DNA from: Candidatus Auribacterota bacterium
GTDB lineage: Bacteria; Auribacterota; JAFGBW01; JAFGJP01
Length of the DNA stretch: 64,000 bases
Assembly: GCA_023144635.1 (NCBI GenBank)
Contig: JAGLFH010000001.1
Coordinates: forward strand, 10,324 to 74,323
Reading direction: 5' to 3'
Shown: piece after piece, positions 1 through 64,000 of the stretch
Layout of the letters: each line of letters opens with the position of its first letter
Numbering within the stretch: the stretch's first letter is position 1
Notes under the pieces: generated by a model
What the model was told of the DNA's origin: nothing
What the model saw: only the letters and a program-made list of their open reading frames with translations
The model's database searches: none
Translations under genes and position numbers: made by a program

Positions 1-72
1 GTTTGTTTTCATATTAGTGATAATGATTTTAAAATTAGCGAGAATTCGCGTCTAAACAAAAGGAGTAAAGTT

Positions 73-1455
73 ATGCCAAGGATAAGTAGTAGACAAAAAT
101 CGGAAAAGCCTGCTGGTGGACAAAACAGGAATGAAAAAGAAAGAGTTAAAGATATAAAACCTCAAAATAGAGATGCTCAAGTTAATGCTAAGAAAAGAGA
201 AACAAGCATTAATATTGCTTTGTTGCAGAAAATGACAATATCTGCACTTAGTAAACTGGCAAGAGAATTTAATGTAGAAGGTATTTCTGTAAAGAAAAAA
301 CATGATCTGATATTTGATATTCTTAAAGCTAATTCAGAGCGTGATGGCCTTATGTTCAGTGAAGGTGTCCTGGAGGTCTTGCCTGATGGATTTGGTTTTT
401 TACGTTCACCTAACTTCAATTATTTGCCATGTCCTGAAGACATTTATGTGTCTCCTTCGCAGATCAGGCGATTTGACCTTAAAACAGGTGATACTGTTTC
501 CGGTCAGATACGTCCGCCTAAAGAAAAAGAGCGCTACTTTGCATTATTGCATGTTGAAGCGGTTAATTATGAGTCTCCTGAAAAAGCAAAAGAGAAAATA
601 TTATTTGATAACCTTACACCGCTTTATCCTAATGCACGTTTTATTCTTGAAACAGACCAAAAAAATATGTCCATGAGGGTTATGGATATGCTTACTCCTA
701 TAGGTAAAGGACAAAGAGGTATTATTGTTGCTCCTCCTAGGACAGGAAAAACTGTAATCCTTCAGCAGATAGCAAATGGTATTACAACGAATCACCCTGA
801 AGTTAAACTGATAGTTCTTCTTATTGATGAACGTCCTGAAGAAGTTACCGATATGGAAAGAACCGTAAATGGTGAAGTAGTAAGCTCTACCTTTGATGAA
901 GCGCCTGAAAGACATATTCAGGTAGCTGAAATGGTAATAGAAAAAGCAAAAAGACTAGTAGAACATAATCATGATGTTGTTATCCTTCTTGATAGTTTAA
1001 CACGTCTTGCAAGAGCGTATAATACTGTTCAGCCTCACAGCGGTAAAATACTTACCGGAGGTGTCGATGCTCATGCATTACATAAACCAAAAAGATTTTT
1101 TGGTGCTGCGAGAAATATTGAAGACGGTGGAAGCCTTACAATATTAGCAACCTGCCTTGTTGATACAGGAAGCCGCATGGATGAAGTAATATTTGAAGAA
1201 TTCAAAGGTACGGGTAATATGGAAATAAATCTTGACCGACGTTTGATAGATAAAAGAATATTTCCTGCAATGGATGTTGAAAAATCAGGTACAAGGAAAG
1301 AAGAACTTTTACTTCATCCGGATGAACTTAAGAAAATATGGGTGCTTCGTAGGGCTCTTAGCGGCATGAATCCTGTTGAGATGATGGAGCTTCTTGTAGA
1401 ACGAATAAAAAAGACAGGGACAAATGCGGAATTTTTGATGTCATTAAATACTTAG
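73..1455 (+). CDS. rho: Transcription termination factor Rho
   Basis: [47 protein letters not shown] and [12 protein letters not shown] motifs. Confidence 0.98.
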
Positions 1456-1472
1456 TATGATAGGGGGAAACA

Positions 1473-2738
1473 GTGAAAAACATTACAGCTGTTGTTTTGG
1501 CTGCAGGAAAAAGCAAGAGGATGAGATCCTCTACTTCAAAAGTATTACATAAACTGCAGGGAAAAACAGTAATAAGCTATGTTTATTCATCTTTGAAAAA
1601 AGCTGGTGTCGGAAAAGCTGTTACTGTTGCTTCAATAGATAATATAAACGGTCTTAAAAAAGAAGCTGAAAAAGTTGGTATCAGATCTTTATTTGCTATT
1701 CAAAAACAGCAAAAAGGGACATCTGATGCTGTAAGAACAGCATTCAAAAGTGCCATATCTCTTGGAAACTCAATTATTGTTACTTCAGGCGACATGCCAC
1801 TTGTTTCGAACAGTACTTACAAAAAACTGATAAATAAATTTTATCGTACAAAGGCAGATTGTACTATGCTTACAGGCAAGATGCCTGAACCTTACGGATA
1901 TGGTCGTATAATCCGAAGCAGCAACAAGATCATAGATATACGTGAAGAAAAAGATCTTGTACAGGCTGAAAGATCAATCGATGAAATAAATGCAGGAGTC
2001 TATGTTTTTAAAACATCAGCATTAAAAAAGTTCATTAAAAACATAAAGAACAAAAACCGCCAGAAAGAGTTTTATTTAACTGATATTATTTCTCTTTTTG
2101 TTCAAAACGGACAAATTGTAAATTCTGTTACTTTACAGAACTTTGAAGAACTTCAGGGAATTAATACTCGTGAAGATCTAAGGCATCTTATGTCTATTCT
2201 GTGGAAATGGAAAAATAAAGAACTTATGGTAAAAGGTGTGACGATAGAAGACCCTGATACTACTTATATTGATATGGACGTTGTTATTGGAAAGGATACT
2301 GTTATAAAGCCATTTACTGTTATTGAGAGCGGAACAAAAGTAGGAAGTAACTGTGAAATAGGACCGTTTTCTCATATAAGGAACAGTGCTGTAATAATGG
2401 ATACTGCAGAGGTCGGTAATTTTGTTGAGGTGAAAAAATCAATAATAAAGCCCGGAGCCAAAGCAAAACATTTATCCTATCTCGGTGATTCCGTTGTTGG
2501 TAAAAAAGCAAATATAGGGGCAGGTACGATCACCGCTAATTTTGACGGTAAGAACAAATTTGTAACTAATATAGGTGATAATTGTTATATAGGAAGTAAT
2601 ACTGTCCTGATAGCTCCTGTAACGCTCAAGAAGGGTGTTAAAACAGGTTCCGGAACTGTTGTTACCCGTAATCAGATAATTCCTCAAAATAGCCTTATTG
2701 TGGGCGTTCCAGGAAAGATAATAAAGAAGTTGAAATAA
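1473..2738 (+). CDS. glmU: Bifunctional UDP-GlcNAc pyrophosphorylase / glucosamine-1-P N-acetyltransferase
   Basis: LAAGKSKRM, GYGRI, EINAGVY, EFYLTD, hexapeptide repeats, HLSYLGD and NIGAGTITANFDG; GTG start after GGGGA. Confidence 0.96.
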   Translation: MKNITAVVLAAGKSKRMRSSTSKVLHKLQGKTVISYVYSSLKKAGVGKAVTVASIDNINGLKKEAEKVGIRSLFAIQKQQKGTSDAVRTAFKSAISLGNSIIVTSGDMPLVSNSTYKKLINKFYRTKADCTMLTGKMPEPYGYGRIIRSSNKIIDIREEKDLVQAERSIDEINAGVYVFKTSALKKFIKNIKNKNRQKEFYLTDIISLFVQNGQIVNSVTLQNFEELQGINTREDLRHLMSILWKWKNKELMVKGVTIEDPDTTYIDMDVVIGKDTVIKPFTVIESGTKVGSNCEIGPFSHIRNSAVIMDTAEVGNFVEVKKSIIKPGAKAKHLSYLGDSVVGKKANIGAGTITANFDGKNKFVTNIGDNCYIGSNTVLIAPVTLKKGVKTGSGTVVTRNQIIPQNSLIVGVPGKIIKKLK

Positions 2739-2765
2739 AAAATTCAAAATAAAAAAAACCAAGAT

Positions 2766-2808
2766 AAAAAACATTAGGGGCGCTTCGAGAAGCGCTCCTA
2801 ATGTTTTT
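2766..2808 (+). terminator. Intrinsic terminator after rho-glmU
   Basis: AAAAACATTAGGGGCGCTT/AAGCGCTCCTAATGTTTTT hairpin directly after the glmU stop. Confidence 0.7.
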
Positions 2809-3050
2809 AGTATATAAAGTAAAAAATAATTTTTGGCGGCCACTTCAGGAACTTTCCTTTTTACGTGGTTTCCTGCCTGTCTAGCGGCAAGGTCGCTGGT
2901 TTTTGCAGGAATGACGACTTTCTGTATTTCCATTTTGTATTTCTCCGTGTTCTCTGTGGTTAAATTTCTAAGATATGCAACGTACACCTTAGCTTCCATA
3001 TGCAGTTACGTTTTGCTCTTTATACGGTCATGTGATAAAATTTTTATGTT

Positions 3051-3605
3051 ATGGAAAATAATAAAAAGATCCTATTACATGTTTGTTGTGCGACTTGTGG
3101 AGCCGGTTGTGTGGAAAGGCTGAAAGAGCTTGATTTCTCGGATATAGTCCTTTTTGAGTTCAATCCAAATATTTATCCAATAGATGAGTATGAAAGACGT
3201 AAGAAGGATATGATTTCTCTTAGTGAAATAAAAAAAATACCTCTTTATACGGGTGCTTATGACCATGAAGAATGGTTGAAGCAAATAGAAGGCTTGCAAA
3301 AAGAACCTGAAGGAGGTAAAAGGTGTGATGTTTGTTTTAAGCTAAGACTTAAAATGACAGCTAAAAAGTCTAAAGAACTTAATATTCGGTTTTTTACAAC
3401 AACTTTAACGGTCAGCCCTCATAAAAATTTTAAAAGAATAGAACTTATAGGTAAAGAAGCCGGTAAGGAATACGAAGTAGATTTTTACTCTACTGATTTT
3501 AAAAAGAATGACGGTTTTAAAAAAAGTATTGAAGCGAGTAAAAAATATGGATTTTACAGACAGAACTATTGCGGATGTGAATTCAGCATAAGAAAAAAAG
3601 CATAA
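3051..3605 (+). CDS. queH: Epoxyqueuosine reductase QueH
   Basis: LLHVCCATC, NPNIYP, EGGKRCDVCF, TTLTVSPHK and YRQNYCGCEFS. Confidence 0.93.
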   Translation: MENNKKILLHVCCATCGAGCVERLKELDFSDIVLFEFNPNIYPIDEYERRKKDMISLSEIKKIPLYTGAYDHEEWLKQIEGLQKEPEGGKRCDVCFKLRLKMTAKKSKELNIRFFTTTLTVSPHKNFKRIELIGKEAGKEYEVDFYSTDFKKNDGFKKSIEASKKYGFYRQNYCGCEFSIRKKA

Positions 3606-5872
3606 TGAATATTTCTATATTAAAAGAAAATACTATTAAAAAAATCGATAAATACAAAATAGAAATAGGTGTTGTGATCTTTCTTCTTCTCGGTGTTTTT
3701 ATACTTTCTTATTCTTCTTTTCCTGATATTTTAGAAAATTATGCGCTTGATTTAAGATTTAAGATGAGAAAGCCTGAAAAACAGCGTGAAGATATTGTTA
3801 TTATAGAAATAGCACAGGATACCCTTGATAAACTGAATAGCCGTTTTCCCATTCCAAGGCGCCATTACGCAAAACTGATAACTGCGCTAAATACATTTAA
3901 ACCAAAATTAATTGCTTTTGATATTGTTTTTGCAGAGCCGGAGAATTCTATAATGGATTTTCGGCAGTTCAAAAATTATATGGAAAAAGCTGCTGGTAAA
4001 AGTATTGATGAGAAGCTTCTTCGTAAAAAATATGATTCTCTTTATGAGTCCGGCGTGTTGTCAAAATTTGATGATGAGATATTCCGTATGAACATGAAGC
4101 AGGCAGGTAATGTTTTTTTACCTTATTATTTTACGATAAATGATTTTGCTGCTGATGATGCGGGCTTTTTTATTGCTGATGAAAAACAGGAAATTTATAA
4201 ACCTTTTAATGATGTAATTACAGATAGTGGTTTTATAAATGTTGATCTTAGAGAGGCCATAGTACGCAAGATACCTCTTTATGTTAAGCATAAAGGAAAA
4301 ATTTATCCTCATATTGCTCTTCAGCTTGCTTCATATGTTTTAGGGATCGATGATAAAGAAAAAGTAAAGATAGATAAAGGCATTGTTAAGTTGACAGGTG
4401 AGACGATCATACCTGTTGATGAAAATTACCAAATGAGAGTAAACTGGGCAGGGAAATGGACGAAAACTTTTAAACATTATTCGTTTATTGATATTATAAA
4501 TTCATATACGAGTATTATGAAAGGTGAAAAGCCTTTAATAGATCTATCTCAATTTAAAGATAAAATATGTATAGTCGGGCTTACTGAAACAGGCCTTGCT
4601 GATGCTAAGCCGGTTCCTGTAGAAGATATTATGCCTGGAGTCGGAACATGGCTGCATGCTATTAATACTATACTTACAAAAAGATTTATAAAGCATTACC
4701 CTGTGCAGGCGACTTTTTTGTATTCACTTGCATTAATGCTTACAGCAATACTCATCATAAAAAAATGGCAGCCTACAAAAAGCATTCCTTCAGTTATTAT
4801 TATGACTCTTCTTTATATTAGCTTTGTTTTTTTTGTGTTTAATAAAGCAGGGATCTGTCTTGATATTGCGCGTCCTACTTTACTTATTGTCTTAGGAGTT
4901 GTTGCAACTCAAAGTTATAACTATTTGAAATTGAAAGATATGATGGATCTTCAGCTTACGTTTGAACAAAAACTTGTTATGACATCAAAAACCGGAGTGC
5001 CTCTTGATAAACAAAAGATAGGAAAATATCAAGTCTTAGGTGAGGTAGGAAGAGGAGGTATGGCTATTGTATTTAAAGGCAAAGAGTTTTCAACAGGAAG
5101 GATAGTTGCTTTAAAAGTCATTAATCCTCAATTTTCATCTGATGTTACATTTAAAATAAGGTTTAAAAGAGAAGCAAAGGTGTTGATGAGGATAAAACAT
5201 AAAAACATTATCGAGATCTACGAGCTGAATAAGCAGAATGGTGTTTATTACTTTGCTATGGAATTTTTCCCGGGTAAAGGATTTAAGGAAAGATTTTCTT
5301 CTTTCAGAAAAAAAGGTGAAAAAGAAATAGTAAGTATTATTATTCAAATACTTGAAGGATTAAGAGCTTGTCATGAAAAAGATATAGTACATCGTGATAT
5401 TAAACCCGATAATATTCTTATTGATGATAAGAATATTATTAAGATAACTGACTTTGGGCTTGCGCGTCCTATTGAAGATGATTATTTAATGACGACTATA
5501 GGTCAGGCTGTGGGTACTCCTGCTTATTGTGCTCCGGAACAGATCATGGGTAAAAAGGTCACTGCTAAATCAGATATTTATTCTCTAGGGGTCTTAACCT
5601 ATGAAATGGTTGTAGGCAGCTTGCCGTATCAGGCAAAAACAATAGCAGATCTTGCCCGCCAGAAGGTGTATGGGAAGGTTACGCCGTTTCCATCAAATTG
5701 TGTTGTCTCTAAAGAGTTCCAGGACATAATAATGAAAATGCTTGCAGCTCAACCTCCAATGCGTTATCAAAGTGTTGATGAAATTTTGGAAGATTTTAAT
5801 AAAAAAGTAGAAGAAAAAGAGTCGATAAGTGATTCTGTTACTCAAACATGGGAACCTGAAGGACAAGAGTAA
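3605..5872 (+). CDS. CHASE2-domain membrane sensor with C-terminal Hanks-type Ser/Thr kinase
   Basis: N-terminal TM, CHASE2 motifs (IVIIEI, FPIPR, IAFDIVFAEP, MPGV), three TM helices, then GRGGMAIV, VALK, HRDIKPDN, DFG and APE. Confidence 0.9.
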   Translation: MNISILKENTIKKIDKYKIEIGVVIFLLLGVFILSYSSFPDILENYALDLRFKMRKPEKQREDIVIIEIAQDTLDKLNSRFPIPRRHYAKLITALNTFKPKLIAFDIVFAEPENSIMDFRQFKNYMEKAAGKSIDEKLLRKKYDSLYESGVLSKFDDEIFRMNMKQAGNVFLPYYFTINDFAADDAGFFIADEKQEIYKPFNDVITDSGFINVDLREAIVRKIPLYVKHKGKIYPHIALQLASYVLGIDDKEKVKIDKGIVKLTGETIIPVDENYQMRVNWAGKWTKTFKHYSFIDIINSYTSIMKGEKPLIDLSQFKDKICIVGLTETGLADAKPVPVEDIMPGVGTWLHAINTILTKRFIKHYPVQATFLYSLALMLTAILIIKKWQPTKSIPSVIIMTLLYISFVFFVFNKAGICLDIARPTLLIVLGVVATQSYNYLKLKDMMDLQLTFEQKLVMTSKTGVPLDKQKIGKYQVLGEVGRGGMAIVFKGKEFSTGRIVALKVINPQFSSDVTFKIRFKREAKVLMRIKHKNIIEIYELNKQNGVYYFAMEFFPGKGFKERFSSFRKKGEKEIVSIIIQILEGLRACHEKDIVHRDIKPDNILIDDKNIIKITDFGLARPIEDDYLMTTIGQAVGTPAYCAPEQIMGKKVTAKSDIYSLGVLTYEMVVGSLPYQAKTIADLARQKVYGKVTPFPSNCVVSKEFQDIIMKMLAAQPPMRYQSVDEILEDFNKKVEEKESISDSVTQTWEPEGQE

Positions 5873-5977
5873 TACATCTACTTCGTTAAGTTCAAAAGAT
5901 AACAACTTGCTGTATGGGGAAATACAGCTTCGTCGTCCTCTTTATCCTTGCCTCGTATATATATCACTCTTGTCCTT
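5859..5977 (+). repeat. Cruciform repeat family A, copy 1
   Basis: Core CATCTACTTCGTTAAG...TGTAT-n-ATACA..CTTCGTC...CTTGCCTCGT shared with copies at 22.4, 22.6 and 24.7 kb; outer arms 5859-5875 and 5961-5977 are inverted. Confidence 0.75.
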
Positions 5978-6086
5978 TAGAGTATATGATCGGAAGTATG
6001 AGATGTGTTTTGTGTGTTAAAGCAACGCAAAAGAAAAAGTATGTAGGGGCGAAAAATCTTTCGCCCGTGTAGATTCGTAATAAATA

Positions 6087-6400
6087 GAAACAACCCCTTA
6101 ATGGAGAGAGGGATTATTCGCGGCCCTTGTGCCGCTCACCCTTCACCTGATGGTTCAGGGCCTTCCTCCCGGTCGGAAGTTCAAACGCTTGTGTTTTGCA
6201 TCTCCGCCAGAGGCGGATCCGCCTTCGGAGGACATGGCGCATTTGTCGAACCCTTTATGGAAAGTACCAAAACCCAAGCATCAAATAACAAATTAGTAGC
6301 TTTCCTTAGAATATAAGATACTGAGATTGTCGAAGTAATTGATATTTGTTATTTGCTTTTTGGAGTTTATTTTGTGAAGCGAAATAGTGTGTTCTCATCC
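6087..6400 (-). repeat. tRNA-linked structured element ending in a copy of the tRNA-Ser 3' end
   Basis: + strand GGAGAGAGGGATT|ATTCGCGGC...GCCGCTCACCCT...TTCAAACGCTTG...TTTG|TCGAACCC...GTTCTCATCC; homologous to 24588-24888. Confidence 0.75.
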
Positions 6401-6513
6401 CTGTAAAAACAAGAAAACAGACGGCAGATAACAGAGGACAGATAAAAAGATTGTTGGTGATTTTTTTAATGTTTGGAAGGTTTTTCTGTTTTCTGTAAAC
6501 CTCATGATATTTA

Positions 6514-6659
6514 TTTTTTCGCTAGAGAGTAAAATAAATGATTCAGGTACAAGACGGAGTGGCATTTTTCAACCGGAGTGTATGTGTGAATACATGAGGA
6601 TTGGAAAATTCCAAACAACGCAGTAGATGAGTGATTTTTTTGCTCTCTAGCGAAAAAAA
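6514..6659 (-). repeat. Cruciform repeat family A, reverse copy abutting the tRNA-Ser 3' end
   Basis: Inverted arms TTTTTTCGCTAGAGAGTAAAA / TTTTGCTCTCTAGCGAAAAAA; reverse complement of core reads CATCTACTGCGTT...CCTCATGTAT..ATACAC...GTCTTGTA. Confidence 0.65.
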
Positions 6660-6660
6660 A

Positions 6661-6747
6661 CGGAGAGAGAGGGATTCGAACCCCCGGTCCCTTTCGGGAC
6701 AACGGTTTTCAAGACCGCCGCGTTAAGCCAGACTCTGCCATCTCTCC
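6661..6747 (-). tRNA. tRNA-Ser(TGA), CCA not encoded
   Basis: GGAGAGA acceptor stem, anticodon loop CTTGAAA, long variable arm GTCCCGAAAGGGAC, GGTTCGAATCC T-arm, discriminator G. Confidence 0.96.
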
Positions 6748-7029
6748 ATTAAAGGGTTGTTTCGTACTAATATTCTTTTCTTTTATATTACCAAAATGTT
6801 CTTTAATCCATGAACGTCCAACTCCGGATTTAAGAAAATTTTCTCTTTTCCTTGCTTCAGTGTAAGTATTGAAGATTTCCTTATGAATAAGTATCCAAGG
6901 ACATCCACTTTTTGTTGATCGTGTTTTACCTCTATTGTGTTCCTTTAAGCGATTTTCAATACTACCCTTAGTTGCTCCAATATAAAACTTATTTTTCTTT
7001 CTACTGAATAAAATATATGTAAAAGTCAT
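6709..7029 (-). CDS. Small stand-alone GIY-YIG nuclease; 3' end overlaps tRNA-Ser
   Basis: FTYILFS..KFYIGAT..RLKEHNRG..STK..PW..EARKRENFLKSGVGR matches the UPF0213/SLX1-like GIY-YIG pattern. Confidence 0.9.
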   Translation of the reverse strand: MTFTYILFSRKKNKFYIGATKGSIENRLKEHNRGKTRSTKSGCPWILIHKEIFNTYTEARKRENFLKSGVGRSWIKEHFGNIKEKNISTKQPFNGEMAESGLTRRS

Positions 7030-7035
7030 AATTTA

Positions 7036-7103
7036 CGCGTTTCCGCCAAAGGCGGATCCGCCTTTGGCGGAAAGCCAGACTCTGCTTTTCTCTCCATTAA
7101 AGG
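7036..7103 (-). repeat. Degenerate duplicate of the tRNA-Ser leader and 5' end with a 30-bp palindrome inserted
   Basis: CGCGTT[TCCGCCAAAGGCGGATCCGCCTTTGGCGGA]AAGCCAGACTCTGCtttTCTCTCCATTAAAGG versus CGCGTTAAGCCAGACTCTGCcaTCTCTCCATTAAAGG at 6719-6755. Confidence 0.85.
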
Positions 7104-7126
7104 CTTTTTCTGTAAGAAAAAATGAT

Positions 7127-7155
7127 ATATTATTGTAAAAAGCTATTTTTAGCAA
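7127..7155 (-). promoter_or_regulatory. Putative sigma70 promoter for the GIY-YIG/tRNA-Ser unit
   Basis: TTGCTA-N17-TAATAT on the minus strand; weak evidence in AT-rich DNA. Confidence 0.4.
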
Positions 7156-7457
7156 TATTTTTTATAAAATATATGCTATATATAAAATATAGGGTTATAT
7201 GAGAAAAAATTAAAATTCATGCCAAAAATGTCAATTTTATCCTTTTTTTCAAAAAAACGTTTAAATCACTTTACACATTGTTAAATTAAAAGTTGTTAGA
7301 TTTTATTGTTTTATAGGGTTTTTAGTATTTCCTATAGGGGAAATCAAAAGAAATAAGAAAATATCACAAAACTACTTTACTTTTTTTAAAAAATGTATTA
7401 TGTTTATATTAGATGAAAAAACCTGTAAAAAAACCCAAAAACAAAGGAGAAGGGGTT

Positions 7458-7853
7458 ATGTTAAGAGAAAAACGCGGTTTTACTATTGTTGAACTGTTGG
7501 TCGTAATTGCCATTATATTGATTTTGGCAGCTTTTGTTACTCCTGTAGTATCAAGAGCAAGAGCAAAAGCAAGAGCAACAGAATGTGTTAACAATGTTCG
7601 TCAAGGTGCTATGGCACAAATAATGTATGCACAGGACCATAATGATACAACTACAGCTCTTTGGGCAGATCTGCTTGGAGACTATTGTGATGCAACAATC
7701 CAGAGTTGTCCTAAAGCTGGTAACTATACTCTTACAGCAGTTAATTTAGACCCAGTAGCTGTTTGTATTGTTGGAGCAGCCGCTAACCATCCTACATTTC
7801 CAACTTGGTTTTCTGAAGGTACTACTGATGGTAGGGCAGTCTGGAAAGAATAA
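7458..7853 (+). CDS. Prepilin-type N-methylation domain protein (DUF1559-like pseudopilin)
   Basis: RGFTIVELLVVIAIILILAA..P...RARAKAR..C.NN.RQ...YAQD; start moved to ATG 7458 after GGAGAAGGGG (ORF track starts at 7413). Confidence 0.85.
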   Translation: MLREKRGFTIVELLVVIAIILILAAFVTPVVSRARAKARATECVNNVRQGAMAQIMYAQDHNDTTTALWADLLGDYCDATIQSCPKAGNYTLTAVNLDPVAVCIVGAAANHPTFPTWFSEGTTDGRAVWKE

Positions 7854-7885
7854 TCAAATTTTAGCTTGATTAAATTCTAAAAATC

Positions 7886-7920
7886 AAAATCCCCTTTTCG
7901 TTTGAGAAGGGGATTTTTTT
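7886..7920 (+). terminator. Intrinsic terminator after prepilin gene
   Basis: AAAATCCCCTTTTC/GAGAAGGGGATTTT hairpin followed by a T run. Confidence 0.8.
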
Positions 7921-7944
7921 GTCTATGAGTATTTTGTAATTAGT

Positions 7945-8355
7945 TTAAATGTCCATAGTCCCTTCGACTCGTTACACTCGCTCAAGGTAGGCAATAGTCT
8001 AACAGTCAGAGAAAAGCAAAGGAATCTTAGCCGCGAAGAGCGCGAAGGAACATGAAGTAATGAACCATGTGGGGTTCATTATGAACGAAAAGATAAAAGT
8101 ATGTTATGTATGCGAAAACAGGAATCTAAGACAAATATTTGAACTTTATTTTGTGGTTTTTTATCCTTGCGTCTTGAGTCTGGAGTTTTGATATTTATCT
8201 AAATAATTTACGAGTCGAGTATATAGCAAATACAAGGCATCAAGCACGCAGCTGTATATTATACTGCAAGTGTTTGGTTACGCAGAAGATGCTATGTAAT
8301 CGGCTCGCCTTTGGTAAATACAGCCGGAATATAATCATCTTATTCCTATAAAAAA
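7945..8355. repeat. Intergenic mosaic of short repeats plus a reverse family A copy (about 8210-8310)
   Basis: CCCTTCGACTCGTTACACTCGCTCAAGG, GCCGCGAAGAGCGCGAAG, ATGAACCATGTGGGGTTCAT (also at about 54946); its 3' flank matches 34094-34140. Confidence 0.6.
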
Positions 8356-8455
8356 TTGGGAAAACAGGAGCGATTATATTGATTGCTATTCTTTTTTGTT
8401 TAATAAGCTGCTAATAATAAAAAAGGTTTTTTGGCTGTATTTATAAATATTTAGG

Positions 8456-8875
8456 TTAATCTACTATATGACGTGTAATCGTCTTTTTAGAATCCAGTAT
8501 TTTAATAATACGGTCAAAAAGGTCATTAAAATCATAAGGTTTGGTAATATAGTCATCAACGCCTACTCGTATTCCCTGAATAACATCTGTAGTCCTTGTT
8601 TTAGCAGTAAGGAATATAATAGGAATATCTTCTGTTTCCTGTTTTTCTTTTAACTTCTTGCAGGTCTCAAAGCCGTCCATTTCAGGCATCATGACATCAA
8701 GAAGGATAATATCAGGTTTTTTTTCTTCTACTCTTTTAAGAGCCTCAATTCCGTTTTCAGCCTCAAAAACAGTAATGTTCTTTTTCATGGTAAGTTTTAG
8801 ATTAAGTATATATCTTGCGTTTTCCTCATCATCAACTATTAAAACCGTGATTGGCTTTTTTTCACCTGATTCCAT
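8456..8875 (-). CDS. Single-domain response regulator (receiver)
   Basis: VLIVDDE, PDIILLDVMMPEMDG, PIIFLTA and DYITKP. Confidence 0.93.
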   Translation of the reverse strand: MESGEKKPITVLIVDDEENARYILNLKLTMKKNITVFEAENGIEALKRVEEKKPDIILLDVMMPEMDGFETCKKLKEKQETEDIPIIFLTAKTRTTDVIQGIRVGVDDYITKPYDFNDLFDRIIKILDSKKTITRHIVD

Positions 8876-9108
8876 ACAGCCTCCTGATAATCAATATTTA
8901 TTATTGTATTATGCCCTAATTGCCGTAATTTCTCAATATAAATTGTTAATCCTGCTAAAACCTTTCCTCTGTGAATTCTGTGTTATCTCCTTTGACTCAC
9001 TTCGTTCATTCAGGACAAGTGTGGCAAATGGCTTTTGTTTTTTTTATAATATCGCGCGAGAGCGCTCCTCAACTTTAGGCACTTTAAACTTCAAACTTTT
9101 AACTGTTT

Positions 9109-10161
9109 TTATCTCAAATCTTTCCACTGGATTGCAGAGCCTTCCGGAATCGTATGACAAGCTATTTTCTTGTATGCAGTAGCGGTTTCTTCAGGAGAGA
9201 TACCGGTAACAGGCTTTATAAGAATAGTATTTTGTTTACTTATTTTTTCACCTTTTAAAATTCTTTTTTTTGCTTTAAGGCCGCGCCGGCCAGTCTTCCG
9301 GCATTCTATTTCATCTTTCCCAAGTTTTTTCATTTTACTTCCAAGAGATTTTTCAACAATACGTATCTTTTTCACCATTTCAGTAAACTCAGTTGGGTCA
9401 AGTGATAGTGCGTGATCAGGGCCATCCATTTTTTTATTAAGAGTAAAATGTTTTTCAATAATATTTGCACCGAGTGCAACAGCAGCTAATGCGGTATCTG
9501 CAACAGGTGAGTGGTCTGAAAGGCCAACAGGTACGTTAAAATGCTTTTTAAGGTGTTTAATAAACCTTATGTGCATGTCCTTATATTTTGGAGGATATAC
9601 AGCAATGCAGTGTAAAAGGGCAAGTTTAATGCAACCTTTATTTTTGCACCAGAAAACTGCTTTTTCGATCTCATCAAATGTAGCCATACCTGTAGAAAGT
9701 ATAATGGGAAGTTTTGTAAGTGCTGCTTTTTCAATTAGGGGTTTATGTGTTATATCGCCCGATGATATTTTTATAGCTGGAACTCCCAACTTTACAAGGT
9801 GCTTTATCATGGGTTCATCAAAAACAGATGATAAGAAAAGTATTCCTTGTTCATCAGCTTCTTTTTTAAGCTTTTTATGGTCATTTAGGCTAAGTTCTAA
9901 TGCTTTATACATATCAAAAGATGATTTTGTGCCACCGGTTACTCCTTCTACGGATTTAGTCTCTTTCAAAGTCTTTACACACATGTGTTCTGCTCTAAAA
10001 CTTTGAAATTTTATTGCATCAGCACCGCATTTTTTTGCTGTTTTTACCATCTCAAGAGCAATGTCAATATTGCTGTTGTGATTAACTCCTGCCTCTGCAA
10101 TGATAAAGGCCTTTTTGCCGCCTATTATTTTATTGCCGATTTTAAATTTATTCATTTCCAT
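9109..10161 (-). CDS. neuB: N-acetylneuraminate synthase family (NeuB/PseI/SpsE) with SAF domain
   Basis: IIAEAGVNHN, DAIKFQ, IILSTGMA, LLHC..YP, GLSDHS, IEKHFTL and GPDH. Confidence 0.88.
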   Translation of the reverse strand: MEMNKFKIGNKIIGGKKAFIIAEAGVNHNSNIDIALEMVKTAKKCGADAIKFQSFRAEHMCVKTLKETKSVEGVTGGTKSSFDMYKALELSLNDHKKLKKEADEQGILFLSSVFDEPMIKHLVKLGVPAIKISSGDITHKPLIEKAALTKLPIILSTGMATFDEIEKAVFWCKNKGCIKLALLHCIAVYPPKYKDMHIRFIKHLKKHFNVPVGLSDHSPVADTALAAVALGANIIEKHFTLNKKMDGPDHALSLDPTEFTEMVKKIRIVEKSLGSKMKKLGKDEIECRKTGRRGLKAKKRILKGEKISKQNTILIKPVTGISPEETATAYKKIACHTIPEGSAIQWKDLR

Positions 10162-10871
10162 CCCTTTTGTTTTATATCTTTATTTAAATTAAGTATTTCA
10201 GGATCTTTTTCAATAAGATCTATAGCATCTTCAAGAGAAATTATTGTTCCTGGATTGTAAACATTTTCGTATATTTTTTCTAAAAGAGAAAAGTCTTGGC
10301 TGGTATCGAGAGTTAAGCGGAGATCTTTTTTTGCTAACTTTCCTTTTACAAAAAATGATTCTATTTTAAAGAGACCTTTTCTAAAAAAGACCGGTATAAC
10401 ATGTTCTTTTTCAATCTCAGTTAAATCTTTAAGATTAAAAGCTTTATCAAGTGCTTTAAAAGTAAACACATCAACCCCACACCCAACAGGTGCATCCACA
10501 ACATTTACATAATCAGCTGAAGTTGATATTAAGGTCTCTGTTGCTTTATCAACAAAGTAAGGATGTATAAGAAGGTTATCTCCATTTACTCTAATAATAA
10601 TATCTGACGAGTATTTTAAAGAAGCCCCGTGGAAACGAGAAAGGACATCCTCTTCGCTACCTTTAAACACTTCTACTCCAGATGATTGCAAAATATCACA
10701 AAATTCATCATTTTCAATTGAAGGAATTGCTGCAATTATATCATCTGCATTTATTTTTTTAATACGCTCAATAATGAGTTCAATGACAGTTTTACCGCAG
10801 ATTTTTTTTAGAGCTTTTCCGGGAAGGCGAGTCGATCCGGTACGTGTTTGTATTATCGCTGATATTTTCAT
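10152..10871 (-). CDS. spsF: SpsF-like cytidylyltransferase-family protein
   Basis: IIQTRTGSTRLPGK, GSEEDVLSRF, EHV.P and RLTLDT..D. Confidence 0.8.
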   Translation of the reverse strand: MKISAIIQTRTGSTRLPGKALKKICGKTVIELIIERIKKINADDIIAAIPSIENDEFCDILQSSGVEVFKGSEEDVLSRFHGASLKYSSDIIIRVNGDNLLIHPYFVDKATETLISTSADYVNVVDAPVGCGVDVFTFKALDKAFNLKDLTEIEKEHVIPVFFRKGLFKIESFFVKGKLAKKDLRLTLDTSQDFSLLEKIYENVYNPGTIISLEDAIDLIEKDPEILNLNKDIKQKGWK

Positions 10872-11230
10872 GTTTTTGTTTTTAATAGGACGCAGATTTT
10901 CAGGATAAAATTATTTATTAAACGAAAAAAACTCTGTGTTTAACTATGTTCCTTTGTTGTTAATACCTTAAAAAAGTATAATATATTTTAAATATTACCA
11001 CGCTTGCCCTGAGCTTGTCGAAGGGGAAATACATTTTGCAAAATAGTGGGAAGTAAGTTGTGAGTTAATAAGAAAACTTTTTCTTATTACGGGGTTTGCT
11101 GTTCTCCTTCGGCGAATTAGTCCTAAAGGCTAGCGTCCCATTCTTTGCAATGATGACGTTTTACTTTTTTCCCTCTGTGTCCTCCGTGCTCTCTGTGGCA
11201 AATAATTATAATTATTTAGCGGAGCGTTCC

Positions 11231-12157
11231 TTATTCATTGATTTTTTCAAAGATTTCTTTATCGCTAAGTTTAAAATGTTTTTTTTCCTCTTTTCTTTTC
11301 TTTAAAGTTTTTGGTAAAAACTTTAAAGCTTGAAAAAAAGCTTTCCAGAATCTTGTGCGAAGCATAAAAAGATCCCTTATTAAGAAAAGAGGTATGAACA
11401 GGAACATCGAAATAAGCTTATCCTTATCCGTAATGTTTTTCCATGTAAAAAGGTAGTTGTTCCTGGCTGAGATAATACGGATATTATCAAAATGTTTGTC
11501 TTTAGAAATACTTCCGCGTATTTTGTGCCAGACTTTGGCCTCTTTCTCATAAATGATTTTGTAACCTCTTTTAAGCGCGCGGTAAGAAATATCGATTTCT
11601 TCATAATAATATGGGTAGAAAATCTCATTATCAAATCCACCTAGGGCTTCATATATGTCCTTTTTAAATAAAAAAGCTCCACCACAAGCGAACATTGTGG
11701 CTGTTTTTGTGTTATTTATGGGTTTTTCATATTGTGAGAAATGTCCGAATTTAAAATCTCCACCGCGGTTTCCGTACTGAAAATTATTTTTCCAGTCAAA
11801 AACAGCAGGTGTTACAGCAAAGACACCGTCTTCTTTGATGTGTTTTGCAAGATTAGGAACAGTGTCCATTCCAAGTTTCATATCACTGTTTAAAAGCATT
11901 ACATAAGGGGCATTTGCTTTACTCACTCCATAATTAGATGCTTCAATAAACCCTAAATTAGAAGGGGTAACATGTATCTTTATTTGCGGGAAAGTTTCTT
12001 TTACAAATTTCACCGAATCATCTGTCGAAGAATCGTCTATAAGTAGGATCTCATAGGAATTTTCTTTATCAGCTGAGGCGGCATCAATAAGCAAAGGTAG
12101 AGTATCGCGAAGAAGTTCTCTACCATTCCAGTTTGTCATTATAAGAGAGATTTTCAT
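11231..12157 (-). CDS. Glycosyltransferase family 2
   Basis: NWNG, IDDSSTDDS, NLGF...N.G, LLNSD and GGFD..YYEEIDISYRA. Confidence 0.92.
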   Translation of the reverse strand: MKISLIMTNWNGRELLRDTLPLLIDAASADKENSYEILLIDDSSTDDSVKFVKETFPQIKIHVTPSNLGFIEASNYGVSKANAPYVMLLNSDMKLGMDTVPNLAKHIKEDGVFAVTPAVFDWKNNFQYGNRGGDFKFGHFSQYEKPINNTKTATMFACGGAFLFKKDIYEALGGFDNEIFYPYYYEEIDISYRALKRGYKIIYEKEAKVWHKIRGSISKDKHFDNIRIISARNNYLFTWKNITDKDKLISMFLFIPLFLIRDLFMLRTRFWKAFFQALKFLPKTLKKRKEEKKHFKLSDKEIFEKINE

Positions 12158-12485
12158 AATAAAGAGTACGGGCTAATCAGTAAAGTTCATTTATAAGTAT
12201 ACACAATATAGATTTTCTTATAAATATAACTATTTACGCAAGGATTAAATGTAATTTAGGCAATAGGCTATAGGTAATGGGGAATAGGTGAAAAATCAGA
12301 AATAACAAATATTTTTTACACTTTACGGTGGTTGCTTTGAAGCTCTGCTTCTCGCAATGACGATTATTTACGATTTATATTTTCCGTGTCCTATCCGTGT
12401 TTCTCCGTGGTTAATAGTTTTTTCTTTTTTATTAATGTCAGCGAAGCGTTCCATTAACGCATGACGCACAACTCATGACGAATAA

Positions 12486-13040
12486 CTATCTTTTTTTAAT
12501 AAGTTCTAAGAACTCATTTCGCGTTGCTCTTTCATCTCTAAATGCACCAAGCATAGCAGAAGTTACTGCAGCAGAGTTTTGTTTTTCAACTCCGCGCATT
12601 GCCATACACAAATGAGTTGCTTCAATAACAACACCTACACCAAGAGGATTTATGGCGTTTTGTATTGTTTCTGCTATTTGAGTTGTGAGGCGCTCTTGGA
12701 CCTGAAGACGCCTTGAAAAGCATTCGACTATTCTTGGTATCTTGCTAAGACCTATAAGCATACCATCAGGTAAATATGCAACGTGACATTTTCCGTAAAA
12801 TGGCAACATATGATGTTCGCAAAGACTATAAATATCGATGTTTTTAATGATCACCATTTCATCGTATTTTTCTTTAAAAACACCATTTTTTAAAATTGAA
12901 ATAGGATCTTCATTATAGCCTTTAGTTAGAAATTTAAGTGATTTAGCAAATCTGTAAGGCGTTTTTTCAAGTCCCTCACGTGTAACATCTTCACCAATAG
13001 CTTCAATTATCTTTTTGACACTTTCTTCAATAGCTTTCAT
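12486..13040 (-). CDS. folE: GTP cyclohydrolase I
   Basis: [34 protein letters not shown] and HLCMAMRGV. Confidence 0.97.
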
Positions 13041-16000
13041 TTTTTAAATATACTCCTCTTGCAATAATTCGAAACGCCTGACAAACTGCTTCTTTATCAT
13101 CAAGGCCTCTTAAACGCATAATACAGGCGCTTCTTTTTACAGTTTTTATAGCATCAGCTTCAGCTTCAAGAAAAAGCCTTCTGACCATATCAGGATAAAG
13201 ATTATGGAGATAATCCTTTGCCATACCAAAAGTGAAAATTTGACGCTCACGGTTTTTTATAATATTCCAAGCGCAAGAAAAATCAAAAAGAAGAGTGAAA
13301 GTCTTATCAAATCCATCCAGTATTGATTGGAAGAAAGAATGCTGTTCTCGTGTACCTATTCCAAAATCAAGGCCGGTTATATGGTTATAAAAAAGTCCGA
13401 GTATCTCGGCATAGATAGATTCGGTATAAAAAATAGGCAATGCTATTTTTCCTTCTTTTTCAGCTTGAAATAAGACCTGTGCTAAAACTTTTGCCTGATA
13501 TTCTAGTGAATCAGGAATAGGGCAGCGGCCAAGTACAGAAATATCATCCAGGAGGGCGGAGATCTTTTCTTCCACTGATTGGCAAAAAATATCTCTTTTG
13601 CTGCTTCTTCCTTTCCAGTTTTCAGGATAAATATCTTTAATGGATTCCACAGCGTTAAAAAGAACGTCGTTTTCCATCTCGGAAAATACTTTTTTTGAAG
13701 AGCTTTGCATCTTTTGAAGAGCTTTATCGTTCATCAGATGCTTATGGAGTTCGACATCATCACCTTTTATTATAATTCTTTCTATAAAAGGCCCTGTCTT
13801 TACTCTACTTAGAATATCTTTATAATAATCTTCTATGTCTTTTGCGGCACTTGATTCATTTTTAAACATTTTTAAAGCCCTTTGAGATACACTTCTTTTT
13901 GCAAGTTCTACAAAAGGCTGGTTTTGAGGATCTGTATCAAAGTAAGTTTTCATTTCCTTTGAATCTTTTTTATTAAAATTAAGTTTATCAACAGAGACCT
14001 TTTTAGCAATAAAATTTTCAGCTGTCCTTAATATTCCAAAGCGAACGGTGAACTCCTGAAAGAAAAGAGCGCAAGCGGCCATATTTTCTTCACTTAAATT
14101 ATTTCTGTTAAATTCAAATATAGGGACTTTCTTTGCTATTGATTTTTCAAGCTGTAATTTGGAAACTGATTTATCAAGTGAACGAGTATTTTGGATTATA
14201 ACAAGAGGGGGCTTTGAAGGATTAAGTTTTAAAATTGTTTTTACTTTTCTGTTTAATTCATCATTGCCTATAGCAGTTATTACAAAAGCACCTTTTCTGT
14301 TTTTGCCGTTGCTTTCAGGAAAGAGCTGAGCTTTTTGCTGTGCTTCAGCTTTCATGTAAAAAAGCGGATAAGCAAATATGATGACTTCAGGATCTATTAT
14401 GTGTGAAAGAACAGCAAGTTTTAGTGCAGAGTTTTCTTCTGCCTCATGACTCTCCAGTAACGGTATCAGCTTTTTCCCTGCAATAAATTGTTTTTGAATG
14501 GATCTTCCTGAAAAGAATATGGTTACTGCTCCTGATTGGCAAAGTTCTGAAAAACGGCCTCCTACATTATTAGGAATTGTAAAAACTGCTAAAGGAGAGT
14601 CTTTCATAAGTTCTTTGATCATTGGAGATGATGCAAAAGCATAAAAGCGGCTTTGTTCCTTAGAAATAGAAGTTGTAAAAATAACTCTCTTAAAAAGTTC
14701 TTTTAGTAAAGTAAGTCCCTGCGGATCAAGCTTCAGGTCTTTCAATTTTGATTTTGAAAAAAGAATTTTATTTTCACCTTCATTGCCCTTCTTTAATAAG
14801 GTACGAAACCTGTCAAAAACTTCTTCACCAACTACTGCTCCAAAATCAAAATGTATTGCAAGCTCTATGCAGAGTGTATGCAGTGCATCTTGAAAACCAA
14901 TAAGTGTTTCATCAGTGGTTCCTGATTTTGAACTTGCATGAAGGAGTATTTTATGAGATGGTATGTGGCTTTTTTTGAATTCATTTAAAACGGATCCGAT
15001 ATCTGTGCCTAGTTTTTCAATGACCTTTATTTTTAAACCTTTGATTCGGCCCATGGTTTCTATTTGAGCCCTGTTTCCTAGCGCTTGCCCACCGATACCA
15101 AAATGGATAAGACCAGAGAACCCTTCTTTAATACGGCTTACTATCCACTTTTGAATTTCTTTTCTCTCACTTTCAGCATTGGATCCAAAAGTGCCTTTTT
15201 TTGTGCTTCTGTATCCAAATCGATCACTTGATTCATTTTTATCTATTAATTTCACATGTTCTTTAAAAGCTTTGCTTTTCAAAAATGCCTGGTAATCTTT
15301 TAAAGAAACGAATGAATCAAAATTCTTAAATGAGAAGATGTCGTAATCTTTTTTTATAACATGGGAACTATTAGGAGAGCTAATGCTGTTTTGAAATAAG
15401 AGTTCTTTTTCTATTTCTTCTATGCCTATATCTTTTATCTGAGAACTTTTAAGAAAATCAATAAATTCTTCAATTACCATTATTAGTCTTTTTTGTGTAG
15501 GTCCTTCAAATTTATATGTAAATTTCGGTGATGTATTTGATGCTCTCATTAGAAGAAATGAATTATCTTCAAAAACAATGCGAACGCCATCAATATCAAT
15601 AATATTGCTGATCTCTTTTGAAAAAGGATTTGATATTCTCTTTTCTTTTATTTCAAAAGCGGTTTTCTTAAAATCATCTATGGCGGCAAATTTCTCACTA
15701 TCCTCAAAAGGAGCTTTGTCTCGTATTTCATTGGAAACAGGTTGCCATTTAAAAATATCAAAAATATCTTTTACCAGATAAGATCTTTTTTTCTTAAGTT
15801 TTAGATAAGCTTCTTTTGCTTCCACATCATTAAGGCTGTCAATAATGCAAAGCAGATTTACGGAAGAAAAAATGCCGTCATCAATGACTATGTCAGGATA
15901 GTTGTCCGGTGCTGTTGCATAGAAAAAATGCCCGGATGTTTCTGCTGACGTATAAGTCTTTTTTAACTTTTCAAGAAGGTCTTTGTCTTTTTTAGCCGGT

Positions 16001-17271
16001 TTCTTTGTTTGGATGATATTGTCAATCTTTTCTATTTGTTCTTTAACAAATGTTCTATGACTTGGGTAACCGCCTGGAATGTAAAATCCGAAAAGACCCA
16101 GTTTTTTCTTTTTTGCAAAATCGGCAATCAGCTTTTCTGTAAAGCTTGGTCCTCGAACGTCAAGAGCAAGACCAACTTTTTCACCGATTTTTTCAAGGTA
16201 TTGTAAAGCACTTAAGTTTTCCAGTATGAAACGGATATAATTTATCACAACTATTTTTTCAGGATAAATTACATCACCATCTTCATTAACAATACCGGAG
16301 CGGTCTCCGTCACCGTCAAAAACAACCCCAATAAACGGGATTTTACTTGTTTTATTAAGGGAACGAACAAATTCACAGGTAAATTTTACGCCATCTTCTT
16401 TCGAAGGATCTGCAGGATGGTTTGGAAAACGACCATCACTTTTGCTGAAAATTGAAAGTGTTTGCACTCCTAATGCCTTAAAAAGTTTTTCTGCACATGC
16501 TCCGACACCATTTCCGGGATCAAGGACAACAGCAAAAGATTTTTTAAATTTTCCTTTTCCGGCTTTAAGTTTCTTTTTGAAATATTTTATAAAATCGTCA
16601 ATATATTCATCTACAATACCTTTTAATTCCCTTTTTTTTCCGCCATCAAGAAATCGAAGACCTGTTTTTGAAACAATACGATCATAAATATTAATCAGTT
16701 CAAAAGGACGGTTTCTTTTATTACCATAAAGAGCTGATGGATCTCCTGATGCGTTATGAAAACCATTTTTATCCTGCCGGCTGGTTATTTTAAAGCCGTT
16801 ATTAAAATAAGGATTATGTGAACCGGTTATCTGTATTGAAATATCATAATCTGATATCAGTATCTTACGGCTTACTGCCCCTGTGGGAACTTCTTCTTCA
16901 GTATAATCTACGTAGCAGCCCGCATCAAAGGCTCCCTCTACAAGAGCTTTTCTTAAACTTGGTGACGATAATCTGTTGTCTGCCGCAATAAAAACCTTTG
17001 GTCTGTAGTCTTTTTCTTTTTGGGATGAACTTTTTTCTATAAAATCACAACCTATCGCAAGTCCTATTAAATATGCATCTTTTGGCCTCAGATTTACTCT
17101 TGCATCCTTATAACATGCAATTGCATCTCCTCTTATATCATATCCCTGGAAAATATTTATATCTATTTTCTCACAATCATTTAAAGCAGATTCTTTATCA
17201 ATGGTATCTTTTTCTTCTTCGATAGAATTAAATGCTGACGTGTTAAGTAATTTTTCTATAGAACCCTTCAT
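13027..17271 (-). CDS. Fused phosphomanno/glucomutase and phosphoglucose isomerase-like protein
   Basis: N half: YDIRG, TGSHNP, DGDGDR, AETSGH, DGVR, RASNTSP. C half: [43 protein letters not shown]. Confidence 0.82.
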
Positions 17272-17322
17272 AAATGTTAACTCCTTTTAACTGTGAAATT
17301 ATGCTAAAGATGAAGTCTTAAA

Positions 17323-18243
17323 TCAGAAAGAATCGCTTTTTTTATTGATCTGTGGAGTACTGATTACTTTTGTACCACTTTCAACAGATGACGTAAGCCA
17401 GACATTTCCGCCGATGACTGCATCTTTTCCTATGAGTGTTTTACCGCCAAGTATGGTTGCACCCGCATAAATAGTGACATTATTTTCAATGGTAGGATGT
17501 CTCTTTGCCCCTTTGATAATGTTTCCCCGTTCATCTTTAGGAAAGCTAAGGGCTCCAAGAGTTACACCCTGATATATTTTTACGTTATCACCTATTATTG
17601 TCGTTTCACCTATAACAATACCGGTTCCGTGATCAGTAAAAAAATTTTTACCAATTTGGGCTCCGGGGTGTATATCAATACCGGTTTTTGCATGAGCATT
17701 TTCAGACATTATTCTAGGTATTAATGGTACATTTTGTACATATAGCTCATGAGCTATCCTGTGTGTAGTAATAGCAAAAAGTCCTGGATAGCTTACAATT
17801 ATTTCTTCAAATGATTTTGCAGCCGGATCTCCGTCAAACGCAGCTTCAACATCACCTTTTAAAAGCTCACGAACAAAGGGGAGTTTCAATAAGAACTCTT
17901 TTACTGTTTCCGGTGCTTTTTGATTGCAGTTACATGTGTTGCATTCTTTATCAGAACACCAGTAGCAAAATGCATGTTCTACTTCTTCTGTTAAGCGAAT
18001 ATTAATGTTATTAAGGAGATCGCCTACATAATACTGTATGGTTTCTTTTTCCAGTTCTCTTTTACCAAAAAAACCCGGAAAAAGTATTTTGAAAAGATCA
18101 TCCAGTATTTCAATTATTATTTTTTTTGAAGGAAGTTTACGAAGCTTGCTTCTGCTGAATATGCCGTCATCTTTATATGAACTGCAGACATCAGTTACAA
18201 GATCAGTCATCCAGTTTTCATGTTTTGATGCATTCTCTTTCAT
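17323..18243 (-). CDS. cysE: Serine O-acetyltransferase (long EpsC/CysE type)
   Basis: GDPAA, YPG, HRIAH, GIDIHPGA, DHGTG, YQGVTLG and KRHPT. Confidence 0.93.
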   Translation of the reverse strand: MKENASKHENWMTDLVTDVCSSYKDDGIFSRSKLRKLPSKKIIIEILDDLFKILFPGFFGKRELEKETIQYYVGDLLNNINIRLTEEVEHAFCYWCSDKECNTCNCNQKAPETVKEFLLKLPFVRELLKGDVEAAFDGDPAAKSFEEIIVSYPGLFAITTHRIAHELYVQNVPLIPRIMSENAHAKTGIDIHPGAQIGKNFFTDHGTGIVIGETTIIGDNVKIYQGVTLGALSFPKDERGNIIKGAKRHPTIENNVTIYAGATILGGKTLIGKDAVIGGNVWLTSSVESGTKVISTPQINKKSDSF

Positions 18244-18485
18244 TCGTATCCTCCGGCTTCGCTTTAAAGAATATATATATTAAACTATATTACTATAAAT
18301 TCAAGGCTAAAAAGTAGTAAGTAGTAAGAACTAAGATTCGTTGAGCGCTAAAGCACAATGATTTTGAAAAGATAGTATGAGAAACAGTTTATATATTGGA
18401 CAAGATATAGATAATAATCTATTTCTAATAAACTTAAGAAGTCTTTGTAGTGAGTCCGAATATTTCTGCGAGATATTTTCTAATT

Positions 18486-18881
18486 TTATCTCTTTGAAAA
18501 CTGGAATCTGGCGCGGGCTCCGCGCTGTCCATATTTTTTGCGCTCTTTTTTACGCGAATCACGAGTTAAAAGTCCGGATTTTTTAAGAGTTGCTCTTGAA
18601 GATGTACTTGATTTTAGGATTGCTCTTGATATTCCAAGACGAAGAGCTCCGGCTTGTCCTGTAATTCCTCCACCGGTGATCCTAGCTATAATATCAAAGT
18701 TTTTTATTGAATCTGTAAGCTCTATAGGCTGCATAATATCTTTAATGAGAGCTTTACTCGGGAAGTAATCCTTTAGCTCTTTATCGTTTACTTTAAAACT
18801 GCCTTTTCCCAGAACAAGCCTTACTCTGGCAACTGCACATTTTCTTCTACCGACAGCTATGTATTCTGTTACTTGAGACAC
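18486..18881 (-). CDS. rpsI: 30S ribosomal protein S9
   Basis: GRRK..VARV, GGG.TGQAGA and LTRDSRKKERKKYG...FQFSKR. Confidence 0.98.
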   Translation of the reverse strand: MSQVTEYIAVGRRKCAVARVRLVLGKGSFKVNDKELKDYFPSKALIKDIMQPIELTDSIKNFDIIARITGGGITGQAGALRLGISRAILKSSTSSRATLKKSGLLTRDSRKKERKKYGQRGARARFQFSKR

Positions 18882-18893
18882 TTTTATTTCTCC

Positions 18894-19331
18894 TTATAAA
18901 GTTACTGTTTGCGGTTTCTGAGCTTTGTGAGGATGTGAGGTTCCTCTAAATATCTTTAATCTTTTTAACCTATTTGAAGCTAGTTTATTTCTAGGAAGCA
19001 TACCTTTTACTGCCTCAAAAAGCAGGTACTCAGGCTTTTTTTCTTTAAGTTCCTTGAAGTTCCATTTTTTTAAACCGCCCATATATCCTGAATGTTTATA
19101 ATACATCTTATTAGTTTCTTTTTTTCCGCTGATGGCAATGTCGCTTATATTTGTAACAAGTATAAAGTCGCCGCTATCTACATGAGGAGTATATTCCGGC
19201 TTATCTTTACCCATAAGCCTTATAGCTATTTTTTCAGCAAGTATTCCTATATTTACCCCTGTTGCATCATAATGATACCAGGAACGAACCACATCTTCTT
19301 TTTTTAAAATAAAAGTTTTCATATTTTGCAC
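18894..19331 (-). CDS. rplM: 50S ribosomal protein L13
   Basis: GKDKPEYTPHVDSGD, YYKHSGYMGGLK, AVKGMLP and HPHKAQKP. Confidence 0.98.
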   Translation of the reverse strand: MQNMKTFILKKEDVVRSWYHYDATGVNIGILAEKIAIRLMGKDKPEYTPHVDSGDFILVTNISDIAISGKKETNKMYYKHSGYMGGLKKWNFKELKEKKPEYLLFEAVKGMLPRNKLASNRLKRLKIFRGTSHPHKAQKPQTVTL

Positions 19332-19354
19332 CTAAGTTTGATTTAAAGTGAAAA

Positions 19355-19383
19355 AAGTTACCATAAGGTAAACGTGATGTCAA
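19355..19383 (-). promoter_or_regulatory. sigma70 promoter of rplM-rpsI
   Basis: TTGACA-N17-TAACTT with an extended -10 TG. Confidence 0.65.
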
Positions 19384-19392
19384 TATTTAATT

Positions 19393-19845
19393 TTAACTTT
19401 TTTCAATTAATTCTATGTTATGTTTATTTAAAACCGCTGCGCAAACTCCGGATCCTTTAATGACAGTTCCAAAGCAGCTTACTGATGTTACTCCGCAAGA
19501 GGGGCTTCTGGACTTTAAAAATGCTTTTGAAATGTTTAGCTCTTTAATCATTTTCAAACACTCATTGGCTCCTTTTATGAAAAAATCAGTAACATCCTCT
19601 CCGTCTTCACTATATACCCGGGCTTTTTTTTCTAACACATCTTGTCCTGTAGCCGGCATCATAGTTTCAATATTCCTGATGCATGATTTTTTTCTTGGTG
19701 TGGACATTCCTCCAGAAACTTCCGGACAAAAAGGGACACAATCATATTGTTTGATAAGATTATCAATTTCGGGATTTTTACAATTGAGTCCGTCGTAACG
19801 GCAATTAACACCAAGAATGCAGGCTGAAATAAGAACTTTTTCCAT
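19393..19845 (-). CDS. DUF523 / 2-thiouracil desulfurase family protein
   Basis: ISACILGVNCRYDG, CPEV.GGM.TPR, DVTD.F..GA and LKSRSPSCG. Confidence 0.9.
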   Translation of the reverse strand: MEKVLISACILGVNCRYDGLNCKNPEIDNLIKQYDCVPFCPEVSGGMSTPRKKSCIRNIETMMPATGQDVLEKKARVYSEDGEDVTDFFIKGANECLKMIKELNISKAFLKSRSPSCGVTSVSCFGTVIKGSGVCAAVLNKHNIELIEKS

Positions 19846-19854
19846 GTTAAAAAA

Positions 19855-20022
19855 CTATCTGCTTCTTCTATTTTCTTTTCTTCTTCGTCTTATTTGACTA
19901 GGCTTTTCATAATGTCTGTGTTTTTTGATCTGTTTCATTATGCCCTCTTTATCCATTTTTTTCTTAAGTCTGCGAAGAGCTTTATCAACAGATTCATTTT
20001 TTTTTACAATAACTTCTGTCAC
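19855..20022 (-). CDS. rpsU: 30S ribosomal protein S21 (55 aa; absent from the ORF track)
   Basis: Manual translation MTEVIVKKNESVDKALRRLKKKMDKEGIMKQIKKHRHYEKPSQIRRRRKENRRSR; GTG start after AGAGGTGA. Confidence 0.95.
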   Translation of the reverse strand: MTEVIVKKNESVDKALRRLKKKMDKEGIMKQIKKHRHYEKPSQIRRRRKENRRSR

Positions 20023-20072
20023 TTCTTAATCACCTCTTTTTCTATATATTTTTTCCACTTTTGGGAAAATGA

Positions 20073-20101
20073 ATTTTAGTTTTTTTTAAGAGTATTGTCA
20101 A
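20073..20101 (-). promoter_or_regulatory. sigma70 promoter of rpsU
   Basis: TTGACA-N17-TAAAAT. Confidence 0.7.
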
Positions 20102-20123
20102 TACTAAAAGAAAATTATGCGGG

Positions 20124-21173
20124 CTAAAGCTTTTTTTCGTAGTGAGTTCTCAATTTTTGATATGACAATATTTCTTTTTTTACACCGTTTAAAATAAAAA
20201 AAGAAGAAGTTTTGTCAGGGAAAATATTAATATCAAGTTCCCTAAATGCTTTTTTTAGTGAATGCAGGTTTTTGTTTTTATTACCTCTATAATAATTTTC
20301 TTCCTTTGACGGGCAGTGTATTTCTAAAAGCCTCACATCTTTATCAAGTATCAGTTTGAGAAGATCAAATCGTATTTTCTCTTCACAAAGCCTACGAAAA
20401 GAAGGGTGATAAGGACCTGCTATTATCTGTTCACTTTCTTTTACAGGATGTATGCCAGCACGTATAACAGGTATTTTTTCAGATTCGAAAAGGACTATAA
20501 GCTTTTTTACACTGTCCACCGCATCGCGCAATGATTGAGGTTGAAAAGAACCGCTTTCATAAAGACCAGCAAGTTTTGTGTTAGGAAAAACGATTGTCGG
20601 ATATATCCGTACAAATGCAGGAGCAAGCCGAACAGTTTCAATGGCTGTTTGATATGATGTCTGGATGTTATCAAAGGGAAGACCGGTCATTAATTGAATT
20701 CCTGCACTTGGTATGTTCTTTTTAAGAAGTTCAAAAGATTCTTTTGCTTTACGTGCATCATATCCCCGATTTGAAGAGTCAAGTACCTTATCGTTAAAAG
20801 ATTGTATTCCCAGCTCGACAGTAGTTATTTTATAATTTTTCAGGAAATTTATAATATTGACATCAACCATAAGAGGGTGAGTAGATAAACGTATTCCTTT
20901 TATCCTTTTATCTTTTTTTAAGCAAATTGTTGCCTGATCCAGCATTTTTTTTTGTATTTGTATATCAAGTCCGGTAAAAGTACCTCCGAAAAAAGCGATT
21001 TCGATTGATGAGACAGATTCTGAATATGTTGAAAGATGTTCGTTAACGATTTTTTCAATATTTATACTATTAATGTTAAAATTGGTTCCTGTCTGCATAT
21101 TTTGATTACAAAATATGCATCTTAAAGGACATCCAATATGTGATATGAAAATAGGAATATTTCTGTGTTTCAT
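20124..21173 (-). CDS. Radical SAM protein (Elp3-related)
   Basis: IPIFI.H.GCPLRCIFCNQ, EIAFFGGTFT, ELGIQS, QLMTGLP, RIYPT and AGPYHP. Confidence 0.88.
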   Translation of the reverse strand: MKHRNIPIFISHIGCPLRCIFCNQNMQTGTNFNINSINIEKIVNEHLSTYSESVSSIEIAFFGGTFTGLDIQIQKKMLDQATICLKKDKRIKGIRLSTHPLMVDVNIINFLKNYKITTVELGIQSFNDKVLDSSNRGYDARKAKESFELLKKNIPSAGIQLMTGLPFDNIQTSYQTAIETVRLAPAFVRIYPTIVFPNTKLAGLYESGSFQPQSLRDAVDSVKKLIVLFESEKIPVIRAGIHPVKESEQIIAGPYHPSFRRLCEEKIRFDLLKLILDKDVRLLEIHCPSKEENYYRGNKNKNLHSLKKAFRELDINIFPDKTSSFFILNGVKKEILSYQKLRTHYEKKL

Positions 21174-21490
21174 AAAAGACTCTTTTTAAAGGGTCATACT
21201 TGTATAACTAATTGCATTACTGCATATAAAGGATTTTAATACCAAATAGCAGTAATTATAATTTTTTTTATAGAAGAGACAAGTTAATCTTTTAAATTTT
21301 TAAATGTATATATAAAAAACTTTATTTTTTCCGTTGTCATGTATATAAATACATGATAAAGCTATTTCTATAACAACAACCCTTATAGGTGTTTTTACGA
21401 TTTATCCTTTTAAAGTAATGAAAAAAAGGGTACATTAAATACGTATAGAACTTGAACAAAATGCGGTAAAACAACTTAAAAAGTGCAAAT

Positions 21491-22402
21491 ATGAGTTCAA
21501 AAGCAATTATTATTTTCCCTTACGGAGGGTACGAGAACAATAAGAAGTGTGAATGGTACTTTTGGTGGACTGTTGACAGATGTAAAGGTATTGATCCAAA
21601 ACCGGTTGTAGTACTATCACGTGATACTGTAATTCGAGGCGAGGCAGTTTCTTTTTTAAAAGACGAACGCTACAAAGCACTGGAAGTGATTCAAACATGG
21701 TCTGTTGATACATGTCAGACATGGTTAGCAGGCTGGGGGCATGTTCTTGATAACTATCCAGAAGCAGATAGGATAATACAAATTCCCGGTGATATTGATT
21801 ATGTGCATGAAGATGTAGATTTTTATGATAATTTAAAGGATTTCATAAAAACTACAAGTTCAGATATTGCTATAGGGGACTTTAAAACCGGAGACCAATA
21901 CAGCGCAAAAAGTCTTGTCGATACATATGGTACTTATTCTCTTCTTGCAAACTGGTTTCCTGAAATATCAAAAAATATACGTTCTTTGCCTCTTAATAGG
22001 CCGAGATCGGAATTTTTAAACATTAAATCATCTGTTCTTCGTGATCTTTTAATTAACAATAGAAATTTTGCTTATGAGCAGACACTAAACTTTCTTATTA
22101 AATCCTGGAATTATTCTGATGACCATTGGAAGTACAATTTATCTGTTTTTCCATTAGGTACTCTTTCTGATAATAAGTCGTTTAGGGACTATAGAGGATG
22201 CATAGACCAGATAGAAAGAATAGAAAGAATGCTTTCATTGTTATGGCGTGAGATAAAAGAGCCGAAAAAGAAGGAATTAAGCGATGAAGCTTTTGAAGGG
22301 CAATATACCATTTTCAGCGATGAATATGACAAACTCCGCACAAAATCAAAAGGTATAATGGAAACTGCCAGAACTACGGTTAGAGCACTCCTCGGCGTCT
22401 AA
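21491..22402 (+). CDS. Hypothetical protein, possible GT-A fold glycosyltransferase-like
   Basis: 303-aa ORF; N-terminal hydrophobic strand plus P, and IIQIPGDID (DxD-like); the fold call is weak. Confidence 0.55.
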   Translation: MSSKAIIIFPYGGYENNKKCEWYFWWTVDRCKGIDPKPVVVLSRDTVIRGEAVSFLKDERYKALEVIQTWSVDTCQTWLAGWGHVLDNYPEADRIIQIPGDIDYVHEDVDFYDNLKDFIKTTSSDIAIGDFKTGDQYSAKSLVDTYGTYSLLANWFPEISKNIRSLPLNRPRSEFLNIKSSVLRDLLINNRNFAYEQTLNFLIKSWNYSDDHWKYNLSVFPLGTLSDNKSFRDYRGCIDQIERIERMLSLLWREIKEPKKKELSDEAFEGQYTIFSDEYDKLRTKSKGIMETARTTVRALLGV

Positions 22403-22803
22403 TCTTTCTGGCGAATTAGAAAGCTACTTTCACTTCGTTAAGCATCAAATCGGATTCCTTGGTGTATGAAAAAATACACCTTCGTCATCCTCTTTCGCTT
22501 GCCTCGTGCTAGCAGTTTTCTAATTCGCCAGAAAGGTTCAATTTAAAGAGATACTGTAGTTTTGATCCTTGCCTCTACAGTATTTTTGATTTGTGAATTA
22601 TACGGGCTAATAAGTATGATAAAAGCACTTTCACTTCGTTAAGTAATAAATCGGATTCCTTGGTGTATGAAAAAATACACCTTCGTCGTTCTCTTATCGC
22701 TTGCCTCGTGCTAGCAGTTTTCTAATTCGCCAGAAAGATTCAATTTAAAGAGATACTGTAGTTTTGATGCCTTGCATCTACAGTGCTCTTGATTTTTGAA
22801 TTA
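22401..22803 (+). repeat. Tandem pair (period about 201 bp) of family A cruciform plus a second hairpin
   Basis: 22426-22600 and 22627-22803 are near-identical; inverted arms AATCTTTCTGGCGAATTAGAAA / TTTCTAATTCGCCAGAAAG. Confidence 0.88.
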
Positions 22804-22850
22804 TTAAAAAATAGTACAAAAAAAGAAAACCGGCGTGGAGTAGGGGGATT

Positions 22851-24539
22851 TTATTTTTCTATTTTTATTAAAACGCCTTCTATATGCTGTATCCCGGTAT
22901 CAAATAATATTTCATACTTAAATGAAAGAGCTTCAAGAGATGCAGCGTAATTTTTGCGTGTAAACAAAAAGATGTTGTTATATCCTTTTGGAGAAATGTC
23001 TTTTATTTCTTCTAATTTAAGCAGCGGTTCGATTTTTCTTCCACTGTAATATATAAGGTCTTCAGGGGGTGTGTCAAAAACATATACGGGCTGATTTCCT
23101 TTAAGGGTTTTATTCACTTTATTGGCAAAAGTTCTAAGAGAACGATGCCGGTTAAAGATAGGAATAATACTATGTATAAAAAAGATGTTTATAATGATCA
23201 TTACGGTAACTATTGAGTATAAGACTCCGCTAAACTTATTTTTGTAAAAAAGAAAAAGAAGAAGAGCTCCCGTCAAGACAAGTAACAGTACTATAAGGGA
23301 TAAAAATATCTGATTTTGTTGAATAATGGCTTCTATTTTTGGGAACATTATGCGGTCGAACTGTGAAAGGCGAGACTGTATGGTCTGGTAAAGCTTATTT
23401 CTTAAGAAGCTGTTTTGAAATATAAAGAACAGACTTCCAAGACAAGTGAAAAAAATAGCGTTTAAATAAGTAGAAACCCTGAAAAGCGAAAAAGAATATT
23501 CTTTATTTATAACATATGAAAAAAAGTTAGCTGTTATAATGGCTGCCGGAATATAAAGCGGAAGGATATAAACGCCTCGCTTGCTTTTAGAAATTGAAAA
23601 GAATAAAAATACAACAATAACACATGAAAAAGAAAAAAGGTCTATCTTTGACATTTTCTTTTTTCTGAAAAGTCCTGCCAGGCATCCCGAAAGAAAGAAA
23701 AAAGTCCAGGGCATGAACCCGCCTATGAACTGTGTAATAAAGTAATTGAAAGGTTTTTTATGATCAAAGGCTTTTAAGAACCTGTTCATATTTTGGTTGA
23801 TAAAAAATTCAGAAACAAAATCCATTCCTTTGGTTATCATTAAAGCGAAATACCAGCCTCCTCCTAAAAATATAAAAATAAGAATTCCCCATAAATTTAA
23901 TATCTTAAAAACAAATGAAATATTGCGATCCAGAAGCAGGAACAGCAATATGCCCCCAGCAATGATGACTATTCCTGCCGGGCCTTTTGCCAGCACGGCA
24001 AGGGCTGAAAAAACGTAAAAAGAAAGAAGATACAGAGATCTTTGTTTTTTCTGCAGATTTTCATAGAAATTATAGAACCTGAAAAAGATAAGGTATGATA
24101 TTCCTACAAGGACGGAAAAAAGAGGATCGATCTGTGCTACCCGTGACATCCATGCAAACTTGTATGTTGTAAGAAAGATAAGGCTCGCAAAAAAGCGGGC
24201 TTGATTCGTAATAATCCCGGATAACAAAAAGTAGATGGCAAGAGCTCCTATAAGAAAAGATAATGATGATGGGAGGCGTGAAGAAAAGACGTTGACTTGT
24301 TTTTCTGTTAAAAGGGATGCCATGCATTCTGTCCAGTGAAAGAGGGGTGGTTTCCATGGAGTAAAAACTCCGTTAAACCGCGGGATAAGAAAATCTCCTG
24401 ATAGGATCATTTCCTGTGCTATTCTGGCATCACGGGTTTCCCCTGAGCTCCAGAGATCTCGGTCGGAAATTTTATAAAATGACATAAAAAACCAAATAAG
24501 AACAATAAAAGATATTTCGATAATAAAATGTTTTTTCAT
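22851..24539 (-). CDS. ArnT/PMT-family (GT39/83) membrane glycosyltransferase
   Basis: E.R.A.IA.EM..SGD...P..NG...KPPL.HW, RLPS, LAKGP and R..YILP; polytopic membrane protein. Confidence 0.9.
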   Translation of the reverse strand: MKKHFIIEISFIVLIWFFMSFYKISDRDLWSSGETRDARIAQEMILSGDFLIPRFNGVFTPWKPPLFHWTECMASLLTEKQVNVFSSRLPSSLSFLIGALAIYFLLSGIITNQARFFASLIFLTTYKFAWMSRVAQIDPLFSVLVGISYLIFFRFYNFYENLQKKQRSLYLLSFYVFSALAVLAKGPAGIVIIAGGILLFLLLDRNISFVFKILNLWGILIFIFLGGGWYFALMITKGMDFVSEFFINQNMNRFLKAFDHKKPFNYFITQFIGGFMPWTFFFLSGCLAGLFRKKKMSKIDLFSFSCVIVVFLFFSISKSKRGVYILPLYIPAAIITANFFSYVINKEYSFSLFRVSTYLNAIFFTCLGSLFFIFQNSFLRNKLYQTIQSRLSQFDRIMFPKIEAIIQQNQIFLSLIVLLLVLTGALLLFLFYKNKFSGVLYSIVTVMIIINIFFIHSIIPIFNRHRSLRTFANKVNKTLKGNQPVYVFDTPPEDLIYYSGRKIEPLLKLEEIKDISPKGYNNIFLFTRKNYAASLEALSFKYEILFDTGIQHIEGVLIKIEK

Positions 24540-24587
24540 ATATGATTTTTAATGGAATAAGTTCTTATGTGCTTTTGCATTCAAGCT

Positions 24588-24888
24588 AAATAAAAAAATA
24601 CGCCCTGTTGGATTATTCGCGGCATCGTGCCGCTCACCCTTTTGATAAACGATAAAATCACATCTACTTCGTTAAGCTTTAAATCAGACTCCTCACTGTA
24701 TGAAAAAATACACCTTCGTCGTCTTCTTTTGCTTGCCTCGTATATGCGGTTTTCTCATTCATCACATACCGGGCTGTCACGCTTTAGCGTGCCATTCAAA
24801 CGCTTGTTTTTGCATCTCCGCCAGAAGGGAGGGCGGATCCGCCTTCTGAGGACATGCCGCGTTTGTCGAACCACAAGGTTCTCATCCA
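24588..24888 (-). repeat. tRNA-linked structured element ending in a copy of the tRNA-Lys 3' end, with nested family A and CCGCC palindrome copies
   Basis: TACGCCCTGTTGGATT|ATTCGCGGCATCGTGCCGCTCACCCT...TTCAAACGCTTG...TTTG|TCGAACCA..GGTTCTCATCC versus tRNA TACGCCCTGTTGGATTCGAACCA. Confidence 0.8.
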
Positions 24889-24905
24889 ACAGAAATAAAA
24901 AAAAA

Positions 24906-24978
24906 TACGCCCTGTTGGATTCGAACCAACGACCCATTGATTAAGAGTCAATTGCTCTACCAACTGAGCTAAGGGCGC
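24906..24978 (-). tRNA. tRNA-Lys(CTT), CCA not encoded
   Basis: GCGCCCT TAGCTCAGTTGGTAGAGC ATTGA CTCTTAA TCAAT ... GTTGGTTCGAATCCAAC AGGGCGTA cloverleaf. Confidence 0.96.
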
Positions 24979-25162
24979 ATTTATAAACGTGTTTAGTTAT
25001 TAGTGTTTCGTAAATTGAGCACTTCCGCCTTCGCAAAGCTACAGCGAGACAGGTCGTGCAATTATATTAAAAACGAAAAGCAGTTAATAGTTTTTTCAAT
25101 AATATATATTTTTTTCCTCATACGAACCACGAATCACTATTCGCGAGAAACGATTTTTTTAC

Positions 25163-25240
25163 TGGGGTGAGCGACGGGATTTGAACCCGCGAAAACTTGA
25201 GTCACAGTCAAGTGTCTTAGACCGCTAGACAACGCCCACC
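25163..25240 (-). tRNA. tRNA-His(GTG) with G-1 and encoded CCA
   Basis: GGTGGGCG...CTTGA CTGTGAC TCAAG...GCGGGTTCAAATCCCGT CGCTCAC CCCA. Confidence 0.95.
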
Positions 25241-25337
25241 ACGTAAAAGGGAATATGTTAATTGATAATATTCTATTTTGCAATATTTTTTTCCTTGCGG
25301 GTAAATGAAATTAACCTATAATGACCTAATATAAATT

Positions 25338-25754
25338 ATGCTAAATGATAAGACAGGAGGGCTTATGAGTATAAAAAAGAAGGTTTTAGTTGTTGATGAT
25401 GAACCTGAAATAGTCATTCTCGTTAAATCAAGGCTTGAAGCTAATGGATTTGAGGCCATTGGTGCCGATAATGGAAAGGAAGCTATTGAGAAAGCTTTAA
25501 CAGAGAATCCTGATATTATTCTCCTTGATCTTTTAATGCCTGTAATGGATGGATATGAAGCTATGAATCATTTAAAAAAACATGAAGAGACAAAAGATAT
25601 TCCTATTATTCTTTTTACAGCTGCTCCTCCTGAAAAAGTCATTAAAAAAGGTGATGATACGATGAATGCTATTGATTTTGTTATGAAGCCATTTGATGAT
25701 GGTGCATTATCAACGCTTCTTAAAAGGGTAAAACAGATTACTAACTGCGACTGA
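25338..25754 (+). CDS. Single-domain response regulator (receiver)
   Basis: VLVVDDEP, PDIILLDLLMPVMDG and MKPF; true start probably ATG 25365 after AGGAGG. Confidence 0.92.
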   Translation: MLNDKTGGLMSIKKKVLVVDDEPEIVILVKSRLEANGFEAIGADNGKEAIEKALTENPDIILLDLLMPVMDGYEAMNHLKKHEETKDIPIILFTAAPPEKVIKKGDDTMNAIDFVMKPFDDGALSTLLKRVKQITNCD

Positions 25755-25785
25755 GATAACAGTTTTATAAGAAAAGAGTTTTTTT

Positions 25786-26340
25786 ATGAAATGTGATGTA
25801 AGTGAAAAAGCATTATTAGATCAAAGAATAGGTATTTTTGTTGATGTTCAGAATCTTTTCTATTCTGCAAAAACTATTCATCATTCGAAAATAAATTTTG
25901 AAAAACTTCTACAGATAATTCTTAAAGGAAGAAAATTGATAAGAGCAATTGCCTATATTGTTCAAAAGGGAGAGGATCATCAACAGGCTTTTATCGATGT
26001 TTTAAAGCGCCTTGGTTATGAGGTTAGATCTAAAGATTTAAGAGTACGGGCAGATGGTACAGCTAAAGGGGACTGGGATATGGGAATAGCTATTGATACC
26101 ATGTCTTTGGTAAATAAGCTGGATACTGTTGTACTGGTTTCAGGTGACGGAGACTTTGCACCTCTTGTTGAGATGTTAAAAGCCAACGGCTGCCGTGTTG
26201 AAGTCTATTCTTTTCCGGAAAGTACTTCAAATGATCTTATAGTTGCTGCAACAAGCTATAAAGCAATTGAAGAGACCATATTGCTTAAGCAGAATTCTAA
26301 TTCTGGCAAAGAAAAGAAATATAAAAAAAATAAAAAATAG
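25786..26340 (+). CDS. NYN domain protein (LabA/DUF88, PIN-like)
   Basis: IFVDVQN, KGDWDMGIAID and LVSGDGDF. Confidence 0.92.
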   Translation: MKCDVSEKALLDQRIGIFVDVQNLFYSAKTIHHSKINFEKLLQIILKGRKLIRAIAYIVQKGEDHQQAFIDVLKRLGYEVRSKDLRVRADGTAKGDWDMGIAIDTMSLVNKLDTVVLVSGDGDFAPLVEMLKANGCRVEVYSFPESTSNDLIVAATSYKAIEETILLKQNSNSGKEKKYKKNKK

Positions 26341-26368
26341 TTTTTAGCAGTATACCTGATGAACTTCC

Positions 26369-27913
26369 ATGAAGATGAGGATTAAAATGTCTGAAAAGAG
26401 AAGTGCGTGGAAATCAAATCTTGGTTTTTTATTGGCTGCTGTAGGATCTGCAATTGGTCTTGGTAATATATGGCGTTTCGGCTATATGGCACATGAATAT
26501 GGAGGAAGTGCTTTTCTTATTCCTTATTTTACAGCTCTTTTAGTGGCTGGCATACCGATCATGCTTCTTGAATATGCTTTAGGACATAGAGAAAAGGGCT
26601 CTCCGCCGTTAAGCTTTGCAAAAATAAGTGAAGGATGGGAATGGATTGGCTGGTTTATGCCGATAGTAGCTATGTTCGGCATAATGCTTTATTATTCGGT
26701 TGTGATCGGCTGGTGCATTAATTACTTTTTTTATTCGTTTGATCTAAAATGGGGTGCAGATACTGAGAGTTTTTTCTTTAATACTTTTCTTGAAATAAGT
26801 GACTCGCCGACCAGTTTTGGCGGTATTAGGATACCAATTGTAACTTCAACACTGTTTGTTTGGTTTATATGCTGGGTGATATGTTATCGAGATGTGAGTC
26901 ATGGTATTGAAAAGGCATGTATTATATTTATGCCACTTTTATTTATACTTACACTATTTCTTGTTTTATGGTCTCTTAACCTTGATGGGGCCGGTATAGC
27001 TGTTTGGGAGCATTACCTAAAACCTGACTGGCAAAAGATAGCTTCCTGGAAAGTCTGGACTGCAGCATTCAGCCAGATGTTTTTTACGTTATCACTGGGT
27101 TTTGGAATAATGATTACTTATGCAAGTTATTTGCCGGAAAAAACAAATATAACAAAAAATGCTTTTATGACATCGATCATCAACTGTGTCTATTCGCTTA
27201 TTGCTGGAACAATTGTTTTTGCTACCATTGGTTTTATGGCAAAAGCTCAAGGTGCTGAATTTGCAGAAGTAATTAAATCAGGCCCTCAGCTGGCATTTGT
27301 TGTTTATCCAAAAGCAATATCGCTTCTCCCTGCTTTTAATGAATTATTCGGAATAATGTTTTTTTTAGTTCTTGTTATTGCAGGGATATCATCTGGAATA
27401 TCACTAATTGAAGCATTTGTATGTGCGATTACTGATAAGTTCAGCTTTAACAGAAAAAAAACAGTTACTGTCGTGTGTATAATAGGTTTTTTAGGCAGTA
27501 CTATTTTTACGACAAGATCAGGACTTTTATTATTAGATATTGTTGATCATTTTATTACAAATTACGGTCTTGTTGCAGGCGGAATACTTGAATGTATTAT
27601 AATAGGGTGGGTACTTAAATCAGAAGTGCTAAGAAAGCATGTTAATGAGACAGGTACTATAAAGGTCAATTTTATATGGGATATATTAATACGCTATATA
27701 ACACCTGGCGTACTCCTTATAATTTTATTCATAACATTGAAGACAGATTTAGCAAATAATTACGAAGGATATCATACAGACCATCTTCTTATTTTCGGAG
27801 TTAATTGGCTTTTAATTTCGCTTATTGTTGCTGTTGTTCTTACTTTTTATCCATGGAAGCCGGAGAAACTTAAAAGGGAACATCTGCCGGAAGAAGACGA
27901 GCTGCTGGTTTAA
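26369..27913 (+). CDS. Sodium-dependent transporter, NSS/SNF family
   Basis: GFLLAAVGSAIGLGNIWRF, GG.AFLIPY, QMFFTLSLGFG and GPQLAFVVYP. Confidence 0.95.
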   Translation: MKMRIKMSEKRSAWKSNLGFLLAAVGSAIGLGNIWRFGYMAHEYGGSAFLIPYFTALLVAGIPIMLLEYALGHREKGSPPLSFAKISEGWEWIGWFMPIVAMFGIMLYYSVVIGWCINYFFYSFDLKWGADTESFFFNTFLEISDSPTSFGGIRIPIVTSTLFVWFICWVICYRDVSHGIEKACIIFMPLLFILTLFLVLWSLNLDGAGIAVWEHYLKPDWQKIASWKVWTAAFSQMFFTLSLGFGIMITYASYLPEKTNITKNAFMTSIINCVYSLIAGTIVFATIGFMAKAQGAEFAEVIKSGPQLAFVVYPKAISLLPAFNELFGIMFFLVLVIAGISSGISLIEAFVCAITDKFSFNRKKTVTVVCIIGFLGSTIFTTRSGLLLLDIVDHFITNYGLVAGGILECIIIGWVLKSEVLRKHVNETGTIKVNFIWDILIRYITPGVLLIILFITLKTDLANNYEGYHTDHLLIFGVNWLLISLIVAVVLTFYPWKPEKLKREHLPEEDELLV

Positions 27914-28002
27914 ATGTGGGTTAGCCACAGAGGCTCTAAGACACAAAGAGAAGTTAAATTTTCATGTATATAACTGCATGCATAACATGATAGGTTTTAT
28001 AC

Positions 28003-28036
28003 AAAAAAGGCGCCTGAGAACCAAGCGCCTTTTTTT
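28003..28036. terminator. Bidirectional intrinsic terminator
   Basis: AAAAAAGGCGC..GCGCCTTTTTTT between convergent genes. Confidence 0.8.
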
Positions 28037-28068
28037 CCTACTGTAACCTGACTAAGGGAAAATCGGGT

Positions 28069-29691
28069 TTACATTAACCCATATTCTGCGGCTATTTTGT
28101 TTATTTTTCCTCTAGCAGCAACAGCAGGTTTCCAGAACCAGCCTTTAGCATCCCAGCATTGGGAATAAAAATAAGTATCAACAAGCGTCCTGTATGATTC
28201 AAGAGCCTTTTTGTGATCTTTTTTTGCAAGATATGCTTCACCCATTATGAAATAACAGGTGCCTATGTCATTGAGAGCCCAATTATCAAAAGCTTTTTCT
28301 TTTGATGCATAGCTATCAAGTTTTGACTGCATTTTTTCTGCTGTTTTTCTATACAGCTGGATACATTTTCTTGTAAAAACAAGAACTTCATCATAGTTTC
28401 CAGCATCAAGTGCCTGCCATGCTTTAGTTGTAAGTGTCTGAGATGTATAATCACCGAAATCTATGCCTGTTTCCATTAAAAGCATCTGATCCTTGGATGC
28501 TTCCGATGGTCTCCAGAACCATCCCTGTACATCATAAGTCTGAGCATAGGTGTATTTATCCATGATTTTATTGTAGACCTTTTTTGCTTCATTATTCTGC
28601 CCCTGTATGTAGTGGGATCTACCTAAGATGAAAAGACATGTACCAACATCATTAAGAGCCCAATAATCAAACTCTTTACCTTCTTCAGCAAAGTTTTTTA
28701 AAGAAGCCTGCATTTCATCAGCTTTTTTTCCATACAGCTGTACACATTTATTTACATAGGTCTCGACATCTTTGTACTTTCCTGCTGAAAATGATTCCCA
28801 TGCTTTTCCGGTTAGTGCTTCTGATGTCATGTTACCGAAATCAACACCGGACTCTATACTTACGATCTGATCTTTTGCACCTTGAGAAACTTTCCAGAAC
28901 CATCCTTTTACATCCCAGCACTGTGAAAAGCCATAATCATCAATAATATTTTTTAAGACTTTTTTGGCTTCGTCTTTTTTGCCCTGCTGAGCAAGAGCCT
29001 TGGCTTTTACAAAAAGAGATGTACCAACATCATTAAGAGCCCAGTAATCAAAAGCTTTTTCTTTTGATGCAAAGTCAGTTAAAGTTGATTGTTGTTCTTT
29101 TGCTGTCTTTTCAAAAAGATCAAGGCATTTATCTACATAGATTTCAACTTTGTCAAATTCTTCTTTTTCAAGAGATTCCCATGCCTTTTTGGTCAGTGTT
29201 TCTGATGTGTAATTACCAAAATCAACATTTTTTTCCATTCCCATGATCTGATCATTTGCTGCATCAGCCATTTTCCAGAACCAGCCGTTGCTGTCCCAGC
29301 ATTGACCATAGCGATAATTCTTTATAATATCTTCAAAAACTTTTTTTGCCTCATCTTTTTTGCCCTGTTCACGAAGAGATTTTCCCTTGATAAAAAGGCA
29401 AGTAGCTACATCATTTAATGCCCAGTAATTGTTTGCTTCATCACTTGGCGGGAAATTTGTTAAAGACGCTTGCTGTTCAAGAGCCTTTTTTGAAAAAACA
29501 GATACGCATTTATCTACATATGCACTTACGCCAGCATAATCTTTGGTCTGCAGTGCTGACCATGATTTTGCTGTTAATGTCTTTGTAGACCCGTCACCGA
29601 AGTTGTATTCTCCGGCAAATGAATTACCGGTTAATATGAGTGAAAAAATAACCAGTAAACCTGTTAATATGTTTAATTTAGTACTCCGCAT
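28069..29691 (-). CDS. Secreted TPR-like protein with four ~127-aa WALND/QCWD-GWFW repeats (paralog 1)
   Basis: Signal peptide MRSTK...SFA and four WALND motifs; start set to ATG 29691 after AGGAGG (ORF track starts at 29715). Confidence 0.85.
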   Translation of the reverse strand: MRSTKLNILTGLLVIFSLILTGNSFAGEYNFGDGSTKTLTAKSWSALQTKDYAGVSAYVDKCVSVFSKKALEQQASLTNFPPSDEANNYWALNDVATCLFIKGKSLREQGKKDEAKKVFEDIIKNYRYGQCWDSNGWFWKMADAANDQIMGMEKNVDFGNYTSETLTKKAWESLEKEEFDKVEIYVDKCLDLFEKTAKEQQSTLTDFASKEKAFDYWALNDVGTSLFVKAKALAQQGKKDEAKKVLKNIIDDYGFSQCWDVKGWFWKVSQGAKDQIVSIESGVDFGNMTSEALTGKAWESFSAGKYKDVETYVNKCVQLYGKKADEMQASLKNFAEEGKEFDYWALNDVGTCLFILGRSHYIQGQNNEAKKVYNKIMDKYTYAQTYDVQGWFWRPSEASKDQMLLMETGIDFGDYTSQTLTTKAWQALDAGNYDEVLVFTRKCIQLYRKTAEKMQSKLDSYASKEKAFDNWALNDIGTCYFIMGEAYLAKKDHKKALESYRTLVDTYFYSQCWDAKGWFWKPAVAARGKINKIAAEYGLM

Positions 29692-29710
29692 TATGAATTC
29701 CTCCTTTTTA

Positions 29711-29981
29711 TGCAAGCGATTGCATTTATTTTTAAAGAATTTGTGTTTTTATGCAAGCGATTGCAAGTTCATTAAAAAAATATTAAAACTGCAAGTTTTT
29801 TTAAGTTTTTGTTTCATATTGATTTCCTTAGATCACCTCCTTAAAAATTGTTAAATTGTTCAAAGCTTCTGGGTTCTGGTAAAACAACTAACTTACTATG
29901 TATATCATCCTCCTTTTGCTATTTGGTGCAAGCGTTTGCATATATTCCTAAAGGACTTGTGTTTTTATGCAAGCGATTGCA
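29711..29981. promoter_or_regulatory. Four LacI-family operator-like palindromes TGCAAGCG(A/T)TTGCA
   Basis: Sites at 29711-29724, 29752-29765, 29927-29940 and 29968-29981; 14-bp palindromes with central CG; two pairs, each spaced 41 bp. Confidence 0.8.
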
Positions 29982-30044
29982 AGCTCTTAAAAAAAATATT
30001 GAAATTGCTTGTTGGTTTTTTCTAAACACCTCCTTAAAATATAA

Positions 30045-31769
30045 TTATTCATTTATATTTTCATTTACTGCAATTTTTTTAAGCTTTTTTTCCTCTTCAA
30101 TAATTGAATAGATCTTGATTGTTCTAGATTGTGCACCTTTTGATATCTTCCAAAACCAGCCTTTGCTATCCCAGCATTGTGCAAAGGGATATTCTTTTGT
30201 TATCTTTGAAAATATAGTTATTGATTCATTATATTTTTTTTGTTCTAAAAGAACTTCTCCTAATATGAAATAACATGTTGCAACATCATTTAACGCCCAG
30301 TAATTAAAGGCGCTGTCAAAGGGGGCAAAGTTGCTTAAAGATGCTTGTTGCTCTTTTGCATCTTTTTCATATATTGAAATACATTTTTTAGTAAATATAA
30401 TAGCTGCTGGAAGGTCTCCCATTTCATATGATTGCCAGGCTTTTGTCGTTAATGTAAGAGAAGTGTAATCACCGAAATCTATGCCGGATGTCATTACAAG
30501 CAGTTGATCCTCTGATGCTTCTTTTATGCTCCAGAACCAGCCTCTTGGATCCCAGCATTTTGCATCAGGGAAATTCATTATGATTTTACTAAAAGCATTT
30601 TTAGCTTCCTTGAATTCACCCTGGTTATATAGATTTTTTGCTAAAATAAAATAGCAAGCAGCAACATCATTTAAGGCCCAGAAAGCATGAGGAGATTCTT
30701 CTTTTAAAGATGATGTTGTTAATAATGATCTTTGCTGCTCTTTAGCTTTTTTCTCATACAAAGAAATGCATTTATTTGTATAGATCTTTAATTTATTCAT
30801 ATCATTATTTTCTAATGCCTTCCAGGCATTTGTCGTTAAATTGACTGATTTATAATCCTCAAAATTTACATCTGCTTTTTCTGAAAAAATATGGTCAGCT
30901 GCAGCCTTTCCAACATTCCAGAAGCCTTGTCTCGGATCCCAGCACATAGCATTTGGAAAGGTGCTGATAATATACTGAAAATATTGGTTAGACCTTTCCT
31001 TTTCATCCATTTTAAGTAATGAGCTTGCTTTTAAAAAATAACATACGGCAACATCGTTTAATGCCCATTTAATAAATATTTCATCGTCATTCAGTTTTTT
31101 TGAAGGATCGATGTTTTTCTGTTGTTCTAGAGCGGTAGGTTCATAAAGACCAATACATTTATTAACATAGATAAGTGTAGAAATATAGTCCTGCTTATTA
31201 AAAGTATTCCATGCTTTACTGGTAAGCGAGACAGATGAATAATTACCAAAGACAACACCTTTCTCCATTTCTATTAATTGATCTTTTGCGGCATCTGCTA
31301 CTTTCCAAAATATATTCAGTTCAGGCTCCCAGCATTGAGAGAACCCATAATTTTTTATGATCATAAGAAAGATTTCTTTAGCTTCATCGTCCTTATCAAT
31401 ATTTAAAAGAGATTTACCCTTTATAAAAAAGCATGTAGCAACATCATTTAATGCCCAGTAGCTATTAGCTGTTTCGCTAGGGTAGTAGGTTAGTGATTTT
31501 TGTTGCTGTTTTGCTTGATTATTAAAAATACTTATGCATTTATCAGTTAGTTTTATTGCTTGAGTAAAATTTTTTGCCTCAAGCATCTTCCATGCTTTTA
31601 GGGTAAGTGATCTTGATGAGCCGGAATCATTTGCTTTAGGATTTTGTGGTTTAATTGTGATGTATCTGTATTCTTCGGCAAAATTAGTGGAAGGGCATAG
31701 TAAAGTTATAAAAAATAGAAAAATATAGATTACTATTTTACTAAGAGGTGTCATATTTCTACTTAACAT
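30045..31769 (-). CDS. Secreted TPR-like protein with four WALND repeats (paralog 2)
   Basis: Four WALND...CW(D/E)P...FW repeats; signal peptide follows Met at 31769 or 31754, so the ORF-track start at 31970 runs through regulatory DNA. Confidence 0.82.
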   Translation of the reverse strand: MLSRNMTPLSKIVIYIFLFFITLLCPSTNFAEEYRYITIKPQNPKANDSGSSRSLTLKAWKMLEAKNFTQAIKLTDKCISIFNNQAKQQQKSLTYYPSETANSYWALNDVATCFFIKGKSLLNIDKDDEAKEIFLMIIKNYGFSQCWEPELNIFWKVADAAKDQLIEMEKGVVFGNYSSVSLTSKAWNTFNKQDYISTLIYVNKCIGLYEPTALEQQKNIDPSKKLNDDEIFIKWALNDVAVCYFLKASSLLKMDEKERSNQYFQYIISTFPNAMCWDPRQGFWNVGKAAADHIFSEKADVNFEDYKSVNLTTNAWKALENNDMNKLKIYTNKCISLYEKKAKEQQRSLLTTSSLKEESPHAFWALNDVAACYFILAKNLYNQGEFKEAKNAFSKIIMNFPDAKCWDPRGWFWSIKEASEDQLLVMTSGIDFGDYTSLTLTTKAWQSYEMGDLPAAIIFTKKCISIYEKDAKEQQASLSNFAPFDSAFNYWALNDVATCYFILGEVLLEQKKYNESITIFSKITKEYPFAQCWDSKGWFWKISKGAQSRTIKIYSIIEEEKKLKKIAVNENINE

Positions 31770-31853
31770 ATATTTACTGAAAAGTGAAGGGGCTTTTATT
31801 AAAGAATTAAAGAGTCCTGTTAAAACCTTTTTATAAGTAAAAAATGAAATCAA

Positions 31854-31969
31854 TGCAATCGTTTGCAATACTTTCAAAATAAAGCTAATATTTGTTAAGT
31901 TATTGATGTTATATAAGTTTGCATTCATTTGATGTATCCTTAAAATTCTAAATTCTGCAATCGTTTGCA
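31854..31969. promoter_or_regulatory. Two LacI-family operator-like palindromes TGCAATCGTTTGCA
   Basis: Identical 14-mers at 31854-31867 and 31956-31969, downstream of a consensus promoter. Confidence 0.78.
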
Positions 31970-31999
31970 TGTTTTAAATCTCAAATTTATCATTACTAT

Positions 32000-32028
32000 A
32001 GTATATTACAAAAAAAATGTGATGTCAA
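32000..32028 (-). promoter_or_regulatory. sigma70 promoter for repeat-protein paralog 2
   Basis: TTGACA-N17-TATACT. Confidence 0.75.
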
Positions 32029-32226
32029 GGCCATTTTGTGATTTAGTTAATGTTTTTAAATTAAAATGTTATATATAAATAATACTGATTACATCAATTA
32101 TTGGGTAACATCATTGATGCAGGATGGGGTTAAAGTGAGCATTTTGACAAAAATAAGTGTAATAATCTACAAATGAACAATTTTTATTTTGGATTCTGTA
32201 GGCTTTTTATTAAATTTTGTTGGTTT

Positions 32227-33837
32227 CTATTTTTTAGAAGACACCTTTTTGTATTCTGAACGGGCTGCCACAGCTATTTTCCAGTAAAATCCCTTTTTAT
32301 CCCAGGCTTGTGCAAAAGAGTACTTATCAAGAACTTTTTTGAAAGAATCTGCAGATTTTTTCCACATCATTTTTTCCTGATAAGCTTTCCCCATAATAAA
32401 ATAACATGTTCCTACATCATTTAGGGCCCAGTATTCTTTTGCTGCTTTTTTTCTTGGAAAAGAAGAAAGAGAACTTTGTTGTTTATCAGCTTCTTTTGAA
32501 TAAGAACTTATACATTTTTTAGCAAATATAAAAGCAATATCATGTTTTCTCTCATTAAGAGCTTCCCATGCTTTTCCTGTTAAATATGCAGATGTCGAGT
32601 CACCAAAGTCAATACCTGTTTCCATCATAATTATCTGGTCCTTCGCGGCTTCAGATACGCGCCAGAACCATCCGCTTGTATCAAAACATTGAGCATATGG
32701 AAAAAGTTTAATTATTTTATTATAAATTTTCTTTGCTTTATCATTTTTTTTCTGTTTTTGAAACCCTTTTGCTTTTATAAAATAGCAGGTTGCAACGTCA
32801 TTTAATGCCCAATTTTTATGAACATCATCACCTGTCGGAAGACTTTTAAGTCGTTTCTGCTGAGCTTTTGCATGTTTTTGATACATTTTTATGCATTTAT
32901 TAGTGTAGATATCCAGCACCTTATAATTTTTTGCTTCAAAAGCTTGCCATGCTTTCCCTGTTAATTCATTTGATTTGTAATGTCCAAAATCAATGTTATA
33001 TTTGATCATTAAAAGCTCGTCACCTGCAGCATCTGCAACTTTCCAAAAATATCCTTTTGGATTCCAGCATTGTGCAAATTGATAATTGTTTAAGATGTCC
33101 TCAAAGAGCTTTTTGGCTTTTTCTTTCTTTTTTTGCTTTAAAAGTATTTTACCTTTTATGAATTTACACGTTGTCACATCATTAAGTGCCCAGTAGTTAA
33201 AAGCAGTTTTCTTTTTAGCAAAAGAGTTAAGTGATGCTTGTTGCTCTTTTGCTGTTTTATCATATATTTCAATACATTTATCTATGTAGATAAATGCTTT
33301 TTTATTTTTATTACTTTTGAATGCCTTCCATGCACTTTTTGTAAGGTTTTCAGATTTATAATCCCCAAAATCAATATTTTGCTTTATTGAAATTATCTGA
33401 TCTTTGGCAGCAGTTGTCACTTTCCAGAAAAACTTTCCTCCTTCATCCCAGCTTTGAGCATACGGGAAAAGATCTATAACATCCTGAAAAATCCTTTTTG
33501 CTTCACTTTTGCGGTTCATCTTTTGCAAAGCCTTACCTTTTAAGAGAAAACAAGCTGCTACATCATTAAGAGCCCAATAAGATGCTGCTTCATCTTCTGG
33601 TGCAAAATCAGAAAGGGGTCTTTGTTGCTCTATTGCTTTTTCTGAATACTCAGAGATACATTTTTCTGCATAAACAATTGTGTTCTTATATTTATTCTTA
33701 AGAAAGGCAAGAGATGCCTTTTCATAAAGTACTGCTGATGAACCATCTCCAAAATCATATTCTTCAGCATAAAGATTTGAAAAGGAATATAGAAAACAAA
33801 AAGAGAGCAGAAAAAAAAATAACAGTATTTTTTTCAT
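32227..33837 (-). CDS. Secreted TPR-like protein with four WALND repeats (paralog 3, Lys-rich)
   Basis: MKKILLFFFLL..LYA signal peptide and four WALND repeats; start ATG 33837 after CAGGAG (ORF track starts at 33870). Confidence 0.85.
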   Translation of the reverse strand: MKKILLFFFLLSFCFLYSFSNLYAEEYDFGDGSSAVLYEKASLAFLKNKYKNTIVYAEKCISEYSEKAIEQQRPLSDFAPEDEAASYWALNDVAACFLLKGKALQKMNRKSEAKRIFQDVIDLFPYAQSWDEGGKFFWKVTTAAKDQIISIKQNIDFGDYKSENLTKSAWKAFKSNKNKKAFIYIDKCIEIYDKTAKEQQASLNSFAKKKTAFNYWALNDVTTCKFIKGKILLKQKKKEKAKKLFEDILNNYQFAQCWNPKGYFWKVADAAGDELLMIKYNIDFGHYKSNELTGKAWQAFEAKNYKVLDIYTNKCIKMYQKHAKAQQKRLKSLPTGDDVHKNWALNDVATCYFIKAKGFQKQKKNDKAKKIYNKIIKLFPYAQCFDTSGWFWRVSEAAKDQIIMMETGIDFGDSTSAYLTGKAWEALNERKHDIAFIFAKKCISSYSKEADKQQSSLSSFPRKKAAKEYWALNDVGTCYFIMGKAYQEKMMWKKSADSFKKVLDKYSFAQAWDKKGFYWKIAVAARSEYKKVSSKK

Positions 33838-33968
33838 TTTTAACTCCTGAAAATAAAAATTATTTTGCAATGATGGATTTAACTTTCTTTAAAGATTAAA
33901 CGACTATTAAAAGAACTTTTTATTTTTTAAAATTAAATTATATATGTATTAAGCTGAACTATATATTT

Positions 33969-34140
33969 CGCAAGTTAAGTGTACCACAGATGTAAGGAAT
34001 CAAATATTAACATTTAATGTATGTCCGCCAAAGGCGGATCCGCCTTTGGCGGACAAATGTTTAATGACGAAGCAGATGTAGTGCAATCAGCTTGCCTTCG
34101 GTAAAAAAAGCCGAAATAATCTATCTGTTTCCTTTAAAAA
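33969..34140 (-). repeat. Divergent family A-like repeat with a perfect 34-bp CCGCC palindrome at its centre (34022-34055)
   Basis: TGTCCGCCAAAGGCGGATCCGCCTTTGGCGGACA; ACGAAGCAGATG end motif; flank resembles 8307-8355. Confidence 0.65.
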
Positions 34141-34246
34141 AAGCACGTATAAGAGTTGTTAATATATTTAAAACTGTTTTTTTAGTGATACTGATTAAAA
34201 AAATAATAAACAAATGTTTCTTTGGCTCTTTTTACAAAATATAAAG

Positions 34247-35176
34247 TTAACCTTTAACTGCTCCAGCAGTAATACCCTTAATAATGTACTTTTGCATGCA
34301 AAGGTATAATATGACAATAGGAATTATCGTGATAGTCATTCCTGCCATTAAAACCGGATATTGAGTTACAACTGATCCTTGAAATTTCATCAAAGCAACT
34401 GGAAGAGGCATTCGTGAGATATCGCTGAAAATTAGATTTGCCCATAAGAACTCATTCCATATTGTCAATGCGTTAAATATAACTATTACACCTAAAGCTG
34501 ATTTTGCAAGAGGAAGCGCTACATGCCAGTATACTCCGAATTTAGAGCATCCGTCTATTCTTGCTGCTTCTTCTAGTTCAGGAGGCATTTTGTCAAAAAA
34601 TGTTTTAAGCATGTATATTGCAAAAGAAAGGTTCATAGCAATTTGAGGCATAATGAATCCAAGGCGTGTATTAATGCCTATAATTGTTATATTTATAGGA
34701 TCTTTTAAAAAAGAAAGTCCAATAAAACTTAGATCAATTGTAAAAGATGTAAGATCACCAAGCTTGTTTACCAATACATAAAGTGCAAGAAAGATACCAG
34801 GAATAGGTAACATCATATAAGCTAAAAATCCATAAAAAAGAATATTTTTACCTGGAAATTCAAGACGCGAAAATGCATATGCAGCAAGTGATGAGACCAA
34901 AACAACTCCTATTATGACCGTAACAGTATAAAAACATGAGTTAAAGAAAGCTATTCCGAATTTACCTTCTATCAATGCTTTGGTGTAATTACTGATCTCA
35001 AAAGTTTTTGGTATGAGACCCATATCTTCAAAGATCATTTCCTGTGTTTTAAGTGATGAAGATATCATCCATGCAACTGGAAATATACATGTGATAGAAA
35101 CCAGGATCAAAGAAAAATGTATCCCTATCGTTACAAAAGGATTTTTTCTCTTTTTCAATATACTATAAGATTCCAT
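34247..35176 (-). CDS. Carbohydrate ABC transporter permease (MalG-like)
   Basis: AAYAFSRLEFPG, ELEEAARIDG, WNEF and ITAGAVKG. Confidence 0.95.
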   Translation of the reverse strand: MESYSILKKRKNPFVTIGIHFSLILVSITCIFPVAWMISSSLKTQEMIFEDMGLIPKTFEISNYTKALIEGKFGIAFFNSCFYTVTVIIGVVLVSSLAAYAFSRLEFPGKNILFYGFLAYMMLPIPGIFLALYVLVNKLGDLTSFTIDLSFIGLSFLKDPINITIIGINTRLGFIMPQIAMNLSFAIYMLKTFFDKMPPELEEAARIDGCSKFGVYWHVALPLAKSALGVIVIFNALTIWNEFLWANLIFSDISRMPLPVALMKFQGSVVTQYPVLMAGMTITIIPIVILYLCMQKYIIKGITAGAVKG

Positions 35177-35177
35177 A

Positions 35178-36095
35178 TTATAGATCTTTCTGCATGTGTT
35201 TAGATACTTTTATCTGAATCATTGAAAGGATAAGCAGCATTGCTCCAAAAACAAGTCCGCGTGCGCATGCGTATCCAAAACGGTTTTCTCCGCGCATCGA
35301 AGCCAGGATCCTTGTTATCGGTACTTCAGTATAGTACTCTGGTCCTCCATTTGTCATTGAAACGATAAGATCATATATCTGCATTGTCCCTAATATTGTT
35401 AAAATAGAAACCAGAATAAAAACCGGCATCATAAGAGGGCATGTGATATGAATGAATTTATGCCATGTTTCGGCACCGTCGACTTCTGCTGCCTCATATA
35501 ACTGTGAGTCAATGCTTTGGAGGCCGGCAAGAAGAATAATAAATCCCCAGCCAAATCCGCGCCACATATGTATTATTGCAACGGAGTATAGAGCAGTATC
35601 AGGGTCCGCAAGCCATGCCATATTCTCAAAACGCGTAATACCTAAAAAAGTAAAAAGATGGTTTAAAAGGCCATGATGTCCGTTATATATCCATTGCCAG
35701 ATAAGGCCTATGACAATTCCTGAAAGTACAGGTGGAAGAAAGAAGATAACTCTGTAGATATTGCCGCCTCTTATACCTCTATCTACAGCCATTGCAAGCA
35801 AAAGAGCAAGCACGTTTTGTATAGTCAAAGCAAGGATAGTTATAATACCTGCATGCCAAACAGATTGCCACCAGAGTTTGTCATTTGTAAATATTTCAAT
35901 AAAGTGTTTTATACCTATAAACTTTGCTTGGTCTAAAGGAGATATTCCGTTCCATTCAAAAAAGCTGAGTTTTAGAATAAGAAATAACGGATACACATTA
36001 AAGAGTGAAAAAATAATAATAGCAGGTAAAACAAAAGAAAAGTTTCCAATTTTTAACTTATGGAATAATTTTTGTTTAACTTCTAAAGTATCCAT
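35178..36095 (-). CDS. Carbohydrate ABC transporter permease (MalF-like)
   Basis: YRVIFFLP, LAGLQSI...LYEAAEVDGA, GGP and GYA. Confidence 0.95.
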   Translation of the reverse strand: MDTLEVKQKLFHKLKIGNFSFVLPAIIIFSLFNVYPLFLILKLSFFEWNGISPLDQAKFIGIKHFIEIFTNDKLWWQSVWHAGIITILALTIQNVLALLLAMAVDRGIRGGNIYRVIFFLPPVLSGIVIGLIWQWIYNGHHGLLNHLFTFLGITRFENMAWLADPDTALYSVAIIHMWRGFGWGFIILLAGLQSIDSQLYEAAEVDGAETWHKFIHITCPLMMPVFILVSILTILGTMQIYDLIVSMTNGGPEYYTEVPITRILASMRGENRFGYACARGLVFGAMLLILSMIQIKVSKHMQKDL

Positions 36096-36133
36096 TTATT
36101 TATCTTTTTTTTTAAATTTGAAAAAAAAATTAA

Positions 36134-37444
36134 TTATTTTTTCATTAAACTTTTTTTAAGAGCCTGCACTTCATCAGCTACTTGGGTAGGTGTCTTTTTT
36201 TCAATAATAATTGCCTGAATACCTTTTGCGATCTTTTCAAGAACCCTTGTATGTTCATAGAAATCCATCGTCTGAGGATGAAACATCTTGTCCATATCAT
36301 CTACAAATTCGGCTAATAGACTGTCTGCTCCACCTTCGAATGTATTTTTATTAGATGGCAAATTGTTTGTTTTTTCGGCTAAAAAAATCTGCTGTTCTTT
36401 AGCAGTTATCCACTTAAGAAAGGCAACGGCAGCATCTCTCTTTTTTGATCTTGAATTTATGAAAAAAGATGAACCTGCTCCACCCTGTATCATTACAGGA
36501 TTTTCAGGGTTTATCTTTGGAGGCAGCATTGTACCGTAATCCAGTTTAGGATTCATTCCCTTGTAGACATTAACAGACCATGAGCCGTTATATGTAATAG
36601 CAGCATCTTCCTGTGCAAAATATCTTTCTCCCTGTTTGTTGACCATGCTGACTATTCCGCTTATAAAAAAGTTCTTATTTGACATTTCTTCAAAAAGTGA
36701 AAAGATCTTTATCCAGTCAGGATCATTATAAGGAACATCACCCTTAATCGTGTTTTCAAATTTTTCATATCCCATCAGATTAATTGCAAAACACGAAGTG
36801 AGGCTGTTAATAAGCCATATTTCTCCAAAACCTGCAACAAAAGGTGCAAAGCCTGCTTCCCTTATTTTTGCGCCAGCTTCAAGCAATTCTTCCCATGTTT
36901 GAGGTGGATTTTCAGGATCCAATCCTGCTTTTTTGAAAATATCTTTGTTATAAAGAAGCTGAATATTTGTAACATCAATTGGAATACCGTAAATGCCCGG
37001 TTCTATATTAGAACGATTGTTTTTCTTAAATTCGTTTGTTTCAAGAGATTCATAAAAAAAAGTATTTCGCCATTTAGCATCATTTTCATCAAGATATGGT
37101 GTCATGTCAGGAACATAACCGGCACTTACAAAAATAGAAATGTCCTGTGATTCTCCCAAAATACCATAAATATCCGGTAAATTATTTGTTTGCGCTGCAG
37201 CTCTTACTTTTTGAGTATAAACATCTGATGGAGCATAAAGTTCAAATTTAACTTCCATTCCGGTCTGTTCCTCATATCTTTTTGCCAGTTCCTGAAATGT
37301 CTGATCACGGTCTGTCATCCAATGCCAAATAATTATGCTCTTAGAACTCTTTGCTGAAGTCCTTTTGCTGCAACCAATTATTAATGGCACGATCATAACC
37401 AGAACAAAGATACTCAAAAAATATCCAAAAAACCTTCTTTTCAT
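36134..37444 (-). CDS. Carbohydrate ABC transporter solute-binding lipoprotein
   Basis: Lipobox LIIGC, YGIP, LLYNKDIFKKAGLDPENPPQTWEEL and GSW. Confidence 0.92.
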   Translation of the reverse strand: MKRRFFGYFLSIFVLVMIVPLIIGCSKRTSAKSSKSIIIWHWMTDRDQTFQELAKRYEEQTGMEVKFELYAPSDVYTQKVRAAAQTNNLPDIYGILGESQDISIFVSAGYVPDMTPYLDENDAKWRNTFFYESLETNEFKKNNRSNIEPGIYGIPIDVTNIQLLYNKDIFKKAGLDPENPPQTWEELLEAGAKIREAGFAPFVAGFGEIWLINSLTSCFAINLMGYEKFENTIKGDVPYNDPDWIKIFSLFEEMSNKNFFISGIVSMVNKQGERYFAQEDAAITYNGSWSVNVYKGMNPKLDYGTMLPPKINPENPVMIQGGAGSSFFINSRSKKRDAAVAFLKWITAKEQQIFLAEKTNNLPSNKNTFEGGADSLLAEFVDDMDKMFHPQTMDFYEHTRVLEKIAKGIQAIIIEKKTPTQVADEVQALKKSLMKK

Positions 37445-37464
37445 CTTTACTACTCCTTTAATAA

Positions 37465-39258
37465 TTAAAATTTATATTGAAAAATCTCAGGTAAATATTT
37501 TTCAACACATTTATTTGCAAGTGAACTTATTTCCTCAGGAGTCTCCATTTTCATTATCCTGTCTACTACTTGTTTCATTTCGCTAAAATCAAGATTACGT
37601 ATCAATGTCTTGATCTCTGGTATAGAAAACGGACTCATGCTGAGCTCGTCTATTCCCATGGCTACAAGAAAAACAACAGATGCCGGATCACCGGCCATCT
37701 CGCCGCACATACTTACTGTAATTCCTGCATCGTGAGCAGCATCAATAACCCTTTTTACAAGGCGAAGTACAGCAGGGTGCATCGGATCATAAAGATATGC
37801 GATCTTTTCATTTACTCTGTCGACAGCAAGAGAATATTGAATTAAGTCATTTGTTCCTATGCTGAAAAAGTCTACATGCTTTGCCATAATATCGGCAGTA
37901 ATTGCTGCTGATGGGATCTCTATCATGGCTCCAACAGGCATGTTCTCATCAAAATGTTTGTTTTCTTTTTTTAATTCTTCTTTTGCCTCATCGAGAATTA
38001 CTTTTGCTTGTTTTATCTCATTTATTCCGGATATCATTGGATACATCATTTTTACGTTTCCAAATTCACTGGCGCGCAGAATAGCTTTCAACTGTGTTTT
38101 AAATATATCGTGTCTTTCAAGGCAAAATCTTATTGCTCTCCATCCTAGGAAGGGGTTCATCTCTTTTGGCAGCTGAAGGTGACTTAAAAATTTATCACCT
38201 CCCATATCCATTGTTCTTATTACAACGCTTTTAGGAGCCATGGCTTCAGCGGCTTTACGGTATGCTATGTATTGCTCTTCTTCAGAAGGAAGATCAGACC
38301 TGTTCATGTAAATGAATTCTGTACGATAAAGTCCGATTCCTTTTGCTCCATGACTTATAATTGATGGAATATCTTCCGGCATTTCAATGTTTGCTTGAAG
38401 AACAACAGTTTTCCCGTCTTTAGTGACGGACGGAAGGTCTCTTACAGATTCAAGATGCTTTTCATAGTCAAGGAACTGAAATTTTTTGTCTGTATAAAAC
38501 TGTTTTGTGTTATCAGAAGGATTAACATAAACGATACCTTTATTACCATCAATTATTATATCATCGCCAGTCAAAACCTGTTGGCTTAAATTATGTAAAC
38601 CAACTACTGCAGGAATTCCGATAGAACGTGCCATAATGGCAGTATGAGATGTTTTCCCGCCTATATCTGTAGCAAAGGCAATTACATTGTCCTTATGCAT
38701 AAGGGCTGTATCAGAAGGGCTTAGATCAAAAGCAATAACAATGACCTCATCTTCGAGTGTACTTAGATCTTTTCTTCTTTTTCCAAGAAGATTATGGAGA
38801 ACACGTTTACCTACATCTTGAATATCGCTAATTCGTTCTTTAAGATAATCATCTTCTATCTCTGAAAAAGCACGAACATATTTTTCCATTACATTTATGA
38901 AAACAAATTCTACATTTACTTTACTTGCTTCTATTTCCTTGATAATTTCTTCTAAAAATGTCCTGTCTTCAAGAACCAGAAGATGTGCATTAAATATTTC
39001 GGCATGTGTTACTCCAATGCTGTCAGCTATTTTCTTTTGTATCTCAGTTATCTCTCTGCGGGTTTCTATAAGAGCCTTTTCAAGCCTGACGATTTCAATA
39101 GGTATATCAGCTTCAGTCAGCTGTTTTTTGGTGATGGTGTCTTCTTCATGGTCAAAAACATATGTTTTACCGGCTGCAATTCCCGGTGAAACAGGTATAC
39201 CGTGATATACTCTTTCCTCACTCATTATATATTTCCTATTCTTCTCCGAATTTATCAT
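37465..39258 (-). CDS. ptsI: PTS enzyme I
   Basis: GGKTSHTAIMARS, GIGLYRTEF, NPFLGWRAIR, FSIGTNDL and CGEMAG; true start probably 39225. Confidence 0.97.
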   Translation of the reverse strand: MINSEKNRKYIMSEERVYHGIPVSPGIAAGKTYVFDHEEDTITKKQLTEADIPIEIVRLEKALIETRREITEIQKKIADSIGVTHAEIFNAHLLVLEDRTFLEEIIKEIEASKVNVEFVFINVMEKYVRAFSEIEDDYLKERISDIQDVGKRVLHNLLGKRRKDLSTLEDEVIVIAFDLSPSDTALMHKDNVIAFATDIGGKTSHTAIMARSIGIPAVVGLHNLSQQVLTGDDIIIDGNKGIVYVNPSDNTKQFYTDKKFQFLDYEKHLESVRDLPSVTKDGKTVVLQANIEMPEDIPSIISHGAKGIGLYRTEFIYMNRSDLPSEEEQYIAYRKAAEAMAPKSVVIRTMDMGGDKFLSHLQLPKEMNPFLGWRAIRFCLERHDIFKTQLKAILRASEFGNVKMMYPMISGINEIKQAKVILDEAKEELKKENKHFDENMPVGAMIEIPSAAITADIMAKHVDFFSIGTNDLIQYSLAVDRVNEKIAYLYDPMHPAVLRLVKRVIDAAHDAGITVSMCGEMAGDPASVVFLVAMGIDELSMSPFSIPEIKTLIRNLDFSEMKQVVDRIMKMETPEEISSLANKCVEKYLPEIFQYKF

Positions 39259-39520
39259 TTATCAGTTTTTCGATCTCCTGCAAAGCTTCCTTTGAATCAG
39301 GTCCAACTGATATTATGGTTATTTCAGAGCCCTTACCGGCAGCAAGCATCATCATACCCATGATGCTTTTCCCGTTAACTGCCTCACTGTTCTTTTCAAC
39401 AGTAATGTCTGCTTCGAATCTATTAGCACACTTCACAAACATTGCTACTGGCCTTGCATGAAGTCCAAGCTTATTCTGTATCGTGAACTTTTTTATTGTT
39501 GGTGTAAAATCTTCTGTCAT
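39236..39520 (-). CDS. ptsH: Phosphocarrier protein HPr
   Basis: NKLGLHARP (His15) and NGKSIMG (Ser46); start uncertain (39520 or 39517). Confidence 0.95.
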   Translation of the reverse strand: MTEDFTPTIKKFTIQNKLGLHARPVAMFVKCANRFEADITVEKNSEAVNGKSIMGMMMLAAGKGSEITIISVGPDSKEALQEIEKLINDKFGEE

Positions 39521-40730
39521 CATCTTCAATAATACCACTTATAACATAGCTAAGTTTTTCGCTATCATGTCTTACTACAGATTGTATGTTTATTACGTCA
39601 GCTGGTATAAGCTTTACTCCTTCAGATAAAATTGCATCTTCATCTATTGCAACAGGATAAGCATTTTCAAGCTGATATTTCTTAAGGGTTTCTGCATCAA
39701 TATAACTTTTTTGAACAATAACATGATCAAAAATCTTTGCTCCGCAATGCTTTACAATGGCCCTTATGTGATCACAAGCAGAATAATGATCTGTTTCTCC
39801 TTCTTGCGTCATAATATTACATATATATATCTTCCTAGAAGAACTATTTATAATAGCATCTTTAATTCCTTTAATCAATAAATTTGGCATTATGCTTGTG
39901 TATAGGCTTCCAGGCCCAATAACTATTGCATCGCAATGCTTTATGGCTTCAACAGCTTCTGTCGCAGCTTGTGCATTTTCAGGGGTTATTTGAATTTTTG
40001 AAATTTTGTTGATGCTTTTTGTTATTTTTTGTTCTCCTTCGGTATAGCTTCCATCGATATTTTGTGCAATAAGCTTTATTTTTGCAAGAGATGCTGGAAC
40101 TACTTTTCCTTTGATAGCAAGGATTTTACTTGTTTCTTGTATGGCAGTCTCAAAATTACCAAGGATATTTCTAAGAGCAAGTATAACAAGGTTTCCTACA
40201 GTATGTCCTGATAAAGGCTTTTGCTCGGGAAATCGATATTGGAATAGTTTTCTCATCAAAGGTTCTGAATCTGCTAATGCGACCAAACAATTACGTATGT
40301 CACCAGGTGGGAGGACATCATATGATTCTCTTAATATACCACTGCTTCCTCCATCATCAGATACAGTAACAACAGCTGTCAAATTATGGGTTATTTTTTT
40401 TAAACCTTGCAGAAGTGTTGAAAGCCCTGTTCCTCCTCCTATTGCTACTATCCGGGGACCTTTTGAAAGGCGATGTTCAGTGTAAACAATATCTGCAAAA
40501 TCTTTTTTATCATCTATTTTATGCAGTTTTATAAATCTTTTATATAAATACTGAAGACTTAAAAGATATAAAAGTAAAGCCGGAAAAATAAAAAATAATG
40601 TGTAAATATTGTTATTAAAGTTCGTTATTGCCAGATGTACGGATAGAGTCAGAAGTACAAGCGAAATGAAGTGAAAGATGAACCATCTTTTAATGCTAAT
40701 TCCAGGGACGAGCCACTTGAAAAGATTCAT
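39471..40730 (-). CDS. yvcK: YvcK/GlmR-family (CofD-like) UDP-GlcNAc-binding protein with N-terminal TM helices
   Basis: IGGGTGLS, DDGGSSG, PPGDIRNC, GH..GNL, GPGSLYTS, TQEGET and RHD. Confidence 0.92.
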   Translation of the reverse strand: MNLFKWLVPGISIKRWFIFHFISLVLLTLSVHLAITNFNNNIYTLFFIFPALLLYLLSLQYLYKRFIKLHKIDDKKDFADIVYTEHRLSKGPRIVAIGGGTGLSTLLQGLKKITHNLTAVVTVSDDGGSSGILRESYDVLPPGDIRNCLVALADSEPLMRKLFQYRFPEQKPLSGHTVGNLVILALRNILGNFETAIQETSKILAIKGKVVPASLAKIKLIAQNIDGSYTEGEQKITKSINKISKIQITPENAQAATEAVEAIKHCDAIVIGPGSLYTSIMPNLLIKGIKDAIINSSSRKIYICNIMTQEGETDHYSACDHIRAIVKHCGAKIFDHVIVQKSYIDAETLKKYQLENAYPVAIDEDAILSEGVKLIPADVINIQSVVRHDSEKLSYVISGIIEDDDRRFYTNNKKVHDTE

Positions 40731-40741
40731 AAGTGATCCCC

Positions 40742-41716
40742 TTATGTTTTTTTCATAGAACGGATGAGTTCTTTATTCAGCTCTTTGACAGGGTTTATAC
40801 CCATTCTTTTTAATCGCTGATTAAGGCAGGCTGCTTCGATTATCAGGCTAATTTCACGACCCGGCCGTATAGGTATTGTAAGATGAGGAAGGTTTATACC
40901 AAGTATTTGTAGATTTTTATCATCCATACCTAATCTATCGTAACTCTTGTCTTTTTCCCATCTTTCTATTGTTATTGCGACATCGATCCGTTTTTCTCTT
41001 CTGATACATCCTGCACCAAAAAGAGTCTGTATGTTTATAATACCAAGCCCTCGTATCTCCATGAAATGTCTTGTAAGTTCAGGACCTGTTCCTACTATCT
41101 GTATTCCATCTTCAAGGCGGATTTTAACAATATCATCAGATACAAGCCGGTGTCCTCTGTTAATAAGAGATAATGCACATTCTGATTTACCTATACCGCT
41201 TTTACCTATAATAAGCACTCCAAGGCCGGAAACTTCCATAAGCGTTGCATGCATTGTTGTTGACGGGGCAAAGGCATTATCAAGGAAAAGAGTGGCTTTA
41301 TTTACAAAATGCATTGTTATAAGCGGGGAGCGCAGAATAACCGTATTATGTTTATTTCCATATTCAATTAGTTCTTCAGGGGGTGTGTACTTTCTGGAAA
41401 TAATTATACAAGGGATTTTTTGCTTAAAAAGATTTTCTATTTTTTCACGACGCTCTTTTGGAGGAAGATTACGAAGATAAAATATCTCTACTTTTCCTAA
41501 TATCTGAATACGTCGTTTTGCAAAATAATCAAAATATCCGGTAAGAGCAAGACCTGGCCTGTTTACCTCGGCAACACAGATCATTTTTTTTAACCCCTTT
41601 ATTCCGGCTACGATCTTTAACTGCAGAATATCTTTCATGTTGGTGTAGAATTCTTCTACGGTCAGATGTTTGCGTTTTTTTGTAAACTGTATTTTATTTT
41701 GCATTTTAATATTCAT
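40742..41716 (-). CDS. hprK: HPr kinase/phosphorylase
   Basis: NRPGLALTG, RIQILG, GKSGIGKSECAL, HRLVSDD, MEIRGLGII and YDRLG. Confidence 0.97.
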   Translation of the reverse strand: MNIKMQNKIQFTKKRKHLTVEEFYTNMKDILQLKIVAGIKGLKKMICVAEVNRPGLALTGYFDYFAKRRIQILGKVEIFYLRNLPPKERREKIENLFKQKIPCIIISRKYTPPEELIEYGNKHNTVILRSPLITMHFVNKATLFLDNAFAPSTTMHATLMEVSGLGVLIIGKSGIGKSECALSLINRGHRLVSDDIVKIRLEDGIQIVGTGPELTRHFMEIRGLGIINIQTLFGAGCIRREKRIDVAITIERWEKDKSYDRLGMDDKNLQILGINLPHLTIPIRPGREISLIIEAACLNQRLKRMGINPVKELNKELIRSMKKT

Positions 41717-41744
41717 ATTTTGACCAAATGTGTATTAACCTGGG

Positions 41745-42287
41745 CTAAAGGGTTTCTATAACACCTATTTCATTAGAATTTATTTTATGGATCACATTTA
41801 TTTTATTTGTTTCTGCATTTATGAACACAAAAAATAAATTGTGAGAGTCCTGCAGTTTAATTATCGCATCTTCAAGAAAAAGAGGTTTGCCATCAAGTTT
41901 TTCTGAACGAAGTATAACGGTTTTTTCTTCATCGATACCTTTTTCTTCAGATTCTGGAATAACATGCAGAATAGTCTCAACTTCTTTTGTTGATTTTTTG
42001 TGATGATCCTGAAGTTTTTCTTTTATTGACCGTAGTTTTTTTTCCAGTCTGGCAATTAACAGGTCAATGGAAGAATATATATCACCTGTTTCTTCTTTTG
42101 CATGTATTGTAAAGTGTTTACCTTTTAAAGTAGCTTCAACCTTTTGCCTGTATTTTTCAACATCCATAGTAATATGGAGATCAATGATCTTTGGTTTAAA
42201 TTTATCTAACTTTTGTATTTTTTCTCTTGCGTATTCGCGCATGGATTCTGTTATATCTACATGTCTTCCTGTTACAGTTATATTCAC
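41745..42287 (-). CDS. hpf: Ribosome hibernation promoting factor (long HPF/RaiA)
   Basis: ITVTGRHVDIT...YA.EK, D.YSSID and C-terminal FFVFIN.ET..INV domain. Confidence 0.9.
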   Translation of the reverse strand: MNITVTGRHVDITESMREYAREKIQKLDKFKPKIIDLHITMDVEKYRQKVEATLKGKHFTIHAKEETGDIYSSIDLLIARLEKKLRSIKEKLQDHHKKSTKEVETILHVIPESEEKGIDEEKTVILRSEKLDGKPLFLEDAIIKLQDSHNLFFVFINAETNKINVIHKINSNEIGVIETL

Positions 42288-42431
42288 AAGCGTGCTCCTT
42301 TCTTGGCGGGTGGTGCAAAGTTTATAAAAATAGAAATGTTATTAGAAGAAAGTTTGACCATAATTATAATTAAATTATAACACATTATTTAAATCATTTT
42401 AAAACAATATTTGTTAAATAATTTTTTTAAA

Positions 42432-43163
42432 TCACATTGAAAATTTTTCACCAAGATAAATCTTTTTTGCTTCATCATCATTTGCAAGAAAATCAGACGT
42501 TCCGGACTTTAATATGCGTCCTTCATATATTAAATATGAGCGGTCTGTAGTAGACAGTATTTCGCGTACATTATGATCTGTTAAAAGGATTCCTATCTTT
42601 TTTTTCTTCAACTTTTGGATTATGCTTTGAACTTCAGCAACAGCAATAGGATCAACACCAGAGAAGGGCTCATCAAACAAAATTATGCTAGGTGATGTTA
42701 CTAAAGAACGCGCGATCTCAAGGCGTCTTCTTTCTCCTCCTGAGAGCATCCATGCCTGCTTTTTTGCGAGTTTTGTAATATGAAGGTCTTCAAGAAGCAT
42801 ATCCTTTTTTTTGTTTCTTTGTTTCATCGTCAAGTTTTGCAGTTCAAGTATTGCCATTAAATTGTCTTCTACCGTAAGCTTCTGGAATACAGATGGTTGC
42901 TGCGGTAGATAGCCAAGTCCCAGAATGGCTCTTTTATGCATTGAAAGGTTGGTTATATTTCTTTTACCGAGGTAAATATTTCCCTTATCCGGTCGTACAA
43001 ATCCTGTTGTCATATAGAACGTTGTTGTTTTTCCTGCACCGTTAGGTCCCAGAAGACCGACAACTTCTCCTCGATAGACCTCAATATTGACATTATTTAC
43101 TACCCGTTTATGAGAATAGGCTTTAACAAGATTCTTTGTTCTAAGGATTGGTGTTGCTTTCAT
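42432..43163 (-). CDS. lptB: LPS export ABC transporter ATPase
   Basis: GLLGPNGAGKTTTFYM, LSGGERRRLEIAR, DEPFSGVDP, TDHNVRE and YLGEKF. Confidence 0.97.
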   Translation of the reverse strand: MKATPILRTKNLVKAYSHKRVVNNVNIEVYRGEVVGLLGPNGAGKTTTFYMTTGFVRPDKGNIYLGKRNITNLSMHKRAILGLGYLPQQPSVFQKLTVEDNLMAILELQNLTMKQRNKKKDMLLEDLHITKLAKKQAWMLSGGERRRLEIARSLVTSPSIILFDEPFSGVDPIAVAEVQSIIQKLKKKKIGILLTDHNVREILSTTDRSYLIYEGRILKSGTSDFLANDDEAKKIYLGEKFSM

Positions 43164-43690
43164 TCTTTAATTTTGGCTGTATCTTTTATAAGTATCTTAG
43201 CACTTGGTTCAAATAAAACTTTGTTTTGACGAATAAGAATAGTTATTTCCTCTGCTGTGTACATGTTTCCTTTTTCAGTTATCTTTGGATTGCCTATTAG
43301 TCGAAGCATTTCTGATTGAACAATATAAACAGCGCTATCACTATATGCAGTGCGGTTGGTCTGCTTTATGACCACATCTCCTGCAGCGATCATTTTGCTT
43401 ACATTAAGGCCGTCCTTACTGAAAATAACTTTTAAATAATTTGATCTAATGGTCCCATTTTTATCTTGAACAAGAACATTATTATAAAATTCAGCTATCT
43501 TGTTTTTATAATCTATAACAAGTCTTCCGTCAGAAGTAATACGTGTGATGTCAATATCACTAAGTGAAACTGTACTTTCTGAAGAAAGTACAACAGGTAC
43601 ATAAGTCAGAAAAACTAAAAGAACAAAAAAGAACTTATAGATCTTAGTCTTCCAGGTGTTTTTTTTGTATGTTTTTTGCAACATCAACAA
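43160..43690 (-). CDS. lptA: LptA/OstA-like LPS transport protein
   Basis: Beta-jellyroll-type pattern (A.GDV.I, AVY, L.GNP) and position upstream of lptB; start uncertain. Confidence 0.75.
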   Translation of the reverse strand: MLMLQKTYKKNTWKTKIYKFFFVLLVFLTYVPVVLSSESTVSLSDIDITRITSDGRLVIDYKNKIAEFYNNVLVQDKNGTIRSNYLKVIFSKDGLNVSKMIAAGDVVIKQTNRTAYSDSAVYIVQSEMLRLIGNPKITEKGNMYTAEEITILIRQNKVLFEPSAKILIKDTAKIKE

Positions 43691-44096
43691 TAACCTCTTT
43701 ATTGATAATTATTTTTTTTTCAGCAAAAGACCATTCCATTCCTATTCCGTTCACTTCTATCCCTAAAGATCTTAAAACAACAGGAAGGTCTGAGATGATT
43801 TTTGATTTGCTCTTAATAAATATGCATTTAGGCGTTTGAATAAGAATAGGATGCTTGCTTATATCAGTTATTTGTGCACTTGAATCTGTAATTTCAATTT
43901 CGTCTGGAGAAATAAAATTAGCATTATAACCTTTTATTACACCTTTTGGCTGACCATCATCATCTGTAAGATAGAACCTAAATCCTTCTATTTTTGCATC
44001 AACATTGTCTGCTGCAAAAGATAAATGCAGTATAAATACTGTACTTATTGAAAAAATCACCAGAAATATTATAATTTTTAAATCTTTTCTTTTCAT
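43644..44096 (-). CDS. lptC: LptC-like protein
   Basis: N-terminal TM, SDLPV...G.GM.W pattern and synteny between kdsD and lptA. Confidence 0.6.
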   Translation of the reverse strand: MKRKDLKIIIFLVIFSISTVFILHLSFAADNVDAKIEGFRFYLTDDDGQPKGVIKGYNANFISPDEIEITDSSAQITDISKHPILIQTPKCIFIKSKSKIISDLPVVLRSLGIEVNGIGMEWSFAEKKIIINKEVIVDVAKNIQKKHLED

Positions 44097-44140
44097 TTTT
44101 ATAACTTTAAAAGTTTTTATCTTCTACTAGAAATATATTT

Positions 44141-45103
44141 TTAATATGTAATACCTTTTAACAAGAGATCTTTTTCGTCAATGACTCCGACAGGTTCATT
44201 TTTTTTATTTACAACAGGAATTTCATCAATTTGCTTTTGCTTAATAAGTTTCAAAGCTTCAGAGGCAAGTGTGTCGTTAACAATAGAAAAAGGATTTTTT
44301 GTCATAACTTGATGAACTTTTTTATCAAGTATGTCTTTATCTTTTTCAATAGACCTTCTTAGATCACCATCCGTAAAAATACCAATAAGTTTACCTTTTT
44401 TATTTATAACACAAGCTGCTCCTGCTTTTGCGCTCGTGATTTTAACAAGAACTTCTTTAACAGGTGTATTTTCAGCCACAACAGCAACAGATCTTTCTTT
44501 TCTCATAAGATCTTCAACTTTAAGTAACAGTTTTTTACCCAGCGATCCTCCGGGATGATAAAATGCAAAATCAATAAGCTTTATATTATTCTTCTTAATA
44601 AGTGCTACAGCAACTGCGTCTCCCATTGCGAGGGCTGCCGTTGTACTGGAAGTAGGCACAACACCTAAGGAACAAGCTTCCTTTTTAACTGAAACATCAA
44701 GAACTGCATCAGAGTAACGTGCCAGAGTTGAACTTATATTACCTGTTATTGTAATTAATTTTACCCCTATCTTTTTTATAAGATGCAGCATAGTTATTAT
44801 CTCATCGGTTTCTCCAGAATTTGATATAGCTAAAATAACATCTTTTTTAGTAACTCTTCCCAAATCTCCATGCATTGCTTCAGCCGGATTTAAATAAAGT
44901 GATGGTATGCCGATACTTGCAATAGTAGCTGATATCTTTTGAGCAATGATACCTGTTTTACCCATTCCTGTGAGAATAGTGCGTCCTTTGCAGCTAGATA
45001 TAAGATTAACTGTTTTATCAAAACTTGGACTGATCTTACCAGCCAGGTCCCTTATGGCATCAGCTTCGATTTTAAAGACATTTTTGGCGATTTTTTCATA
45101 CAT
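44141..45103 (-). CDS. kdsD: Arabinose-5-phosphate isomerase (KpsF/GutQ family)
   Basis: GMGK.G, EAMHGDLG, SNSGET, PTSSTT, HPGGSLG and a CBS pair with GIFTDGDLRR. Confidence 0.95.
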   Translation of the reverse strand: MYEKIAKNVFKIEADAIRDLAGKISPSFDKTVNLISSCKGRTILTGMGKTGIIAQKISATIASIGIPSLYLNPAEAMHGDLGRVTKKDVILAISNSGETDEIITMLHLIKKIGVKLITITGNISSTLARYSDAVLDVSVKKEACSLGVVPTSSTTAALAMGDAVAVALIKKNNIKLIDFAFYHPGGSLGKKLLLKVEDLMRKERSVAVVAENTPVKEVLVKITSAKAGAACVINKKGKLIGIFTDGDLRRSIEKDKDILDKKVHQVMTKNPFSIVNDTLASEALKLIKQKQIDEIPVVNKKNEPVGVIDEKDLLLKGITY

Positions 45104-45290
45104 ATGAAATATCCTTCATTTTTTGCAAAAATCAAAAATTAATTACTAAATACCTAAATAAAAACTAGAATCTAGCTATTATCTGCGATTACAAGGGTAT
45201 TCAAAAAGGATTTTATTTGCAATAAAAAACAATTTTACACTATTATTTTATCATACATAAGCATTTGTTAAATCATAAAGGAGAAAAGAA

Positions 45291-46151
45291 ATGGGAAAAA
45301 TAGGGATTATAGGCGGAACAGGATTATATAAGATGTTAAACATTAAAAATTCTCAGGAGATAGAAATAAAGACTCCCTTTGGTAAGCCGAGTGATGTTGT
45401 TTTTGTTGGAAATTGTGGAGATAAGGAAATAGTTTTTCTTCCAAGACACGGTAAGGATCACACGATACTTCCAACGGAAATAAATTATAGGGCAAACATT
45501 TGTGCTTTAAAATTATCAGGTGTAACTAAAATAATATCCATAAGTGCTGTCGGAAGCCTTAAGGAAGAGATCAGTCCCGGACAAATGGTTGTTGTCGATC
45601 AGTTCTTTGACAGAACGAATAGAAGGAAAGATAATACTTTTTTTGGTGACGGGCTTGTAGCTCATGTTCAGTTTGGAGATCCTGTCTGTCATGGCCTTCG
45701 TAATAAGATCATAATGGCCGGAGAAAAGCACACAGATGTTTTTTACAGAACAGGAACTTATGTAAATATGGAAGGACCTGCTTTTTCAACTAAGGCAGAG
45801 TCTCTTTTTTATAAATCATTAGGATTTGATGTAATAGGGATGACAAATCTTGTTGAGGCAAAGTTAAGTCGTGAGGCGGAAATGTGTTATGCGACAATAG
45901 CTCTTGTAACAGATTACGATTGCTGGCGTGTTGGAGAAGAAAGCGTAAATGTGGAGATGATAATAGAGACTATAAATAAAAATGTAGATTTTAGCAGGAA
46001 CCTTGTAAAAAGTATTATAGAAATACTTGATCCGGATGAAAAGTGCGCATGCAACACTAATCTTCAGTATGCTCTGGTAACTGCAATGGATAAGGTTCCT
46101 CAAGAGACAAAGAACAAATTATCATTTTTACTTGCCCCGTATTTAAAATAA
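45291..46151 (+). CDS. mtnP: S-methyl-5'-thioadenosine phosphorylase
   Basis: IGIIGGTG, TPFG.PS, RHG..H, NYRANI, EGPAFST.AES, GMT and TDYDCW. Confidence 0.95.
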   Translation: MGKIGIIGGTGLYKMLNIKNSQEIEIKTPFGKPSDVVFVGNCGDKEIVFLPRHGKDHTILPTEINYRANICALKLSGVTKIISISAVGSLKEEISPGQMVVVDQFFDRTNRRKDNTFFGDGLVAHVQFGDPVCHGLRNKIIMAGEKHTDVFYRTGTYVNMEGPAFSTKAESLFYKSLGFDVIGMTNLVEAKLSREAEMCYATIALVTDYDCWRVGEESVNVEMIIETINKNVDFSRNLVKSIIEILDPDEKCACNTNLQYALVTAMDKVPQETKNKLSFLLAPYLK

Positions 46152-46226
46152 AAAAGTGATAAAGATTAAACGTTTATCTGATAGAATATAAATTGTATAT
46201 ATTCTATTAAAAAAGATGTAAAAAAA

Positions 46227-47114
46227 ATGGAGATAATTATGAGCAAGATCACTTGTAAAAATCATCCTGAGAAGGAAGCTGTTAAAGTTTGTGTTTCCTG
46301 CCAGAGCAATCTTTGTGAAGAATGTATAAATATACAAAGCATTTCCAAGGACGTTACAATTGAAAGCTGTAAGGAATGCGGAGGCAGATGTAAGGATATT
46401 GAAGGAGAAGTAGAAGGAAAAAAAGAAGGAGTTTCTAAAATATCTTTTTTCTCATTACTTCCCTCAGCTTTTACATATCCATTTAATGGAAGCGGCAAAT
46501 TGCTGCTTGTAATAGGAGTAGTTTTTTTTGGTTTGATGGATCTTCTTGGAAGTCTTCCTTTTGGGTGGGTGTTTGGCATTTTTGGCTCAGGATATCTTAT
46601 TGCTTATATGTTTAAAATAGTTAACTCTTCTGCAATAGGAAAAAATGAGATGCCTGACTGGCCTGATGTGTCAGATTTTGGCAGTGATATAATAGGCCCT
46701 TTATGGGCAATGTTTTTAACAACAGTTGTATCTTTTGGACCGGCAGTTATATGTCTTATTCTGATCTCCAAAAATCCTGTTTTTTTAATAGCTGCTATTG
46801 CTTTTGGAGTGCTTGGAATAATATATTATCCAATGGCGATCATAGCGACTGCACTTGATACTAATCTATTTGTGAGGCCTGATGTCATACTTGTTTCTAT
46901 TTTTAAAGTAATAGGGCCTTATATAGTTGCCTGTCTTTTGCTTGCCGCAATTATAGTAGGTAATAAACTTTTGGGAGCAGTACTTATTAAAATAAGTCCA
47001 ATTGTAGGTTTCATCACGGCTTATTCTTTGGCTTTTTATTTTATTATTGTTGAAATGAGGATCCTTGGACTTATCTATTATACTAATAGTGAGCGTCTTG
47101 GGTGGTTTGAGTAA
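46227..47114 (+). CDS. B-box-like zinc finger plus DUF4013-like membrane protein
   Basis: C.NHP...CVSC...LCEEC...C.ECGG.C, then AFTYP, MPDWP and multiple TM helices. Confidence 0.65.
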   Translation: MEIIMSKITCKNHPEKEAVKVCVSCQSNLCEECINIQSISKDVTIESCKECGGRCKDIEGEVEGKKEGVSKISFFSLLPSAFTYPFNGSGKLLLVIGVVFFGLMDLLGSLPFGWVFGIFGSGYLIAYMFKIVNSSAIGKNEMPDWPDVSDFGSDIIGPLWAMFLTTVVSFGPAVICLILISKNPVFLIAAIAFGVLGIIYYPMAIIATALDTNLFVRPDVILVSIFKVIGPYIVACLLLAAIIVGNKLLGAVLIKISPIVGFITAYSLAFYFIIVEMRILGLIYYTNSERLGWFE

Positions 47115-47556
47115 TACAGAGGACAGAAGCCAGAAAACACGAAAAGAATAATGGGACGCAGATTTACAAGATAAAAAAGGATCAGAGAAAAAAACAGAAG
47201 ACATTAAAATAAAAAAGAGAAATATAAAATGTATGTAGGGGCAGGTCTCTGTGCCTGCCCGTGTAAAATTAGAAAACACGAAAAGAATAAAGTAAAAAGT
47301 GAGTAGGGGCGGGGCTTGCCTCCGCCCGTTGTAAAAAGCAAGATATAAAAAGTAGTAGGGGCGAAAAATCTTTCGCCCGTGTAAAACGTAAAAAGCTGTC
47401 ATTGCGAGGAACTTTGTTCCGCGGCAAACCCCGTAAGATGTAGTAGGGGCGGATTCCAAATCCGCCCGTGTAAAAAAATAAAAAGAATTTTGTTTTCTGG
47501 GTTTTAATCTTTTGTTTTTGACAACTAACAGCCAAAAACCAACAGCTAACAACTAG
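47115..47556 (+). repeat. Intergenic array of GTAG-type REP-like hairpins and other tiles
   Basis: GTAGGGGC-stem-GCCCG(T/TT)GTAAAA at 47235, 47303, 47355 and 47443; GTCATTGCGAG tile; heptamer AAC(T/C)AAC run. Confidence 0.8.
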
Positions 47557-47564
47557 CGAAACTT

Positions 47565-49787
47565 ATGAACCTTAAAAAAAATAAAGATCCTTTAGAGATA
47601 AAAGAAAACGAATATTTTCAAGGAATTGTGCACCGCATAATTTTTTCAAATGAAGAAAATAGTTTTGGTGTTATTTCTGTAACTGATGAAAATAGCGGTA
47701 GTGAAGAGGTCGCAATTGGTACGCTTGCAATGTTGTCACCCGGTGAAACAGTTAAGTTTTACGGTAAATGGGTGAATAATATTAAATTTGGAAGACAGTT
47801 TAAATGCGATTATCATGAGATAGTATATCCAGGCACTGAAAAAGGTATAATAAATTTTTTGTCTTCAGGATTTATTTCTGGGATCGGTGATACTTATGCA
47901 AAAAGAATAGTCGAGAGATTTGGTATGGAGACCATAAACATTCTCTCAAAAGATCCTGAAAGGCTTGGTGAAGTACCGGGTATTGGCAAAAAACGATTAA
48001 GTGATATTAAAGAAAGCTGGGAAAAACATCGTTCTATAAGAGATGTAATGTTGTTTCTCCAAAGCTATGATATAAGCGCTGCTTATGCTGCCCGTATATA
48101 TCGGACCTATCATCATAATGCTGTTGAAAGGATCAAGGAAAATCCATATTGCCTTGCAATGGATGTAACTGGTATTGGCTTTATCATGGCAGATGCAATA
48201 GCTGCTAAGATGGGGTTTCCCAAGAACAGTCTTAAACGGGCTGAATCAGGTATCATATACCTTCTTACAAAAATAAAAGATCAGGGACATACTTTTTATC
48301 CTGTTGAAAAACTAAGCCGTAATGCTTCAAAAGATCTTAATATACCGATTGATTCTATTCCAAAGGCTCTTGAAAATCTTATCTCTGTAGACTGGATAAA
48401 AATTGTAGATGTTTCTACAGGAGAAAAGGGAGTATATCTTACAAATGTTTATGTTGCCGAAAGGACAATATCTCGTGATATTAAGCGTGTGAACAGTAAA
48501 GAAATTTTTTTAAAAGGTATTGATGTTGAAAAAACAATTAAAGAAATAGAGGGCTTGAACAAAATAGTTCTTTCCGAGGGTCAATACACGGCACTCTCTT
48601 CAGCATTAAAAGAAAAGATACTTATAATTACCGGAGGACCGGGTACTGGAAAAACAACAATAATAAAAAATATAGTACAGGCATTCCAGCGTTATGGCGG
48701 AAAAATATCTTTGGCTGCTCCTACGGGTAGAGCATCAAAAAGGCTTTCTCAAGCAGCCCTTATGGAAGCAAAGACGATTCATCGCCTGTTGGAATATAAT
48801 CCTCATACAAACTCATTTATGCGGCATATTGATAATGTGCTTGATTGTGATGTTTTGATTATCGATGAAGCTTCGATGATCGATATACTTCTTATGTATC
48901 ATCTTATGCAGTCGGTTGGTCCAAGGACGTCGGTTATATTTGTCGGTGATTCTGACCAGCTTCCTTCAGTGGGGCCGGGTAATGTATTAAAAGACATGAT
49001 CTCTTCAGCAAAGCTGCCGGTTGTGTCTCTTAAACATATTTTCAGACAAAAAAAAGGAAGCGAAATAACTCTTAATGCGCACAATATAAACCGTGGCCGT
49101 ATGATAATTAACAGCAAAGAAAAACCTGAAGACAGAAATTTCTTTTTTATAAAGAAAAATGATCCTCATGAGATACGTAAGACAATAGAAGAACTTGTGA
49201 CCACAAGAATTAAAAAAACATTTGGTTTTAATACATTGTCAGATATTCAGATCATTACACCGATGCATAAAGGTATTGTAGGGGTTGAGCAGCTTAATAA
49301 GACATTACAGAATATACTTAATCCTAATGAAGAAGGCATAGAAAGAAAGAACTTTATTTTTAAAGAAAAAGATAAAGTAATGCAGGTAGTAAATAATTAT
49401 GATAAGGAAGTATTTAACGGAGACATAGGTTTTATTGACCGCATAGAAAAGAATGAAGGGCTTGTTATTGTTGATTTTGACGGAAAGAAAGTAGTATATG
49501 AGATATTTGAGCTTGATGAATTGGTGCTTGCTTATGCAATAACTGTTCACAAATCTCAAGGCAGTGAATACTTATGTGTTATAATGCCTTTGACAAACCA
49601 GCATTTTATAATGCTGCAGAGAAATCTTCTTTATACTGCTGTTACGAGAGGAAAACAGCTTGTAATATTAGTAGGTGATGAAGATGCTCTGAAGTATGCT
49701 ATTGAAAATGATAAAATGATGAGGCGATTTACTGACCTTCGGGGAAAAATTATTGAATCGTTCGAATCTGTTGGTAAAAGTGATTAA
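47565..49787 (+). CDS. recD2: ATP-dependent RecD-like DNA helicase RecD2
   Basis: N-terminal HhH (GIG), ENPY.L, TGGPGTGKTT, APTGRA, DEASM, GD.DQLPSVG, AITVHKSQGSE and LLYTAVTR. Confidence 0.95.
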   Translation: MNLKKNKDPLEIKENEYFQGIVHRIIFSNEENSFGVISVTDENSGSEEVAIGTLAMLSPGETVKFYGKWVNNIKFGRQFKCDYHEIVYPGTEKGIINFLSSGFISGIGDTYAKRIVERFGMETINILSKDPERLGEVPGIGKKRLSDIKESWEKHRSIRDVMLFLQSYDISAAYAARIYRTYHHNAVERIKENPYCLAMDVTGIGFIMADAIAAKMGFPKNSLKRAESGIIYLLTKIKDQGHTFYPVEKLSRNASKDLNIPIDSIPKALENLISVDWIKIVDVSTGEKGVYLTNVYVAERTISRDIKRVNSKEIFLKGIDVEKTIKEIEGLNKIVLSEGQYTALSSALKEKILIITGGPGTGKTTIIKNIVQAFQRYGGKISLAAPTGRASKRLSQAALMEAKTIHRLLEYNPHTNSFMRHIDNVLDCDVLIIDEASMIDILLMYHLMQSVGPRTSVIFVGDSDQLPSVGPGNVLKDMISSAKLPVVSLKHIFRQKKGSEITLNAHNINRGRMIINSKEKPEDRNFFFIKKNDPHEIRKTIEELVTTRIKKTFGFNTLSDIQIITPMHKGIVGVEQLNKTLQNILNPNEEGIERKNFIFKEKDKVMQVVNNYDKEVFNGDIGFIDRIEKNEGLVIVDFDGKKVVYEIFELDELVLAYAITVHKSQGSEYLCVIMPLTNQHFIMLQRNLLYTAVTRGKQLVILVGDEDALKYAIENDKMMRRFTDLRGKIIESFESVGKSD

Positions 49788-49802
49788 AAAGGAATACATC
49801 TA

Positions 49803-51308
49803 TTGAAGAGGTTTTGTTTAAAAAGTGTTTTTTTTGCTGTTTTGTTTATTGCAAGTATATTGTTATTTTTTCCGATGCCTGCCTTTTCGGCAAAAAAAAT
49901 TAGTTTCCTTCCGGGCGAAAGAATCGTGACTTTTAGGACAAAAGACGGTGTTAAAATAATAGGTTCTTTTTTTACACCTTCAAGCTATCTACCTGATTTT
50001 GGATTGCTTCCTTATCAGGTCTTTTATGAAAAGGGAGTGTGGAATGAGATAGAGAAGGATTTTTTGTCTATAGGGCATTATATGAATAAACAGAGGGTAT
50101 TCAAAATTAATATAACAGAGGGAGAATTTACTTATATAGAGAACCCTTCTGAATATATTGAAAAACTTGAAGAAGAACTTAGGCAAAAAAAGAAGGAAGA
50201 AGTAGAAAAAAAACAAAAAAAAATCCATAAGAAGACCAACAATATAAATAAAGATGTTTCCAGGAAAAATAACTGTATTGATTCAGTTTTTTTAAAGGAG
50301 AAAGAAACTTTAGAGGAAAGTGCTATAGATGATGTATTTAATCTTTATGGGCAGAACCAAAAAGCGTTAAGAATACTATCCTATGAGTGTAAAAAAATAC
50401 GTAAAAAGGAAATAATCCTTTTAAAAAAAATAGGTAAGACCTGTAAAACAGAAGGATCTAACAATAAAAAAGTGTCTTTTTCTGATAAAAAGAATTCAAA
50501 TATTAAAGATTCATGCTTTTTGTTTTTAAAAGGAAAAGGCAGAAAAGAAAAAAAATACCCTGCAGTTATTCTTTTACATATGTGGGAGAGAAACCGTCAT
50601 GAGTGGCATCCGCTTATACCGTATTTTCAAAATGCAGGTTTTGTCATTCTTACAATAGACCTTAGAGGGCATGGAGAAAGTATTTATAAAAAAGGTAGAA
50701 AATTAAAGCTTAAAAAATTTGTAACCCAGAATTACAAGAACATGATACAGGATGCTTTTGCAGCCTATAAATTTTTATTACAACAGGATATAGTCGATAC
50801 AAAAAATATTTCTGTAGTAGGTGCAAGCCTTGGAACAGTTATTTCCATAAAGCTTTGTGAAAAAGTAAATAAACTTAAATCTGATAATCCTATAAAATCA
50901 GTTGTTCTTATGTCTCCTTCAAAAAACTTCTTTGCTGTACGTGTTAATGACTCAATAAAAAAATGTGTTAAGACCCCATTCCTATTTATTATGGATAAAA
51001 AGGACCCGACTCCTGAAAAGAATGACATTTTTATTTCAGGACACTCGCTTTATCAAAGTTTTAATGGTATAAAACATGCGCTTATACTTGATGGCGTGGG
51101 GCATGGAACCGCAATGTTTAAAGGCAAAGATGTAATGAATATTATTATTGATTGGACAAAAAGATGTGTTGATAAAAATAAAAAAGAAAAGAGAAAAGGG
51201 ACGCAGATAAACGCAGATGTAAAGGATCAGAGGGGAAAAATAAAAAGAAGAAACATAGCCACCGAGCACACCGAGAGCACAGAGAAAAAAGAAGAACGCA
51301 AAAAGTAA
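49803..51308 (+). CDS. Secreted alpha/beta hydrolase with a large Lys/Glu-rich insertion
   Basis: Signal peptide, F.T.DGV.I.G, PAVILLHM, IDLRGHGES, GASLG nucleophile elbow and GHGT. Confidence 0.8.
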   Translation: MKRFCLKSVFFAVLFIASILLFFPMPAFSAKKISFLPGERIVTFRTKDGVKIIGSFFTPSSYLPDFGLLPYQVFYEKGVWNEIEKDFLSIGHYMNKQRVFKINITEGEFTYIENPSEYIEKLEEELRQKKKEEVEKKQKKIHKKTNNINKDVSRKNNCIDSVFLKEKETLEESAIDDVFNLYGQNQKALRILSYECKKIRKKEIILLKKIGKTCKTEGSNNKKVSFSDKKNSNIKDSCFLFLKGKGRKEKKYPAVILLHMWERNRHEWHPLIPYFQNAGFVILTIDLRGHGESIYKKGRKLKLKKFVTQNYKNMIQDAFAAYKFLLQQDIVDTKNISVVGASLGTVISIKLCEKVNKLKSDNPIKSVVLMSPSKNFFAVRVNDSIKKCVKTPFLFIMDKKDPTPEKNDIFISGHSLYQSFNGIKHALILDGVGHGTAMFKGKDVMNIIIDWTKRCVDKNKKEKRKGTQINADVKDQRGKIKRRNIATEHTESTEKKEERKK

Positions 51309-52198
51309 GTAGGAGCGGTGCTTGCCTCCGCCCGCTGTAAAAGACTCCAGACGCAAGCCCCAAGACTCAAGTGGAAAAGTCAAAAGCGAAAAAATAGCAA
51401 ATCCAAATTCCAAGTAAAAGCAGAAGAGTCGATTGTCCATAGACCATAGTCGGTCACAAGCAAAAGCCGGAAAAATAAAGCATAAAGCAAAAGCATTTAG
51501 CCATCCACCCCTATTGCAAATCCGCCAATCTTTTAGGAGGACATACTTTTTACAACGGTACGGGCAGGCCCGTACCCTACACACATTCTATTTATGTTTT
51601 ACAGCGGGCAGATTTGGAATCTGCCCCTACTACCTTTTATCTCTTTTTTCCTTCGTGTACACTGTGGTGGATTCCAAATCTACCCATGTAAAACGTCGTC
51701 ATCCCTGTGAAAACAGGGATCTAGGTAAAAAGTAAATTGTAATGGTTAAGATTTAATCTGACATTTCACAGTTACTTTTCCTTAACTCAATACTTCTTTT
51801 ATCTTTTACTTTCCGTGAACCATCCGTGTATTTCTGTGGCAAATTGCTTTTTTGTTTTTTTACAAGGGCGAAAGATTTTTTATTCCTACTACTTTTTTAC
51901 TTTTACACGGACAGGGGCAAGCCCTGTCCCTACACACATTCTATTTTCTTCTTTTTTCCTTCGTGTCCTTCGTGGTGAAATAGCTTTGCCAGTTGTCAGC
52001 TTTTAGCTATCAGCGGTTAGCTAGAACCTAAAACCCAGAATTTTTCTTTCTAATAATATATGTGCAAAGCACATTTAAATCCTGAGCGACCGAAGGAAGT
52101 CGAAGGACCTTAACTTTAGGCACTTTAAATACTTTAGCGCATTTTAGGCATTTCTTTTCTTTCCTTAGCGTTTCTTCGCGGCTAAATAGCTTTTTCAT
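51190..52198. repeat. Large intergenic mosaic of REP-like hairpins and tiles
   Basis: GTAG hairpins (51309 on +; about 51550, 51600, 51870 and 51905 on -), GTCATCCCTGTGAAAACAGGGATC, CACAGAG/CGCAGAT tiles, heptamer runs. Confidence 0.78.
51999..52156 (+). repeat. Left arm of long inverted repeat (pairs with 54770-54893)
   Basis: About 124 bp identical to the reverse complement of 54770-54893 except 3 mismatches and a 34-bp insert at 52074-52107. Confidence 0.9.
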
Positions 52199-52753
52199 TT
52201 AATATTTTTCAAAACTGCTGATCTCGCTTATTTCTTTTCTTATTTTTTGTTTATCTGAATCATTTTTTGCATATCCCATGGCAATAAGGCATGTGATGCG
52301 CTTTTTTTTAGGAACACCAAGTACTTTTTTAAGCTTACTTTCATTGAACCATCCTACCCAGCATGTGCTTATGCCTAGTTCAGTAGCTGCAAGCACAAAA
52401 TGTTCGCCTGCAATTCCGGAATCTAATAAAGAATAATCAATTTTTCTTATAAAAGCGCCTGTTCGTGCGGTCAATTTCATCTTTTCATTTACGATCGCAA
52501 CAATTACAGGTGCTGTACGAATAAATGCGTTTATTCCTGATCTATCTGTATAAATTCCAGATAATATTGCTTCCACTACTTTTTCTTTATTTTGCTGATC
52601 TGTAACAATAACAAATTTCCATGGCTGAGAATTACATGCTGAAGGAGCAAGGCGTGCTGCTTCAATACATGTTTCAATATTTTCTTTAGGAATATCCTTT
52701 TTTAAAAAAGATCGCGTACTTTTTCTTCTTTTAACAAGATCTAAAAAATCCAT
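52199..52753 (-). CDS. Nitroreductase family protein
   Basis: RKSTRSF, AARLAPSACNSQPW.F and LAATELGISTCWVG. Confidence 0.94.
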   Translation of the reverse strand: MDFLDLVKRRKSTRSFLKKDIPKENIETCIEAARLAPSACNSQPWKFVIVTDQQNKEKVVEAILSGIYTDRSGINAFIRTAPVIVAIVNEKMKLTARTGAFIRKIDYSLLDSGIAGEHFVLAATELGISTCWVGWFNESKLKKVLGVPKKKRITCLIAMGYAKNDSDKQKIRKEISEISSFEKY

Positions 52754-52863
52754 TATTTTTTCCTTTTGAAATTTCTTTTTAGTCTACAGTTAATATTTTC
52801 TCTTTATTTATGTAACTTACTTATTTATAATATATTAAATTTTAATATCAAAAAATATATTTT

Positions 52864-54351
52864 ATGACAGATCATGTTAAACTAAAAAAAGACCTTTCGT
52901 GGTGGGATTGTTCGGGTATTATTGTTGGAATAATACTGGGAACAGGTATTTTTAGTGCATTTCCAGGATTGATTGCAAAGTACAATACTTCTACATTCAT
53001 AATACTTCTTGCATGGGTGGCAGGAGGTATTTTTGCATGGTTCGGTGCTATGTGCTATGCTGAGCTTTCCTCACTTTTTCCTCATGCAGGAGGAGATTAT
53101 ACTTTTCTTCATAAAGCGTATTCCTTAAAAGGGGAAAATGTTGTTTCATTTTTATTCGGCTGGTCTCAGATATTTGTAATTCGTCCTGCTTCAATTGTAA
53201 TTTTAGCGCTCATTTTTGGTCGTGAACTGCAAAATATACTTCCGGCCCAAATGGTTAGTGCAATGTGGTTTCCGTCTTTTTTCTTTGCTTTGGCACTACT
53301 TGCAGGAGTAACATTTATAAATATATTGGGAATTAGTGCAGGTAAATTTACCCAGAACACAATAACTATCATAAAAATACTTATTATTGTCTTTTTAATT
53401 GTTTATGGACTCATAAAAGCTCAAGGTGTTGAAACAAATTTTGCGCCTATGTTTCTTCCTGAAGGAAAGACTTTTTGGCAGATGATACCCGGGTTTTTCA
53501 GCGCGATAGTCCTTGTAATGTGGGTATATGGCGGGTGGAATGAAGCTGCTTATATTGCAGAAGAAGTAAAGAACCCTCATCATGATATACCAAAAGCACT
53601 TTTTATGGGCATATTTGGTGTTGCTATACTTTATATAGGTTTAAACTATATCTTTTTACTGCACTTTTCTCCGAGTGGACTTGCAAATACGTATACTCCT
53701 TCATCTGATCTTATGTCTGCATGGTTTTCGTCAAGAGGGCGTGTTATTATGTCATCTATAGTAATGATCTCTGCTGCAGGAGCAGTGAACGGGCTTGTTA
53801 TGACAGGAGGAAGGATGAGCTATGGAATAGCTAAGCATTCACCTAGCTTAAAATATTTTTCTAAACTGCACCCAAAATTTAAAACTCCGGTAAAACCGCT
53901 TCTTGCAAATTTTTTAATCACTGCAGTTGTGTTGATATCAAGCAGGGGAGATATATCTTCTATTGAAAATCTCACTTTTTATACTGCAGGCGTTTACTGG
54001 TATTTCTTTGCTCTTGTTGTTATAAGTCTTATTATTTTCCGGGTTAAAATAAAAGAAGCAGATATCCCGTTTAAAGTACCTCTTTATCCTTTTGCTCCTA
54101 TAGTATTTTTATTTGTTTCCGGTGTTCTTATCTGGGGAGCTTTTGACTACAAACCTTTTGAAACTCTTATAGGTATAAGTATTCTGACTATTGGAATACC
54201 GATTTATTATCTTATTAATTTTAATAAACCTGATAATACTCTTCACTTGGGTCCAAAGGATGATAGAAGGATAAATACTGATGACAGACGTCAGAATAAA
54301 GAAGAGAGAAGAAAATCTGATCTTGGCAGACAGTCTTCAGAAGAAATTTAA
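52864..54351 (+). CDS. APC-family amino acid permease
   Basis: GIILGTGIF, CYAEL...P.AGG.Y, WVYGGWN...AEEVKNP and PFKVPLYP. Confidence 0.94.
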   Translation: MTDHVKLKKDLSWWDCSGIIVGIILGTGIFSAFPGLIAKYNTSTFIILLAWVAGGIFAWFGAMCYAELSSLFPHAGGDYTFLHKAYSLKGENVVSFLFGWSQIFVIRPASIVILALIFGRELQNILPAQMVSAMWFPSFFFALALLAGVTFINILGISAGKFTQNTITIIKILIIVFLIVYGLIKAQGVETNFAPMFLPEGKTFWQMIPGFFSAIVLVMWVYGGWNEAAYIAEEVKNPHHDIPKALFMGIFGVAILYIGLNYIFLLHFSPSGLANTYTPSSDLMSAWFSSRGRVIMSSIVMISAAGAVNGLVMTGGRMSYGIAKHSPSLKYFSKLHPKFKTPVKPLLANFLITAVVLISSRGDISSIENLTFYTAGVYWYFFALVVISLIIFRVKIKEADIPFKVPLYPFAPIVFLFVSGVLIWGAFDYKPFETLIGISILTIGIPIYYLINFNKPDNTLHLGPKDDRRINTDDRRQNKEERRKSDLGRQSSEEI

Positions 54352-54354
54352 AGT

Positions 54355-54729
54355 TTATTCTTTTGTTATCTCAATACCTCTTAAGTTTTTATCCTTAATA
54401 ATGAAAAAATATAGCAAAAGACCAGCTATTCCCATCAAAAATGATAATATTTCTGAATAACCTGCATTAATGGAAAGTTTGATAAGTAAAATAAATATCA
54501 ATATTGGAAGCAGAAATAAAAGAAAAGCAATTAAAATCCCTCTTCCTTCGCTATAATTAATCTTTACCATGTCTCCTTTGCAAGCATCAGTATTTGCATT
54601 AACAGTAATGGTGCAATTATTTTTTTTGTTCCCTAAAAAACAAAGACCGCATTTTGAACAATTATCACTGCCTTTAATTATTTTCAATTTTATGATGGAT
54701 CCGTTTTTTTGTAAAATTTCTGCATTCAT
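54355..54729 (-). CDS. RseC/MucC-family membrane protein
   Basis: CSKCGLC, GD.V.I and two C-terminal TM helices (AFLLFLLP). Confidence 0.75.
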   Translation of the reverse strand: MNAEILQKNGSIIKLKIIKGSDNCSKCGLCFLGNKKNNCTITVNANTDACKGDMVKINYSEGRGILIAFLLFLLPILIFILLIKLSINAGYSEILSFLMGIAGLLLYFFIIKDKNLRGIEITKE

Positions 54730-54769
54730 GGTTTGATTTTAGAAGGTAGAAACCGAGAAGTAAAGAAGT

Positions 54770-55290
54770 AAGAAATGCCTAAAGTGCGCTAAAGTATTTA
54801 AAGTGCCTAAAGTTAAGGTGTGCTTTGCACATATATTATTAGAAAGAAAAGTTCTGGGTTTTAGGTTCTAGCTAACCGCTGATAGCTGAAAGCAGAAAAA
54901 AGCAAAAGCAATTTTGCCACAGAGAACACAGAGATCACAGAGTCATGAACCACGTGGGTTTCATGATGAACGTAAAACGTAAAATATAGTAGGGGCGCCG
55001 CTTGACTGCGCCCGTGTAAAAAAAGAAAAAACAATTAACCACGAAGAGCACGAAGGAACACGAAGAAAAGCAAAAAAGTAAAAGTAGTAGGGACAGGGCT
55101 TGTCCCTGTCCGCTGTAAAAGATAAAAGAGAAAAACGTAAGTAGGGACAGGTCTCTGTGTCTGTCCGTGTAAAACACGTTGTCATTCCTGCGCAGGCAGG
55201 AATCTCAGGGAAAAGAAACTCTGTAACTTTAATATGGGTACAGGTTTTTCATATCATCGACCATTGACTATCGTCCATCGACTATTTACT
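54770..55290. repeat. Right arm of long inverted repeat (54770-54893) plus REP-like tile array
   Basis: Inverted copy of 51999-52156; GTAG hairpins at about 54989, 55087 and 55141; GTCATTCCTGCGCAGGCAGGAATC. Confidence 0.82.
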
Positions 55291-55326
55291 ATAGATTTTG
55301 AATTATTAAGGTAGGGATTTTAAAAA

Positions 55327-56691
55327 ATGAAAAATAAGAGTATTTTATCTGTTGTTCCATGGATATATGATTTTGCTGCTTATGATCTTTGGATGCAGCC
55401 TTTAGGTCTTCTAAGGTTATCAACACAATTAAAAAATCTCGGGTTTCAGGTTGATCTTATTAATTGTCTTGATAGGTATGATTATGATCTTTTAAAAAGA
55501 TTGAATAGAGAAAAGCCAAAGAATGAGCAAAAGTATGGATGCGGAAAATTTTATAAAGAACGAGTTGAAAAACCGCAAATTTTAAAAGATATTCCACTCT
55601 ATTATAATCGTTACGGACTTCCTGTTGATATTTTTGAAAAAAAATTAGATAAATTCAGCAGACCTCCTGACGTTATCCTTGTATCTCAAGTAATGACTTA
55701 CTGGTATCCCGGCACCCAGCTGGCAATAAAGATACTTCGCAAGAGATTTCCGTCATCAATTATTATGCTTGGGGGCATATACCCTATACTTATGCCGGAA
55801 CATGCGATAAAAACATCAGGCGCAGACCAAATAGTTTCTTTTTCAGGTTTTAATAGAGTTTTTGACCATATTCTAAAAGTTCTGGGGGTTCGTAACATTA
55901 AAACAGGAAAAGATACTTTTGAGAATATAACAAGAATAGATTATTCCTTTTTAACTGACAAAAGAACAGCTGTTATTGAAACTTCAAAAGGATGCCCCCA
56001 AAAGTGCCGTTATTGCTCACAGCATATTATCAATAAAGAGCAGTTCCGGCTTGGATCGATAAAAGTTGTTAATGATATTGAGTATTATAAAAATAAATAT
56101 TCTTCTAAGTATGTTGTCTTCTATGATGATGCTGTAGCATATAAAAAAGAGAAATATTTGATTCCTATACTAAAAGGAGTAAAAAAGTTATTGCTCAAAG
56201 ATATTTCTTTTCATCTGCCAAACGGTATTAATGTGAGTGAAATAAATGAAGAACTGGCCGTATTGCTAAAAGAATGTAACTTTAAAACATTACGGCTTAG
56301 TTTGGAATCATCTTTACCCTCACGTCAGCTTGAGACGGGCGGCAAAGTTACTAATAAAGATTTTAAAGAAGCTGTAAGAAATCTTATTTATGCAGGATTT
56401 AAACCCAAAGAGATAGAGGTATATATGATGATGGGGCTTCCCGGTCAGAGTGTTGAAGAAATAAAGGATGGTATTAACTACGTATTTGACAGTGGTGCAG
56501 TGCCGGTTCTTACATCTTATTCCCCGACCCCTGGATCATATTATTATGAGAAGTTTTTTAAGGAAAAACTTAAAGATCCTCTGATGCATAACAGTACGAT
56601 ATTTTCTCTTAATACAGAAGGCATTGATGAGGAAATGATAAAAGATCTTCGCAAAAACGTTAAGGAAAAAAAGACAGCGCTTTATAATTAA
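55327..56691 (+). CDS. B12-binding-domain radical SAM protein
   Basis: DFAAYDLW..PLGL, MTYWYPG, LGGIY, TSKGCPQKCRYC and FYDD. Confidence 0.88.
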   Translation: MKNKSILSVVPWIYDFAAYDLWMQPLGLLRLSTQLKNLGFQVDLINCLDRYDYDLLKRLNREKPKNEQKYGCGKFYKERVEKPQILKDIPLYYNRYGLPVDIFEKKLDKFSRPPDVILVSQVMTYWYPGTQLAIKILRKRFPSSIIMLGGIYPILMPEHAIKTSGADQIVSFSGFNRVFDHILKVLGVRNIKTGKDTFENITRIDYSFLTDKRTAVIETSKGCPQKCRYCSQHIINKEQFRLGSIKVVNDIEYYKNKYSSKYVVFYDDAVAYKKEKYLIPILKGVKKLLLKDISFHLPNGINVSEINEELAVLLKECNFKTLRLSLESSLPSRQLETGGKVTNKDFKEAVRNLIYAGFKPKEIEVYMMMGLPGQSVEEIKDGINYVFDSGAVPVLTSYSPTPGSYYYEKFFKEKLKDPLMHNSTIFSLNTEGIDEEMIKDLRKNVKEKKTALYN

Positions 56692-56860
56692 GATTTTGAG
56701 TATAAAAATCAGTTGAAATGTTAAGAAAAATTAATAAAAATAGTCTTGCTTTGCTGTAATCGTTATGGTTAAATCCTACTTCAATTTATTTGAATATAAA
56801 TAAAGTTTTTAATTGTTTAAATAAGAAATAATTTCTTTTATAAGAGATAAAATATTAATA

Positions 56861-57973
56861 ATGGCCAATTCAGCAAGAATCAAAAAAGTTATAATTCTTA
56901 TTATCCTGCTTTATTTTTTCCTTTGTGGAATCTCACTTATGGGAAAAAGTCTAAAGCTTTTTGGAAAAGGTTTTTCTGAAAACCTGATCTCAACAACATC
57001 AAATCCAGCTATAGGGCTGTTAATAGGTCTTCTTGCTACTGCTATTATTCAGAGCAGTTCTACCACTACTTCTATTGTTGTAGGTTTTGTAGCAAGCGGC
57101 GTTATGGATATCAGCGCAGCTGTTCCTATTATAATGGGGGCAAACATCGGCACTACCGTTACGAGCTTTCTTGTGTCATTTTTATGTATTACCAGAAAGG
57201 ATGAATTTGAAAGGGCTGTAGCAGGCGCTACAGTTCATGATTTTTTTAATATTTTAGCTGTTATAATTTTGTTTCCTTTAGAAATGAGTACGCATTTTTT
57301 AGAAAAAACAGCCAGATTTATCACCGGATATGTGAATGTATTTGGTGAAGGAATAGCTTTTAAAAGTCCTGTAAAAATAGTTGTGAAGCCTTTTATTGAG
57401 TTTCTTTTAGATATGAATGATAAGATCTTTACAGATCATGTTGCTGGTAAGATCATTCTTCTTATCTTATCTATTTTAATGATATTTTTTGCACTTTTTT
57501 TTCTGGTCAAAATAATGAAAACACTCATACTTTCCAAAACAGAAATGGTTTTTCATAATATTGTTGGAAAAAATGCTCTATTAGGTATTTTTATGGGTAT
57601 GATTTTTACTGTACTTGTTCAGTCAAGTTCTGTTACAACTGCTATTTTAGTTCCTCTTATTGCTGCAAGGATGATAAAGCTCGAAGATGCGTTTCCTCTT
57701 ACGCTTGGGGCTAATATTGGCACTACAATAACTGCGATGCTTGCATCTCTTTCAGGAGAGACCATAAATGGTTTTACAATAGCTCTTGTACATCTGCTTT
57801 TTAATATTTCAGGTATTATAATTATATATCCTTTAAAAATAACAAGAAATGTACCTCTTTTTCTTGCAAGAAAAATGGGGGCTTTAGCTCTGAGGTCAAA
57901 ATTGTATCCGCTTGCTTTTCTAGTATGTGTGTACTTTTTGATCCCCGGACTGCTTATATTTTTATTCAAGTAA
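56861..57973 (+). CDS. Na/Pi cotransporter (NptA/SLC34-like), copy 1
   Basis: Two QSSS plus GANIGTT repeats. Confidence 0.93.
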   Translation: MANSARIKKVIILIILLYFFLCGISLMGKSLKLFGKGFSENLISTTSNPAIGLLIGLLATAIIQSSSTTTSIVVGFVASGVMDISAAVPIIMGANIGTTVTSFLVSFLCITRKDEFERAVAGATVHDFFNILAVIILFPLEMSTHFLEKTARFITGYVNVFGEGIAFKSPVKIVVKPFIEFLLDMNDKIFTDHVAGKIILLILSILMIFFALFFLVKIMKTLILSKTEMVFHNIVGKNALLGIFMGMIFTVLVQSSSVTTAILVPLIAARMIKLEDAFPLTLGANIGTTITAMLASLSGETINGFTIALVHLLFNISGIIIIYPLKITRNVPLFLARKMGALALRSKLYPLAFLVCVYFLIPGLLIFLFK

Positions 57974-57996
57974 GTTTGATAAAGAAGGAGTAAGAA

Positions 57997-58680
57997 ATGT
58001 TTGATAATTTATTAGATTTTTGGAAAGGGAAGGATTTTTTAAGTGAAGTCCTGAAAGAATTTGAGTCAATGCTTGATACTGCTCATATGATATATGATAC
58101 AGCTGTAAACTCACTGTTAGATTTTAAAAAAGATGATAGTTCAAAACAGATGATATATTCTAATGATAGAAAAGTAAATGAAGCAGAAAAAGACATCCGC
58201 CGCCGCGTTATAGAGCATCTTGCGATCAATCCTTCCGTAGATGTACCTACATGTCTTGTCCTTATGAGCGTTGTTAAGGATGTTGAGCGGATAGGTGACT
58301 ATGGAAAAAACCTTTATGAAGCAGCTGAACTTCTTCAAAATCCATTAACCGATGACTTGAAGAAAAAGTATTTAAGTGATCTTGTTCAAAAACTTAATGA
58401 ACAATTTAATTTTGCGAAGCAGGCCTTTCTGAATTCGGATAAATCAAAAGCTAAAGAAGTTATGAGTCTTGAAGGGTATATTATTCCTAATGCAGATAAA
58501 TTTATAAAGGAACTTTCTAATTCAGATTTTGATACAAATACGTCTGTTTGTCTTGTGCTAAGTGTCCGTTATCTTAAAAGGATCGCTGCACATCTTGCCA
58601 ATACAGCATCATCTGTTATCATGCCTGTAAGCGACATTGATTTTTATTACAAAAATAAGGATAAAAAAGATCAAAACTGA
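57997..58680 (+). CDS. PhoU-domain protein, copy 1
   Basis: D..VN..E..IRR, KDVERIGDY.KN and RYLKRI..H..N. Confidence 0.85.
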   Translation: MFDNLLDFWKGKDFLSEVLKEFESMLDTAHMIYDTAVNSLLDFKKDDSSKQMIYSNDRKVNEAEKDIRRRVIEHLAINPSVDVPTCLVLMSVVKDVERIGDYGKNLYEAAELLQNPLTDDLKKKYLSDLVQKLNEQFNFAKQAFLNSDKSKAKEVMSLEGYIIPNADKFIKELSNSDFDTNTSVCLVLSVRYLKRIAAHLANTASSVIMPVSDIDFYYKNKDKKDQN

Positions 58681-58894
58681 TTTTTATTTGTTATTAATAG
58701 ATAAATATTCGTTTACCTAACCGGGTTTTAAAATTACTTAATATTTCAAAGCTCTGCGAAAAATACGGGCTAACTTGTTCTATTGTAGAAAAAGAATCTT
58801 GATTTAAAGTGATTCAATTGTTTAAAATAGTGCGATCTTCTGGTTTTATGGTTTTTTAGAAAATTTATTTAATTCTTTTATCAAACGGGAAAAC

Positions 58895-60022
58895 ATGGAA
58901 TTATCGCATTCATCAAAAAAAGACAAACTCAAAAAAGTAATTTTTATTTTTGTTCTTCTTTATTTGTTTCTATTAAGTATTTCTCTAATGGGAACCACCC
59001 TGAAGCTTTTTGGGAGAGGTTTTTCAGAAAACCTGATCTCAACAACGTCAAACCCTGCTGTAGGGCTTTTGATAGGTCTTCTTGCTACAGCGGTAGTTCA
59101 GAGTAGTTCTACTACAACATCGATCATTGTAGGTTTTGTAGCAAGCGGTGTGCTTGACATAAGAATAGCTATTCCTATAGTTATGGGTGCAAATATGGGA
59201 ACGACGGTCACGAGTTTTCTTGTTTCATTTTTCAGCATAACCCGAAAGGAAGAGTTTGAACGCGCAGTTTCTGTTGCTGCGATACACGATTTTTTTAAGG
59301 TTCTGGTAGTGATCGTTCTCTTTCCTCTTGAAATGTGGACACATTTTTTAGAAAGAACAGCAAAATATATTACAAGCTCAATAACCTTTTTTGGAACAGA
59401 TGCAACATTTAAAAGTCCGGTCAAGTTAATAGTAAAACCATGTGTTGATTTTATGTGTAATTTAAACGAAACAATTTTTGGTGAGCATGTTGCAGGTAAG
59501 GTGATCCTTCTTCTTATTTCACTTTCTATTGTTTTTCTTTCACTTTTTTTTCTTGTAAAAGTAATGAAATCGCTTGTCCTTCAAAAAACAGAAGTAGTTT
59601 TCCATAATATTGTAGGGAAACACGTACTTCTTGGCATGTTTATATGGATGGCTTTTACTGCACTCATCCAATCAAGCTCAGTATCCGTCTCTATTCTTGT
59701 GCCTCTTGTTGCAGCAGGTATCATTACGCTTGATGAAGCTTTTCCTTTAACATTAGGCGCAGATGTGGGTACAACAATAACAGCAATATTGGCTTCTCTT
59801 TCAGGTGACTCTGTGGGGGGGCTTACGATCGCTATTGTGCATCTTCTTTTTAATGTTACGGGAATACTGCTCATTTACCCATGTAAGTATACAAGAGCGG
59901 TCCCGCTATACCTTGCAAGAAAAATGGGAAAACTGGCGGCACGCTCAAGAATGTATCCAATAGGATTTATAATATGTGTTTATTTTGTACTACCGGGAAT
60001 ATTAATATTTATTTTTAAATAA
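58895..60022 (+). CDS. Na/Pi cotransporter (NptA/SLC34-like), copy 2
   Basis: QSSS/GANMGTT and QSSS/GADVGTT; paralog of 56861-57973. Confidence 0.92.
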   Translation: MELSHSSKKDKLKKVIFIFVLLYLFLLSISLMGTTLKLFGRGFSENLISTTSNPAVGLLIGLLATAVVQSSSTTTSIIVGFVASGVLDIRIAIPIVMGANMGTTVTSFLVSFFSITRKEEFERAVSVAAIHDFFKVLVVIVLFPLEMWTHFLERTAKYITSSITFFGTDATFKSPVKLIVKPCVDFMCNLNETIFGEHVAGKVILLLISLSIVFLSLFFLVKVMKSLVLQKTEVVFHNIVGKHVLLGMFIWMAFTALIQSSSVSVSILVPLVAAGIITLDEAFPLTLGADVGTTITAILASLSGDSVGGLTIAIVHLLFNVTGILLIYPCKYTRAVPLYLARKMGKLAARSRMYPIGFIICVYFVLPGILIFIFK

Positions 60023-60056
60023 AAAGTATGATTAGATGATAAAAGGGGTGATAATC

Positions 60057-60737
60057 ATGTTTGAAAACTTGTTGGATTTTTGGAAAGGAAAAGATTTTTT
60101 AAATGAGGTTTTAAAAGAATTCGGCGGAATGATCGATATGACACATTCCATGTATGATGCTGCGATAAAATCACTTTTGGAATTCAAAAAAGATGAAGAA
60201 GCCAAACAGATGATATATTCATATGATAGAAAAGTTAATGAAGCAGAAAAAAATATACGCCGCCGCGTTATAGAACATCTTACAATAAACCCGTCAGTAG
60301 ATACTCCTACTTGTCTTATACTTATGAGTGTTGTTAAAGATGTTGAGCGAATTGGTGACTATGACAAAAATCTTTATGAGGCAGCAGAACTTCTACAAGA
60401 ACCACTTCCTGAAGAATTAAAGGAAAAATATTTGAATCATCTTGTTGAAAGAGGTAATGAACAGTTTGAATTTACTAAAAAAGCTTTTATAAAATCAGAT
60501 AGAACACTTGCGGAAAAGGTAATGAAAATGGAAGGATACATTATTCACCATGCTGATAGCTATATAAAGGAGCTTTCTCAATCAGATCTTGATGTGAATA
60601 CAACGGTATCTTTAGTGCTAAGTGTGCGTTATCTTAAAAGAATTGCTGCTCATCTTGCCAATACAGCATCATCTGTTATTATGCCTGTAAGCGACATTGA
60701 TTTTTATTATAAAAAGAAAAAAGATAAGGATAAATAA
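60057..60737 (+). CDS. PhoU-domain protein, copy 2
   Basis: Paralog of 57997-58680; start aligned to MFENLLDFWKG (ORF track starts at 60036). Confidence 0.85.
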   Translation: MFENLLDFWKGKDFLNEVLKEFGGMIDMTHSMYDAAIKSLLEFKKDEEAKQMIYSYDRKVNEAEKNIRRRVIEHLTINPSVDTPTCLILMSVVKDVERIGDYDKNLYEAAELLQEPLPEELKEKYLNHLVERGNEQFEFTKKAFIKSDRTLAEKVMKMEGYIIHHADSYIKELSQSDLDVNTTVSLVLSVRYLKRIAAHLANTASSVIMPVSDIDFYYKKKKDKDK

Positions 60738-60746
60738 TCAGATTAA

Positions 60747-61625
60747 ATGAAAAAATGGTGTGAATGCAAAATTGAAGTTAAAAAGGGAAACCAAAAGATA
60801 TTAGAAAACTTTTTAAGTAATTATCAGTTTTGTTCTTATTCTGTTTATCAAAAAAGCTTTTCCAGAAAAGCTGAAATAAGGGCATTTATTCCTTTTTCAA
60901 AAAGAAAGAAGTTTTTGCAAGAACTCTATAGTGCAATAGAACTCATACCTATTATTTCAAAAGATCCCAGCACTCCTACTATACACGTCAGTTTTAAGAA
61001 AAATGATGAATATACTGATGAATGGAAAAGGTATTTTAAACCTTTAAAAATAGGGCGATTTGTAATTAAACCAACATGGGAAGAATGGAAAGCAAAAAAA
61101 GGTGAGCTGGTCTTAGAAATGGATCCCGGCATGGCCTTTGGAACGGGACAGCATTTTACCACATGTTATTGTATTAAATTACTGCAGAAGTACTCATTAA
61201 AAGGGCTGGATTTTATTGATGTGGGATGCGGAAGCGGGATATTAAGTATAGTTGCAGAAAAGTTAAAAGCAAAGACTATTACAGGTTTAGATATTTCAAG
61301 AAGTGCTGTTAATACTTCAAAGGAAAATTTCAAAAAGAACTGTACTTCAAAAAATGCTGAATTTAAATGCATGAGACTTGAAAGGATGTCTTTAGAAAAG
61401 GATTTTGACCTGGTTGTTGCAAACCTAACAGATACTGTTATTGTAAATAATGCTTTTATTCTTAAATCACTGGTAAGAAATAACGGAATATTAATACTTA
61501 CCGGTATAAGGTTTAAAAAAATGAGTACAGTCATCTCACTGTTTAAGGATCTTCAAATTCTTGATTCCTCAAATGATTCAATACTTGAGTGGGGTGGTTG
61601 TGCATTTAGAAAAACAGCCAAATAA
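60747..61625 (+). CDS. prmA: Ribosomal protein L11 methyltransferase
   Basis: WKRYFKP, P.WE, DPGMAFGTGQH.TT, DVGCGSGILSI and VVANL. Confidence 0.93.
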   Translation: MKKWCECKIEVKKGNQKILENFLSNYQFCSYSVYQKSFSRKAEIRAFIPFSKRKKFLQELYSAIELIPIISKDPSTPTIHVSFKKNDEYTDEWKRYFKPLKIGRFVIKPTWEEWKAKKGELVLEMDPGMAFGTGQHFTTCYCIKLLQKYSLKGLDFIDVGCGSGILSIVAEKLKAKTITGLDISRSAVNTSKENFKKNCTSKNAEFKCMRLERMSLEKDFDLVVANLTDTVIVNNAFILKSLVRNNGILILTGIRFKKMSTVISLFKDLQILDSSNDSILEWGGCAFRKTAK

Positions 61626-61745
61626 ATATATTTTCTTATACTTTTAATATATAATCTCTTTTTATAAACATCGTAAGATTTATATTTAAGATAAATAAAA
61701 ATAATGAAAATTTGACAGCTTTATATCTATAAAGGGAGTTAAAAG

Positions 61746-64000
61746 ATGAGTGAAGGAGCCAAAAGTAAAGTAGGGCGTAAATGGGTAACAGTTCATAAAG
61801 ACATGTCGCATGACGGGCTTAAGACATCACTTCTTAATAACCGCGTCTGTACATTAGCAAAAGACCATCATACTGCTACTTCATATGATAATTATCTTGC
61901 CCTTGCTATAGCAATAAGAGACAGGCTTGTCGAGAGATGGATACTTACACAGCAGACATATCACAAGAGCAATCTTAAACGTGTCTATTATCTTTCTATG
62001 GAATTCCTGATAGGAAGACTTATGGGAAACAATCTAATAAATCTTGGATTAACTGATGCAACTGAAAAGGCACTTAATGACCTTGGGCTTGATCTTGATG
62101 TTATGCGTGAGCAGGAAACTGATGCCGGTCTCGGGAATGGCGGTTTAGGGCGGCTTGCTGCATGTTTTCTTGATTCAATGGCAACTTTAGGTATTCCGGC
62201 ACACGGTTATGGCATAAGATATGATTATGGCATTTTTCATCAGAGAATAGTAAACGGCTATCAGGTAGAACTTCCGGACGAGTGGTTAAGATTGGGCAAC
62301 CCATGGGAATTTGCGCGTTATGAGTATAAGGTAAGAGTAAAACTTTATGGACATACTCATATGTCGCGTGATAAAAATGGGAAACTGATGGTAAGTTGGA
62401 TCGATACAGAAGATGTTCTAGCGCTTCCTTATGATATTCCTATTCCGGGTTATGGCAATGATATTGTAAATACGCTCAGGCTTTGGTCTGCCCAAAGTAC
62501 AGAAGAGTTTGATTTTGATTATTTTAACCATGGAGATTACGAACAGGCTGTCTATCAAAAAGTGCTATCTGAAAACATATCAAAGGTATTGTATCCGAAT
62601 GATGCTCTTAGTCAGGGAAGAGAACTTCGCTTAAAACAGGAATATTTTTTTACTGCCGCAAGTATTAGTGATATATTAAGGCGATATAAATCAGAAAATA
62701 CTGATTTTCATAAATTGCCGGATCAGGTAGCAATTCAACTTAATGATACACACCCTTCACTTGCAATACCTGAGCTTATGAGGCTTCTTATGGATGAAGA
62801 AGGTCTTGATTGGGATGAAGCATGGGATATTACGATAAATTGTTTTGCCTATACTAACCATACTGTTATGCCGGAAGCTCTTGAAAAATGGTCTGTAAAG
62901 CTTTTTGAAAATCTTCTTCCCCGTCACTTACAAATAATTTTTGAGATAAACCAGCGTTTTTTACGTGATGCAGCTAACAGGTTTCCTGGAGATAACGAAC
63001 GCTTGAAGAATATGTCGATCATTGAGGAGGGCAGTCCTAAAAAAGTACGTATGTCTTATCTTTCAATAGTAGGAAGCCATTCTGTAAATGGTGTTTCTGC
63101 GCTTCATAGTGAGCTTATTAAAGCACGTCTTTTCCATGATTTTTACGAGCTTTATCCCGAAAAATTCAATAACAAGACAAACGGTATTACTCAAAGAAGA
63201 TGGCTTTTAAAAGCAAATACAAGACTTTCTGATCTTATTGGAGGAGTCATAGGTGATTCATGGATAATAGACCTTTATGAGATGAAAAGACTTCTTCAAT
63301 ACAAAGAAGATGCTTCTTTTGCTAAAAAATGGCGTGAAGTAAAAAAGGCAAACAAAGAATTTCTTGCGGATCATATTAAAGAAAAAATGGGAATACAAAT
63401 AGATCCTGAATCTATCTTTGATGTTCAGATAAAAAGGATACATGAATATAAGCGGCAGATCATGTTTTGTCTTTACATAATTTCAGAGTATTTAAAGATA
63501 AAGAAGGAACCTAATAAAGATGTTGTACCGCGCACGTTTATATTTGGAGGAAAAGCTGCTCCCGGCTACAAAATGGCTAAACTTTCCATAAAGTTCATTA
63601 ACAGTATTGCAGAAGTAATAAACAAAGATAAAATGATAAAGAATAAAATAAAGGTAGTCTTTCTCGAGAACTATTGTGTATCTCTCGCGGAAAAGATCTT
63701 TCCTGCAAGTGACCTTTCAGAGCAGATATCAACTTCTGGTACTGAAGCATCAGGAACAGGCTGCATGAAATTTATGATAAATGGAGCCCTTACAATTGGA
63801 ACTCTTGATGGTGCAAACATAGAGATGGCAGAAGAGGTAGGTAAGGAAAATATGTTTATTTTCGGGCTTACAACTGAGGAGATAGAAGACCTTAATAATA
63901 AAGGTTATAATTCTCAGGATTATATAGAAAACTCACCAATGCTTAAAAACATAATAAATCTGATAAAGACGAATTTCTTTTCTCCTGTAGAGCCCGGCCT
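61746..64000 (+). CDS. glgP: Glycogen/starch phosphorylase, truncated by window end (absent from the ORF track)
   Basis: Manual translation: YYLSMEFLIGR, GLGNGGLGRLAACFLDS, LRLKQEYF, QLNDTHP, YTNHT, KRIHEYKRQ and EASGTGCMK. Confidence 0.96.
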   Translation, partial: MSEGAKSKVGRKWVTVHKDMSHDGLKTSLLNNRVCTLAKDHHTATSYDNYLALAIAIRDRLVERWILTQQTYHKSNLKRVYYLSMEFLIGRLMGNNLINLGLTDATEKALNDLGLDLDVMREQETDAGLGNGGLGRLAACFLDSMATLGIPAHGYGIRYDYGIFHQRIVNGYQVELPDEWLRLGNPWEFARYEYKVRVKLYGHTHMSRDKNGKLMVSWIDTEDVLALPYDIPIPGYGNDIVNTLRLWSAQSTEEFDFDYFNHGDYEQAVYQKVLSENISKVLYPNDALSQGRELRLKQEYFFTAASISDILRRYKSENTDFHKLPDQVAIQLNDTHPSLAIPELMRLLMDEEGLDWDEAWDITINCFAYTNHTVMPEALEKWSVKLFENLLPRHLQIIFEINQRFLRDAANRFPGDNERLKNMSIIEEGSPKKVRMSYLSIVGSHSVNGVSALHSELIKARLFHDFYELYPEKFNNKTNGITQRRWLLKANTRLSDLIGGVIGDSWIIDLYEMKRLLQYKEDASFAKKWREVKKANKEFLADHIKEKMGIQIDPESIFDVQIKRIHEYKRQIMFCLYIISEYLKIKKEPNKDVVPRTFIFGGKAAPGYKMAKLSIKFINSIAEVINKDKMIKNKIKVVFLENYCVSLAEKIFPASDLSEQISTSGTEASGTGCMKFMINGALTIGTLDGANIEMAEEVGKENMFIFGLTTEEIEDLNNKGYNSQDYIENSPMLKNIINLIKTNFFSPVEPG

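What the first reader, a model, noticed from the sequence alone, without database searches (positions are those of the whole stretch)
6087..7155. GIY-YIG nuclease gene nested in a tRNA-Ser locus with both tRNA ends duplicated: candidate integrase-free tRNA-targeting element
Seen on the minus strand, in order: a weak promoter; a degenerate copy of the tRNA-Ser leader and first ~29 nt (7036-7103); the GIY-YIG ATG 7 nt later; the ORF running 39 nt into the intact tRNA-Ser(TGA), so its last codons GEMAESGLTRRS are tRNA sequence; a cruciform repeat; and a structured element ending in a copy of the tRNA 3' end. The gene is therefore bracketed by direct repeats of the tRNA 5' end. Established: GIY-YIG domains act as homing or mobile-element nucleases, and classical tRNA-integrating islands use an integrase and usually duplicate the 3' end. 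Inference: this is a minimal selfish unit that entered the tRNA 5' end and restored it, uses the tRNA promoter, and may mobilise the neighbouring repeats. No integrase or transposase is visible in the window.
Basis: partly seen in the sequence, partly recalled or inferred. Interest (0 to 1): 0.85.

Follow-up and report, generated by a model that had tools for sequence, protein, structure and literature searches.

The report
Tiny nuclease gene nested at tRNA-Ser
A very small nuclease gene sits directly in front of a serine tRNA gene, flanked by a partial copy of that tRNA and a GC-rich hairpin, and the same cassette recurs beside tRNA genes in many bacterial phyla and is present or absent between close relatives, so it looks like a little-known selfish element that lives in tRNA genes without breaking them.

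Summary
On the minus strand, 7114-7036 holds a copy of the tRNA-Ser(TGA) leader and 5' part, interrupted by a 30-nt GC palindrome. A 106-aa GIY-YIG ORF (7029-6709) runs 39 nt into the intact tRNA (6747-6661). A structured element (6252-6111) ends in a short copy of the tRNA 3' strand.

The arrangement is one member of a widespread family:
- Homologs lie within 200 nt of a tRNA or tmRNA on the same strand in 21 of 29 loci from relatives and 70 of 80 loci from many phyla. Only 0.54% of this genome lies that close to a tRNA.
- The ORFs are flanked by direct repeats of tRNA sequence in 21 of 26 and 62 of 74 loci.
- The upstream copy breaks in unpaired tRNA positions in 46 of 57 loci, and a GC hairpin follows in 37 of 57.
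- Congeners show empty sites with neither gene nor duplicate in three comparisons; in one genus 2 of 21 genomes are filled.
- The proteins cluster by tRNA type across phyla.

The protein is a minimal Slx1/UPF0213-type nuclease. The downstream element is a separate, known kind: an RtT-like tRNA-operon repeat, below Rfam's cut-off, with 11 copies in this genome.

Best reading: an integrase-free, homing-type selfish cassette. The nearest precedent is phage SegB. The mechanism is inferred, not shown.

The parts
7127..7155 (-). Weak promoter-like motif TTGCTA-17-TAATAT (8 of 12 matches)
   Evidence: Read. It is below the threshold of the scan, which called nothing here on this strand. Function is not shown.
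7096..7114 (-). Duplicated copy of the tRNA-Ser leader (about 19 nt)
   Evidence: D2: 7089-7114 against 6741-6766, 26 nt, 85%. Flank alignment scores 52 against a shuffle maximum of 30.
7072..7095 (-). Pseudo-tRNA-Ser 5' fragment (tRNA positions 1 to about 24, degenerate)
   Evidence: D4: 7067-7085 against 6720-6738, 89%; sequence. The same feature occurs in 57 of 74 homologous loci that have a downstream tRNA.
7042..7071 (.). Double GC hairpin or palindrome (TCCGCC-loop-GGCGGA, twice) inserted in the D-loop of the pseudo-tRNA
   Evidence: I7: 18-nt perfect palindromic arms. It is a conserved component of tRNA-Ser-linked cassettes from at least 5 phyla: 12 of 12 aligned sequences, 100% of cells paired, 2 pairs with compensatory change. 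Eight exact-pattern sites in this genome; 13 with the 12-nt core.
7036..7041 (-). Resumption of the pseudo-tRNA (AACGCG, the 3' side of the D-stem) after the hairpin
   Evidence: Compared with the intact tRNA sequence GGCTTAACGCG.
6709..7029 (-). GIY-YIG nuclease ORF, 106 aa. The domain is residues 1-79. Residues 80-106 are encoded by the leader and the tRNA.
   Evidence: Invariant Y5, Y16, G18, R27, H31, E63 and K67 in 20 homologs. PDB profile hits: UPF0213 BH0048 at E 2.8e-16 and SLX1 at about 1e-8. AF2 model: pLDDT 81.8 overall, residues 90-105 below 50. Foldseek's top hits are Slx1 and UPF0213.
6661..6747 (-). Intact tRNA-Ser(TGA); no encoded CCA
   Evidence: Infernal tRNA, 49.9 bits; ARAGORN 6660-6748.
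6514..6658 (.). Unique inverted repeat (24-nt arms, 97-nt spacer) starting right after the tRNA; role unknown
   Evidence: I3. No other copy in the genome.
6111..6252 (-). RtT-like structured element (GGTTCGAC ... GCGAATAATCC) with a nested copy of the GC double hairpin at 6203-6232
   Evidence: Own covariance model R1: 52.8 bits, E 2.4e-9. Its sister copy in C24 matches the full length of Rfam RtT RF00391 at 38.6 bits, below the gathering score of 45. Consensus fold has 24 pairs, 5 with compensatory change.
6087..6110 (-). Copy of the tRNA 3' acceptor strand (6110-6103), followed by an inverted copy of the tRNA leader (6102-6087)
   Evidence: D6, 12-nt exact repeat; I2, 26 nt, 92% complementary to 6738-6763.
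24610..24872 (-). Second RtT-like element, downstream of tRNA-Lys(CTT) (24905-24979). It ends in a copy of that tRNA's 3' end and carries the same hairpin plus an insert of about 150 nt.
   Evidence: R1 matches only the 3' part at E 0.0019.

Best explanation
The window holds one copy of a widespread, integrase-free selfish cassette that lives at tRNA genes.

Anatomy (shown): [partial copy of the tRNA 5' part, broken in a loop] - [GC-rich hairpin] - [about 80-aa Slx1/UPF0213-type GIY-YIG nuclease ORF] - [intact tRNA], all on one strand. A mirror form has the ORF downstream of the tRNA and a partial 3' copy beyond it.

Mechanism (inferred):
1. The nuclease breaks or nicks tRNA genes of the matching type in an unpaired loop region. 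The T-loop-type cleavage motif of phage SegB is the precedent.
2. Recombinational repair from a filled allele copies the cassette.
3. The partial tRNA copy and the intact tRNA serve as the two homology arms.
4. Because the cassette carries its own copy of the tRNA segment, the essential tRNA is rebuilt and no intron or integrase is needed.
5. The ORF is probably read from the tRNA transcript and released by RNase P cutting at the tRNA 5' end.
6. The 27-residue tail read from the leader and tRNA is incidental.

The downstream RtT-like element is a separate non-coding repeat family that duplicates tRNA 3' ends. It shares the locus and the hairpin module, but a functional link is not shown.
For: Shown by calls:
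1. Nuclease identity and conserved catalytic-type residues.
2. tRNA linkage. 21 of 29 relatives' loci have a same-strand tRNA or tmRNA within about 165 nt. 70 of 80 loci from Patescibacteria lineages, Bacteroidota, Ignavibacteriota, Omnitrophota, Elusimicrobiota, Planctomycetota, Chlorobiota and Pseudomonadota have one within 200 nt, all 70 on the same strand; 61 have the tRNA downstream and 9 upstream. Only 0.54% of this genome lies within 200 nt of a tRNA. In 5 cultured Bacteroidota genomes, the 13 best of 27 profile hits all lie in tRNA or tmRNA loci.
3. Direct repeats of tRNA sequence flank the ORF in 21 of 26 loci and in 63 of 75 loci, or 62 of 74 without the N-masked L087.
4. The upstream copy was found in 57 of 74 loci. 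It breaks in an unpaired tRNA position in 46 of 57, and a perfect GC hairpin starts within about 2 nt in 37 of 57, against 25 of 1140 random windows.
5. Empty against filled sites in congeners. G043 equals G012 plus 321 nt, made of hairpins, ORF and a 21-22-nt repeat of tRNA-Asp 1-21. At one tRNA-Arg locus 2 of 21 genomes are filled and 19 empty. G029 is filled and G037 empty.
6. Proteins cluster by tRNA type: Ser needs 7 changes against 30 when shuffled (0 of 500 shuffles as low). The window's SH-aLRT 95 clade has 17 of 18 rows tRNA-Ser-linked, from at least 5 phyla.
7. The window protein is 57-61% identical to copies in other phyla but 41% identical to the copy at the same tRNA in its only same-family relative.
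8. Precedent: phage SegB, a GIY-YIG enzyme, is enriched near tRNAs, cuts inside tRNA genes and drives tRNA-segB tandem amplification, with microhomology between the tRNA 5' end and the segB 3' end (PMC13096335: abstract, section 10 and passages).
Against: - No cleavage, transcript or transfer was observed.
- The protein has only the catalytic domain, so target recognition is unexplained.
- The intact tRNA in a filled allele still carries any loop target, so self-immunity is unexplained.
- In the window and in L048 the repeat includes 19-26 nt of leader. In G043 and G061 it starts at tRNA position +1. The insertion geometry is therefore not uniform.
- 11 of 57 breaks fall in stems by my rough positional classes. 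Unpaired positions make up roughly 57% of positions 8-60, so the loop bias is moderate, apart from the D-loop (29 of 57).
- Presence is mostly stable within genera, so movement is not frequent. A precise deletion between the repeats would mimic an empty site, so gain and loss cannot be told apart.
- No copy was found in phages or plasmids, so no vector is known.
- The window's own locus has no close relative with an empty syntenic site. G001 is filled. G002 is empty, but synteny was not shown.
Confidence: 0.6

Rival explanations
1. Host-serving or domesticated gene. The small Slx1-like nuclease is a normal partner of tRNA operons, for example clearing R-loops or folded DNA at highly transcribed tRNA genes, or acting on tRNA transcripts. 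The partial tRNA copies and hairpins would be scars of its activity or regulatory leaders, not parts of a mobile unit.
For: - Tight same-strand abutment to tRNAs across phyla.
- Presence mostly conserved within genera: g8 4/4, g12 4/4, g14 2/2.
- The family is the Slx1/YhbQ/YazA type, which includes cellular structure-specific nucleases (passage in PMC7017083).
- A TrmH-type fusion suggested RNA metabolism to Dunin-Horkawicz et al. (passage).
- This genome has partial tRNA copies at 11 or more of 38 tRNAs but only 3 GIY-YIG genes.
Against: - Patchy distribution: 31 of 60 relatives, with 1-5 copies each, at different tRNAs.
- Copies with in-frame stops.
- Clean presence or absence between congeners together with the repeat.
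- Cross-phylum clades tied to tRNA type rather than to taxonomy.
Confidence: 0.15
2. The repeats are the primary agents. REP-like GC hairpins and RtT-like elements, moved by other enzymes such as Y1/HUH transposases or arising by replication slippage or template switching at tRNA genes, create the partial tRNA duplications. The GIY-YIG ORF is a passenger that happens to persist between repeats.
For: - The hairpin occurs alone in intergenic sites of this and 4 other genomes, away from tRNAs.
- 8 Y1_Tnp matches in the genome.
- RtT-like elements duplicate tRNA 3' ends without any ORF.
- Solo pseudo-tRNA plus hairpin without an ORF at tRNA-Asn (C30) and a split pseudo-tRNA-Gln (C18).
- An inverted leader copy at 6087-6102 suggests template switching.
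Against: - The hairpin type co-varies with the protein clade and sits at the same junction in 12 of 12 tRNA-Ser-clade cassettes from several phyla.
- The ORF keeps its catalytic residues.
- The empty-against-filled difference is ORF, hairpin and repeat together.
- The exact hairpin pattern is found in only 5 of 61 genomes of the phylum, whereas GIY-YIG cassettes are in 32 of 61.
Confidence: 0.12
3. Decayed remnant of a classical integrase-mediated tRNA island. The att-like tRNA repeats would be left after loss of the integrase and cargo.
For: - This genome has 14 tyrosine recombinase matches. Two lie beside tRNAs (C30 after tRNA-Asn; C39 near tRNA-Ser(gga)).
- 3'-end repeats, as at RtT-like elements, resemble attL and attR.
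Against: - No integrase on the window's contig.
- The cassette repeat is the tRNA 5' part.
- The whole insertion is about 320 nt in the clean congener comparison.
- The same compact architecture recurs in 57 of 74 loci.
Confidence: 0.05

Closest known systems
Phage SegB, a free-standing GIY-YIG homing endonuclease in the tRNA gene cluster of T4/T6 (PMC2330249: search listing and start of abstract only; PMC13096335: abstract, section 10 and passages)
   Same: - A GIY-YIG nuclease gene lies among tRNA genes, with a statistically significant tRNA association.
- It cuts inside tRNA genes. The published motif RAWTSGAAC is, by my own reverse-complementing, GTTCSAWTY, which is T-loop-like.
- It generates tandem tRNA-plus-nuclease repeats, with microhomology between the tRNA 5' end and the nuclease gene's 3' end.
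   Different: - SegB is a phage protein with extra domains.
- The window protein has the catalytic domain only, is of the Slx1/UPF0213 type, scores 19 bits on the group-I-intron endonuclease model against a cut-off of 56, and has no phage match.
- The cassettes described here are chromosomal. They carry a partial tRNA copy and a conserved hairpin, and they occur across many bacterial phyla.
UPF0213 / YhbQ / YazA, bacterial Slx1-like minimal GIY-YIG proteins (PDB 1ZG2, 1YWL)
   Same: Same domain and size. Best sequence and fold matches. Described as the minimal stand-alone form of the domain (passage in PMC1564403).
   Different: The passages I read report no link to tRNA genes. In 5 Bacteroidota genomes the more distant minimal GIY-YIG paralogs (14 of 27 hits) are not near tRNAs, so tRNA nesting defines a subfamily.
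RtT RNA / rttR repeats of the E. coli tyrT operon (Rfam RF00391)
   Same: For the element at 6111-6252 and its 10 sister copies:
- It lies directly downstream of a tRNA and ends in a copy of that tRNA's 3' end.
- Tandem units occur (C6).
- It shares the motifs GGAUGAGAAC, GGUUCGA, GCCCGAAGGG and CGAGUAAUCC, and the closing stem, in a full-length alignment.
   Different: - Scores are below Rfam's gathering score: best 38.6 against 45, with no hit over the cut-off in 61 genomes.
- The window copy is split by a hairpin insertion and scored nothing at E <= 1.
- The lineage is far from enterobacteria.
- The function of RtT itself is unknown (passage in 10.1101/2024.07.17.603846). Older RtT papers are recalled, not read.
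Integrase-borne tRNA islands and cis-mobilisable att-flanked elements
   Same: They target tRNA genes and keep the tRNA intact by carrying a replacement segment, which leaves a direct repeat.
   Different: They use a tyrosine recombinase and usually the 3' part of the tRNA. Here there is no recombinase, the whole unit is about 0.3 kb, and the 5' part is duplicated.
REP/RAYT and IS200/IS605 hairpin elements
   Same: Short GC hairpins are dispersed in the genome, and hairpins sit at element ends next to a short target.
   Different: Those use HUH Y1 transposases and make no long duplications. No such gene adjoins the cassette.

Membership tests
GIY-YIG nuclease superfamily (Pfam PF01541) | Domain match above the curated cut-off | tested here: met
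   52.4 bits against 22.6, E 6.4e-14, residues 2-68.
GIY-YIG nuclease superfamily (Pfam PF01541) | Conserved Tyr, Tyr-x-Gly, Arg, His and Glu positions. That these are the catalytic positions is recalled, not taken from a call. | tested here: met
   Y5, Y16, G18, R27, H31, E63 and K67 are invariant in 20 homologs.
Slx1 / UPF0213 minimal GIY-YIG | Closest sequence and fold relatives are UPF0213 and Slx1, with no accessory domain | tested here: met
   1ZG2 at E 2.8e-16, 1YWL at 1.6e-13, SLX1 from 4e-9 to 4e-7. Foldseek's top ranks are Slx1 and UPF0213, all with E above 0.001. The model folds only in residues 1-79.
Free-standing homing endonuclease gene (SegB-like) | Presence or absence between close relatives with sharp boundaries at a conserved target gene | tested here: met
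   Shown for family members, not for the window's own locus.
Free-standing homing endonuclease gene (SegB-like) | Site-specific cleavage of the allele that lacks the gene | not testable with these tools
   Needs biochemistry.
Free-standing homing endonuclease gene (SegB-like) | DNA-binding domain appended to the catalytic domain, and sequence kinship to intron or Seg endonucleases | tested here: not met
   About 80-aa domain only. TIGR01453 scores 19.1 bits against a cut-off of 56. No PHROG match. No phage match.
RtT RNA (RF00391), for 6111-6252 | Score at or above Rfam's gathering threshold | tested here: not met
   The window copy has no hit at E <= 1. The best sister copy scores 38.6 against 45.
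RtT RNA (RF00391), for 6111-6252 | Lies just downstream of a tRNA, ends in a copy of that tRNA's 3' end, and can be tandem | tested here: met
   8 of 11 copies lie directly after an intact tRNA. C24 has a 56-nt perfect repeat and C6 has two 183-nt units. The window copy keeps only 8-12 nt of the 3' strand.
Integrase-mediated tRNA island | Tyrosine recombinase gene within the repeat-bounded element | tested here: not met
   No PF00589 match on contig C1. There is no room for one in the unit of about 0.4 kb.
REP/RAYT or IS200/IS605 | Y1 HUH transposase associated with the hairpins | tested here: inconclusive
   8 PF01797 matches in the genome, none on C1. Action in trans is not excluded.

The most novel reading that the evidence does not exclude
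The transcript of [tRNA 5' fragment + conserved double hairpin] is a guide-plus-scaffold RNA for the 80-aa nuclease. The fragment would pair with the tRNA gene and set the cut where homology ends, that is, in the loop. Each insertion would automatically capture a new guide from its target. That would be a self-programming, RNA-guided homing system built on a minimal GIY-YIG domain.

This reading is compatible with several observations: the break directly abuts the hairpin, the hairpin type co-varies with the protein clade, there is no DNA-binding domain, and the proteins cluster by tRNA type. No result tests it. In the mirror form (tRNA upstream of the ORF) the hairpin lies downstream of the ORF, which fits this reading less easily.
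Probability: 0.05. Interest if true: 0.95.

Novelty: new variant of a known kind. Interest (0 to 1): 0.78.

Why it matters
If the reading holds, many bacterial phyla carry a very small selfish element of about 0.3 kb. It colonises essential tRNA genes without an integrase, transposase or intron, and keeps the tRNA whole by bringing a duplicate segment.

This would matter in four ways:
- It gives a function and a target to a subfamily of the uncharacterised UPF0213/Slx1-like proteins.
- It explains part of the pseudo-tRNA fragments and GC hairpins that clutter tRNA loci. In this genome 11 or more of 38 tRNAs are affected.
- It extends the recent phage SegB finding, that a GIY-YIG nuclease remodels tRNA loci, to cellular chromosomes.
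- It offers a possible origin for RtT-type repeats, whose role in E. coli has been open for decades.

It also flags an annotation hazard: ORFs that end inside tRNA genes.

Tried and rejected
- **tmRNA-like or permuted tmRNA reading of 6087-6260:** rejected. ARAGORN finds the true tmRNA at C37 and Rfam gives no tmRNA hit.
- **Hammerhead-like reading of GGATGAGAACC...GGTTCGAC:** rejected. There is no Rfam ribozyme hit in 5 loci at E <= 0.1, and the core does not fit. The hammerhead consensus is recalled.
- **Small coding frame in 'module C' (5878-5965):** the frames are not conserved between the two copies (reading).
- **IS91-type CTTG/GTTC target idea:** the junctions are not uniform. The IS91 facts are recalled.
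- **Phage and plasmid carriers:** no match.
- **Model R1 over 100 homolog loci from other lineages:** only 2 weak hits (E 0.31 and 0.78), so this RtT-like subtype does not generally accompany the cassettes.
- **R1 and RF00391 over 60 relatives:** only weak hits, in G024 and G036, and in G024 and G003.
- **Expression:** no RNA holder was listed.
- **Read laying on 4 DNA runs of one study:** the contigs break at the tRNA and at the hairpin. The one joint (6252 to 7042) comes from contigs of the tRNA-Lys copy of the hairpin. Nothing could be learned on empty alleles.

**Literature.** The searches were:
- GIY-YIG, tRNA genes, free-standing
- GIY-YIG, tRNA, UPF0213
- GIY-YIG, tRNA gene, upstream, Bacteroidetes, hairpin
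- GIY-YIG, tRNA-Ser
- UPF0213, YhbQ, COG2827, YazA (poorly chosen; 'yaza' matched names)
- RtT, tyrT, tRNA
- homing endonuclease, tRNA gene, partial duplication, bacterial

None listed a paper describing chromosomal minimal GIY-YIG genes nested at tRNA genes with partial tRNA copies. This covers only the open library searched. Supplementary files were not asked for. The supplementary data of PMC13096335 on segB-tRNA neighbourhoods might bear on overlap, though its section 10 says only phage and archaeal-virus proteins were analysed. In PMC10542128 the latest version no longer holds 'RtT'.
Full report
**What is in the window.** All coordinates are read on the minus strand. The intact tRNA-Ser(TGA) lies at 6747-6661 by Infernal (49.9 bits) and at 6748-6660 by ARAGORN. 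A 106-aa ORF (7029-6709) ends 39 nt inside it. Its last 12 codons are tRNA sequence and its stop codon is the TGA anticodon.

Upstream, 7114-7072 repeats the 19-nt leader and tRNA positions 1 to about 24 (D2 and D4). The flank alignment scores 52, against at most 30 in 100 shuffles. The copy is interrupted by a 30-nt GC palindrome (7071-7042) and resumes for 6 nt (AACGCG) before the ATG.

After the tRNA come three features:
- a unique 24-nt inverted repeat (6658-6514);
- a structured element (6252-6111);
- 8-12 nt of the tRNA 3' strand, followed by an inverted copy of the leader (6110-6087; D6 and I2).

The promoter scan called nothing upstream on this strand. No tyrosine recombinase or Y1 transposase match lies on the contig.

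**The protein.**
- Pfam GIY-YIG matches with E 6.4e-14.
- In 20 homologs Y5, Y16, G18, R27, H31, E63 and K67 never vary.
- A profile of the family hits the solved UPF0213 proteins BH0048 (E 2.8e-16) and EF2693, then SLX1.
- The AlphaFold model (pLDDT 81.8) folds in residues 1-79 and is disordered from about residue 90.
- Foldseek ranks Slx1 and UPF0213 first, ahead of I-TevI and UvrC. All E-values are above 0.001.
- NCBIfam's intron-endonuclease model scores far below its cut-off. There is no PHROG, phage or plasmid match.

This is therefore a minimal Slx1-type nuclease domain with an incidental tail read from the leader and tRNA.

**Linkage to tRNA genes.**
- This genome's second homolog lies 117 nt after tRNA-Cys. 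A third, more divergent copy follows tRNA-Asp.
- Of 60 relatives (only one in the same family), 31 have homologs.
- Of the 29 loci fetched from relatives, 21 have a tRNA (19) or tmRNA (2) on the same strand within about 165 nt. Several of the 8 without one end at contig edges.
- A scan of species-representative genomes found 562 relatives. Of the best 80 loci, from at least eight phyla including cultured Flavobacteriaceae, 70 have a same-strand tRNA within 200 nt: 61 downstream, often overlapping, and 9 upstream.
- Only 0.54% of this genome lies within 200 nt of a tRNA.
- As a less selected sample, all 27 profile hits in 5 Bacteroidota genomes were examined. The 13 best (E <= 6e-17) all lie in tRNA or tmRNA loci; 11 are within 200 nt and 2 are second tandem copies. 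The 14 weaker hits have no tRNA within 600 nt.

tRNA nesting thus marks a subfamily, not all minimal GIY-YIG genes.

**The recurring architecture.**
- Flank-against-flank alignment beats every one of 100 shuffles in 21 of 26 loci and in 63 of 75 loci. One of the 63, L087, is an artefact of N runs, which leaves 62 of 74. The repeats are tRNA sequence.
- In 57 of 74 loci with the tRNA downstream, a copy of tRNA positions 1-12 (at least 10 of 12 matches) lies 150-480 nt upstream.
- Its homology first breaks in the D-loop (29), anticodon loop (7), linker 8-9 (7), T-loop (2) or position 26 (1). That is 46 of 57 in unpaired positions, with 11 in stems by my rough classes.
- A perfect GC-rich hairpin starts within about 2 nt of the break in 37 of 57, against 25 of 1140 random windows.
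- In some loci the pseudo-tRNA resumes after the hairpin and runs to the T-loop, where the ATG sits.
- In the mirror form the ORF follows the tRNA, and a partial 3' copy with a hairpin in its T-loop lies beyond it.
- A copy of the tRNA 3' end lies within 700 nt downstream for 27 of 110 tRNAs in these loci, against 0 with a reversed probe. Two of the 27 are matches to a neighbouring tRNA.

**The window's palindrome.** It is the conserved double hairpin of the tRNA-Ser clade. In 12 of 12 aligned cassettes from Patescibacteria lineages, Planctomycetota, Omnitrophota, Pseudomonadota and unnamed MAGs it directly follows the break. The break reads ...CTTG in the anticodon loop or ...GGTTG in the D-loop. 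All 143 cells pair, and 2 pairs show compensatory change. The exact pattern occurs at 8 sites in this genome and in 4 of 60 relatives. The solo copies examined are intergenic and away from tRNAs.

**Presence and absence.**
- G043 (filled) and its congener G012 are 92-93% identical in the flanks. G012 has the bare tRNA-Asp. G043 has 321 nt more: two hairpins, the ORF and a 21-22-nt repeat of tRNA positions 1-21.
- At one tRNA-Arg(ACG) locus in the genus of G061, 2 of 21 genomes are filled and 19 have the upstream gene abutting the tRNA.
- G029 is filled. G037 has the identical tRNA-Ser(CGA) without the gene or the copy.
- For the window's own tRNA, the only same-family genome (G001) is also filled. 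It has an in-frame TAG and a 12-nt 5' repeat seen by eye, whose alignment score did not beat the shuffles.
- The same-order genome G002 has tRNA-Ser(TGA) with neither gene nor copies. Synteny was not shown.

**Phylogeny.** On a quick tree of 109 rows and 79 columns, tRNA-type labels need 41 changes, against 67 when shuffled (0 of 200 shuffles as low). For Ser the figures are 7 against 30 (0 of 500). The window sits in an SH-aLRT 95 clade of 18 rows, of which 17 are tRNA-Ser-linked and the 18th has N-masked flanks, drawn from at least 5 phyla. Many forks are unresolved and relatives are not independent. The apparent closeness to L064 is inflated by tRNA-encoded residues. By tblastn the window protein is 57-61% identical over residues 1 to about 80 to copies in other phyla, but 41% identical to G001's copy.

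**The downstream element.** A clean sister copy after tRNA-Ser(GCT) (C24) is bracketed by a perfect 56-nt repeat, made of the tRNA 3' 17 nt plus 39 nt of flank. Two 183-nt tandem units follow tRNA-Pro. Five compact copies fold into 24 consensus pairs, 5 with compensatory change.

A model built from them finds 11 copies in this genome:
- 8 lie directly after intact tRNAs: Ser-TGA, Lys-CTT, Pro-TGG (two), Ser-GCT, Gln-TTG, Leu-CAG and Met;
- 2 lie between orphan tRNA 3' fragments;
- 1 is an orphan.

Only 2 weak hits turned up in 60 relatives. Rfam aligns the C24 copy to the whole RtT model (RF00391), with shared motifs and closing stem, at 38.6 bits. That is below the gathering score of 45. No genome of the 61 reaches the cut-off, and the control rings only in E. 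coli. I therefore call it RtT-like, not a certified member. The window copy carries the GC hairpin inside its first stem-loop.

In this genome 11 or more of 38 tRNAs have partial copies nearby.

**How it most likely works.**

Shown:
- the anatomy;
- the tRNA linkage;
- the repeats and where they break;
- the insertion/deletion polymorphism;
- the conserved nuclease residues.

Inferred:
- the nuclease breaks tRNA genes in a loop region;
- repair from a filled allele copies hairpin, ORF and tRNA segment, with tRNA sequence as homology on both sides;
- expression rides on the tRNA transcript.

The precedent is SegB. It is enriched near tRNAs in phages, cuts within tRNA genes at a motif that I read as T-loop-like, and produces tRNA-segB repeats with tRNA 5'/segB 3' microhomology (PMC13096335: abstract, section 10 and passages).

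Open points are target recognition by a bare catalytic domain, self-immunity, the role of the hairpin (DNA cruciform target, site disruption, or mRNA end protection), and the variable outer end of the repeat.

**Rivals.**
- A host-serving tRNA-operon nuclease.
- Repeats as the primary agents, with the ORF as a passenger.
- A decayed integrase island.

Evidence for and against each is given in their own sections.

**Novelty.** Seven literature searches listed no description of this chromosomal cassette. The 2006 survey of the superfamily treats prokaryotic Slx1-like proteins as minimal stand-alone domains, and the passages I read give no tRNA-gene context. I rate it a new variant of a known kind, namely free-standing homing-type nuclease genes at tRNA loci.

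**Limits.**
- There is no experiment and no RNA data.
- The proteins are short and the tree is weak.
- Positional classes for the breaks are approximate.
- The 80 loci are the best matches to one peptide pattern.

Noticed in passing
window 24610-24872 (minus), downstream of tRNA-Lys(CTT) 24905-24979: A second RtT-like element ends in a 28-nt copy of the tRNA-Lys 3' end and flank. It carries the GC double hairpin with an extra AGGGAG-type insertion, and an insert of about 150 nt in its middle.
   Followed up: partly
window 5920-5960 and window about 24706-24745 (C1:35029-35068): A 41-nt stretch, 90% identical ('module C'), lies about 130 nt beyond the Ser RtT-like element but inside the Lys one. 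Frames are not conserved between the two copies. Its nature is unknown.
   Followed up: partly
G000:C57:46353-46800 (L012): The second GIY-YIG gene lies 117 nt after tRNA-Cys(GCA). It is bracketed by 71-nt direct repeats that are not tRNA sequence but structured modules (CTCCGTAGTCTTGCGGA...GAAGGCGGACAA), starting 7 nt after the tRNA.
   Followed up: partly
G000:C24:138960-139500 (L154): A third, divergent GIY-YIG-like ORF follows tRNA-Asp(GTC). Beyond it lies a partial 3' copy of that tRNA holding two hairpins. The protein search from the window ORF missed it at E <= 0.001.
   Followed up: partly
G000:C18:3680-4120 (L155) and G000:C30:70870-71080 (L156): ORF-less remnants. A pseudo-tRNA-Gln(CTG), with 34 nt of leader duplicated, is split by an insert of about 215 nt in its D-loop. 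A pseudo-tRNA-Asn 5' copy with a single TCCGCC hairpin lies 96 nt upstream of the intact gene.
   Followed up: no
L024 (G008:C70), about 60 nt upstream of tRNA-Pro(CGG): A unit in which the ORF appears deleted between its first and last codons (ATGTATTAT joined to TATTCGGGGCG). It sits next to a full cassette, which suggests tandem units and internal loss.
   Followed up: no
L031, L033 (G060, G022) and G064:C30:77777-79186 (L182): Members of the same nuclease subfamily lie 46-152 nt downstream of tmRNA genes. No flanking repeat was detected in L031 or L033.
   Followed up: no
window 7007-7073, in the metagenome runs X1-X4: Summed contig depth over the hairpin is about 190-300, against about 8-15 for the flanks. 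Over the tRNA it is above 900. The hairpin motif is therefore abundant in many contigs of that community.
   Followed up: no
G000:C30:71527-71982 and G000:C39:40376-40909: Tyrosine recombinase matches lie next to tRNA-Asn and near tRNA-Ser(GGA). The genome therefore also holds classical tRNA-associated integrase elements.
   Followed up: no
window 3605-5872 (+) and 7413-7853 (+): The neighbours of the locus are a 755-aa ORF whose C-terminal half looks like a Ser/Thr protein kinase, and a 146-aa ORF with a prepilin-type N-terminal segment. Both were judged by eye from the translations and not searched.
   Followed up: no

Follow-up and report, generated by a model that had tools for sequence, protein, structure and literature searches.

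How a single structured element comes to follow two different tRNA genes, and to end each time in the 3' terminus of whichever tRNA it follows, is the question raised by this locus in a Candidatus Auribacterota bacterium. The window, meaning here the whole stretch of DNA that was analysed (64,000 nt), holds one copy behind tRNA-Lys and one behind tRNA-Ser. Our analysis indicates that the element is probably a divergent member of the family of tRNA-linked repeats (TLRs, or RtT RNA; RF00391), a module of about 130 nt that lies in the 3' trailer of a tRNA and on the tRNA strand. A sequence-only reading had proposed that the copies behind the two tRNAs share one common body, and all of the motifs it quoted are indeed present on the minus strand, in the order given, in both copies.

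The tRNA-Lys(ctt) gene (24905-24979, on the minus strand like every feature of the two loci; called by ARAGORN and by the Rfam tRNA model at 74.4 bits) has the T-loop TTCGAATCC and does not encode its CCA. A T-rich trailer spacer, T1 (24893-24904), which is repeated again past the element, leads to the TLR unit, which begins 13 nt past the tRNA and, with its nested repeat included, runs from the arm S1 to where the tRNA copy stops (24599-24892); the unit is matched by R1, a covariance model made from seven copies of this genome only. Together with ATCCAACAG of the copied tail, to which it is complementary by Watson-Crick pairing, S1 (CTGTTGGAT, 24884-24892) forms the covarying closing helix P1. 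Next come a GAG junction, the P1b hairpin AACC-TTGT-GGTT and a CGA junction (24866-24883), which carry the family motif GAUGAGAACC..GGUUCGA, followed by the P2 hairpin CAAACGC/GCGTTTG with a long extension (24797-24865) and the P3 hairpin GGCACGC-TAAA-GCGTGAC (24775-24793), both placed by the covariation alignment. The P4 stem GCCC/GGGT (24636-24774) has as its loop a 125-nt nested repeat (24644-24768) that belongs to a separate family, and is followed by the P5 hairpin GCGGC-ACGAT-GCCGC with the junction GAATA (24614-24633), which also covaries. The last segment, X (24588-24613), is a copy of tRNA-Lys from nt 59 to the discriminator (24613-24599) with the trailer TTTTTTTATTT once again behind it (24598-24588). 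Counted from A58, the tail AATCCAACAGGGCGTA plus seven T residues corresponds to tRNA-Lys A58 to discriminator and its trailer (24614-24588 against 24918-24893), with identity at 16/16 encoded nucleotides and over a further 7 nt of trailer.

The tRNA-Ser(tga) gene (6660-6748; ARAGORN and Rfam), with the same T-loop, is followed by a 257-nt spacer (6403-6659) enlarged by inserts, inside which lie a 16-bp inverted repeat pair and ACAGA-rich arms, and S1 accordingly starts 257 nt past the tRNA. The Ser-linked unit (6103-6402), also matched by R1, opens with S1 AGGGAT (6397-6402) and GAG (6394-6396). Its P1b is interrupted by an insert of about 138 nt (6253-6390, coordinates taken from the sequence) before GGTT (6249-6252), and its body (6120-6245) comprises P2 with the palindrome (6182-6245), P3 (6162-6178), P4 with a small hairpin in its loop (6138-6161) and P5 (6120-6135). 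The junction GAATA (6115-6119) and X (ATCCCTCTCTCC, 6103-6114) make up the end of the unit (6103-6119), where the tail AATCCCTCTCTC is identical to tRNA-Ser over 12 nt and then shows a 2-nt gap, the TC of the tRNA 3' strand being absent. The proposal that each copy ends in the 3' end of its own tRNA from the T-loop onwards is thus borne out exactly for Lys, and for Ser with this small loss.

In both window copies the body of about 130 nt is enlarged by nested inserts, and these occupy hairpin loops (P4, P1b, P2 tip), where the fold tolerates them. When the Lys copy was compared with the genome by BLAST, the Ser copy matched it at 87% over 73 nt and at 91% over 33 nt. With a covariance model made from other copies, the Ser copy scores 44.1 bits (window 6095-6282) and the Lys copy 41.8 bits (24730-24897), the 3' piece of the latter (24592-24675) reaching 21.8 bits (E 0.013). 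The CCGCC palindrome that had been noticed at the same spot in both, GGCGGATCCGCC, is the tip of the extended P2 hairpin; it recurs in one degenerate copy on another contig (C6:163593-163737) and is absent from the remaining copies examined in the genome. The arrangement is not an assembly artefact, since the region 24400-25300 is found unaltered in contigs from four DNA runs (of one study, two of them possibly the source of the assembly) and no joint bypassing the element occurs in those contigs.

The element is non-coding and structured, as had been supposed, and its fold has six helices with strong covariation. Across 94 distinct sequences (alignment A5), 90.9% of cells are paired and double changes occur in 37/37 pairs, counts that are inflated by the fitting of this alignment to the structure of the model; the covariation score is 0.36, compared with 0.105 for shuffled alignments (0/500 reach it) and about 0.04 when the partners are slid. 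Seven copies from the window's own genome, aligned with MAFFT and with no fit to a model, still give 83% paired cells and 11 double-change pairs, again with 0/500 shuffles reaching this level. On the tRNA-sense strand, G-U/U-G cells outnumber A-C/C-A cells by 102 to 52, and this bias, in combination with compensatory changes in P2, P3 and P5, indicates selection on the transcript. P1b (GAACC/GGUUC) is almost invariant (97.9% of cells paired), so that covariation speaks neither for nor against it. The body consists of P2 to P5, with conserved junctions GAUGAG, CGA, AAC, GA and GARUAAU. Upstream of GAUGAG sits S1; its pairing with the 3' strand copied from the tRNA (from nt 59 up to about 68) gives P1, a helix that takes in AU, the T-stem and 1-7 acceptor bases and leaves a tail of 4-10 nt. 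The Rfam consensus offers an alternative in which UUCG of GGUUCGA pairs with CGAA of CCCGAAGGG; the P4 loops TTCA, GCA and TTTT, judged by their sequences, favour a local P4 hairpin instead. Two other classes were considered and rejected. A hammerhead or other small ribozyme does not fit, as GAUGAG lacks the CU of CUGAUGA, the GAAA/stem arrangement is missing on inspection and Rfam returns no match; a tRNA gene with an intron-like T-loop insert does not fit either, as there is no 5' acceptor strand or D arm and neither ARAGORN nor Rfam makes a call.

The likeness to the tRNA-linked repeats of enterobacteria, which had been noted with no claim of homology, proves to be real homology, and the family is consequently one already catalogued. 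RF00391 aligns over its full length (positions 1-130) with a sibling copy of 127 nt, C24, at 38.6 bits (E 2e-6), the alignment matching GAUGAGAACC, GGUUCGA, GCCCGAAGGG and CGAAUAAUCC, and it scores 20 bits on copy C10. In the reciprocal direction, R1 finds the PGAP-annotated 'RtT sRNA' of E. coli proK at 56.8 bits (E 2e-15) and the TLR in the E. coli rrnB T1-T2 spacer at 35.6 bits (E 1.9e-9). No copy in the genome reaches the RF00391 gathering score of 45 bits, C24 being the best, and the two window copies are not matched even at E<=10; because nested inserts and divergence account for this miss, we file the element as a divergent homologue and not as an Rfam-level match. The gathering cut-off is an annotation threshold, not a biological feature. 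It is reached at only 3 of 14 named loci, and as it misses most copies, current annotation under-reports the family.

According to PMC8144298, TLRs were first described in 1978 behind tyrT of E. coli and still have no known function; E. coli K-12 carries 22 of them at ten loci, with a common 18-19 bp tRNA or rRNA 3' end. In both E. coli and the present genome the units stand 3' of a tRNA on the same strand, end in that tRNA's own 3' end, share the motifs GGAUGAGAACC..GGUUCGA..GCCCGAAGGGCGA..CGAGUAAUCC and form tandem arrays. The present copies differ in having CAAACGC/GCGUUUG as P2, extended in lineage-specific ways, and two types of P3, in the nested inserts of the window pair, and in the tails, which lack CCA at several host tRNAs. 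Related units named rrA, rrB and rrF follow the 5S rRNA of E. coli rrnA, rrnB and rrnD, and binding by Hfq and CsrA in vitro has been reported for them, while the 19 tRNA-linked TLRs score <0.01 with a CsrA-binding algorithm (both from PMC8144298); with scores this low, a role in CsrA binding should not be carried over to the element. These 5S-linked units have the P2-P5 body in common with the element and are closed by an 18-nt copy of the 3' end of the upstream RNA, but their host is a 5S rRNA rather than a tRNA, and an S1-type arm complementary to the copied tail was not found in them by eye. A T-arm is therefore not required by the family, in contrast to the sequence-only reading.

A pattern search recovered 96 matches in 75 loci (94 distinct sequences) with common motifs and fold. 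Linkage to tRNAs is strong: in a set of 80 named loci, 81 of 94 pattern matches have a same-strand tRNA upstream, and 11 of the 13 others lie within 350 nt of a locus edge. The distance from tRNA to first unit is 10-71 nt, the tail is identical to the tRNA from A59 for at least 15 nt in 63/84 copies, and tRNAs of 19 anticodon types, in many phyla, have the body behind them. With the models of this study, the family was found in 68/151 sampled genomes of the class of E. coli, 14/151 genomes of the phylum of a Bacteroidota genome and 8/79 genomes of the window's phylum; the same architecture with tRNA-specific ends is present in Poribacteria and Gracilibacteria metagenome-assembled genomes and is common in Gammaproteobacteria. 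This spread, which extends from a small sediment-sampled phylum through Bacteroidota, Poribacteria and Gracilibacteria to Gammaproteobacteria, speaks for an RNA that is old and under selection, and against a peculiarity of enterobacteria. The literature searched, in which the bulk of subscription articles (such as Rudd 1999 and Egan and Landy 1978) did not figure, yielded no description of TLRs beyond Enterobacterales; Supplementary Figures 1-2 of PMC8144298, which cover TLR loci and conservation, may bear on these claims of distribution.

The window's genome holds, besides the window pair, at least nine more copies: two have no tRNA, and seven are found after or next to five further tRNAs. 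A Bacteroidota origin of this genome, suggested at first by base composition, was dropped; no SusD match turned up, and the NCBIfam names obtained for nine window proteins are those of housekeeping functions. Within this one genome the hosts are Ser(tga), Ser(gct), Lys, Met, Gln, Leu and Pro (the last with two tandem copies), and each copy carries the tail of its own tRNA. Sibling copies have at least 18 nt of tRNA tail including CCA, and where a host tRNA does not encode CCA, as several do not, the copied tail stops at the discriminator and continues into the trailer. A copy is present at 7 of 14 tRNAs with the T-loop TTCGAATCC and at 0 of 24 others (hypergeometric p about 3e-4), a skew which shows that the linkage is not due to chance. 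The orphan units (contigs C25 and C49) have a tRNA 3'-end remnant at their left flank. The range of hosts and the orphans give some weight to a different explanation, in which the element is a non-autonomous mobile DNA element that moves between stable-RNA genes, landing some 18 nt short of a tRNA's 3' end (within the T-loop), or of that of 5S rRNA, and having its arms re-templated from the host by fold-back template switching, such that S1 is the complement of the host 3' strand and the RNA fold is of little weight. We consider this unlikely as a full account, though it can be compatible with the TLR/RtT explanation as the route by which new copies are born. The 11 matches in this genome (G000), against at most two in each of the seven other positive genomes of its phylum, resemble within-genome spread when taken with the orphans, and a purely resident RNA gene leaves both unexplained.

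Other features also speak for movement as DNA. In the two tRNA-Pro copies, tRNA-Pro nt 27-58 has left a recognisable copy, with the body placed precisely where TTYGA would meet ATCC; this segment, which only the Pro copies retain, has its anticodon loop inverted, a trace of strand switching at a hairpin. In the E. coli 5S-linked unit, a copy of the 5S 3' region is split around the body. Of 21 positions at which the host tRNA is not Watson-Crick paired, S1 is the complement in 13, has the tRNA's own 5' base in 1 and neither in 7; this strict complementarity at tRNA G-U pairs (13 against 1) is predicted by DNA templating and need not follow from selection on RNA. The T-arm GGTTCGA|ATCC that had been read as split by the element belongs to the same question. 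That reading is right for the tRNA-Pro copies and for E. coli proK, where the tRNA is indeed copied in the bases that precede TTCGA; otherwise GGTTCGA is mostly not the 5' half of a local T-arm but a motif of the whole family, with the upstream GAACC as its partner, while the copied T-stem/acceptor 3' strand pairs with S1, so the reading is only partly right. Identity of the host T-stem with the five bases that precede TTCGA is seen in just 11/84 copies. Roughly 1.3 such matches would be expected by chance, and the split T-arm may therefore, on this sequence comparison, represent the state of copies at birth.

Several results count against a mobile DNA element. Near-identical dispersed copies are absent, with core distances in the genome of 0.25-0.48 (0.11 for the tandem pair), and no target-site duplication, transposase or integrase is found beside the copies. 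The features of a miniature inverted-repeat (MITE) or other non-autonomous transposon are likewise lacking, in that the inverted arms S1 and X are locus-specific host-tRNA sequence and there is no short target duplication. The strict pattern gives 0 matches in 2.9 million viral contigs, and the compensatory changes in P2, P3 and P5, with the bias of G-U over A-C, speak for selection on the transcript. Cores also follow tRNA type between genomes: the nearest neighbour of a core in another genome is behind a tRNA of the same amino-acid type in 41/88 cases (shuffled mean 16.8, maximum 28 in 300 shuffles), which fits long residence with the tRNA gene, though kinship among the gammaproteobacterial genomes, of which there are many, confounds this test, which takes the place of a tree, for which the cores are too short. 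Finally, the sole polymorphism seen is one of unequal recombination. At E. coli proK, alleles carrying 0, 1 and 2 units are set apart by a single 168-bp unit with flanking repeats of about 110 bp; the repeated tRNA tail and trailer provide direct repeats, and unequal recombination between them alters copy number (0, 1, 2 and tandem arrays). The '0' allele retains the spacer, S1, P1b and GGTTCGACTCGA, the 5' third of the unit, and is thus a recombination product and not an empty site. A candidate empty orthologous site in a genome of the same order (G003), a His-Lys(ctt) pair with the T-loop TTCGAGTCT and no element, was set aside as well, its flanks being unconserved and no boundary readable.

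We regard a further reading as quite improbable. Here the element would be an ancient, self-tailoring module of stable-RNA operons, spread across phyla, its body placed some 18 nt short of the 3' end of a duplicated tRNA end (in the T-loop, UUCGA|AUCC) or 5S rRNA end, its S1 rewritten as an exact complement by hairpin-templated strand switching, and its RNA acting in trans. Such an RNA would offer an extra copy of the T-stem/acceptor 3' strand, held in a helix and ending in a tRNA-like tail, and might act on 3'-end nucleases, on the CCA-adding enzyme or on toxins that cut the T-loop or acceptor, either as a decoy or by supplying a complementing 3' piece.

Tyrosine integrases of phages and islands duplicate the tRNA 3' end as attL/attR, and crossover sites in the T-loop are typical of one class of them. 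The direct repeat of the tRNA 3' part from the T-loop that flanks the element is shared with such duplications and could suggest the scar of a tRNA-targeting phage or island, the interior of which was later lost to leave about 300 bp. We regard this as very improbable: the repeats enclose just a 130-300-nt structured body and no remnants of integrase or cargo, and this conserved folded body of about 130 nt, with covarying helices and an inverted arm S1, is found in many phyla after tRNAs of 19 anticodon types, always in the tRNA's orientation and at a distance of 10-71 nt; 5S rRNA also serves as host, and viral contigs gave 0 matches. A local duplication of the tRNA's 3' part, arising by chance or neutrally, can be practically dismissed, for although tandem duplication does happen at the tRNA-Pro and E. 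coli proK loci, it would have no family identity, against which stand the reciprocal model matches with E. coli RtT and the 96 matches with common motifs and fold.

For the divergent TLR/RtT RNA that we favour, transcription would proceed by read-through from the tRNA promoter, as has been reported for E. coli members; for rrB, PMC8144298 gives read-through transcription and the suggestion that the 3' repeat is a processing signal. No promoter-like sites beyond shuffle expectation were found beside the window copies. In the sequencing runs, the window stretch is found in DNA runs only, and its shares in RNA runs are small and fit the conserved tRNA parts. At E. coli proK a terminator hairpin lies in the spacer before the unit, which suggests that the RNA may be made at a low level only. 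The 3' tail of the RNA would be the tRNA's own 3' end, and the enzymes that trim and finish tRNA 3' ends should then act on it too, potentially leaving it, on a T-stem/acceptor-like helix, with a tRNA-like end that is defined and protected.

The tRNA-like domain of tmRNA and viral tRNA-like structures are built on a helix of the T-stem/acceptor 3' strand with a tRNA-like 3' tail. The element likewise combines such a helix and tail, but its T-loop is replaced by a multi-helix junction, and ARAGORN calls no tmRNA or tRNA there. Our best guess for a cellular role is a stable by-product RNA that would mimic the 3' side of a tRNA for some factor that binds tRNA ends; the tRNA-like 3' end could also be a by-product of how copies originate rather than a functional feature. 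Function is open to direct test through the six-helix model (35-37 covarying pairs), the S1 complement rule and the natural proK alleles with 0, 1 and 2 units.

One further Rfam family touches on these copies. AaHKsRNA22 (RF02902, Aggregatibacter sRNA 22) aligns weakly over its full length, through P2-P5 and GAGUAAUCC, with C10 (17.7 bits) and with the Ser copy (16.6 bits), scores far below its gathering score of 39.8. Judged by this alignment, AaHKsRNA22 and the element may be the same family under another name.

Our analysis identifies the structured element behind tRNA-Lys and tRNA-Ser in the window as a divergent member of a known family, the tRNA-linked repeats (TLRs; RtT RNA, Rfam RF00391), whose units are folded bodies of ~130 nt that lie 3' of a tRNA and end in a copy of its tail. 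The sequence-only reading had noted a likeness to the tRNA-linked repeats of enterobacteria, and this likeness is real homology, since matches run both ways between the two groups. In E-value mode, RF00391 aligned over all 130 positions to a copy on contig C24 of the same genome (38.6 bits, E 2e-6) and more weakly to copies on C65, C36, C10, C6 and C49; every score on copies in this genome lay below the 45-bit gathering score, and the two window copies gave no RF00391 match at a limit as loose as E<=10. Conversely, a model trained on seven copies from this genome alone (R1; alignment A4, 37 pairs) matches both window copies, gammaproteobacterial units within the named loci, the unit downstream of E. 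coli proK that carries the RefSeq label 'RtT sRNA' (56.8 bits) and the E. coli rrnB T1-T2 spacer (35.6 bits). According to PMC8144298, TLRs were first described in 1978 and number 22 at ten loci in E. coli K-12; the last 18-19 bp of each unit reproduce exactly the 3' terminus of the tRNA or rRNA that precedes it. The earlier interpretation of an element propagating through tRNA T-arms, or of a tRNA mimic, is supported in part; the condition that the same reading had named as counting against it, membership in an already catalogued family, applies. A second Rfam family, RF02902 (AaHKsRNA22), aligns weakly over the TLR body (L008:1473-1576; window 6103-6207) and may be the same family under another catalogue name.

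The two window copies share one architecture on the minus strand, on which ARAGORN and Rfam both place tRNA-Ser(tga) at 6660-6748, tRNA-Lys(ctt) at 24905-24979 and tRNA-His at 25163-25239. Directly after tRNA-Lys, a T-rich spacer of 12-13 nt leads into the Lys copy (24599-24892), which opens with CTGTTGGAT-GAG-AACC-TTGT-GGTT-CGA, running from the upstream arm S1 to CGA. Hairpin P2 follows (CAAACGC...GCGTTTG, with a long extension bearing GGCGGATCCGCC at its tip), then AAT and hairpin P3, P4 (GCCC and GGGT around a 125-nt insert, then GA), P5 (GCGGC-ACGAT-GCCGC, then GAATA) and the 3' end, ATCCAACAGGGCGTA plus TTTTTTTATTT. This final stretch is tRNA-Lys repeated, from T-loop through discriminator into trailer. 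The Ser copy (6402-6103) has its parts in identical order and differs from the Lys copy by an insert of ~138 nt within the loop of P1b (GAACC/GGUUC), a small hairpin in the P4 loop and a 257-nt spacer from tRNA-Ser; it ends in ATCCCTCTCTCC, the 3' strand of tRNA-Ser minus one TC. The claim that one structured element follows both tRNAs and ends each time in the 3' strand of its own tRNA is confirmed. The region 24400-25300 is unchanged in contigs from four DNA runs, all of a single study and two of them possibly the source, with no joint bypassing the element. ACAGA/TCTGT words, which could form long imperfect hairpins, are abundant in the Ser spacer (about 6403-6490 and 6516-6659), at C25:12190-12310 and in the C36 and C65 trailers, and, at the tRNA-Gln and tRNA-Leu loci, also come after the copied tail. 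Two 16-bp inverted repeats (TTTTTTCGCTAGAGAG / CTCTCTAGCGAAAAAA) lie ~110 nt apart in the Ser spacer and look like a small inserted element.

Further copies were found in this genome by BLAST and Rfam-guided searches. Minimal copies free of inserts lie behind tRNA-Ser(gct) on C24, tRNA-Met on C10, tRNA-Gln(ttg) on C36 and tRNA-Leu(cag) on C65, with two in tandem behind tRNA-Pro(tgg) at C6:163825-164300. Orphan copies on C25 and C49 carry a tRNA-Gln(ctg) and a tRNA-Ser tail, respectively, and have on their left a mere remnant of a tRNA 3' end. A copy follows 7 of the 14 tRNAs with the T-loop TTCGAATCC and 0 of the remaining 24. In the Pro tandem units, a copy of tRNA-Pro nt 27-58 takes the place of S1 and P1b and fills the whole stretch before the body. 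Its anticodon stem is kept and its anticodon loop is reverse-complemented relative to the gene, a footprint of hairpin strand switching. Upstream of tRNA-Pro(tgg), a degenerate unit (C6:163540-163830) has the promoter-like repeat TTTACTATTGACGTAATAGTT on both flanks, an arrangement suggesting that a tRNA gene with a promoter of its own once stood here and was lost, leaving only its unit.

Linkage to a tRNA on the same strand holds well beyond this genome. A scan with a strict pattern, covering a single genome from each species, gave at least 119 stretches, and 80 loci were analysed. Among the matches listed, 81/94 have a same-strand tRNA upstream, 10-71 nt before the first unit, and 79 of these 81 hosts contain TTCGAATCC; of the other 13, 11 lie <350 nt from the locus edge and two are orphans (L058, L061). 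Hosts span at least 19 anticodon types among these matches, most commonly Gln, Tyr, Ser, Lys, Arg and Pro. Starting from A59, 63 of 84 copies among the same listed matches agree with their tRNA over 15 nt or more; 13 copies match over 18 nt exactly and 21 over 40 nt or more, the latter in arrays or repeated trailers. Upstream of GAUGAG, S1 is joined to the copied tail by an uninterrupted run of 3-12 Watson-Crick pairs (helix P1); the run is at least 7 pairs long in 35 of 102 copies, where chance would give ~1 in 64 of those reaching 4 pairs. Host tRNAs depart from Watson-Crick pairing at 21 positions, and there S1 complements the tail in 13 cases, carries the 5' base of the tRNA itself in one and does neither in 7, which argues that S1 is written or selected as a complement rather than copied from tRNA 5' strands.

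The fold is supported by covariation. In the MAFFT alignment of the seven copies from this genome, 83% of cells are paired and 11 pairs show changes on both sides, values reached by 0 of 500 shuffles. A larger alignment to R1 (96 listed matches, 75 loci, 94 distinct sequences) has 90.9% of cells paired, double changes at 37/37 pairs (572 cells) and a covariation score of 0.36 versus 0.105 shuffled and ~0.04 for slid partners, in a set that was fitted to the model and whose sequences are related. Compensatory changes are clearest in P2, P3 and P5; there is next to no variation in P1b or in the inner pairs of P1. On the tRNA-sense strand, G-U/U-G cells number 102 versus 52 A-C/C-A (66 versus 23 without P1), an excess that fits selection on the transcript. 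A preprint (10.1101/2020.02.04.933952) notes a tandem GA motif in RtT RNA, to which the conserved GAUGAG and CGAGUAAU junctions would correspond.

We propose that the unit is co-transcribed with its tRNA, that its helix would mimic the T-stem/acceptor side of a tRNA, and that its 3' end may be matured by the enzymes that finish the tRNA's own. A rival view, a DNA-level 'self-tailoring' spread of units that would be compatible with this TLR/RtT RNA explanation, also stays in play; the many copies of this single genome, the orphan units and the strictly Watson-Crick pairing of S1 speak for it. The T-arm split at its loop, as proposed from the sequence, applies to some copies: the five bases before TTCGA match the host T-stem in only 11 of the 84 copies among the matches listed (~8x chance), and the match is present at E. 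coli proK and in this genome's tRNA-Pro copies. In E. coli, the unit linked to 5S rRNA likewise has its body inside a split duplicate of the 3' region of 5S. A unit may be born as a split copy of its host's 3' region, of which P1 is then retained while the remainder decays.

Copy number changes by unequal recombination. In a sample of 30 rows spaced evenly through a ranking of 5,441 E. coli proK records, 14 have an annotated RtT sRNA (one has two), 15 have none and one is irrelevant. Alleles of each kind, aligned one apiece, differ by one 168-bp unit, and even the '0' allele has, ahead of a REP sequence, the spacer with its terminator hairpin as well as S1, P1b and GGTTCGACTCGA, which points to unequal recombination between repeats of ~110 bp. 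The '3.14 repeats' named in the title of the 1978 paper follow the same logic. In the window's genome, the repeat runs on into the trailer at Lys, Gln, Leu and Ser(gct). Natural proK alleles with 0, 1 and 2 units (L165/L166/L167) are all common among complete E. coli genomes, and the truncated last unit borders directly on a REP element.

Among the matches listed, those of the pattern scan's loci that carry a name are mostly Gammaproteobacteria of many orders, and further include Zeta- and Alphaproteobacteria, at least seven Bacteroidota, a Poribacteria MAG and a Gracilibacteria MAG. A 'Halobacteria archaeon' MAG contig (L100) is probably mis-binned, since its unit and tRNA-Gln(ctg) are near-identical to those of a gammaproteobacterial MAG (L097). 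Of 14 named loci tested, only three reached the Rfam cut-off (E. coli, Nitrococcus and a Zetaproteobacteria MAG); all seven Bacteroidota loci fell short of it, as did the Poribacteria and Gracilibacteria loci. The strict pattern had 0 matches among 2.9 million viral contigs. With model R2, built from the larger alignment A5 and counting a genome as positive at E<=0.001, matches occur in 8/79 genomes of the window's own phylum (11 in the window's genome, at most two in each of the seven others), 14/151 of the phylum of a Bacteroidota genome and 68/151 of the class of E. coli (66/149 without two flagged as unpublished). For 41 of 88 cores, the closest core from a different genome sits with a tRNA of the same amino-acid type; shuffling gives a mean of 16.8, and relatedness confounds the comparison.

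The window also holds a separate family of small repeats, ~95-125 nt long and 77-85% alike, that have the blocks ATATACGAGGCAAG..GACGACGAAG..CATACAG..CTTAACGAAGTAGATGT in common and no Rfam match at gathering score; its members lie at 24644-24768 (nested in the loop of P4 in the Lys unit), 5874-5960, 22432-22526 and 22618-22728, and elsewhere in the genome at C6:160864-160980, C54:7479-7536 and C63:8334-8372. At 13027-17271 on the minus strand, a 1414-aa open frame joins a phosphoglucosamine/phosphomanno-mutase-like N-terminal part to a glucose-6-phosphate isomerase-like part, an unusual fusion.
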